Origin: Chiloscyllium plagiosum | Taxonomy: Eukaryota | Assembly: GCF_004010195.1 (NCBI RefSeq) | Contig: NC_057755.1 | Location: 11,085,805 to 11,124,171, forward strand | Reading direction: 5' to 3' | DNA: 38,367 nucleotides | Part shown: positions 1 through 38,367 of the stretch, in pieces | Layout: the number at the start of each line of letters is the position of its first letter | Numbering within the stretch: position 1 is the first letter of the stretch | Notes under the pieces: model-generated | The model's database searches: none | What the model was told of the DNA's origin: nothing | What the model saw: the letters and a program-made list of their open reading frames with translations, nothing else | Made by a program: the position numbers and the translations under genes

Positions 1-665
1 CCCTATCCCCCTCCCTATCCCTGTAACCTCCTACAGCTCCTACACCCTTCCCTATCACTGCAACCCCCCAAGGCTTCTACACCCCTCCCTATCTCTGTAA
101 CCTCCTCCAGCCCCTACACCCCCTCCCTTTCTCTGCAACCCCCTCCAGCCCCTACACCCCTCCCTATCTCTGTAACCCCCTCCAGCCCCTAGACACGTCC
201 CTATCTCTGTAACCCCCTCCAGCCCCTACACCGCTCCCTTCCCTCTGTAACCCCCTCCAGCCCCTAGACACGTCCCTATCTCTGTAACCCCCTCCAGCCC
301 CTACACCGCTCCCTTCCCTCTGTAACCCCCTCCAGCCCCTAGACACGTCCCTATCTCTGTAACCCCCTCCAGCCCCTACACCGCTCCCTTCCCTCTGTAA
401 CCCCCTCCAGCCCCTAGACACGTCCCTATCTCTGTAACCCCCTCCAGCCCCTACACCGCTCCCTTCCCTCTGTAACCCCCTCCAGCCCCTAGACACGTCC
501 CTATCTCTGTAACCCCCTCCAGCCCCTACACCGCTCCCTTCCCTCTGTAACCCCCTCCAGCCCCTAGACACGTCCCTATCTCTGTAATCCCCTCCAGCCC
601 CTACATCCTTCCCTAACTCTGTAACGCCCTCCAGCCCCTGCACTCCTCCCTGTCTATGTGACCTT
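1..665. repeat. Minisatellite with 37/38-bp monomer and near-perfect 75-bp dimer core
   Basis: Units ccctatctctgtaaccccctccagcccctacaccgct and cccttccctctgtaaccccctccagcccctagacacgt alternate. 'agacacgt' recurs every 75 bp (191, 266, ...). Edges are more diverged. Confidence 0.95.
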
Positions 666-1171
666 CTGTCGTACGTGCATCTCATATCTTGCTCTCAAAT
701 GAAATAGAAAATGCTTTCTATCAAAGGGGCCTTTTCATACCCACTGTAAAAGGAAAGATGACGACCCAGAGAAATCTGTAGCTGGAAGCTTTTTTTGCAA
801 TTAATTTGATGTGACTTTAATAAGTGTGTTATTGGAACAGCATATTGTTACAGTGTTGGAGGCAGAGAATAAGCAGTTAAGAGAAGGGGGGGCTTAGAAT
901 TGCGAAGAGCTTTTGTTTCATGTTCACTTTTAAAGTCGGAAAATAAATTGATGTTATTTTTTTTGAATACTGGATTCCTCTGTCACTCATATTTTATCAG
1001 ATTACAAAGTGAGGCAGGCTTTCCTGTATGATTGGTTTAGTTAAGAGAGGGTTTCACCTCCATGTTGGAGCAGTGAAAATCAATGGTAGGATTAGGATCA
1101 ATGCTGTTCCTTAATGAGAACCTTAGAATGCTCATTTTTAAATATAGTATGCACCTTCTCATTTCTTATAG

Positions 1172-2170
1172 GTGTGGCGTCACCAAATATTTTATGATCT
1201 AAAGAAAAACATCTGTCAACAAATATCTATTAAATCGTATATATATTATAATAATGGAGAATTCCAAACTCGTTATTTACCATCGACGATGAAAAGCATT
1301 ACAAAAAGAAGCAGTTACCCAACGTATATTGTTGAAGACATCAGAAAGTCTGTGGGACGTATATTTTATTACAACTACCAGTATAATAGATATATTTTCT
1401 TAGGTACTTGTTTCGTATTTCATCATGGGCTATTACTTACCTGCTGTCACGTTGTTCATAATCAGTCACTGAATCAATTATATGTTACCTTTGAAAACTT
1501 TACAAATAATAGTTACATAAATTGTTTTAGATTTAAGAATATACTGTATTCTTCAAAGTCTTTAGACTATGCTTTGTTTGAAGTAGACTGGGATGGATCA
1601 CAAGTACCAAAAGACCTAACAAAATCAGATAACGCCATATCTAAACCTGGACAAGTCTGTATTGTCGGTTATTCTGATATTACAGACAAAGGTTATGAGA
1701 TATGCCCTGTAATCCCCCCGGAATGCAATCAAATTAATCCTCAGCCTTTATTAAGAGTTCCCTTTAATGTTTATAGCAAAATGAACTATCTTGAATTAAC
1801 ATCCCATGAAGGATTTACAAATTCTCAATCATTCTCTTATTCAGTATCATATGATGGTCAAAATATCAATATTCAGTTTACCTCTGCTTCAGAAATAAGA
1901 AATCCTAATTTAAACTATAACCATCAAATGGGAAATCTAACTACAATCTATTCAGGGGAAAGCAATAATCAAATCAATTATTTGGCATCAATGGCAGAGG
2001 GATCATCTGGTTCCCCCATATTTAATGAGCAGGGACAATTAATTGCAATGCACCATTCGGGAAACATCCTTAATGATGATGGAGAAATGCCCAAGTACTA
2101 TATTGCACGGGGAGTAAACATTTCTGCGATTATTAGTGATATAAAATCGCAACAAAACTTGCAAATGTAA
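1172..2170 (+). CDS. FAM111: FAM111-like trypsin-type serine protease, large terminal coding exon
   Basis: 332-codon ORF directly after a polypyrimidine/AG acceptor (cttctcatttcttatag|, AG 1170-1171). Motifs: SVGRIF, GTCFVF..LLLTCCHVV (His, cac 1448), LDYALF (Asp, gac 1565), IVGY...CPVIP, GSSGSPIFNEQGQLIAMH (Ser, tct 2006), and terminal I..DIK, as in FAM111A/B protease domains. A versus B orthology cannot be resolved. Confidence 0.85.
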   Translation: MWRHQIFYDLKKNICQQISIKSYIYYNNGEFQTRYLPSTMKSITKRSSYPTYIVEDIRKSVGRIFYYNYQYNRYIFLGTCFVFHHGLLLTCCHVVHNQSLNQLYVTFENFTNNSYINCFRFKNILYSSKSLDYALFEVDWDGSQVPKDLTKSDNAISKPGQVCIVGYSDITDKGYEICPVIPPECNQINPQPLLRVPFNVYSKMNYLELTSHEGFTNSQSFSYSVSYDGQNINIQFTSASEIRNPNLNYNHQMGNLTTIYSGESNNQINYLASMAEGSSGSPIFNEQGQLIAMHHSGNILNDDGEMPKYYIARGVNISAIISDIKSQQNLQM

Positions 2171-3239
2171 CAACATGCGCAAAGTTGAATAGTAGGAAGA
2201 ATATGCAAATCTAATTGCTCTTTGAATGCTTTAAACTTAGAACACTGGTAGAATTGAATAGCTGTCAGCCATTGAACAACCACTGATTTGGGTTAACTGC
2301 TGGGACAAATGAACAGTCACACTCCTCACAGTTGAAGAGATCAGGAATTGTAAAGGATAAAAGACGGGCCAGAGATGTCATTCTGAACGATCAGGTACAG
2401 ATGTACATAAATGTGGAAATGGAAACTGCTTGCTCTGATCAATCTTTTTAAACTATCTATTGGAATCCTGTCCGAAAAAAAAACCCAACTAAGTTTACAA
2501 TATCCTTACCTCAGCTCTAAAAATACACTTTCTTCTTTATGAGATGTCTGGTATGGCCAGAATTGGTTGCCCATCCGTATCAATACTTTGACAGATTGGC
2601 TTGCAAAAGGCAGGGGGGAGGGGGGGTTGCATTTCAGAAGACAGTCAATATAGGGTTACATTGCAGTGGTCTGGAGTCGCCTGTAGGCCAGACCCTGTAG
2701 GGAGGGTAGAATTCCTTCCCTGAAGGACCCTAATGAACCAGATGGGGCTTCACAGCAATTGGTAATCGGTCACCATCGCAGGGATAACTTCCAGATTTAT
2801 AAACAGAATTCAGACGCTGCCGTTGTCCTCATCGGTTCGACACCCATGCCCCCTTTACAGAAAAGGCAGAGGGAAGAAATCAGTAAGTGTGGGATTGAGG
2901 GTCTACGTGCCTGAGTTTACTGGCCTGTCTGTGGGGTTTTACATAGGACGTACTATCTGTAAGACCCACCAGAGCAATTCACTCCAACCCAAAACGACCC
3001 TCTGGAAGAGATGGGGCTGCACATACATGGGAGCACCATCCCCTGCAAGTTGCCCCCTCCAAGCCTCTCACCATTCTGATGTGTGAAAGAAAATCTGGTC
3101 CTTCTGGGTCAAAATCGTGGAACATCTGTCAGAACGGCACTGTGCAGTGTAGGTACGTGATATACCACATTGCAGTGGTTCAAGGAAGCAGTTCACCACT
3201 CACCACTCCTCCCCCCCCTCCCCCCCCCCCCCCGAAGTT

Positions 3240-3545
3240 AGAATCTCAGAATTGCTATAATGCAGAAAAAGGCCATTTGGCCCATTGAGTCTTCACTGAC
3301 CCTCTGAAGAGCATCCTTCCCAGACCCACCCCTCCCTCCAATCTCTGCAACCCCATATTTACCATAGCGAATCCACCTAGCCTGCATATCCCTGGGCAAT
3401 ATGGGACAATTTAGCACGGCCAATCCACGCTGACCTGTACATCCCTGGGCACTATGGGACAATTTAGCATGGCCAATCCATCTAACCTGCACATCCCTGG
3501 ACTGTGGGAGAAATCGGGAGCATCTGGTGGAAACCCACGGATAAA
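3240..3545 (-). mobile_element. HE1-like SINE, 3' part with internal tandem duplication
   Basis: Reverse of the SINE body (ggtttcc...tcccacagtcc..gatgtgcaggtta..tggattggccatgctaaattg); the ~45-bp block is repeated three times. Confidence 0.75.
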
Positions 3546-3756
3546 GGGAAAAAATTAAACAATCCAATTCTGTAATTTACTGGAGGATTAGAATTGTTCC
3601 TTTGTCACAGTTTTGAGGTAGATTGAGTTTCAAGAGACAATATGGTAACTGAAGAATTGGAAGAGATTGAAAGTCAAGCAGCTCATTTTCCTGCTCCACT
3701 TGGTTATTCTGTATGTATCAGCCATGCTCTGTGATCTGTTGCTACTGGTCATGGCA

Positions 3757-3762
3757 AATAAA
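3757..3762 (+). promoter_or_regulatory. Candidate polyadenylation signal for the FAM111-like gene
   Basis: AATAAA followed ~40 nt later by a GT/T-rich tract (tgtttattgttttcatttc). Confidence 0.35.
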
Positions 3763-3984
3763 AACGTCACATTAACACAAGAATTGAGAGCGAGAGACTG
3801 TTTATTGTTTCATTTCATGTAATTCATTCAAACGTTAATAATTCATTGCATGTTTGTTCAATAAGTGCTTCAGCAAACAAACCCGAAATATCTTGTAGTC
3901 AGTTTCAGTGCGATCTGACCACTCACTGTTCCAATTGCACATATATACACTCTGCACAGAATATAAACATAATTACTACACCAC

Positions 3985-4270
3985 AGACCCATGGATTATT
4001 GGGTCAGCAACATAACCCCTATACTACTGTACCCTGGATTATTAATGAAATAAGAAACCCTTATAATACTGCAGCCTCATTTACTAGTCTAGTAAAGTAA
4101 CTTCTCATTACTGTACCCTGGATTATTAATGCAGCAACGGACCCCTATAATGCTGCAGCCTCATTTTTACTAGTACCCTGGATTATTAGTCCAGTAATTT
4201 AACCCTAATATACATCACACTGGATTAATCCAGTAATTTAGCCCCTCTGCTGCCTTACCCGGATTATTCC
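3985..4270. repeat. Degenerate tandem repeat (taccctggattatta... units)
   Basis: Recurring 'accctggattatta' and 'ataatactgcagcctcattt' blocks. Confidence 0.7.
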
Positions 4271-4329
4271 AATAGAATAATACATATTTACAGCATACCT
4301 GCGCCAGTCAACACATGCTATTTCCCAGT

Positions 4330-5000
4330 TCTTGCCCATTGCCCTGGAGGCTACGGAGATGCACATGAACCAGCTAAACCCTTCTCCGTTACAATGAGAG
4401 CTTCTGACCCAAACACCCTTTCACGCAGTGAGTTGCAGACTTCCACAACCCTCTGAGTGAAAAAGAAAGCTTCTCCTGAGCTCTCTGCCTTGGAACCAAT
4501 TATCTGAAATCTATTGCCCCGCTTACTGAATACAGAGCGACTGGCGTACCCATGGAATTGCTTCCCGTGGTTTCAGGTACACGTGGTTTACCGCGGACTG
4601 AACATGTTACAGGGGACCTTCCGGAGCCAGGGGGCTGCTGGGAAGGTAAATTTCCCGTTGAAATGAAAGGGTTTGCACTTACCCGCGGTAGGTCTGGGAA
4701 CCTATTCCCAGTGGGTACGGGGGACTACTGCACTTTGGTTTGGGAAGCAAGTGTTTCCCTGTCCACCTATCTCTGTCTCCCATAATCCTATAGCCTTCTA
4801 TCAAATCTCATCCCAACCTCGACTGCTCAAAGGAAAAAAAAATCGCAGACCCTCCAGCCCAGGCAGCTTCCAATGAAATCTCCTCTGCGTCTTCTCTCGA
4901 GCAATCACTGTGTGACCAGCACTGCACACAGTATGTAACTGTGACCTAACCAGCATTTCGTCCCATTCCAACAAAACCCCTTATCCTATGCTCATTAAAT
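4330..5000 (-). mobile_element. Old CR1 LINE 3' fragment interrupted by a MITE
   Basis: Degenerate match to other minus-strand CR1 copies in the window (caaccctctgagtgaaaa; ccctgtccacctatct; aaatctcctctgc). Confidence 0.6.
4533..4730. mobile_element. Tigger/pogo (MER44/Tigger7-like) MITE
   Basis: Preceded by TA; ends ...gggggactactg. Imperfect inverted ends (gtacccatggaattgcttccc / gggaacctattcccagtgggtac). The body resembles MER44 termini as recalled. Confidence 0.65.
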
Positions 5001-5179
5001 ACCCCACGTGTTATGGACCAGACCAGACCTCCCAAAGTATATTATGGAGATAGCCTCACTTTTACATTCTTTTCATGAGGCAAGTGTGAGCTGCTGTGTT
5101 CCAGATGTGGTTCGGTTCCTCTACCATTAAGTTTTAATTAAAATAAAACAGTTTGATTCTTGCAACATCGAAGGATCTG

Positions 5180-5778
5180 GGAGGCATCGTGCATTAATTC
5201 ACAAGAAGTTAACGTCGAACAGGGAAGGCAACTTAATTCAAAGGGAAAAGGGGGTCAGAATAAAGAGGTCTTCTTCTACCGATACAAGGTACAGGTCAGA
5301 CAGCTGTGAACAGTTCTGGGCCCCTGATCGAAGGGGTGTTAAGCTGACACTGGGGGCAGTCCAGAGAGATATCACTTGGCTGCTCTCGGGTTCGAAGGGC
5401 CTGTCTTATCGGAAGAGGTTGAGCAGGTCAGAGTTCAGAGGAATGATCAGGGGATGGTCTCGGGGCCTTGACAGGGTCGATACTGACTGCTCGTTTCTCT
5501 CTGTGGGAGGGTCGAGGTGCGAAGGGCATCAAACTCACAGTAAGGGGTCACACCTTAGGAATTTCTTCTCTCCGAGAGTCTATGAATCTGTGGGATTCTT
5601 TCAGACAGAGGGCTGTTGAGGCTGGGCCATGGATTATATTCAGGGCTAAAATTGATTTTTTAACTGTAGGCGAATGTGGGTTATGGGGAATAGGCAGAAA
5701 AGTGGAGATGAGGATGATCAGATCAGTCATGATCTCAGTGAATAGCAGAGGAGACTCAAGGGACTGAATGGCCTACTG
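5180..5778 (+). mobile_element. Degenerate CR1 LINE 3' region
   Basis: acagttctgggcccc, gaatttcttctctccgagagtc.atgaatctgtgg and the terminal gggactgaatggcctact are typical of CR1 ORF2 C-terminus/3' end. Confidence 0.7.
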
Positions 5779-5781
5779 ACA

Positions 5782-6550
5782 GCCAGAGAGATGTACAGCA
5801 TAGAAACAGACCCTTCAGTCCAACTTGGCCATGCCGACCCCATATCCTAAACTAATCTTACCCCATTTGCCAGTACCTGGCTCGTATCCCTCCAAACCCT
5901 TCCTATTCACATTCCCATCCAGATGCTTTTGGAATGTTGTAATTGTACCAGCCTCCACCACTTCCTCTGGCAGCTCATTCCATACACGTACTACCCTCTG
6001 CGTGAACAAGTTGCCCCTTAGGTCCCTTTTATATCTTTCCCCTCTCACCCTAAACCCTTTAAAAGTTCTGAATTCCCTCACCCCAGGGAAAAGACTTTGT
6101 CTATTTATCCTATCCATGCCCCTCATGATTTTATAAACCTCTATAAGGTCACCCCTCAGTCTCCGATGCTCCAGGGAAAACAGCCCCAGCCTGTTCAGCC
6201 TCTCCTTATAGCTCAAATCCTCCAACCCTGGCAATATCCTTGTAAATCTTTTCTGAACCCTTTCAAGTTTCACAACATCTTTCCGATAGGAAGGAGACCA
6301 GAATTGCACGCAATATTCCAAAAGTGGCCTAACCAATGTCCTATACAGCCGCAACATGACCTCCCAACTCCTGTACTCAATACTCTGACCAATAAAGGAA
6401 AGCATACCAAACGCCTTCTTCACTAACTTATCCACCTTCAAGGATATCCTAACCTATGAACCTGCACTCCAAGGTCTCTTTGTCCAGCAACATTCCCCAG
6501 GACATTACCATTAAGTGTATAAGTCCTGCCCGGATTTGCCTTTCCCAAAA
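5782..6550 (-). mobile_element. CR1 LINE 3' fragment
   Basis: ORF 5815-6441: LYRTLVRPLLEYCVQFWSP, LERVQKRFTR, RRLRGDLIEVYKI, FTQRVVRVWNELP. Confidence 0.92.
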
Positions 6551-6609
6551 TGCAGCCCTTCCATCCCTATATCTTATGATCTTACATTTGTTTAATTGGG
6601 GCTCAGGGA

Positions 6610-6712
6610 ACAGAGTTGAAAAGTGTGGGGCTGGAAAAGCACAGCACATCAGGCAGCATCCGAGCAGCAGGAGAATCGAGGTTTCGTGCTGGAGCCCTTC
6701 ATCAGGAATGTG
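6610..6712 (-). mobile_element. Penelope-derived short repeat with hammerhead-like core
   Basis: Reverse strand reads cattcCTGATGAagggctccagcacGAAAcctcgattc; same family as 9921-10050. Confidence 0.65.
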
Positions 6713-6944
6713 GGGTACAGAGCCGGATTGAAATAAATTTGCACTGACAGGCATGTTTTCTTGGCCAGCTCTTCATGAGGACTTTTAAGGCTGGCTTGGG
6801 AAAGTGAGTTCCTTCACAAACCCCATTCACCACCAAAAGTAATGATTTCCTCAAAGTCAGCAAGGTCCCCAGTTTATCTGTCTGATGGAATCAGGGTAAC
6901 AGAAGACACTGACCAGGTTCCTGTATTCCTGCAGGGAATAAGGC

Positions 6945-8222
6945 CCCTTAAAAGATCAGCAAGGCAGCCTGTGTGTGTCATCGCCGCAGGAGATGGGGGA
7001 AGTTACTAAACGAGTATTTTGCATCAGTGTTTACTGTGGAGAAGGACATGGAAGACAGAACTTATGGAAATGAATAGCAACATTTTGAAAAAAAAATGTT
7101 CATCTTAGAGAGAAGGAGGTGCCTGGACCTCTTAAGATGCATAAAGCTGGATAAATCCCCAGGACCTGATCAGGAGTACCCTAGAATTCTGTGGGAAGCT
7201 AGAGAAGTGATTGCTGAGATACTTGTATCATCGATAGTCACAGGTGAGGTGCCGGAAGGCTGGAGGGTGGCAAACGTGGTGCCACTGTTTAAGAAAAATG
7301 TTAAGGGAAAGCCATGGAACTATTGAACGGTGAGCCTGACATCATTGGTAAGCAAGTTGTTGGATGGGATAGTGAGGGACAGGATTTGCATGTATTTGGA
7401 AAGGCAAGGATAGGGATAGTCAACATGGCTTTGTGTGTGGGAAATCATGTCTCACAAACTTCAATTTTGTTGAAGAAGTAACCAAGAGGACTGATGAAGG
7501 CAGAGCGGTGGATGTGATCTATGTGCACTTCAGTAAGGCATTCAATAAGGTTCCCCGTGGGAGGCTGGTTAGCAAGGTTAGATCTCATGGAATAGAGGGA
7601 GAACTAGACATTTTGATACAGAACTGGCTCAAAGGTGGAAGACAGAGGATGATGGTGGAGGGTTGTTTTTCAGACTGGAGGCCCGTGACCAATGCGGTGC
7701 CACAAGGATCGGTGCTGGGTCCACTGCTTTTCGTCATTTATCTAAATTATTTGGATATGAACATAGGAGGTATAATTAGCAAGTTTGCAAATGACACCAA
7801 AATTGGAGGTGTAGTGGACAGCGAAGAGGGTTACCTCAGATTACAACGGGACTTTGATCAGATGGGCCAGTCGGCCAAGGAGTGGCAGATGGAGTTTATT
7901 TTAGATACATGTGAGGTGCTGCATTTTAGAAAGGCAAATCAAGCCAGGGCTTATATAATGGTAAGGTCCTGGGGAATATTGCTGAACAAAGAGAACTTGG
8001 AGTGGAGGTTCATAGATTGTTGAAAGTGGAGTCGCAGGTAGATAGGATAGTGAAGAAGGCGTTTTGTCTTTATTGGTCAGTGCATTGAGTGTAGGAGTTG
8101 GGAGGTCATGTTACACCTGTACAGTACATTGGCGAGACTATTTTTGGAATACTGCGTTCAGTTCTGGTCTCCCTGCTATAGGAAGGATGTAGTGCAACTT
8201 GAAGGGGTTCAGAAATGATTTA
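6945..8222 (+). mobile_element. CR1 LINE RT region (5' part; continues at 11938-12335)
   Basis: [61 protein letters not shown]. Broken at 'gatt|TA' by a DNA transposon. Confidence 0.92.
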
Positions 8223-8406
8223 CAGAGGAACCTCGATTATTCAGATATCAATTATTTGAATTTCGGATTATCCAAAGATCTCGAGGTCCCCTAAAAACAT
8301 TACATCAAAAAGGTGTTACCAACACTGGTGCGACAATCATGTCTTTTCTTTACAATGACTAAAAGTGCACCCGGCTGACTGAAATGCTGCCGAAAACAGT
8401 CATCGA

Positions 8407-9381
8407 GTCATAGAGATGTACAGCATAGAAATAGACCCTCCGGTTCAACCCATCCATGCCGACCAAGATATCCCAACCCAATCTAGTCTCACCTGCCAGC
8501 ACCCGGCCCATATCCCTCCAAACCCTTCCTATTCATATACCCATCCAAATGCCTCTTAAATGTTGCAATTGTACCAGCCTCCACCACATCCTCTGGCAGC
8601 TCATTCCATACACGTACCACCCTCTGCATGAAAAAGTTGCCCCTTAGGTCTTCTTTATATCTTTCCCCTCTCACCCTAAACCTATGCCCTCCAGTTCTGA
8701 ACTCCCCGACCCCAGGGAAAAGACTTTGTCTATTTATCTGACCTATGCCCCTCATAATTTTATAAACTTCTGTAAGGTCACCCCTTAGCCTCCGACGCTC
8801 CAGGGAAAATAGCCCCAGCCGATTCAACCTCTCCCTATAGCTCAAATCCTCCAACCCTGGCAACATCCTTGTAAATATTTCTGAAGCCTTCCAAGTTTCA
8901 CATCTTTCCAATAGGAAGGAGACCAGAATTGCATGCAATATTCCAACAGTGGCCTAACCAATGTCCTGTACAGCCGCAACATGACCTCCCAACTCCTGTA
9001 CTCAATACTCATGACCAATAAAGGAAAGCATACCAAACGCCTCCTTCACTATCCTATCTACCTGCGACTCTACTTTCAAGGAGCTATGAACCTGCACTCC
9101 AAGGTCTCTTTGTTCAGCAACACTCCCTAGGACCTTACCATTAAGTGTCTAAGTCCTGCTGTGATTTGCTTTCCCGAAATGCAGCACCTCGCATTTATCT
9201 GAATTAAACTCCATCTGCCGCTTCTCAGCCCATTGGCCCATCTGGTCCAGATCCTGTTGTAATCTGAGGTAACCTTCTTCGCTGTCAACTACACCTCAAA
9301 TTTTGGTGTCATCTACAAATTTACTAACATCATCCTTTATGCTCGCATCCAAATCATTTCTATAAATGACAAAAAGTGCTG
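8407..9381 (-). mobile_element. CR1 LINE 3' fragment nested in the DNA transposon
   Basis: CR1 C-terminal ORFs 8489-9036. Flanked by direct repeat gtcatcga (8399-8406 and 9382-9389), a putative TSD. Confidence 0.9.
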
Positions 9382-9920
9382 GTCATCGATGGGAGCCCAG
9401 GCACCATCTCTAAACGACGGACCTCCTACCCTCTCTCTCCAAATTAAGACAGACAGAATGCCAATCTGGAAAGACCCAGAGCACTGGGTGTTCTCAAATA
9501 AAGAGCACACCAGCCCATGGCAAAGGCTTCACATCTGAGCTTTTGAAATTAACAGTCCTGTGCTCACAGGAACACTAAAAGTTAGCTATTATCTTTCTTT
9601 CTCAGAGTTTTTCATAAATTAATAAAAATTAAGCAAATTTCTGGGTCACATACATATATGTACTGAGCAGCTTTGCAGCAGTCCCCTAACTTTGCAACTG
9701 GTAGATGTGAAAGCGGGCAGCTTTCTCTGAGGAAATAGGAAGATGGGTTTTATACAAATCTCCATCTGATTCACACCATCCCGACACAGCTGCTGAGCAG
9801 CAAACAAATGGAAAGTAAAACACCAGAGGCTGGAAATCCCTCACTTGGTTTGCACTTTTCACGTGCTTGACAGCGCTTTTGAACTCTCCAGAGCTGAAAG
9901 GAGGCGGGTTTTCGAACGTG

Positions 9921-10485
9921 GAGAAAGTGAGGACTGCAGATGCTGGAGATCAGAGCTGAAAAGGTGTTGCTGGAAAAGCGCAGCCGGTCAGGCAGCATCC
10001 AAGGAGCAGGAGAATCGACGTTCTGGGCATGAGCCCTTCTTCAGGAATGAGGAGAGTGTGCCAAGCAGGCTAAGATAAAAGGTAGGGAGGAGGGACTTGG
10101 GGGAGGGGCGTTGGAAATGCGATAGGTGGAAGGAGGTTAAGGTGAGGGTGATAAGGTGAGGGTGATAGGCCGGAGTGGGGGTGGAGGTGAAGAGATCAGG
10201 AAGAAGATTGAAGGTTAGGAAGATGGTGCTGAGTTCGAGGGTTGGGACAGAGACAAGGTGGGGGGGGGAGGGGAAATGAGGAAGCTGGAGAAATCTGAGT
10301 TCATCCCTTGTGGTTGGAGGGTTCCTAGGCGGAAGATGAGGTGTTCTTCCTCCAGCCATCGTGTTTCCATGGTCTGGCGATGGAGGAGTCTAAGGACCTG
10401 CATGTCCTTGGTGGAGTGGGAGGGGGAGTTGAAATGTTGAACCACGGGGTGGTTGGGTTGGTTGGTCTGGGTGTCCCAGAGATTT
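9921..10485 (-). mobile_element. Penelope-like element 3' fragment (GIY-YIG C-terminus plus pLTR)
   Basis: PVVQHFNSPSH...RWLEEEHLIFRLGTLQPQGMN in ORF 10215-10553, followed by a hammerhead-like CTGAAGA..(G)AACGTC motif. Confidence 0.85.
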
Positions 10486-10617
10486 TCAAACGTGCTTGTT
10501 TTAATGAAGATAAACTCAGAGGCTCTGTCTAACCAGGAGGTCACAGCAAGCACTGGAGGCCTTCTAGGTTTTAGGATATCCCTCCTCCTCCCCCAACTTT
10601 CCCTGGAGCTCTAAGGA

Positions 10618-11300
10618 AAAAAAAAATCACACACCAGGCTATAGTCCAACAGGTTTATTTGGAAGCACTAGCTTTCAGAGCGCCGCTCCTTCATCAGGTG
10701 GTTGTGGAGGACACAATTGTAAGATACAGAATTTATAGCAAAGGTTTACAGTGTGATGTAACTGAAATTGTGCATTGAAAAATAATTTGATTGTTAAGTC
10801 TCTCATCTGTTACAATGACCATGTTAGGTTCACTTTTTTCATATGCAGATCACAAAACCTTTTATTTAAAAGTTACATTCTCAGGTTAACAATTGGTATC
10901 AGCCCAGACGATATGTTGAAGGTGTTAGCCCCCGGTGTTCCCTGTCTGTGCCATAATGTTTAGATGGATTCTAATCTAAAAAAATGAGTTAACAGAGTCT
11001 TACATGGATTCATGCAGCTTTTCAGCAAAGTACAATGCAACTCTGCAAGTACAAATTCACCCCACAAACGTACATGTGTATGTAGGTTTTTGTGTGTGTG
11101 TGTGCGAATGTGCATGCACTTGTCTGGGGTGGGGGGGTTGAGAGTGCCTGAGAGCGTATATGCATGTGTATATGTATAAAGGGGTCTAAGTCTGTGAGAG
11201 GGTGCATGTGTGAGTGTCTGTGTGCACGTCTGTGTATAGGAGTGTCGGTGTTGTGTGATTTTTAACTTTGTACACCCCAGTCCAACACCGGCATCTTCAA
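10618..11300 (-). mobile_element. Second Penelope-derived repeat family (pLTR-like) with minimal hammerhead
   Basis: Reverse strand: cacCTGATGAaggagcggcgctctGAAAgctagtg...aataaacctgttggactatagcctggtgtgtgatttt. An inverted copy of the tail is present at 11248-11300. Confidence 0.7.
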
Positions 11301-11937
11301 ACCCTGAGTTCTACACAGGGGCATACCCTAAACTCTCCCTCCCCAAATAATTTCTCCAACATTGCCCTGTACAGGGCAGAGTGGGAACTTGTCGAAACAT
11401 TGCAGTAGGAAGGTGTGTGTGTGTGTGTATGCGCGCGCCTTTTTGAGACTGACCTCCCCCAAAGACAGCAGCAGTCTTGCTGTTGGTGTCCAGCCTGGCT
11501 GCCATCTCCATTCCACTACTTCATTCTGATACAGAGTGCCATTGGGGAGAAGTGATCAGAGGCTTCTGGCCGTTTCACTCTATCCGCTGGCTGGAGCATT
11601 GGGTGGGGGAAAGCGGGGGGCACCCACTGTGCTGCAGCCTACTTCCCTGAACGGGTAGCGGTCTCAGTAAGCACTCGCTACGTCACTGAAGTGGAGCAGC
11701 AGTGGGGAAAGGCCTCAGCAATGCTGCACGGCCCTTACACGTATAAGTGTGTGTCTGCTCAGAAACAAAGCCTGAGACAGGGAGAGGGAGCAAGGCGGGC
11801 AGAGCGAGGGAAAAAAAGACACTTCAAAAAACTTTTGGAGTCCCTGAGGAGAGGCATTGAACCAGTCATCCAAATAATCTAGTTATCCGAACAAAATACT
11901 GCCCACCCATCTCGTTTGGATAATTGAGGTCCCTCTG

Positions 11938-12650
11938 TATAAGGATGTTGCCAGGGTTAGAGGGTCTGAGTTACAGGGAGAGGCTGAACAGGCTGGGGCT
12001 GTTTTCCCTGGAGTGTCGGAGGCTGAGGAGTGGCCTTATGGAGGTTTACAAAATTATGAGGGCCATGCAGAAGGTAAACAAAGTCTTTCCCTGGGGGAGG
12101 GGAGTCGAGAACTAGAAGGCACAGGCTTAAGGTGAGAGGGGAAAGATATAAAAAGGACCTAAGGTATAACTTTTAAATAGGGAGGTTAGTGCGTGTACAG
12201 AATGAGTTGCCAGAGGAAGTGGGTGGAGGCTGGTACAAATACAGCATTTCAAAGGCATTTGGATGGGTATATGAATAGGAAGGGTTTAGAGAGATATGGA
12301 GTAAATGCTGGCAAATGGGACTAGATTAATCTATAGAACATAGAACATAGAAGAATACAGCGCAGTACAGGCCCTTCGGCCCTCGATGTTGCGCCGATCC
12401 AAGCCCACCTAACCTACACTAGCCCACTTTCCTCCATATGCCTATCCAATGCCCGCTTAAAGCCCAAAATGAGGGAGAGTCCACCACTGCTACTGGCAGG
12501 GCATTCCATGAACTCACGACTCGCTGAGTAAAGAACCTACCCCTAACATCTGTCCTATACCTACCCCCCCTTAATTTAAAGCTATGCCCCCTTGTCTAGT
12601 CACATCTGGTCAGCACGGATGAGTTGGACTGAAGGATCTGTTTCTGTGCT
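11938..12650 (+). mobile_element. CR1 LINE 3' continuation, with an inverted CR1 tail inserted at ~12333-12597
   Basis: RMLPGLEGLSYRERLNRLGLFSLE..., then (atagaac)n of an opposite-strand CR1, then the final CR1 tail at 12600-12650. Confidence 0.85.
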
Positions 12651-13369
12651 GCGTTTTAAAGACATACAGATGTATAGGACTGAGTGTGAGATGTTCTCAG
12701 TGCATTAGCTTCCTGTTGACACAATCATAATGCTGATGGGCGTAGACTGATGGGAGAGCTGCAATCTGCATCACAATCATGTTGGATCCCAGTCTCTGGA
12801 AAGTTGCAACAGTTCAGTCTTCCCAGGTTTGTGAAGCAGAGAGAAATGCTGATATTGGGGAACTTGACCTGTCTCCCACAATATCCTTACTCACCATCTT
12901 TGTTTGTAAGCCCAGAGAGGATTGTTCCACTGCCGTTAGTTTGAGGTTCCCATCAACCTTTCAAAGACACATTTCTTCCAACAATGAAGGGCTAGAAACA
13001 CCATCTGATGTCACCTTAAAGGCTTTACTTGGCATTCCTTTAAACCCACTTAAATTCACCAATGATCCTCAGACAGCACCTTCCAAACCCATGACCACTT
13101 CCATCTGAAGGGAAGGGCAGTAGGTACACCGGAACACCACCACCTTCAACCTCCCCTCCATGCCACTCAGCATCCCGATTTGGAAATATGTCACCGTTCC
13201 TTCACTGGCACTGGATCAATATTCTAGAATTTTCTCTCTAAGGGTATTGTGGGCCAACTCACAGTGAATGGACTACAGTGGTTCAAGAAGGCAGCTCGCC
13301 CCCACCTTTAAGGGGCAACTAGGGATGGGCAATAAAGTCTGGCCAGTCACCGAAGCCACATCCCACATA

Positions 13370-14405
13370 TTAGAACATAGAACAGTACAGGCCCTTCGGC
13401 CCTCGATGTTGTGCCAAACTTTTATCCGACTAAGATCAAATTAACCTACATTCCCTTCATTTTACTATCATCCATGTACCTATCCATGAGTTGCTTATAT
13501 GTCCCTAATGTATCTGACCCTACTATCACACTGGCCTGCATTCTCCGTACCTACCACTCTCGGTGTAAAGAACCGACGTCTGACATCTCCCCAAAACCTT
13601 CTTCCAATCACTTTATGTCCCCTTGTGATAACTATTCCCGCCATGCTAAAAAGTCTCCGAATATTCTCTCTATTTATGTCTCTCGTCATCTTGGACACCT
13701 CTATCAAGTCACCCCTCACCCTTCTTCACTCCAATGAGAAGAATCTTAGCTTCCTCAACCTTTCTTCATAAGACATGTCATCCAGTCCAGACAGCATCCT
13801 GGCAAATGTCCTCTGCATCCTTTTTAAAGCATCCACATGCCCCTTATATTGAGGTGACCAGAATGGAACACAATATTCCAAGTGTGGTCTAACCAGGGCT
13901 TCATAGAGCTACAGCAAAACCTCACGGCTCTTAAACTCAATCCTCTTGCTAATGAAAGCCAATGCACCATACACCTTCTTCACAGCCCTGGCATAGTGGC
14001 ACAGTGGTTAGCACTGCTGCCTTATAGCGCCAGAAACCTGGGTTCAATTCCCACCTCAGGCAACTGTCTGTGTGCAAACTCCACATTCTGCCTGGGTTTC
14101 CTCCGGGTGCTCCGGTTTCCTCCCACAGTCCAAAAATGTGCAGGTTAGGTGAATTGGCCACGCTAAATTGCCCATAGTGTTAAGTGAAGCGGTAAATGTA
14201 GGGGAATGGGTCAGGGTGGGTTGCTCTTCGGAGGGTCGCTCTTCGGAGGGTTGGTGTGGACTTGTTGGGCCGAGGGGCCTGTTTCCACACTGTAAGTAAT
14301 CTAATCAAAACCCTGTCACCTTGAGTGGCCACTTTGAGGGATCTATGGGGATGGACCGCGAGGTCCCTCTGTTCCTCCACACTGCCAGGAATCCTGCCTT
14401 TAATA
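13370..14405 (-). mobile_element. CR1 LINE 3' fragment containing an HE1 SINE
   Basis: tagaacatagaac tail; MRGDLIEV..., EQRDL.VH.HRSLKVATQ. Interrupted at (a/g)ccctg direct repeats. Confidence 0.85.
13989..14306 (+). mobile_element. HE1-like tRNA-derived SINE
   Basis: A-box tggcacagtggttagc, B-box gggttcaattcc, SINE body and (taatc)n tail. Confidence 0.9.
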
Positions 14406-14956
14406 TGCTTTAAATGAAACTCCAGCCCACATTAAACTAATGGTGTATTTTCCAAGAAACCTCTGTAGAGATAATCTGCTGAGCAATCAGGGCATAAAAC
14501 TGCTTTATCTCTAATCTTTGGATCCTTTGCAACACAGTCCGTGGATTTCTCAACCTCATTGGAATCTATGCCTTTTGTTTACTCTTCCAAGTGATTTTCT
14601 AAACACTAATTAAAAAAAAAACTTTCACAAAATTGAATTGACACTCTATCTCAACTTCAAAGTGCAACTTACAAACGTCCGACACCACTTTCCCAGTGTT
14701 CGGATAGAAGCGGATGCACTGGGAAAAGGCCAACCGTTTCTCCAATCCACCTGGTCTCACTCGCAAAAATCTACAGAATCAATGGCCAGACGTAAATGCT
14801 TCAGAGTTCTTTCACTGAATGCTGTGCGATGCACTTACAGTTGAACAGCCCAGTCATTGGGGGTGGGGAAGCTTCCAAGGGCAGCCTGCCGTGTCAGAGG
14901 AGCTATACACATCTGCCACTGTGCGTTGGAGTTGTTCTGGGGACTGGGGCATCTTT

Positions 14957-16892
14957 ATAGAACACAGAACATTACAGCGCAGTACAGGCCCTTCGGCCCT
15001 CGATGTTGTGCCGACCTGCCATACCAATCTGAAGCCCAACTAACCTACACTATTCCATGTACGGCCATATGCTTGTCCAATGACGACTTAAATGTACTTC
15101 AAGTTGGCGAGTCTACTACTGTTGCAGGCAAAGCATTCCATACCCTTACTACTCTCTGAGTAAAGAAACTATCTCTGACATCTGTCCTATATCTATCACC
15201 CCTCAATTTAAAGCTATGCCCCCTCATGCTCACCTTCACCATATTTGGAAAAAGGCTCTCCCTGTCCACCCTATCTAACCCTCAGATTATCTTATTTGTC
15301 TCTATTAAGTCACCTCTCAACCTTCTTCTAACGAAAACAGCCTCAAGTCCCTCAGCCTTTCCACGTAAGACCTTCCCTCCATACCAGGCAACATCCAAGT
15401 AAATCTCCTCTGTACCTTTTCCAAAGCTTCCACATCCTTCTTATAATGCGGTGACCAGAACTATACATAATACTGCAAGTGCAGCCGCACCAGAGTTTTG
15501 TACAGCTGTAGCATAACCTCATGGTTCCGGAACTCGATCCCTCTAATAATAAAACCTAAAACACTATATGCCTTCTTAATAACCCTGTCAACCTGAGTGG
15601 CAACTTTCAGGGATCTGTGTACCTGGACACAGAGATCTTTCTACTCATCTACACTACCAAGAATCTTACCATTAGCCCAGTACTTTGCATTCCAGTTACT
15701 CCGACCAAAGTGAATCACCTCACACTTGTCCGCATTAAACTCCATTTGCCACCTCTCAGCCCAGCTCTGCAGCTTATCTATGTCTCTCTGTAACCTACAA
15801 CAGCCTTCGTCACTATCCACAACTCTACTGATCTTAGTATTTTCTGCAAATTACCATCCCACCCTTCTACACCCTCATCCAGGCCGTTTATAAAAATTAT
15901 GAACAGTAGTGGACCCAACATTGACCCTTGAGGTACACCACTAGTAACTGGACTCCAGGATGAACATGTTCCATCAACCACCACCCTCTGTCTTCTTTCA
16001 GCAAGCCAATTACTGATCCAAACTGCTATATCTCCCACAATCCCTTTCCTCCGCATTTTGTACAATAGCCTACCGTGGGGAACCTTATCGAACATCTTGC
16101 TGAAATCCATATACACCACATCAACCGGTTTACTCTCATCTACCTGTTTGGTCACCTTCTCAAAGAACTCGATAAGGTTTGTGAGGCACGACCTACCCTT
16201 CACAAAACCGTGCTGACTATCCCTAATCAAATTATTCTTTTCTAGATGATTATAAATCTTATCTCTTATAACCTTTTCCAACACTTTACCAACAACTGAT
16301 GTAAGGCTCACTGGTCTATAATTACCTGGGTTGTCTCTACTCCCCTTCTTGAACAGGGGAACCACATTTGCTATCCTCCAGTCTACTGGCACTATTCCTG
16401 TAGACAATGACGATTTAAGGATCAATGCCAAAGGCTCGGCAATCTCTTCCCTTGCTTCCCAGAGGGTCCTAGGATAAATCCCATCCGGCCCAGGGGACTT
16501 CTCTATTTTCACACTCTGCAGGATTTCTAATACATCTTCCTTGTGAACCTCAATCCTACCTAGTCTAGTAGCCTGTATCTCAGTATCCTCGCCGACAACA
16601 TTATCATTTTCTAGAGTGATTACTGTCGAAAAATATTCATTTAGTGCTTCCCTATCTCCTCTGACTCCACACACAACTTCCCATACTATCCTCGATTGGC
16701 CCTAATCTAACTCTTGTCATTCCTTTATTCCTTCAATACCTATAGAAAGCCTTAGGGTTTACCCTGATCCTATCTGCCAACAACTTCTTATGTCTCCTCC
16801 TGGCTCATCTGAGCTCTCTCTTTAGGTCTTTCCTGGCTACCTTGTAACCCTCAAGCGCCCTAACTGAGCCTTCACATCTCATCCTAACATAA
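14957..16892 (-). mobile_element. CR1 LINE, ~1.9 kb 5'-truncated copy with RT domain
   Basis: ORF 15778-16674: [52 protein letters not shown] frameshift follows. CR1 tail at 14957. Confidence 0.95.
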
Positions 16893-17319
16893 GCAGGACT
16901 CCATGAGGACAGCAGTAAGCCTTTTCTATCTGGAGGTATTTTGTGTGAAGGATGCATTGGCTGTTTGAGTTGGAATAGTTAATCCCATGGAGCATGAGCA
17001 TTAAATGCAGAGCGAACATTTATTGCCTCGTTAACTCTTAAAGAGCTCCAGTCTATTTCAGGGAGGGATACCTGTGATGCAGGGAGAGTCCAGTGGGGAG
17101 AATGAAAAGGTAGGGAAAAGACAGAGAATTTGTTTTGAGCAGAGGGAGATACGAGCAATTCTCGGAGTCTCTCCGAGAAGTACTCGATCTCATCATTCTC
17201 TTGTCCATTGGGCTACGTTCCAGTGACAGTCCCACCAGAAGAGGGCAGTGCCTGGAACACCCACATGTAATCATCAGGCATCCCCAACCACAACCTTCAA
17301 AATCAGCACTTAAAATTCC

Positions 17320-17395
17320 CTAACACCAGGTTACAGTCCAACAGGCTTACTTGGAGGCACTAACTTTCAGACTGCTGCTCCTTCATCAGGTGGCT
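17320..17395 (-). mobile_element. Penelope pLTR fragment with hammerhead-like core
   Basis: Reverse strand: cacCTGATGAaggagcagcagtctGAAAgttagtg. Confidence 0.6.
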
Positions 17396-17590
17396 GACCA
17401 TATCAACAGCCTTACTGAAATACATATAGACTACATCTAGCATCCTGCCCTTGTCACTTTATCAAAGAACTCTAATAAACTTGTGAGGCATGATCACCCA
17501 TGCACAAAGACATGCAGACTACTCCTAATCAAACCTGTCTTACCAAGCGCATGTGTATCTTATCTCTCAAAGTCTTCTCAAGTAACTTTG

Positions 17591-18170
17591 GGCAGCACGA
17601 TGGCTCAGTGGTTAGACCTACAGCCTCATAGCGCCAGTGACCCGGGTTCAATTCCAGCCTCAGGTAACTGTCTGTGTGGAGTTTGCACACTCTCCACGGG
17701 TTCCCTCTGGGTGCTCCAGTTTCCTTCTACAGGTCAGGTGAATTGGCTATGCTAAATTGCCCAAAGTGCATTCATTCAGAGGGAAATGGGTCTGGTGGAT
17801 TAGATTAGATTACTTATAGTGTGGAAACAGGGCCTTCGGCCCAACAACTCCACACCGACCTGCCGAAGCACAACCCACCCAGACCCATTTCCCAACATTT
17901 ACCCCTTCACCTAACACTATGGGCAATTTAGCACGGCCAATTCACCTCACTCTGCACATTTTTGGATTGTGGGAGGAAACCAGAGTACACGGGGAGAAGA
18001 TGCAAACTCCACACAGAGAGTCGCCTGAGGCGGGAGTTGAACCCATGTCTCTGGTGCTGTGTGGCAGCAGCGCTAACCACTGTGTCACCGTGCCACCCAC
18101 TCTTCAGAGGATTGATGTGGACTTGTTTGACCAAAGGTCCTGCTCCTACAGTGTAGGGAATCTAATCTAA
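17591..18170 (+). mobile_element. HE1-like SINE interrupted by an inverted HE1 SINE (~17799-18097, -)
   Basis: tRNA head at 17591, opposite-strand head ending ~18097, and first SINE tail resuming at 18100-18170. 'taactt' flanks both sides within a CR1 fragment. Confidence 0.85.
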
Positions 18171-19329
18171 CTTACCCACCACAGACGTTGGACTACCTGG
18201 TGCGTGGTTTCTAGATTTTTCTTTTGTAATTTATCCATTCCTTAGCAAGAGCGTCAGGTAGATTCTGTGAAGCTAAAACTATCAAAGGAAAAAAGGATGC
18301 TTCTGTTTATATACCTTGATAAAGTAATTCCAGCTGCCATTTGTGAGCAGTATGAGATTGCATGAAAAACAGAGGTCTATTCAACCTTTCCACAATCGAA
18401 GACATCAGCTGGGAACAGACATACTGTACAAAGACAGAAAGTGACAACGTCACTGAAGATTAGAGGGGCAGTGCCGAGGGAGCGCTGCACTGTCGGAGGA
18501 TCAGTAGAGGGAAAGCTGCATTGTGATAGAGTCAGTACTCCTGGTACAATCCAGAGCTGGTGAGGGGCCTGGTTTGTTGTCGACGTTAAAAGGGAATATG
18601 GAGAAAGATTACATACGGGCTGCACCATGGTCTGAACCTCACAAGTGATGGTCCCAAGTTCAGACAAAGCACCCAGTAATTAGGAAGCCATTCCTGTTGT
18701 CTCTGTATCTCTTTCTTGCTTTGCCCTACTCAGCAATCCATGTTTGTTTTAATTTTATTAACCAGTACAAATTACAAACAGTTATCTGTGAACAGCAGTG
18801 TACAAGAAACAGCAAATTTACAGGGGAAAGGGGCAGACCTCCAAACCCCATCCTACAACCAGTTTACAGGGGAAAAAAAAGGACAAACCTCAAATCTCAC
18901 CTTATTATATCAAAATGGAAACAGTAAATGCATTCATAAAGACTGCCCGATAAACCAAACAATAAAGCAGTGCATTTATCAGACATCCCTGGCAACCCAG
19001 CCTTCCAGCACAATGTTTATAAAAGTCTCTTTCAGCTACTCCCCTTAGTAATGAGACCACTCGACAGGGAAATCACTCCCAATCTCTGAGCTCCACCCTC
19101 AGTCTTTCAGCCTTTGTTCAGTTCTCCAACCTGGAGAGTGGGGGATAGTGCAGATTGCTGTGACAGATTGCCTCACCCCCTCTTTCCTTCTCTCTCTCTG
19201 ACCCTGCATATCCTGCCACCTTTGCTTTTAATTTCCTGTAATTTTAATGACGAGGATTGCAGATAGAAATTGGTGCCCCATGAGGATCAGGGACTGGCTT
19301 TCGGCTTGGGATGGACAAAGTATTGCAGG

Positions 19330-19637
19330 GCGGCACGGTGGCTCAGTGGTTAGCACCGCTGCCTCCCAGCACCAGTGACCCGGGTGCAATCCAGCCTTGG
19401 GCGACTGTCTGTGTGGGGTTTGCATAGTCTCCCTGTGTCTGCGTGGGTTTCCTCCCACAATCCAAAGATGTGCAGGTTAGGCGAATTGGCCACGCTAAAT
19501 TGCCCATAGGTGTTAGGTGCATTAGTCAGGGGTGAATGTAGGGGAATGTGTCTGGGTGGGCTGCTCTTCAGAGGGTTGGTGTGGACTTGTTGGGCTGAAG
19601 GGTCTGTTTCCTCACTGTAGGGAACCAAACCTAATCA
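19330..19637 (+). mobile_element. HE1-like tRNA-derived SINE
   Basis: ggcggcacggtggctcagtggttagcacc head, full body and tail. Confidence 0.9.
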
Positions 19638-20059
19638 AACTCTGACTAAATGTACTCCTCTCCCAAGGAGCCACGATGGGCTGAATGGCCCTCTTGCACT
19701 TTCTATAATTCCACGTTTCCCAGCTTCTGTTGGTGTAAAGCTCTAATTCCCTCACACCGCCTCATGTCACATTGAGAGCTCACTGCCGATTGTATCCGTG
19801 CCAAGTATCAGAGGCTGTGCAATAATATATCTGTGTTAACATGCTGCCTGCCTCAGGGTTCATTCTGTAGGTTTGGAACCCACATTTGCTCCATTGGCGA
19901 TGAGGTTAACAGCGTGAGAAAATGAGAAGACAGTAACATGGAAAATGGGAACAGGAGTAGGCCATTTGGCCCCTCGAGCCTGATCTGCCACTCGTTTTGA
20001 TCAGGGCTATTGTTCCAACTTAGTTCTCAGTTCCTGTTTTATTTCAAAACTATACTTTA

Positions 20060-20769
20060 TTCATAAAAATATCTTGATATCTGTACATACAGTCACTAAA
20101 CAATTTGAGTCTGTACAGTAACATATGAATAAACAAACATTAGACTTTTGACTCAATCCAACAAATAAATTAAATGCATTTCTCACTTGTACAAGACTAT
20201 ATCTACATACATTTAAGGCACTGGGGAGGGGGTGATAACTGAACAGACCCCCATTTATCTTTAGCTGAATGGCCTCAGACAGTGGTCTTTCCCCACTGTG
20301 CCTTGGTGGTAGCTGCCCTAAGCTTTTAGTGCACCCCCTCAGCACGTCACCCTGCATCTTGGACTATGCCAGTCTACAACACTCGGCCAGGGTCAACTCC
20401 TAGCTCTGGAAGACCAAAGAGCATTTTTCAGTAGGTGGATGGTCCTCTGGGTGCAGTCGCTAGTTGTCTCGGTGTGTGTCCTGGGGAACAGACAGGGTCC
20501 CATGTCACAGAGCTGCTCACGACAAACCTCTCTCCAGACTTCCTTCGCAAAGACACATTCCAAAAAAAGGAAGAAGCGGGAGCAAATTCCTGCAGATGTT
20601 GGAATCTGTTCCGAAAACAACAAATGGAGATCACAGTGGGTCAAACAGCATCAATGGGGAGAGCAAGCGGACATCGAATCTAGATGACTCTTCTGACATT
20701 CAGAATGAGCTGTGAGACAGTCTCTACCTCAACTCAAGGTCAGCGGCTGGTGGTGCAGAAAGACTGGGC
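20060..20769 (-). mobile_element. Tx1-clade LINE, ORF2 C-terminus and 3' UTR (3' part of the element split by R2)
   Basis: ETV..L..LECVFAKEVWRE...FPRTHTET...KNALWS...CCRLA.SK...AQWGKTTV*, then an AT-rich UTR. A short Penelope-type insert lies at ~20575-20695. Confidence 0.75.
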
Positions 20770-23700
20770 AAATTTTGAACACTCGACATCTATTGTATAA
20801 ATTGTGTCTATTTTGTGTTTTTTCTCGTCACTTGTCGACGCGGAGTATACCACTTTACAGCTGCACCACAGCCAGATGTTACAAGGACATTCAGGGGTTA
20901 TAAAACCAACAGGTTAGCTACCTCATATCCACATTGTCTGTTGTGTTTAGTGAAAATTTTAATTTACACCCAACTGCCCACCACCTTACGGTGCTAAAAA
21001 TACTCTACTTTATTGCTAAAATTTTTAAAGTTTTAAATATTTTAAGCAATAAAAGTGTTTTAATAATCTTAAAACTATAACTAAATTTAAAACTATAACT
21101 ATATTCCTAAAATAAAGAGAGCCTACAAGAAGGCCATCATATGTCCACATAAATCTGGTGTATCCCCAACGTCAGAGATATCGTAAGGCTGGATATATTG
21201 CGGACAAATGGCTTAGTTAGTTATACCCAGCGACTTCATCAACATATTTTTATCACACCATTTCCTTCTAGCTCCTACGACAAAACCATAAAAGAATACA
21301 TTGGCCCCTTTCGAAAGGTCCAGTATCACCTTCTCCAAATGCTGATATTTCACCGACTTCTCCAACTAAGCTTGTTTAAGTGAGTCGTTTTCCTTTTCAA
21401 AACATACTGTGATGGCCCCCAGCACCGCCTGACCATCCTTAAACAGAATTAAAGTCGGGTATCCATAACTTCCGGTCAGCATCTTTTAAAATGGGCTTCA
21501 ACAAAAATTGTCCATCCATTCTTCTGAACAAGTTGGGTTCAAACATCAGCTATGTTATTGCGATTCTTTATCCTCATGTTTTTTTTTACTGAAATTATCA
21601 TCCAGAGAAGTGAGGAATCGTTTCAACTGCCAAATTAAATAATACAAACTGCAGGTGATGTAAAGGTCCTCCATAAGAGAAAGTAGTCCTTCATAGATTT
21701 GTCCTTAACAGAATTGTTTTAATAGCTCTGGATGTTCTCATACACAATAATCTTTTAGTCCAGGCAGGAGATATATTGTTGTTTTTAAAATAATGGATTC
21801 CCAACCCTTGGCAAGGCAGTGTCACAAAATTCTGTAATCCGGTTTCTCCATTTACCATAATTGTTGTTAATATCTTCCACTAGCTCTTAACTCTCCATAA
21901 CTTGGGTACTTGGAGCGCCAACGGACAGGCCAATTATTTGAGGATCCCAAGTTTCACAAATTCGTCAGCTGACTCAATTCTGCCAAATTTTTGACATTCT
22001 AGAATCATTAAAACGGAACGAGGCTTGTAAAATCTCAATCGGGAGCTCTTTGAAAAGCTTCATATTTCCACAATACTGCAATCGGTATTAGTATTGCTAA
22101 TTTATTTAATCCTAACCCACTATCTCTGTTCTGTGCATATAAAATGCCATCTGTTACAGATTGTGGAAAGTGTAAAACTTCCTTAATAAAACCCCTAATT
22201 ATCAAATCTAAATTTATTTAGATCATTTTGAGAAGCTTCCAATAATGTGAGATAATAGTACAACCTTGGAATAAAATTAGTTTTAAAAACCTTTTGTAGT
22301 GGTTTTAAAAGGCGATTTCTTTAGGTTTGCTATTCAATCTCTCAGCAATTCTTCCGAATTGGATGTACCTATTCCCACCCATGGAGCTATTTTCACCCAG
22401 AGATATTTTTCTGTATTACCTGGCTATATATACTGTATTTCATTATTAAGACTCCAGTTTTTCCTACTATTATAAATAAACATTTTATTCTTTAAACAAA
22501 AATGGATCCCTTTCGTTTTTCTCACGTTCGCCCTGTATTATCACCGAACGTTTGCACTAATTTAAGATTATAAGACATTTCTTCATAGGTTCAACTTTAG
22601 CCTACATGCATGACATTGCCTTATGTTGCACAATGATGCCTTTCAAGATCAGGATCTAAAAAGATCCCTTTGGTACTCTCTTCCAATGAACGAATGAGGG
22701 GGATCTAACGCTTATATTAAAAAGGAATGGGTGATAACGAATCACCCTGTTTCATGCCTTTTAAAGATCTCTATTTTATTAGCTTTGCATCTATATCCTT
22801 TTAAATTTGTAATTATTTTAACAAATTCTGTTGGGACAGAATCTATTTAGGGCTTTAATAATATCCTTATGACCAACTGAATCAAAAGCTTTAGCTAAAT
22901 CAATAAATACATTAGCTAATACTTATTTTTTCTTCTTCAATCCTTTAATAATATTACTCAAGATTTTAATATTTTGGTCATGACCCAAAACTCCTGCAAG
23001 GAATCATTTTTGTCGCTTATTTAATCCAATTATTCCACTTAGCCTTTTAGCCATTATTCTAGTAAAGATCCTGAGTAAAAAGGCCCAACTGTTATCGACC
23101 TCCAGTTATCTATTTCTTTCAATTCTTCTTTATCATTAGTTTTAGGTATTAGTGTTGTTCTATTAATTTTCATGCAATATTCCTGATTGTTCGTAGCCAA
23201 ATTGAGAACAGACAACCTTGGAAGTGTTTTATTGCCTGCGTTATACATGGCCATTATATCTTTCATCTCCATACCATCCAGCCCTGCTGTGGTTTTTGGG
23301 TCGATCACTTTAAGGGCCTGATCGACTTCATCCACAGTTATTGGCCGGACTGTGGGATAATTTGGTTGTTTACTTCCTCCTTAATATTTTGCAAGTTTTG
23401 TAATATTTGCTTCATCATTAGGCATTGATTATTTGTGACGGAAGAACTCGTCGAGTTCCTCTTCGTAAGGGGGCACATACTATCAACAGGAGCTCCCAAT
23501 ATTTCCCTTGCTAAGGACTGCCTTTTATATTTAAACAGCGTTTGCATTTGCCTAAATCTACTTTTCCTTTTTACAAGTCTCCTTCTTGCGTTATTCGTCG
23601 GAGTTATTTGCTTTCCATTTGATAAGCTAGTCATAATTTTGTCCGTTTTGTTATTTCCCTTTCCCACATTACACTTATTTTTAGCAATATTATCTTCTAT

Positions 23701-24851
23701 TTGGCCCAACAGGTCATTTAGAGTTTTTCCAATCGTGTCCCTTTCTCCATCTTTATTCTCAGTAAGCAGCTTTAATTTGTATCTCCTCTAGATTTATTAA
23801 TCTCTCTTACACTTCACTTTCTTGTTCCTTATTATCAGCATGCCCTCGTTCGATTTCTTTGTCATCTTCCTTGTCCTCTATTCCTTTTACTACTACTCTG
23901 CTTAGCTAAAAACAAAAATCTTTTATCAGAAAGTTGTTTACGCATTTTATTCTTCAACTGTTCCGCTATCATTTTATGCCACCAGAATATGGCTTCTCCA
24001 GGTTTTGTAACATCATTACCTCCACACTGGACCGAATTCCTTGTTTATTCTTATTTTGACTATTACTCTTCTTACTAACATTTTAGCTTCTTTTAGTAGT
24101 TCTTAGGGCAGCATGTTTATGTCTCAGGCTGCCCCAAATCTACAGCGGTCGAAAACGCAAGGGGACATCTTTCACACTAGAAGACCCCATTCAATTGCAT
24201 TGCTTTTTTGCCTGTCCATTTGGGATAATGACAAGCTACAGCATGGTAGCGGTTTTCCCCAAACACACTTATCACGCCCCGATTGAATATTTTCAAAAAA
24301 AAAAAGTCCAATTCTATTAAACACATTGTGACAAGAATCACATTTAAAATTATCTAAAGGCACACTTTATAATTAGGTCTAATTTATCTTCATTTTCAGC
24401 TGGATTTATAACCAATGGCTCTACTGGAATGTCAGACTCCTTGCTTTCAAGCTCTCTTGCAAAATTAAAAAAGCCCTTTAAAATTAGAGTTGTTATAAAA
24501 AAGTCTTAGTTATTAAAAGACCAGAGTCTTGGAGGAAGCTTCTCCTTTGACTGCATCAAATTTCCATTTTGATTCTCACTATTCAAAATGGCTTCCTCGT
24601 GCCTGATCGAAGAAACTCATATTGAGAGAATATCAAAAAAGGTCTCTTCCATCTGGGTTTGCACGGACAATTGAATTAATTTATGGCAAGAACGCTTTAC
24701 ACGCAATGCCATCGTAAGCATTCGTGCAGGGCAGTTGTTTCCCCGGTTGTCCACCTGTGGGATATAGGTAAAGCAGTGTTACTTCTGCAATCATAATTGC
24801 TTATGCAAGGTGAATGAACTAACCTACACCAGTGTATAATTGTTTCAGCAA

Positions 24852-25573
24852 AGAGCTGAGTTAGCTAATATTGATAGATTTGAAGGCCAATGAGGTAAAC
24901 GGGGAAGTACCGAAAATTGAAACTGTAAAAAAAAAAAAAAAAAAATTGTGGAGTAAGGGGTGGCTACTTGCTAGTCACCCCTTCTTGCAAGAACATTTCA
25001 ATAAAATTCGCTGCTTCAGAATTTGACTCGGACTGAAATTTGTGAGCTGTTTCTCTCACACCCAACTGGAAAAAGGGAGAATTAAACTTGAGCCATTCTA
25101 TCAGTAATCTTTTCTGAACTATCCTAAGACAAAAAGACCCGAAGGGTCAACAGCCATTTCATATTCCTTCTCTAGTCGTATTCGTCAAACTGGATTGAGT
25201 ATTAGGGTCAAGGCTGGAAAAGCACAGCAGGTCAGGCAGCATCAGAGGAGTAGGGGGGAGAAAAAAAACACCATTTCGGGCAAAAGCCCTTCATCAGGAA
25301 ACCCTGGATTGAGTAATACTCTAGCAACGGTCTGACATAAGTTAAAACCACTCAATGCCGATTAAAATTTGACTAACAGATATAAAAACAGCATTAAAAC
25401 AGTTTAAAAACTAGTCAGCCATTAAAACGAGCTTCCTCTACCAGGTCGTTACCAGGGGGAACCACATGAAGGTTTGACCAACTCTATAGGCGACAATACG
25501 TAAAAACAATGGAGAGGTGACTTCACAAGAATATTGTTGGGAGACCCAAACAAAACAGTAGTCACATCCCACC
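24852..25573 (-). ncRNA. Predicted HDV-like self-cleaving ribozyme of the R2 5' end with very long P4
   Basis: Minus strand: P1 5' GGUGGGA (25573-25567); P2 5' AGAGUUGG; P3/L3 aac-CUUCAU-gug (cf. cac-CUCCUC-gug); P1 3' UCCCCCU plus GG; P4 UAA..UGGUAGA / UCUAUCA..UUA; J4/2 GCUAAC (24865-24860); P2 3' UCAGCUCU (24859-24852). Confidence 0.65.
25202..25303 (-). mobile_element. Short Penelope-derived insertion with 12-bp TSD inside the R2 5' region
   Basis: ctggattgagta at 25190-25201 and 25304-25315. Insert carries CTGATGAagggcttttgcccGAAA. Confidence 0.8.
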
Positions 25574-25585
25574 CCCCCACCCCCC

Positions 25586-27195
25586 ATCCATTAAGGAACG
25601 CACATGTAATACACTTCTCAACACCAGCCAAACAGTGCTTTGGTACTAGTCTGAAAGTTCTGATGAGTCTGCTCAGGGAACAGCCTGACAAGATCCACCA
25701 TCTACTCTTCCCACAGGGTCTCGCAATGTGCCGTTCCCGCTACCCCTGTGGTCAAACGTGTTCCTCTTTGCAAATTTTTCCAGAGGACTGGTGACACAAA
25801 GGACTAATTGGAGTGTTCCAGGGTAATGAGGCCAGTCTCATCCTCCAGAATACCGGGGAAAGGTAGAACCTCAGTATGTATTGGCACATGGTGTTTGCAT
25901 ACAGGGTCTATGCACAGCTTGATGCTGCTGCACATAAAAGGTAGCTGTCAGGGTAAGGATGGTGTTGGGTACGCACTCCCCTCACCTTATCCAGAGTTTT
26001 GCACTTAGTGTCCCTGTGGACATGGTTCATCTTTGACCTCCAGATGAAGTGCAAGATGGTTATTACAACTGCCCATGTTCTGGCAATGGGCCAGACCGGT
26101 GCCACCTGCAACAAAGTGAATGCCTCACACCTGATGACCAGGTTTTAACTATGATGGAAGAGGGAGTGGTGCTCCCGAAAGCCCGGTCTCAGTTTCACTT
26201 GGGCGGTGTGAATCCCAAGTTTTTGCCCATGCTTGGGCCTCTCCACACCAGGTAACCTGTCCTGATGGCGAAGAGGATAAAAGAACAAGGCCTCACTCTT
26301 GCATTGGATTCCCTGGGCCCCTGAGGGCAGTTTGAACTGGTCACAGATGCTGAGTCTAGGCACAGACAGTGGGTCAGTAGAATTTGGTGATGTCGTCCAC
26401 GTACGGGGAGGATTTGACTTGCAGGCCTCTGCTGCCTGGAATAGTTTCCCCGCTCAGGCTCACATCCTTCCTGACAGACTCAGCAAACTCTCTGTACAAC
26501 ACACAAACAAGGCAGGAGAGAATGGGCAGCCCCGCCAGACTCTGGATCTGATCGGGAAGCTTTATGATTCCCAAGCATTGATCGAGACCGCATGAACGAT
26601 GTCGGCGCAGAGCAGTCGGATTCAGTTGCGGATTCCCTCCCCACTTTGGACAGCACGTCCCATGTGTAGGTGTACAATATCCTGTCAAAGGTCTTCTCCT
26701 GGTCCAGGCTGCTGAGGCAGGAGGCCACTCCCCTGTCCTGCACGTAGACGATCGTATCCGAGAGCCTTGCACTCCTCAGATTGTTCTCCACGGTACAGCA
26801 CAGGTTTGGTCGGGGTGAATCACTGATCCCAGAGAAGACCTGACCTGGTTGGCGATGACCTGAGACAGGATTTTGTAGTCTGCATTCAACAGTCAGACTG
26901 TTAGAACTTGGCAACCAATTGGAGAAGTGCAAAGCTCTCAGGAATACGACCACCTACGTACAGGGCAGGGGTGTGGACCGAGCAGAGGACAACTCGGCCG
27001 GTAAGCTGCCACTTCTGGGAGTTTAAATTCTTTTCGAATGACTCGAGGACCTTGGTCAGCTCATGCAGAGATAATGGCTGGTCCAGCATCTCCTACCTTC
27101 TGCTGTCAAATTCCTGCATGACAGAAGACAGGATTGCGCTATCTGTGGGCTTCTTGTTGTGCAGTCTGACATAAAAGGATTTGCTGATCCTCTGC
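25586..27195 (-). mobile_element. Tx1-clade LINE ORF2 RT region (5' part of the element split by R2)
   Basis: LDQPLSLHELTKVLESFEK, SLDQEKTFDRI.YTY.WDVLSK, VKSSPYVDDIT, WLVLRSVLHVRSLM up to the R2 junction. Confidence 0.85.
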
Positions 27196-27229
27196 TCTGT
27201 GGGACATATGCCACCAGCAGGCCCTGGCT

Positions 27230-27560
27230 AATGACATTATACTTCTGATGGGTAGCATGTGCAAATCCACGAGAAAGGGTGCCATCACCCTCACCTACAA
27301 GCAGAAAGGAGAGAGAGAGGGAGGAAATTAGAAATTGGCAACCAATCTTACTGCTCGCGTTACTATGTACTGCATTTTGACCTTTCCTCGGTGTTGCGAA
27401 GGATGGGACCGGCCAAGTAGTTGGACTGTTTCATATCACCTCCCCTTCGTGGAGAAATTTCCAAAAGGAAAACCAAAAACCTTTGACCACAAGTCAAGCA
27501 GGAACTGGTCAGCACACAGCATGCTCGAGATGCTGCAGGAAAAGGAGAGGGTAGATCCTA
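27230..27560 (+). mobile_element. Inverted Tx1 ORF2 fragments
   Basis: ITLTYKQKGE.EEIRNWQPI and SSWTVSYHLPFVEKF..KTFDHKS.RNWSAHSMLEMLQEKERVDP on the + strand. Confidence 0.7.
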
Positions 27561-27751
27561 GAATACCTAAAGTGTGGAGCAGGCCGTTCGGCCCGTTGCA
27601 TCTATACTGACCCTCTGAAGAGCAGCCCACCTCCTGCTATCCCTGTAACCTTGCATTTCCCATGGCCAAGTCACCGAGGCTGCACATGCCTGGACACTAT
27701 GGGTTATTTAGCATGGCTAATCCTCCTCATACACACACAGTCAGAGATATA

Positions 27752-28470
27752 CAGAGGAATCGCGATTATCCGAAGAACACAGGTGGGGAGTATTTTGTCC
27801 GGTTAATTGAATGCCTCATAACAGTTGAGCCAAGCATTAGGATCTTGCGATGTTGCTGGATAAGAGAGATTCCTCTGCACCAGATTTTGAAGAGCGCACG
27901 ACACAGAGTCGAACAGTTATTTTACAAATTCCTACTTTGGAAATAAAACCAGTCTGGCTCCAGAGTGAGACGCAAACAGACTTGAAACAAGGCCTCACAC
28001 CTAAAGTGCATTGTCTAACTGAGGGGGTCAACTTTATTCTGATAAAACCTGAAGTTATCCCGGGGCATGGATTTACATTTTAATCAAAACCTGCACCTCC
28101 ATTTTAACTGATTAAAAGACTTAATAGCCATCAAGATTTGTTCAATAGATGCGCATAAGTTGTATGACCCTTTGATCCTTTACTTAAATTCCATGTCTGA
28201 TGTATCCTCTCTCACTAGCTGCCTCAAGCAGCAGCTGGGGTTCCGAAAGCTTGCAGTTTCAAATTAAACTGCTGGATGATAACCCTATGTGGTGTGATTT
28301 TTGACGTTGTAACAATAATGTATTTGGAGAGAAGAGTGGGTTGGGAGAAGAGATATAAAATACAGACACTCGACTATTCACAAAGATTCATATCAATTTG
28401 TTGTCAGGCATTCAATTAACCAAACAAAATACTCCCTGCCTGTGTTCTTCGGATAATCGCGATTCCTCTG
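27752..28470. mobile_element. Tigger-like MITE (~75-bp TIRs) containing a Penelope-derived fragment
   Basis: TA|cagaggaatcgcgattatccgaagaacacagg...cctgtgttcttcggataatcgcgattcctctg|TA. Termini are related to those of 8223-11937. Confidence 0.85.
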
Positions 28471-28559
28471 TATATCTCTGACTGTATGAGGTGGATTAGC
28501 CATGCTAAATAACAGTGTCCAGGTACGTGCAGGCTAGGTGGCTTGGCCATAGTTAGCTA

Positions 28560-29780
28560 AGTAGCAGCAGCTCAGATATAACACTTCAGTGAATCAGTCA
28601 AGTATATCAACCACGACAATCGAGGACATGATGTTTATACAAAAGGGGACTGGACATTTTTAGGTTGTGGAGACATAGTCCTACCTTGTTTTTTTTAAAA
28701 AAAATAGATATTAAACAAGTTAGATACTCCCCGATCATAAAAATCAAATTGTCATCAACGGGGGGGCAATGGTGGCGATATCAGTACACAATGAGAGCAG
28801 AGACGTAGGCCATGTTCTGGGGACCTGGGTTTCAATGCTGCGAGCCACTGTCTGGGACGGGGTGGGAGAAGGTGGGGTGCATCATAGTCTTGAAGGGGTT
28901 GGAGAGTGAACACCGTCTGACTGGGGGTTTTCTCAGGTGGTGAGAGTGTGAGTGAGAGGGAGGAGGAGATATTGTCTAAGGGAGTGGGTATGCTTTGAGA
29001 TGTTGAGGGAGCACGGTCTTGTGTTTAAAGGGTGTGGTAGATGAAAGGGGTAAAATGAATTTCCCTAAACATTTCCTCAAGACTCCCAAGTGCATTGTAA
29101 TTTGAGTCGGAGGCCACTTCCCATTTCAGAAGATTTGGGACTTTGAAGACAATTAAAAGTCACACGAGCATGTGTCGTAAACACGGTTTGGAGGAAAACT
29201 TAACACCATCGTCGTTTGTTGCATGGAGAGGATTGCGGTAAACGGGTAGATCCAACATGCCATTTGCAATCACTGTCTGTTCCCCTGCAGTAGTTATCAT
29301 TCGAGATCAAGTTCAGTCCTGGGAGAAATCACCCCCATCAGAGCTTCCTCTACACTTGTAACGTACCATTGTTCCTTCTGCTCCAACAATCTCCGTTCAG
29401 GTACAGCTCACTGGACGCTTGGCTGAAGAGGAGGGAGAAGGAAGTGAACACAGTGGGGGTGAATCTGAGCAGACTGGAAGGGGTGGAGGTTGTGACCCAG
29501 AGCCAGTTACACACAATCCTGGTGGACCCAATGATTAAATTTGTCATTTGCTTAACTTTAACTCTTTGGGGGAGACAGATGTTTATCTTCAGGAACTCTC
29601 CGAATACCTCAAGGCTCCACGAAATGGGACAGAACCAAGCGGGGCAATGCGAAAAGACACAAGTCAGGCAAGTGAGGACTGGTTTGATGTAGCATCAGTG
29701 TTGAAACTATTGAGAGGTGTGCAATGTTTCTTGTGGGTCATTGCAAGTAGAAAGTCCAAAAGTACACACGGCTGCAAGTT
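28560..29780 (-). mobile_element. Highly decayed L1-like APE endonuclease remnant, interrupted
   Basis: Minus-strand fragments VIANGML..LHATNDDG.KF, a (G)DFNC-like gacttttaattgtc, and WRT.SP...F..KHH..S.I-like segments in the expected order. Confidence 0.4.
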
Positions 29781-30266
29781 TACAAGGTTTCTTTTTCAAA
29801 TAAAGGGGTGAGAAGAGATTACTTGGGGCATCCGTTTTCGCACATAGAGGTGGAATTGTGAAGACAGAGGACAGCAGACAGCCAGAACCCAGAAGGCACA
29901 GGAGTGGCCAGTTACAGTGTAGTATAATACCTCCACAGTCCAACAAAGTCTCTGGAAACGACACTGAGCCAGTGCTGATGGCAAGTGTGGGGTACAGGAA
30001 CATTGAAAACCTGGGTGGAGACCCACAGCAATGCTGAGAGCTTTCCGTTGTGTGGGGATAACCCAGACAATGTATAATCATTCAGCTCCTCCCACATGAG
30101 AGCCTGCAGCATGGGTCTTGGCCAATAAGCCCATTGCTTGGATCTGCACCCTTCCTGCCAATGCCAGTCAGGTGACCATGTATGACTCAAACCTATAAAT
30201 CACTCACCGTCTCCTGGGCCCATCCATTCCAGGTTAGCAATGGGGTGAAGACAGAGTGGTGAATAG

Positions 30267-30552
30267 GGGCAGCACAGTGGCTCAATAGTTAGCACCGCTG
30301 CCTCACCATGCCAGGGACCCAGGTTTAATTCCACCCTCGGGCAATTGTGTGGAAGTTTGCACATTCTCCCTGTGTCTGGGTGAGTTTCCTCCCACAGTCC
30401 AAAGATGTGCAGGTAAAGTGAACTGTCCATGCTAAATTGCCCATAGTGTTAGGTGCATTAGTCAGAGGGATATGATTCTGGGTGGGTTACTCTTTGGAGG
30501 GTCGGTGTGGGCTGGTTGGGCCAAATGGCCTGTTCCCACACTGTAGGAAATC
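30267..30552 (+). mobile_element. HE1-like tRNA-derived SINE
   Basis: ggcagcacagtggctcaatagttagc head and standard body. Confidence 0.85.
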
Positions 30553-32017
30553 TGGGCTCAGAGATTGGGCAACGAACCAAGCGTGAAATGTGTAAGCAAC
30601 CTGAGACCCGTTATGAAATACAGACTCTGGGCATCCATTGTGACCGCACAGGGGCCAGAGCTCCGAGTGAGGAGGTAAGGGACAAAGACACTTCATGAGA
30701 AAGAGGCCTACAGACTGGGCTCCCGTTCCTTCCCATCTACCAGACAAAGTGCGAGCCCAAATAAGGCACACAGTGAAGATTACAAAAGGTTCATTCAGGA
30801 CTAGACATCGAGCAATCACCCTTCTGGAGGAGAGGGCAAACTCAAAAGGAGGGTCTCCACCCCCCCTTCACTCAGATCATTCTGGGATGATATCAGGGGG
30901 CAGTTTCTCTCACACAGATTGGAAATCTAGAATATTCTTGGTAGTGGGGTCCAAATGGGGGAAAAAAAAATCAAAACAGAGAGGGAGATTTTTTTGGGGT
31001 AAGGGTGTTATGATTTAAATAACCAATCTCAGTACACATACTGATCAGCTGTCATTTTAAGGCTGATCTCCTTCTGACAAATTGTACGGTGATGGCTTCA
31101 AATAAAATGTGTGTGATCGTGACAAGATTGTCTGTTGGTTATTGATCTGTCAGCTGCCATGTCAACAGGAGATGCCTATAACAATCACCCAATTCTATTA
31201 ATGCAGATGAGGAAATTTCTAGGCTCAGAGCCATGGAGAAAGAGAAGCAGAGGCGACCCCCCCCCCCCCGCCCTCAACCCTCAGGCCTGCCACGGTGGAA
31301 GTAAAAAAAAAGAGGTAGCGCCCTGAGCGAGATCTGAAAACCCTCATGGCCAATGGACAAGAATTGAGTTCTGTTACTGAAGTCACGCACTTAAGGAAAA
31401 ACTTTACCACCGGGGTGCACCATCTAGAAGGAGGCTCCATGCAAAGAGTCTGAAGGCAGAAAGTAACCACCTGCGTACAGAGACGCACCAGCGGCTGAGC
31501 AAGAACACTTATTTGCATGTCAAAATAGTGCAGTTTCAGAGATCAGTTGCAGTGTGAAATCACACCAACCATTCAATTAATTAATAAGCAGCTGATGTGC
31601 TAGGAGCTCTTGAGGCACAGTGGTAGTGTCCCTACATCTAAAATAGATGACCCAGCATCAATCCCACCTACTCCAGAGGGACATAGTGACATCTCTAAAG
31701 ATAATATCTAAACAAACAAAAAACAAATAATAGCAGATCAGCTACCCTTCTCTGTTTTGGCTGAGATGAGGCTTCCGACCCACAGTGATGTGGTTGTCTT
31801 GGCCAAACTAGTGACTCAGTTCAATGGCAATTAGGGATGGCCAATAAATGGTGGCTAACCTAGAGATCCCAACAATTCATGAACCAAAAAAGTAACACAG
31901 ATAGGGCCAGGCAGTGAGCTGCCACCACGAGCTGCTCAACATGTGGAATACAGTGTCATATACCAGACTCAATCAGCAGTGACTGTAAATTGACAAATAC
32001 ATAGCCCAGTTTGAGCA

Positions 32018-32345
32018 AAGTCAGAGATCTACAGCATGGAAACAGACCCTTCGGTCTAACCAGTCCATGCTGAACAGATATCCCAACCCAATCTAGTCCC
32101 ACACACCAGCACCCAACGCATATCCCTCCAAACCTTTTCTATTCATATACCCATCCAAATGCCTCTTAAAATATTGCAATTGTACCAGCCCCCACCACAT
32201 CTTCTGGCAACTCATTCCAAACACATACCACCCTCTGAGTGAAAATGTTGCCCCTTAGGTCTCTTTTATATCTTTTCCCCTCTCACTGTAAACCTATGCC
32301 CTCTAGTTCCAAACTCCCCCCACCCCAGGGAAAAGTCTTTGCCTG
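32018..32345 (-). mobile_element. CR1 LINE 3' fragment
   Basis: Same tail as the 5782 and 8407 copies (agagat.tacagcatggaaacagaccc...). Confidence 0.85.
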
Positions 32346-32439
32346 AGCCCTGCCTTTGGAATAGATTATTCATATTCATTAATCCATCACCATTAAGTAT
32401 TACTGCAGAGTTCTGGCAAACCTGCAAGGTAAAAACAAA

Positions 32440-32885
32440 GTTAAAAAAACACACACCAGGTTGAAGAAGGGCTTATGCCCAAAACATCGATTCTCCTGCT
32501 CCTTGGATGCTGCCTGACCTACTGCACTTCTCCAGCAACACATTTTTCAACTCTGACCTCCAGTATCTGCAGTCCTCACTTTCTCCTAACACCAGATTAT
32601 AGTCCAACAGGTTAAATTGGCTAGACTATAACCTGGCATTGTATGATTTTTAACTTTGTACACCCCAGTCCAACACCAGCACTTCCAAATCAAGACAAAA
32701 AACAAGGACTGCAGATGCTGGAAACCAGATTCTGGATTGGAGTGGTGGTGCTGGAAAAGCACAGCAGTTCAGGCAGCATCCCAGGAGCAGGAAAATCCGA
32801 CATTTCAGGCAAAAGCCCTTGTTCAGGAATAGAGGCAGGGAGCATGAAGGGTGGAGAGATAAGTGAGAGGAGGGGGTGGGGGTGG
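32440..32885. mobile_element. Cluster of Penelope-derived short repeats in both orientations
   Basis: gaagaagggcttatgccc.aaacatcgattctcc (+), ctggaaaagcacagcag...aaaagcccttgttcagg (-), and gactataacctgg..tgatttttaactttgtacacccc. Confidence 0.7.
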
Positions 32886-33127
32886 TAAAAGACATTGCCT
32901 GAGCCCTGCCTTTTGGATAGATTATCCATGTTTCTTAATCCATCGCCATTAGGTGTTATTGCGGAGTTCTGGTAAATTTGTAAAAACAGGTTTTACAGGA
33001 ACAAGAGCAGGCTGGCCATTCAGCCCCTCAATAAGGTGTGGGATCTGCAGCATCACTCCATTTAACTGCTCAATGAAAAATACACACCCACCCACTGTCC
33101 ATCTCAGAGTTATATTAAACAACTGAC

Positions 33128-33270
33128 CTGACACAGAGCGGCGTTCGAGGGAGAGAATCCCAAACCAGACCAACTCTTCCCGTTCTCCTCCGGAGGAGGA
33201 CGTTAACACAGACCACCACCTGCTCGATCAGGCGGCGCCATTTTAGCTTCAGGACCCGCGCACGCGCCGT
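33128..33270 (-). other. Probable first (5' UTR) exon of an unidentified minus-strand gene
   Basis: Downstream of GC boxes. YY1 motif AAAATGGCGCC (33234-33244). Ends in donor CAG|GTCAGT (GT at 33127-33126). The ATG opens only 12 codons. Confidence 0.55.
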
Positions 33271-34420
33271 CCGCACTGGCCCAGGCCCCGCCCCCGCGCC
33301 CATCGCCCCCCCCGAGGCAACGGCCCAGCCCAGCCCCCGCCCTCGCCCCGCCCCCTCATTAGACCCCGCCCCCGCGCGCGAGCCCTTCGTCTCCCCAAGA
33401 GGCAACAGCCCAGCCCAACCCCAGCCACTTCCCCGCCCCGCCCCCGCGCGCGAGCCCTTCGTCTCCCCAAGAGGCAACAGCCCAGCCCAACCCCAGCCAC
33501 TTCNNNNNNNNNNNNNNNNNNNNNNNNNNNNNNNNNNNNNNNNNNNNNNNNNNNNNNNNNNNNNNNNNNNNNNNNNNNNNNNNNNNNNNNNNNNNNNNNN
33601 NNNNNNNNNNNNNNNNNNNNNNNNNNNNNNNNNNNNNNNNNNNNNNNNNNNNNNNNNNNNNNNNNNNNCGACCCCATTGCAGGCCCCGCCCACACCACGA
33701 TGAGACCCCGCCCAATATGCGCCCGCTCCCACCCCGTCTCGCTTCCACGACCGCCCAAATCCCCGCTTCAAGCCCCGCCCCAAATCACCCCAGCCAGCCG
33801 TGCCCGAGCACCCCGCCCACTTCAGGCCCCGCCTATCGCTCCGCCTCACAGAAAACGTCACGCCTTACCACTCAGGCCCTGCCCCCGGCCGCGCCCCCCC
33901 CGAGGCCCCGCGCGAGACGGCGGTTAACGGTCGCCGCACGTGCCGGCGAGTGACGGTTAGCAGCTGCTTCAGCGAGAACAGCCAAAAGCATGGGCCGGCA
34001 CCGGGCGCCGCCAGTAATAACCACAGCAAAATAACCACGAGAAACGCACGGCTTTGCATTGAGCAAGCGGGCATGGTTAGTAACGTTTGCGGACGGCGGG
34101 GTTCTCTCAGACGGTCTCGGTCAAGTGGGCCAGTGGGCCGGGAGAAGGGCAGGTGGTTTCGATCTGGATAAACGCCGGGTACTGCATTTTGGGGTGAAAC
34201 GGGCAGTCGGCCGAGACCGTGACAAGAGCCCGGAGCAGAAATTGGGCCGTTCGGCCCATCGGGTCCGCTCCCGCCGCCGCTCGATCGCGGCCAGTGGGTT
34301 TCTCCAAACGGCCATTCTCCCGCTTTCTGCCCCGTTAGCCTGGATTCCCTTCCGACGGTACCACCTCGGGTGCTGTTGTTTGCACCTTTGGGTGCAGGCG
34401 CGTAGAGATGTTACAGCGCG
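33170..34420. promoter_or_regulatory. CpG-island promoter
   Basis: Very GC/CpG-rich. Many CCCCGCCC GC boxes, CCAAT (~33712), CRE-like aacgtca, E-box cacgtg (~33937), YY1. Confidence 0.85.
33364..33668. repeat. 72-bp GC-rich tandem repeat running into an assembly gap (N 33504-33668)
   Basis: 'agcccttcgtctccccaagaggcaacagcccagcccaaccccagccactt' at 33381 and 33453, then Ns. Confidence 0.85.
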
Positions 34421-34925
34421 GAAACAGACCCTTCGGCCCAACCCGTCCATGCTGTCCCAGATATCCCAACCCAATCCAGTCCCACCCGCCAGCACCCGGC
34501 CCATATCCCTCCAAACCCTTCCAAACCCTTCCTATTCATATACCCATACAAATGCCTCTTAAATGTTGCAATTGTACCAGCCTCCACCACTTCCTCTGGC
34601 AGCTCATTCCATACACGCACCACCCTCTGCGTGAAAAAGTTGCCCCTTAGGTCTATTTTATAGCTTTGCCCTCTCGCCCTAAACCCATGCCCCTCTAGTT
34701 CTGGACTCCCCCACCCCAGGCAAAAGGCTTTGCCTATTTACCCTACCCATGCCCCTCCAGATTTTATAAACCTCTATAAGGTCACCCCCTCAGCCTCCGA
34801 CGCACCAGCGAAAACAGCCCCAGCCTGTTCATTCTCTCCCTGTAGCTCAAATCCTCCAACCCTGGCAACACCCTTTTAAATCTTTTCTGAACTCTTTCAA
34901 GTTTCACAACATCTTTCTGATAGGA
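34403..34925 (-). mobile_element. CR1 LINE 3' fragment
   Basis: VRVWNELPEEVVEAGTIATFKRHL; near-identical to the 5782 and 8407 copies. Confidence 0.9.
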
Positions 34926-35106
34926 ATCCCTTCATTGGGGGATTAGATTCCTTCCTACCGACCTATCCATGCTCCACATAATTTTATACATCTCAATCAT
35001 GCCTCTCATTTTCTACCAGCTTTGTTTTTTCTCTTTTGTGATAAATCTGAGTTCTTCTCTAAGAAGGCAACAGCTGTCTCAGGTTAATATGTTCAGTGAC
35101 AAACGA

Positions 35107-35828
35107 ACAGTACCGACCCTCTGACAGTGCGGCACTCCCTCAGTACCGACCGTCTGACAGTGCGGCACTCCCTCAGTACCGACCGTCTGACAGTGCGGCA
35201 CTCACTCAGTACCGACCGTCTGACAGTGCGGCACTCTCTCAGTACCGACCCTCTGACAGTGCGGCACTCACTCAGTACCGACCCTCTGACAGTGCGGCAC
35301 TCCCTCACAACTGACCCTTAGACAGTGTTGCCCTCCGTCAGTATTGACCCACCTACAGTGTGGTGCGCCCTCAATACTGACCATCCGATCGTGTGGCATT
35401 CCCTCATTACTGAGCCTCCAATAGTGCGGTACTCCCTCAGTACTGACAATCCGACAGTGCATCACTCTCTCAGCAATGATCCTCTACTTGTGCAGCGCTC
35501 CCTCAGTACTGACCCTCTGCGGCGCTCCCTCAGTACTGACCCTCTGACAGAATGGCACTCCCTCAGCACTGACCCTCTAACATTGTGACACTCCCTCATC
35601 TCATGGCCCCTCCGACAGTGCGGCACTCCCTCAGCACCGACCCTCCGACAGTGCGGCACTCCCTCAGCACCGACCCTCTGGTGCAGCTTTTCCTCAGTAC
35701 TGACCCTCCGACAGTGCAGCACTCCCTCAGTAGTGGCCTTCTGACAATGCAGCCCTCCCTCAGTACTGACCCTCTGACAGCGTGGCACTCCCTCAGTACT
35801 GACTCTCTGACAGTGCAGCACTCCCTCC
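35107..35828. repeat. 33-bp minisatellite (cagtactgaccctctgacagtgcagcactccct), resembling the DeuSINE core
   Basis: First ~6 units homogeneous, later ones diverged. A reverse remnant also occurs at ~18460-18540. Confidence 0.92.
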
Positions 35829-35929
35829 CTTGGTACCGGCCTCTGAGTTCTCTTACTCAATTTAGGCCATGGGACTCTTGCCGCCTCGAGCAACTACAAT
35901 GGCTTGCTGGCCAGGATGTTCGAAGAAAT

Positions 35930-36611
35930 TGTAACCATTTAAATCGAGGCTTGGCTTTGGTTTGTGGTTTTGTTGTGGGCTGACAGAGTCCCTCAGTTCA
36001 GGTCTGTCTTAAATGAGGTTGTGCAATTGCCTTCACTCAGGTGATGTTCTCCAAGCTCAGCAGGCTGGTGAGGGTTTTGTTGGACTTTGGCTCAATCTAC
36101 AAACTTACTTTCTTCTATGTGTGAGCCAAGTCCTGCGTGTTCTTTTAAATGAAGCAATAGGAGAAGATATTCGGTCTCACACTCTTAATTTATTTTACAC
36201 ACTAAGTGAACAAAGCATTCAGAGCTCTGGGTCTAAACCTCTTTGTCCCTGACAAACTACAAAAGTGTGCCAGTTCAAAAAGAAAGACCTCGTTTTGTCC
36301 CTGCCCCAGTCTTTTATACCATAAAAAACGTCATATAAACACTGAGGTAGAATTATCTTCTGATTGGGTGTTAGTCTGATTCCATTCCCCGCCTTCTTGC
36401 ATTCCTAGCTGTCCGACCCCACGTGACCTTCTTTTGCCCGCGAAATGGGGCATCACGTGGCCTCCTCGACCCACTTACGGGGCGCGAAACGGGACGTCAC
36501 GTGATCGCCCGCCCTCTTCCGGGGCGCGAAACGGGACGCCATGTGACCGCCCCGCACTCTTCCGGGTGCGAGACGGGACGCCACGTGGCCACGCCCCCTG
36601 CTTGGGTTACA
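35930..36611 (-). mobile_element. ERV-like LTR (U3 enhancer repeats, CCAAT, TATA, polyA signal)
   Basis: Termini TGTAACC...GGTTACA. On the minus strand: 42-44-bp repeats (36420-36595), CCAAT (36367-36363), TATAAAA (36318-36312), AATAAA (36194-36189). No TSD is evident; an alternative 3' end at 35917 precedes a tRNA-Arg-like PBS. Confidence 0.65.
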
Positions 36612-36711
36612 GAGTCACCACAGGGTTTTGAATGCTGAATCCATCCAGCCTTCTGTTTTTAAAGTAAGGAATATATTTACAGTTTCCACTTCCATCTGTA
36701 TACTCTGTAGC

Positions 36712-38048
36712 TCATAACCGGGGAAGAGGGGCAGGTAGTCGGCCCTAATGACCCCCTCCACGGCCCGCTGCCTGGACCTGTTTATGGCCAGTTTGGCCAG
36801 GCCCAGGAGCAGACCCACGAGGACGTCTCCAGACCTGCCCTCCCTCCTCCGTACCAGGTGCCCAAAGATCAGGAGCGTGGGACTGCAGTGCAACCGAAAG
36901 CAGAGGAGGAGGTTTTTAAGAAAGTCAAAAAGGGAGTGCAAACACTCACACCCAATATACACATGCTCCACAGCACAAGCAGTTGGGCTGGGAGACCGTG
37001 AACCACTGCAATCTGCGGTTGCAGGGGACTGCTGCGTGCAGCACTCTCCACCCCAGATCCCTGAGAATGGAGGAGGACACCCGAATAGAGAGCCCTCCAC
37101 TGGGGATCCCCACCGCCTGGTGGCAAGTGAGCATGCCAAGGCGTGTCCGGATGGTGGAGGACAGAGAAGAAGTGGACAGTGTGCAGCAGCAATCTATACA
37201 GGGCCTGCCTTTTTCCCCGTGAAAGGGAACAAAATTAAGATTCCGGAGGTGGCTCAGGTTGTGGGGCACAGGCTCCCGCAGGAAGTACAGGACCCTGTGG
37301 CCAATGTGAAATTCTGTCCGGGCTGGGGGTGAGCGTGGATGGGATCCCACCGCACACCTGAGCGTCCTCCAACTGGTGCACTACGTCGGGTCCGAGCACC
37401 GCCATTTTAAGGTGTCGGATGGAAGTGGCCACGTACCGGACGTCTACCGCTGCCCTGCTAGCTATGTCCTGCAGCAGTGTCCAGCTCAGGTCCCCGGTAC
37501 CCAGCACATCCCCAACCCTGGTCACTCTCGCCCCCACAGCCCTCCCCTCTGACAGCCACTCGAACCCGCGAGTACAGAGGTGCAGATTCCTGAGCAATGG
37601 CTCCCTGATGACAGCCGCTACTCCTGCTGGAGGGTAGGCGTGGCATGGTTCAACCACGTTCCAGACATGGATCAGGTCCTGGTAAAAGACAGGCAGTGTC
37701 TTGAGGGCAACCTCCAAACCGTCACGGTCGACGAACAGGAGCTGCGTGTCGTAGTTGAGGTTACACACCTGGCGGAAAAAATACATCGCCAGGGCGCACC
37801 ACCTAGGAGGAGGCTCGATGTAAAGGTATAGCTGCAAGGTCTGAAGGCGGAACGTCGCGACCTGGGTGCGGACGCACACCAGTGACTGACCGCCCTCCTC
37901 AATAGGGCGACTCAGAACCTGCGCAGTGACCCAGTGCATATTTTTGTCCCAGAAGAAGTCGGCCAACGTTCTCTGGATGTCAGCGACAAAGCCAGGAGGG
38001 GGGACCAAAGTGACCAGCCAGTACCACAGCATAGCGGCCACCAGCTGG
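36712..38048 (-). mobile_element. Young Tx1-clade LINE ORF2 C-terminal fragment
   Basis: NQLVAAMLWYWLVTL.PP..FV..IQR..DFFW..HWV...EEGGQSL; RDLGWRVLHAAVPCNR; C.CC..VEHVYIGC zinc finger; LLLGLAKLAINRSR. CpG-rich with few lesions. Confidence 0.88.
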
Positions 38049-38367
38049 TTTTTTTTTTTTCTTTTTTTTTTACCTGCGGCGCCCACCTCTAATGTCCCAT
38101 TTATTTTTTTTTTTATTTTTACAGTGAAAGACACAAAGTGCTCGAATCTTTATTCAATTTCCACCACCAGGAAGATAGGAAAACACCTGGGTGGCCAGTG
38201 ACAAACCCTGCCCTTCACATCAAAGGGCAATGCTGTGTGAATCCCTATTTATTTATTTTTTTTTCTTTTTTTTTCTCTTGTTTTTATTTTTTTTTATTTT
38301 AACCCCCACACTACCACCTAAGTGCGGTAGTGCTTATTTTATCCCCAGCACCCATGGTGTGTGTGTG
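38049..38367 (-). mobile_element. Stacked polyadenylated fragments, probably Tx1 3' end/UTR
   Basis: Three poly(T) tracts separate short pieces, one encoding (E)RWAPQ on the minus strand. Confidence 0.55.

Follow-up and report, generated by a model that had tools for sequence, protein, structure and literature searches.

A dead R2 retrotransposon at a recurrently used LINE site in the bamboo shark genome

How does an R2 retrotransposon, whose canonical site lies in 28S rDNA, come to sit inside a LINE? The question is raised by an element in the window analyzed here, a stretch of 38,367 nt from Chiloscyllium plagiosum (NC_057755.1, positions 11,085,805 to 11,124,171) to which all coordinates below refer. 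A sequence-only reading had described this element as a complete R2-A that either inserted off-target or belongs to a family with relaxed specificity.

The decayed element and its host

The R2 copy, of lineage A, occupies positions 20773..25574 on the minus strand, with its 3′ end at exactly 20773 and its 5′ end at about 25574, as in sister copies; these limits derive from the ends common to the sister copies and from alignment to the intact bamboo-shark R2 protein P0001. In the frameshift-aware alignment that the sequence-only reading had proposed as a check, the copy is collinear with the single ORF of P0001 from 24754 to 21143, with 43% identity over 1171 aligned residues, and its own ORF is broken by 16 stops and 26 frameshifts. 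It is 24–26% diverged from its nearest relatives. The description of the element as complete is apt for its extent but not for its state, as the copy is dead and about 0.4 kb of its 4.8 kb comes not from R2 but from two later inserts that are private to it and missing from the aligned sister copies. One, ~100 nt long, derives from the end of a repeat that is very abundant (25202..25303), with a 12-nt direct repeat on both sides (25315–25304 and 25201–25190); the other is a 303-nt repeat (24756..25058), with raised depth and loose ends in public data.

The modules of R2 follow one another in the order that had been described but are decayed, and Pfam returned no domain on the decayed ORFs of the window. 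Aligned to P0001, the three N-terminal zinc fingers (24113..24342, minus strand) survive as remnants, with only the CxxC left of ZnF3 (24342–24328), the H..C half of ZnF2 (24245–24216) and both the CxxC and H..H of ZnF1 (24176–24113). The remnant at about 23916..24040 on the same strand we take to be a Myb-like domain, from its position and motif. Three fingers followed by Myb are complete in P0001 and L130, although Pfam makes no Myb call in P0001. The reverse transcriptase (RT) region lies within approximate limits of 22200..23600 (minus strand) and has lost its catalytic FADD (about 22620). An eroded zinc knuckle and the restriction-like endonuclease (RLE), whose PD is still present (21465–21454), extend over 21143..21700 up to the end of the ORF, and the 3′ UTR occupies 20773..21142, both on the minus strand. 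No terminal repeat or target-site duplication of the R2 copy stood out.

The flanks are, as had been proposed, two halves of one LINE. The 5′ half (25589..26900, minus strand) terminates at target position −1 and the 3′ half (20204..20772, minus strand), interrupted by an unrelated stretch at ~20570–20690, begins at +1. The flanks rejoin as TCCTTAATG|TTTGCCCAG, where empty copies of the LINE read TCCTTCATG|YATGCCCRG, with neither deletion nor duplication of the target, and the insertion point, TTAATG|T, has TTAAGG|T as its 28S counterpart. By its ORF2 domains (APE, RT and zf-RVT) the host is an L1-group LINE; that it is Tx1-like is our assumption from motif resemblance, and the name Tx1 is absent among the 120 matches listed. 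Rfam gave no rRNA or ribozyme match in the window at gathering thresholds, and the window therefore holds no rDNA, in agreement with what had been said of both flanks; the copy itself does not occupy the canonical 28S site.

At the 5′ junction we observe a G-rich filler of 14 nt (25575..25588, minus strand), whose length and letters differ between public samples. The element's 5′ end is a candidate HDV-like ribozyme, one that Rfam does not match, predicted from the motif layout in sister copies to lie wholly within the element (25174..25574, minus strand). Its predicted parts are a P1 5′ strand in the G-run at the element's 5′ end, a P2/P3/L3/P1 3′ core at 25479–25452, a long P4 region, and J4/2 with the P2 3′ strand at 25185–25174; the helix labels were assigned by eye from the general HDV topology. 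The layout is kept in 34 of 35 copies and the J4/2 cytosine in 32 of 34, and the pairs are nearly invariant, so that they provide no covariation support. A nearby CGACC was considered as the P2 partner, implying loss of the catalytic C, and was dropped in favor of the canonical GCUAA plus a CGACC 134–266 nt further on. The predicted P1 lies within the element, whereas that of a typical R2 uses ~28 nt of upstream 28S (PMC13580325).

Lineage and genomic distribution

The assignment to the R2-A lineage is borne out by the RT. Compared with bird and turtle R2, the RT of a less decayed sister copy reaches 367 and 336 bits, respectively; with silkmoth R2 the score is 165 bits and with LINE-1 it is 97, the species labels following entry names. 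In a quick tree of 77 of 132 rows, in which NeSL, R4, Hero and Utopia had no named representative, the window copy falls inside a shark clade (SH-aLRT 100) that in turn lies within the vertebrate three-finger R2s (94), among those of birds, turtle and fish. Together with its full extent and broken ORF, this placement fits the description of a full-length fossil of a shark R2. Membership of NeSL, R4, Hero or Utopia, clades with other targets and, in Utopia, no Myb, is indirectly disfavored by the RT scores, the tree and the copies of the lineage found in 28S.

The copy belongs to an older subfamily of a published bamboo-shark R2 family and has 43% protein identity to P0001. R2-1_CPu and R2-1_CPl were reported as 28S-embedded single entries (Hassan et al. 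2026, PMC13188248, Table S2); they have the same 5′ end and predicted ribozyme core as the copies studied here and belong to the same protein family, and the N-terminal text of P0001 is identical to R2-1_CPu. In the available portion of that account, neither copies outside rDNA nor a LINE hotspot nor a third finger of CCHC type is mentioned. Like the shark elements, the lineage-A R2s of other vertebrates (zebra finch, 9nl3/9dou; turtle, 9nl2; zebrafish) combine three fingers, Myb, RT and RLE with the canonical 28S site, and those of zebra finch and turtle are the nearest solved relatives, in the same clade. The difference is in ZnF3, which is CCHH in those 64 of 120 protein matches that have the standard pattern, whereas P0001 and the majority of the sister copies read carry a CCHC variant (C-x2-C-x12-H-x3-C).

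The genome-wide classification of flanks, another check proposed earlier, covered 67 distinct R2 3′ ends: 41 have non-28S flanks, nine carry a 28S tail outside rDNA, six are flanked by 28S on either side, and the remaining 11 could not be assigned. At least 50 of the 67 are thus outside rDNA, in a census that is a lower bound, biased toward copies like the queries, from which eight rows were removed as duplicates with duplicated flanks. The 28S target sites were located by a 21-nt target pattern. In the six copies flanked on both sides, the lineage occupies its canonical 28S site. Nine of the 14 chromosomal copies whose 3′ flank is 28S are 5′-truncated R2s with 28S tails of 51 to over 780 nt and non-rDNA sequence upstream, and we therefore rejected counting all such copies as on-target. 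Copies in and out of 28S interleave along the tree, 28S-flanked copies occur in every age class, and the window copy's own subfamily includes a member within a whole decayed 28S gene. The assembly contains 16 exact matches to the upstream 28S target, two of them empty sites; the rDNA array is evidently under-represented. A second R2 family, beginning at about 28S −28, lies outside rDNA at eight of 12 target-pattern matches read, which weakens the case for an element-contained ribozyme or a CCHC finger as the cause of the leak.

Target signature and a hotspot in the LINE

The off-target junctions bear a resemblance to 28S. Among the 41 distinct non-28S 3′ junctions, 27 read TAG, 21 TAGC and 12 TAGCC, against null rates of 8.4%, 1.7% and 0.2% (p about 1e-19, 1e-26 and 1e-22), leaving 14 without TAG and 20 without TAGC. 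The TAGC could be partly RNA-templated, since nine strays carry 28S tails and, where the filled site has TAGCC, TGGCC or TTGCC is found in several of its empty paralogues. Upstream, the similarity to 28S is modest on average: 23 non-28S 5′ flanks, which are not independent because four are the same LINE site, have a mean identity of 0.44 to upstream 28S versus a null of 0.38 ± 0.01, a value reached in none of 3000 draws. CTT falls within the last 8 nt in 10 of these 23 flanks (null 0.12).

Five independent R2 copies from four subfamilies lie at the same nucleotide of the host LINE family, a coincidence that requires sequence-specific targeting. Off-target R2 insertion as such is already known, but we found no earlier report in the literature of this hotspot. 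The four of the five included in the tree (C5 is absent) are 55–84% identical to one another, and their monophyly is rejected (p-AU 0.00014). The LINE copies that host the five are only 72–83% identical upstream, and all five 5′ junctions differ. C5 and C43 are 91% identical, but C5 is equally close to copies elsewhere (90–92%). The youngest LINE-site copy is 87–89% identical to a 28S-embedded copy, and one young copy at this site retains a 1196-residue open frame with a partly deleted endonuclease. At its 3′ junction the window copy has TTTGCC instead of TAGCC, and TAGC is absent from all five copies, so annealing of RNA to primer at this site would be imperfect. On average, an empty LINE site agrees with the 28S target at 16.4 of 35 positions, with a median of 7 of ~6,400 35-mers per locus scoring higher. 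The nick motif TTNANN|T, derived from a lineage-D rather than a lineage-A protein, is present at only seven of 17 empty LINE sites.

Origin of the off-target copies

Our best reading is that a 28S-resident R2 lineage leaks to near-cognate sites and that the leaked copies are retained. The window copy is a dead full-length lineage-A R2 of this 28S-resident lineage, likely inserted by its own target-primed reverse transcription (TPRT) at a near match to 28S in an L1-group LINE, at a site also held by four other R2s. Master copies would live in rDNA and be co-transcribed with 28S, with a 5′ ribozyme cutting at the G-run of the element itself. Partial matches upstream (−26 to −12) may then be bound by the R2 protein, which would nick at TTNANN|T, with the few 28S bases remaining on the RNA 3′ end annealing to the primer strand and the 5′ end joined via microhomology or filler. 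Off-target copies would pile up because they escape rDNA turnover. The sequence-only choice between an off-target insertion and a relaxed family thus resolves to something in between, the same lineage occupying both the canonical 28S site and many near-cognate sites, the LINE site five times. That shark R2 goes astray at a higher rate than other R2s is possible, though less likely than not. It is unlikely that the lineage has acquired a second heritable home, sense-oriented at one site of an abundant LINE and replicating free of rDNA, with a ribozyme that needs no 28S releasing it from LINE read-through; were this so, it would be a vertebrate R2 in transition between specificity for 28S and another target.

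Other LINEs are abundant in this genome and might have mobilized R2 or R2–28S read-through RNA in trans, or R2-containing pieces of rDNA might have been scattered as DNA. Either route could make the truncated, 28S-tailed strays, for which we regard it as plausible. As an origin for the window copy it is quite improbable, as this copy has no 28S tail or target duplication, ends at the exact family 3′ end and lies at a TTNANN|T match, and the repeated hits on one nucleotide call for sequence-specific targeting. The preponderance of 3′ ends off rDNA and the unusual third finger would suit a separate, non-site-specific family that had departed from rDNA in the manner of R2NS elements. Such a departure is largely refuted, and we hold it to be highly improbable, given the 28S-flanked copies in every age class, the subfamily member in a decayed 28S gene and the kinship of the youngest LINE-site copy to a 28S-embedded one; the off-target sites are also far from random, and rDNA is evidently under-represented in the assembly.

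The hotspot could reflect a single event if one R2-in-LINE composite had been duplicated. Duplicated flanks do exist (the eight rows set aside), and C5 and C43 are similar; the divergence of the R2 copies and their hosts, the rejected monophyly of the four tested, the distinct 5′ junctions and the equal closeness of C5 to copies at other sites make this scarcely credible. The assembly is gappy and represents rDNA poorly, which raises the prospect of a chimeric misassembly that joined an rDNA-borne R2 to this locus. Contigs of public samples X1 and X10 bridge the 3′ junction, however, and those of X1, X3 and X10 (three samples, two studies) bridge the 5′ junction, although no single public record spans the whole R2 stretch and the raw reads of X13 are too thin for support. 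With both junctions bridged in independent data, and with the copy's divergence and private inserts, the probability of an artifact is negligible and the R2 in the LINE is real.

Leakage from 28S by near-cognate targeting has parallels elsewhere. Silkmoth R2 made a rare sequence-specific non-28S insertion at a RASIN match (Xiong 1988, as given in PMC10499050), and PRINT yields 0.1–1% off-targets in cultured cells, at which the nick is followed by bases complementary to the primer (PMC11371274). Both resemble shark R2 in showing TTNANN|T or such bases, but the former is a single natural case and the latter comes from cell culture, whereas shark R2 has at least 41 distinct natural sites, one of them reused. 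The non-specific families R2NS-1_SMed and R2NS-1_CSi (PMC5035012), R2-like elements of cockroach (PMC7650587) and R2 homologues of sponge (PMC13188248) are likewise R2-type and spread off rDNA. These invertebrate elements are described without target specificity, in contrast to shark R2, which keeps its canonical site and a target signature off it; the shark lineage thus departs from R2NS elements, which lack target preference and are absent from 28S. A 2026 review considers the division into site-specific or not to be probably oversimplified and notes that present-day genome locations can mislead (PMC13580325, section 7).

It is for their specificity to 28S that R2 proteins are being developed as a means of inserting genes. 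The window copy itself is a dead member of an already published family, but the genome holds a dated natural record of off-targets for a vertebrate lineage-A R2, with dozens of sites spread over subfamilies of successive age, and with five hits on one secondary site. The LINE site may represent the first step of the target switches known elsewhere in R2 evolution, and the record offers concrete substrates from which to learn which target bases matter. As a lead only, from a contrast picked post hoc, A-22/T-20/A-19 occurs at all five filled LINE sites and at six of the 18 empty ones (p 0.014).

A decayed R2 copy and its lineage

On the minus strand of the window, positions 20773-25574 can be aligned over their full length to sister elements of the shark assembly searched (G000), where the RT region has at least 42 matches, from 40 of 52 candidates scored. 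P0001, an intact bamboo-shark R2 protein of 1289 residues, was the best match in a protein search and served as the alignment reference. A frameshift-aware alignment matches window 24754-21143 to it across 1171 residues at 43% identity; 16 stops and 26 frameshifts break the reading frame. Three finger remnants, the Myb domain, the RT, the knuckle and the endonuclease follow in order. The sequence-only reading had described a complete R2 with its modules in order, which holds for order and extent, but the copy is decayed, its catalytic RT motif is lost, and about 0.4 kb consists of two inserts in the 5′ part, one about 100 nt long and accompanied by a 12-nt direct repeat, the other of 303 nt. 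Because both are missing from all four aligned sister copies, about 4.4 kb of the element is R2. The 303-nt insert (24756-25058) is moderately repeated and has an internal A-run and possibly a 4-nt direct repeat at its flanks; no second copy was found among the fetched loci.

The reported lack of surrounding rDNA is borne out by an Rfam search, which found no rRNA in the window. The locus is genuine rather than the misassembly considered in the same reading, since contigs from three public samples of two studies bridge its junctions: those of X1 and X10 the 3′ junction, and those of X1, X3 and X10 the 5′ junction, with no single record covering the whole stretch.

The assignment to R2-A is likewise supported. 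Compared with the RT of L044, a better-kept sister copy, three vertebrate R2 structures score 367, 366 and 336 bits; the silkmoth R2 entry reaches 165 and LINE-1 97. In a quick maximum-likelihood RT tree of 77 of 132 rows, with a long-branch outgroup and without named NeSL, Utopia, R4 or Hero sequences, the window copy falls in a group (SH-aLRT 100) that also holds further G000 copies, P0001 and a protein from a catshark, and this shark group nests in a larger clade (support 94) containing the three-finger R2s of birds, turtles and fish. The decisive point for R2 identity is the 28S target: L035, of the same subfamily as the window copy, splits a whole decayed 28S gene at the canonical position (Rfam LSU, 1288 bits). 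The family to which this dead copy belongs has been published, as 28S-embedded bamboo-shark R2, in PMC13188248 (Table S2). P0003, a turtle protein on a 156-Mb contig that is annotated as an isoform of phosphodiesterase 3B, includes an R2 RT and three R2 fingers; it is either an annotation chimera or a turtle R2 outside rDNA.

A recurrent insertion site within a LINE

As the sequence-only reading proposed, the flanks of the window R2 are two halves of one LINE in register; it is an L1-group element, Tx1-like by motif resemblance. The halves rejoin as TCCTTAATG|TTTGCC, with no bases lost and none duplicated. We fetched 29 other copies of this LINE family, and the 18 with a readable site typically read GTGAGATCCTTCATG|YATGCC. 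Over -6 to +1, the window site differs by one base from the 28S sequence TTAAGG|T, and it conforms to TTNANN|T, the cleavage motif reported for silkmoth R2 in PMC10499050. Across seventeen empty LINE sites, agreement with the 28S target averages 16.4 of 35 positions, and seven of the 17 conform to TTNANN|T. Of the roughly 6,400 35-mers in each locus, a median of 7 outscore the empty site (range 0-103). A short inverted piece of the same LINE family lies upstream of R2 at window 27359-27560 (plus strand).

The same LINE nucleotide is occupied by 5 of the 41 non-28S copies: that of the window, the only one chosen by its flanks, and those at C5:119.99 Mb, C20:54.99 Mb, C27:9.40 Mb and C43:7.13 Mb. 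A tree built from 48 3′ segments, each with at least 600 usable nt, includes four of the five. They take four separate positions in it and share 55-84% identity, and their monophyly is rejected (p-AU 0.00014). The fifth, on C5, is 90-92% identical to the C43 copy and to several copies elsewhere. Upstream, the five host LINEs are 72-83% identical, and the 5′ junction differs in each. The C20 copy is young: it is 87-89% identical to a 28S-embedded copy and retains an uninterrupted 1196-residue frame (L130:5159-8749), from which some 210 nt within the endonuclease region have been deleted. Two CR1-type LINE sites also appear to be reused, holding copies of different subfamilies (L031, L054 and L164; L047 and L134).

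The tree is ladder-like, and 28S-flanked and non-28S copies interleave, indicating that the leak is old and persistent rather than a property of one branch. The two origins offered by the sequence-only reading give way to an intermediate one, the same lineage being found both at canonical 28S and at many near-cognate sites; the window element is a real lineage-A R2, inserted off-target at a recurrent near-cognate site. Sequence-guided R2 insertion outside 28S is already known. Neither dispersed near-cognate R2 copies in sharks nor a secondary R2 site within another LINE was reported in the literature covered, which took in few subscription papers.

R2 3′ ends across the assembly

The sequence-only reading had suggested classifying the flanks of every copy genome-wide, and we did so for the copies found with R2 sequence as the sole query, flanks unused. 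From 90 candidate 3′ ends, eight were dropped (two false anchors, one interrupted end, five without the terminal motif), eight duplicate flanks and seven head-to-tail tandems were set aside, and one row was reassigned to 28S by eye, leaving 41 non-28S ends and 26 whose 3′ flank is 28S. Six of the 26 are flanked by 28S on both sides and 11 were assigned to neither class; the remaining nine (L040, L057, L166, L251, L252, L255-L258) are 5′-truncated R2 pieces that have non-rDNA upstream and run into 51 to more than 780 nt of 28S, and they are likely retrocopies of read-through RNA. In the tandems (L104, L111, L112, L113, L115, L205, L224), a 3′ end abuts the next 5′ end, and in some a short part of the 5′ region is duplicated. 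One insertion has an identical flank at five places (L169, L168, L201, L206, L207), apparently amplified together with its surroundings.

At non-28S ends, the sequence starting at the junction is TAG in 27 of 41, TAGC in 21 and TAGCC in 12, against null expectations of 8.4%, 1.7% and 0.2%. Among 23 non-28S 5′ flanks, likeness to 28S is modest yet significant; CTT falls within the last 8 nt in 10, and at least five G directly follow the flank in 15. Two points count against a clean target rule: TAG is missing at 14 of 41 junctions, and part of the junction TAGC may be copied from RNA.

The upstream 28S target has 16 exact matches in G000. Two of the 12 read are empty sites, and these low counts indicate that the rDNA array is under-represented. 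For this reason, and because loss rates differ, as PMC13580325 warns, today's high off-target share does not translate into a rate. Eight of the 12 belong to a second R2 family outside rDNA (L239, L240, L241, L243, L244, L246, L247, L249; 5′ junctions read only), which starts near 28S -28 and carries about 24-28 nt of upstream 28S. In three of these, L239-L241, the 5′ junction falls at one shared position of a LINE that we take to be CR1-type. That a second family also lies outside rDNA points to retention or host factors more than to a defect peculiar to the window family.

A proposed route to off-target insertion

Our junction statistics, read with PMC10499050, PMC12180492, PMC11204384 and PMC11371274, suggest that a target would be picked by a partial upstream match and nicked at TTNANN|T, with a short 28S tail on the R2 RNA annealing to it. 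Bird R2 off-targets, according to PMC11371274, amount to 0.1-1% and have little in common except primer-complementary bases. A 5′ layout made up of a G-run pairable with a downstream C-run, an R2-ribozyme core and a GCUAA-type junction is conserved in 34 of 35 copies, and the junction cytosine is kept in 32 of 34. By analogy with PMC3774820, the predicted ribozyme would cleave at the element's own 5′ end, which could account for the G-run starts and the variable 5′ deletions and fillers. A CCHC third finger, present in P0001 and most copies read and found by pattern in 3 of 120 matches (one readable either way), is a candidate cause of the leak; fingers 3 and 2 are reported in PMC11204384 as not critical for site selection.

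Elsewhere in the window, positions 1172-2170 (plus strand) hold an AT-rich open frame of 332 residues that encodes a peptidase domain of trypsin-like type (PF13365, E 5.7e-14). This frame is presumably FAM111-like.

Follow-up and report, generated by a model that had tools for sequence, protein, structure and literature searches.

What is the short leader at the 5' end of an R2 retrotransposon that lies outside the rDNA, and where did it come from? We analyzed a stretch of 38,367 nucleotides from Chiloscyllium plagiosum (contig NC_057755.1; hereafter, the window). An earlier note on this DNA had described a 28-nt leader on the minus strand that aligns loosely to the 28S sequence just upstream of the R2 site and that would supply the 5' strand of a ribozyme's P1 helix. 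It left two explanations: either the template RNA was a ribozyme-processed co-transcript of the rDNA that was copied to its end, or the family has internalised this piece. The leader was located correctly: minus strand 25573-25546 reads GGTGGGATGTGACTACTGTTTTGTTTGG. We consider it likely that this leader is a captured arm of the 28S that is now encoded by the element, that has co-evolved with its pairing partners, and whose first 16 nt take part in the element's own predicted ribozyme. (The helix names P1, P1.1, P2, P3, and P4 follow HDV ribozyme usage.)

A decayed full-length R2 of lineage A has its 5' end at position 25573 and runs to 20773 on the minus strand (Table 1). In an alignment, the 5' ends of 30 relatives map to window positions 25568-25578. 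At the other end, the sequence is common to the relatives up to GAGTGTTCAAAA, which corresponds to 20773; a 3' end at 20812 is ruled out, as the relatives run on past it. By tblastn, the C. punctatum protein P0001 matches 23742-21222. Remnants of the second and third zinc fingers and of the Myb domain are legible in the window copy, and a first zinc finger was not discerned among the remnants in the window's translation. The copy is 74-82% identical to its closest relative (L002), so we consider it to be old; in itself, it is an ordinary dead fossil.

Table 1. Features of the R2 copy and its flanks in the window (pairing, cleavage, and catalytic positions are predicted).
Feature	Positions	Strand	Remarks
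Decayed full-length lineage-A R2 retrotransposon	20773..25573	-	5' ribozyme, broken ORF, 3' UTR
Broken ORF of this R2	within 20773..25573	-	remnants of zinc fingers, Myb, RT, and a putative endonuclease
5' flank, interspersed host repeat	25589..25720	-	ends CCTTAATG
Junction-added G-rich tract, GAT + G6TG5	25574..25588	-	in neither the empty target nor 28S
P1 5' strand, GGTGGGA	25567..25573	-	family GGGGGGA; 28S counterpart GGCGGGA; predicted self-cleavage 5' of 25573
J1/2 helix 5' strand, GTGACTAC	25558..25565	-	28S counterpart GTAACTAT
T/G-rich variable linker	25546..25557	-	5/12 to 28S, not recognisably 28S
J1/2 helix partner strand, GAAGTCAC	25517..25524	-	GTAGTCAC in the family; in the sister family ATAGTTGC, paired to real 28S
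Second J1/2 hairpin	25482..25516	-	within-family covariation; loop common to sister family
HDV-like core	25452..25479	-	P2 5' strand 25479-25475; P3 25473-25471/25463-25461
L3 of HDV-like core, TTCATGT	25470-25464	-	family TCCACGT
P1 3' strand, TCCCCCT	25460-25454	-	predicted to pair with 25573-25567
P1.1, GG	25453-25452	-	
P4 3' strand, J4/2, and P2 3' strand	25174..25192	-	P2 3' strand CGACT (25178-25174); predicted catalytic C at 25184
102-nt high-copy repeat in ribozyme P4/L4 region	25303-25202 within 25190..25315	-	12-nt direct repeat on both sides
12-nt direct repeat around 102-nt insert	25315-25304 and 25201-25190	-	
3' flank, same host repeat continued	20690..20772	-	starts TTTGCCCAG; empty copies TAYGCC; 28S TAGCC

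How similar is the leader to 28S? The host's own 28S from -28 to -1, taken from rDNA locus L062, is identical to the 28S string that had been quoted. The leader matches it at 11 of 28 positions without gaps, or at 20 positions in 30 columns with four gaps. This is better than shuffled sequence (p = 0.00025 for mononucleotide and 0.0022 for dinucleotide shuffles, 20,000 each), and the -28 site is the second-best of the 2,693 28-mers of the host 28S. The loose alignment therefore stands as better than chance, but it is confined to the first 16 nt: the distal 12 nt match at 5 positions and lie inside a T/G linker of variable length. That the leader has the same length as the 28S segment is a coincidence, since its 28S-like part is 16 nt long. 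With the first 7 nt held fixed, the p values rise to 0.017 (mononucleotide) and 0.076 (dinucleotide), and for the leader of the intact copy L037, p is 0.019 over the whole length and 0.36-0.38 once its first 7 nt are fixed. A 6/8 match to GTAACTAT within three offsets is found at 1.1-2.6% of background positions. Judged on sequence alone, the similarity beyond the G-rich start appears weak, and similarity by itself fails to separate descent from convergence. The third base of the leader is T in the window copy only. A T is what CpG decay of the 28S GGCGGGA would be expected to leave, but the family carries G here, which rules out a decayed C.

We then compared 5' ends across the family, whose own leader starts GGGGGGATGTGACTAC. 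Thirty loci found with the window's 5' end as the query have a common start. Genome searches, each of which scored its best 40 candidates, yielded at least 47 5' ends; these were gathered by script as 47 distinct ends, some of which are probably allelic or duplicated. Thirteen of the 47 were found only by a pattern that fixes G at position 3 (32 exact matches, versus 1 in a reversed control). Among the 34 copies found without it, position 3 is G in 23, A in 8, T in 3, and C in none; the A cases and two of the T cases are copies shortened at the 5' end. The start that the earlier note expected the non-rDNA copies to share, GGCGGGA with the C of 28S at position 3, is in none of the 47 5' ends gathered, although a common start does exist. 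The substitutions that set it apart from 28S are shared by nearly all copies, including young ones, which the note had named as the sign of internalisation.

The upstream sequences tell us where the leader belongs. Thirty of the 47 5' ends have other flanks, 7 follow 28S-like sequence, and 10 follow the 3' end of another R2. In the copies flanked by 28S, the leader comes after real 28S, and the deletions differ from copy to copy (L109, L117, L123; L046, L048, L058; L084), and the published R2-1_CPu row likewise reads real 28S and then the leader (PMC13188248). These copies have seven different 5' junctions. Uniform 5' junctions or exact duplications of 28S, which are traits of R2 ribozymes that cleave at -28, are not seen in this family. 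Of the two explanations, it is the internalised one that describes the family: the leader is encoded by the element, is fixed in the family, is complementary to two downstream strands, and sits downstream of intact 28S in rDNA-type copies. In a run search, 36-56% of the words of L109 were present in four contig sets of one study; the small shares elsewhere are no evidence.

As had been proposed, the start of the leader is predicted to supply a P1 strand, which pairs with TCCCCCT downstream. We aligned 34 of the 47 copies for structure, leaving out 13 that were truncated, deleted, or near-duplicate. Across P1, the J1/2 helix, the J1/2 hairpin, P3, and P1.1, 91.9% of 1,049 cells are paired. If the same structure is slid along the alignment, this falls to 33-46%, and none of 500 shuffles reached the observed level; 40 of 500 shuffles had at least as many pairs with changes on both sides. 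P1 has 7 bp and is 87% paired, with double changes in none of its 7 pairs within the family. Its first pair is GU in 18 copies, GC in 4, AU in 3, and unpaired in 9. Double changes within the family are found in 2 of the 8 pairs of the leader's J1/2 helix and in 6 of the 11 pairs of the second J1/2 hairpin; RNAalifold predicted both of these elements unaided.

P2 and P4 close about 270 nt downstream. Their counts rest on sequence anchors: of the 41 copies with both anchors, 39 have the predicted catalytic C, and G-C alternates with A-U at P4 pair 3 (19/10) and at P4 pair 7 (29/11). By pair counts, the family has the nested double pseudoknot of an HDV-like ribozyme, formed by P1, P1.1, P2, P3, and P4. 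All bases of the family's L3 but one agree with the motif quoted in PMC5035012. The prediction thus places the first 16 nt of the leader in two helices of an HDV-like ribozyme that the element itself encodes.

The window copy's ribozyme is most likely inactive, to judge from its defects: a U-C mismatch in P1, a C to T change in L3 at a P1.1 base, mismatches in P2 and P4, and the 102-nt repeat that interrupts L4. An Rfam scan of the window gave one chance snoRNA hit and no match to a ribozyme. The 102-nt repeat had 707 first-look candidates in a genome search, often as inverted pairs. It resembles the termini of Penelope-type elements.

The strands that pair with the leader have counterparts in a sister family of R2s in the same genome. 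In the sister copies L183 and L184, 24 nt identical to 28S stand directly after non-rDNA flank, and the P1 3' strand is CCCGCC or CCTGCC. These copies look like copied ends of co-transcripts and the window copy does not, so the signature of a template that was cleaved at -28 in an rDNA co-transcript, as the earlier note had it, belongs to the other family. (A search with the 5' region of L126 gave six matches, none with a complete leader; a pattern search then gave three.) The sister family's 28S segment does two jobs: its GGCGGG is in P1, and its GTAACTAT pairs with ATAGTTGC. When given 8 own-leader rows and 3 sister rows without structure input, MAFFT placed GTAACTAT under GTGACTAC and ATAGTTGC under GTAGTCAC. 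Also, a C and then a hairpin come after both GTAGTCAC and ATAGTTGC, and the two hairpins have similar loops. The leader's partner strands occupy positions homologous to those of the strands with which real 28S pairs in the sister R2s; as MAFFT set the sister P1 strand off by one column, the homology for P1 rests on a comparison of duplexes and on reading by eye.

The changes between the two families compensate each other. Across both families, the J1/2 helix is 96.6% paired, a level reached by none of 500 shuffles; double changes are found in 3 of its 8 pairs, and this count was reached by 62 of 500 shuffles. Two double changes in J1/2 distinguish the families (A-U to G-C and U-A to C-G), and the helix also shows one U-G to U-A change. 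At position 3 of P1, where 28S has C and the leader G, the P1 3' strand has changed from G to C to match. These double changes between the families amount to three single events that separate two clades, one of which is represented by 3 sister rows. Each of the three substitutions that set the first 16 nt apart from 28S has its compensating change, and the sole other change is one added T. Predicted duplex energies are reciprocal, in that each 5' strand pairs best with its own family's partners. For P1, our family's partner strand gives -12.6 kcal/mol with its own leader versus -8.4 with 28S, and the sister family's values are -12.7 versus -9.1 kcal/mol. For J1/2, the energies with a family's own versus the other family's 5' strand are -11.9 versus -5.7 and -10.4 versus -5.1 kcal/mol. 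The P1 3' strand TCCCCCT lacks the complementarity to 28S GGCGGG that marks -28 ribozymes, as a C-C mismatch results.

In the RT region (33 rows), the own-leader copies and P0001 form one clade (UFBoot 100), which is sister (98) to the -28-type shark copies plus catshark proteins (100). The tree includes decayed copies with long branches, and chimaera and ray elements were left out of it. Together with L189 and L193, the window copy falls in an older sub-branch; it groups with L077 (UFBoot 100). In the portion of the 2026 catalogue file covered (PMC13188248), the exact -28-type string GTGGTCCCGCTGG occurs 96 times and GTGGTCCCGCCGG 5 times; that of the own leader occurs twice, in both cases in bamboo sharks. 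By eye, the lineage-A rows from chimaera, ray, catshark, and zebra shark in that file have P1 3' strands that are complementary to 28S GGCGGG. Because of the tree, the string counts, and these outgroup rows, the -28 state is likely ancestral.

These observations suggest a path. An ancestor would have cleaved at -28 in co-transcribed 28S, and an insertion would have tandemly duplicated the -28 segment. Compensatory changes would then have been fixed at P1 pair 3 (C-G to G-C) and at J1/2 pairs 3 and 8 (A-U to G-C and U-A to C-G), after which the RNA would be cut at the element's own first G (position 0). The cDNA that ends at position 0 would share little homology with the target, which would account for the ragged 5' junctions and the added G-runs of the family: second-strand priming by microhomology, along with slippage on the G-run or non-templated additions, could have produced the tract at 25588-25574. 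The window copy landed at a look-alike site and has since decayed, as its P1 mismatch, L3 change, 102-nt insertion, and broken ORF show. The proposed path agrees with the duplication-and-compensation route that Eickbush, Burke and Eickbush described in 2013, with R2 B and C of the sea squirt as the examples (PMC3774820, Fig. 8d,e).

Could the leader have arisen in another way? If it supplies P1 but formed de novo from non-templated junction sequence ("de novo P1" is Eickbush's term; PMC3774820), then its likeness to 28S is convergence. R2 does add G-runs at these junctions, and G-rich P1 strands are favored (PMC11331408); one extra T separates the two blocks, and past the first 7 nt the shuffling tests find little similarity. 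However, about 15 new bases would be needed, complementary to two strands, in the order of 28S and at nearly its spacing, while exact duplications of the 28S segment occur in the sister family and in many species (PMC3774820). We consider a de novo origin to be unlikely.

We give much less credence to a leader that was internalised as a passive 5' extension, with cleavage mostly at -28 in real 28S (the route of Fig. 8b,c). Three rDNA copies that lack part or all of the G-run (L048, L058, and L084) could use only 28S for P1, with one C-C mismatch. But the dispersed copies start at the G-run with no 28S before it (30 of the 47 have no 28S and no tandem R2 upstream), both partners pair less well with 28S than with the leader, and variable junctions in 28S are a signature of position 0 (PMC3774820). 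There is next to no chance that the window copy was reverse-transcribed from a co-transcript cleaved at -28 and that its 28 nt are real 28S decayed in place: its similarity exceeds that of shuffles (p = 0.002), its rank is 2 of 2,693 28S positions, and the route is real for the sister family (L183, L184, L161), but the derived bases are common to nearly all copies, including young ones and those after intact 28S, the P1 3' strand is TCCCCCT rather than CCCGCT, the true leaders of this genome differ hardly at all from 28S (the window copy's matches at 11/28 ungapped), and L002, L003, and L005 from the window's subfamily show no independent, unshared departures from 28S.

Returning to the captured arm, we asked what it did for the lineage. 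Both the own-leader and the -28 families disperse outside the rDNA, so the captured arm by itself is not the cause of dispersal. It is a more doubtful proposal that the arm freed this R2 lineage from the rDNA co-transcript, with dispersed copies and arrays as sources and with propagation in a vertebrate that is partly independent of the rDNA. Any read-through transcript, whether of a dispersed copy or of a head-to-tail array, would then be cut to a unit-length template.

Among known elements, the R2 B and C of Ciona are alike in using a duplicated 28S segment as P1, in compensatory change, in a shift of cleavage to the 5' end, and in variable junctions (PMC3774820). The shark family differs in that it is a vertebrate lineage-A R2, in that the J1/2 helix was also taken over and compensated, and in that a family of the ancestral type is present in the same genome. 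The captured-arm route is apparently undescribed for vertebrates. We did not find an internalised leader of a shark or other vertebrate R2 in the literature searched (it may have been described elsewhere), and the passages of PMC3774820, PMC13188248, PMC5035012, PMC11331408, PMC13580325, and PMC12222951 that were covered do not describe a shark ribozyme or leader. If our reading is correct, this is a vertebrate lineage-A case of a shift in cleavage site for which a model was given in 2013, with sea squirts as the only illustration. Ancestral and derived ribozymes would stand side by side in one genome, with three compensatory pairs marking the path.

The -28 R2s of lineage A (R2Tg of the zebra finch, PDB 9dou; R2-1_STig; L183 and L184) have the same protein architecture and RT, and their ribozyme core, partner strand, and J1/2 hairpin loop are homologous to those of the own-leader family. 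They use host 28S for the 5' strands of P1 and J1/2, and their P4 is short; the own-leader family instead encodes these strands itself, its P1 measures 7 bp, and its P4/L4 is long (about 190-270 nt). PRINT-type gene insertion is built on lineage-A R2s, and in it the 5' module and the pairing of cDNA with the target set the precision of the junction. With their closely related proteins, the two families offer a natural comparison of -28 with position-0 templates. The R2 of Drosophila (position 0) is similar in that its HDV-like ribozyme is self-contained and its 5' junctions are ragged, with bases added and parts of the 28S deleted, but it belongs to lineage D and the text covered gives no trace of a 28S origin. 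R2NS-1_SMed and R2NS-1_CSi are likewise R2-clade elements outside the rDNA and are described as non-specific in the passages covered (PMC5035012). In contrast, the own-leader family still hits the canonical 28S site as well as look-alike sites, and it has rDNA copies, so it does not belong with R2NS.

The nearest published elements are R2-1_CPl and R2-1_CPu from bamboo sharks, which have the same 5' UTR and ribozyme layout (PMC13188248, Table S2, rows 171-172). L077 and L048 read like the R2-1_CPl row, with a 915-aa ORF and the same junction; the window copy differs in being dead, outside the rDNA, and from an older sub-branch. Table S2 puts GGGGGGAT of R2-1_CPu under "Upstream 28S" and gives R2-1_CPl without the first 9 nt, and the main-text passages covered contain no ribozyme analysis (ribozymes are mentioned twice, both times in references). 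The catalogued 5' boundaries of these two elements omit the first 8-9 nt, which is the P1 5' strand. This is a correction of 8-9 nt for each, and the published versions, if used, would lose P1.

Among the relatives, L077 is the best preserved; its ORF matches R2Tg with E = 1e-141 in the PDB, followed by the B. mori R2 (8e-50) and L1 (5e-29). Its N-terminus, with three zinc fingers and Myb, aligns to that of R2Tg. In L077 and the copies of the P0001 clade, the first zinc finger ends in Cys, and R2Tg has His; this difference may loosen the recognition of the target. Only RT scored above the Pfam cut-off; NERD (E = 0.008) was below it. CCHC and PDL-type motifs in the second ORF of L077 may mark a C-terminal endonuclease region.

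Judged by its flanks, the window copy is integrated at a 28S look-alike inside another repeat, outside the rDNA. Empty copies of the host repeat read about CCTTHATG and then TAYGCC, which resembles 28S CTCTTAAGG followed by TAGCC. The G-run next to the leader (25585-25574), which the earlier note suggested may be non-templated or slippage sequence, is missing from the empty copies and is indeed junction-added; shorter extra Gs are found at the 5' junctions of L034, L041, L115, and L119. The same site in the host repeat is occupied by R2 in four further copies (L036, L037, L044, and L052). Counting L067 as well, one site that mimics the 28S target has been used repeatedly, and a second flank is common to L047, L054, and L116. 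Among the intact 3' ends of the window's subfamily, 6 of 7 continue with TAG(C/T)C or TAGCA, and the seventh is the window copy. Canonical 28S insertion, with the 3' flank TAGCCAAATG, is seen in L077 and 10 more 3' ends and not in the window copy; the L077 query included 28S and was biased towards rDNA flanks, so these 11 ends give no on- or off-target rate. A 3'-end motif failed on 12 of 30 loci.

Several copies are arranged head to tail, with the 3' end of one R2 followed by the 5' end of the next (L051, L080-L082, L085, L115, L118, L122, L153, L154). These arrays are on short unplaced contigs, and in several, part of the leader is repeated over 17-19 nt ahead of the full G-run. Template jumping may have produced them, or an R2 may have inserted again at an older 5' junction. 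Beside the own-leader family, the genome contains at least two lineage-A families of the -28 type (L183, L184, L182, L160, L161, L124, L126). Fresh tandem duplications of the 28S leader, which would be the first step of the proposed path, are present in the sister-family copies L126 and L182, and in L159, a -28-type R2 is preceded by the 3' end of an R2, with no 28S leader.

Elsewhere in the window, about 300 bases at 24756-25058 are missing from related R2 copies and are an insertion, with a central run of 21 Ts (minus strand) and an adjoining GC-rich hairpin-like segment. On the plus strand, 1172-2170 is an intronless, AT-rich open frame of 332 aa that resembles a trypsin-like serine protease (it has a GSSGSP motif). 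A GC-rich island at 33200-34200, with an assembly gap and a signal-peptide-like frame on the minus strand (about 34410-33865), is probably the first exon of a host gene.
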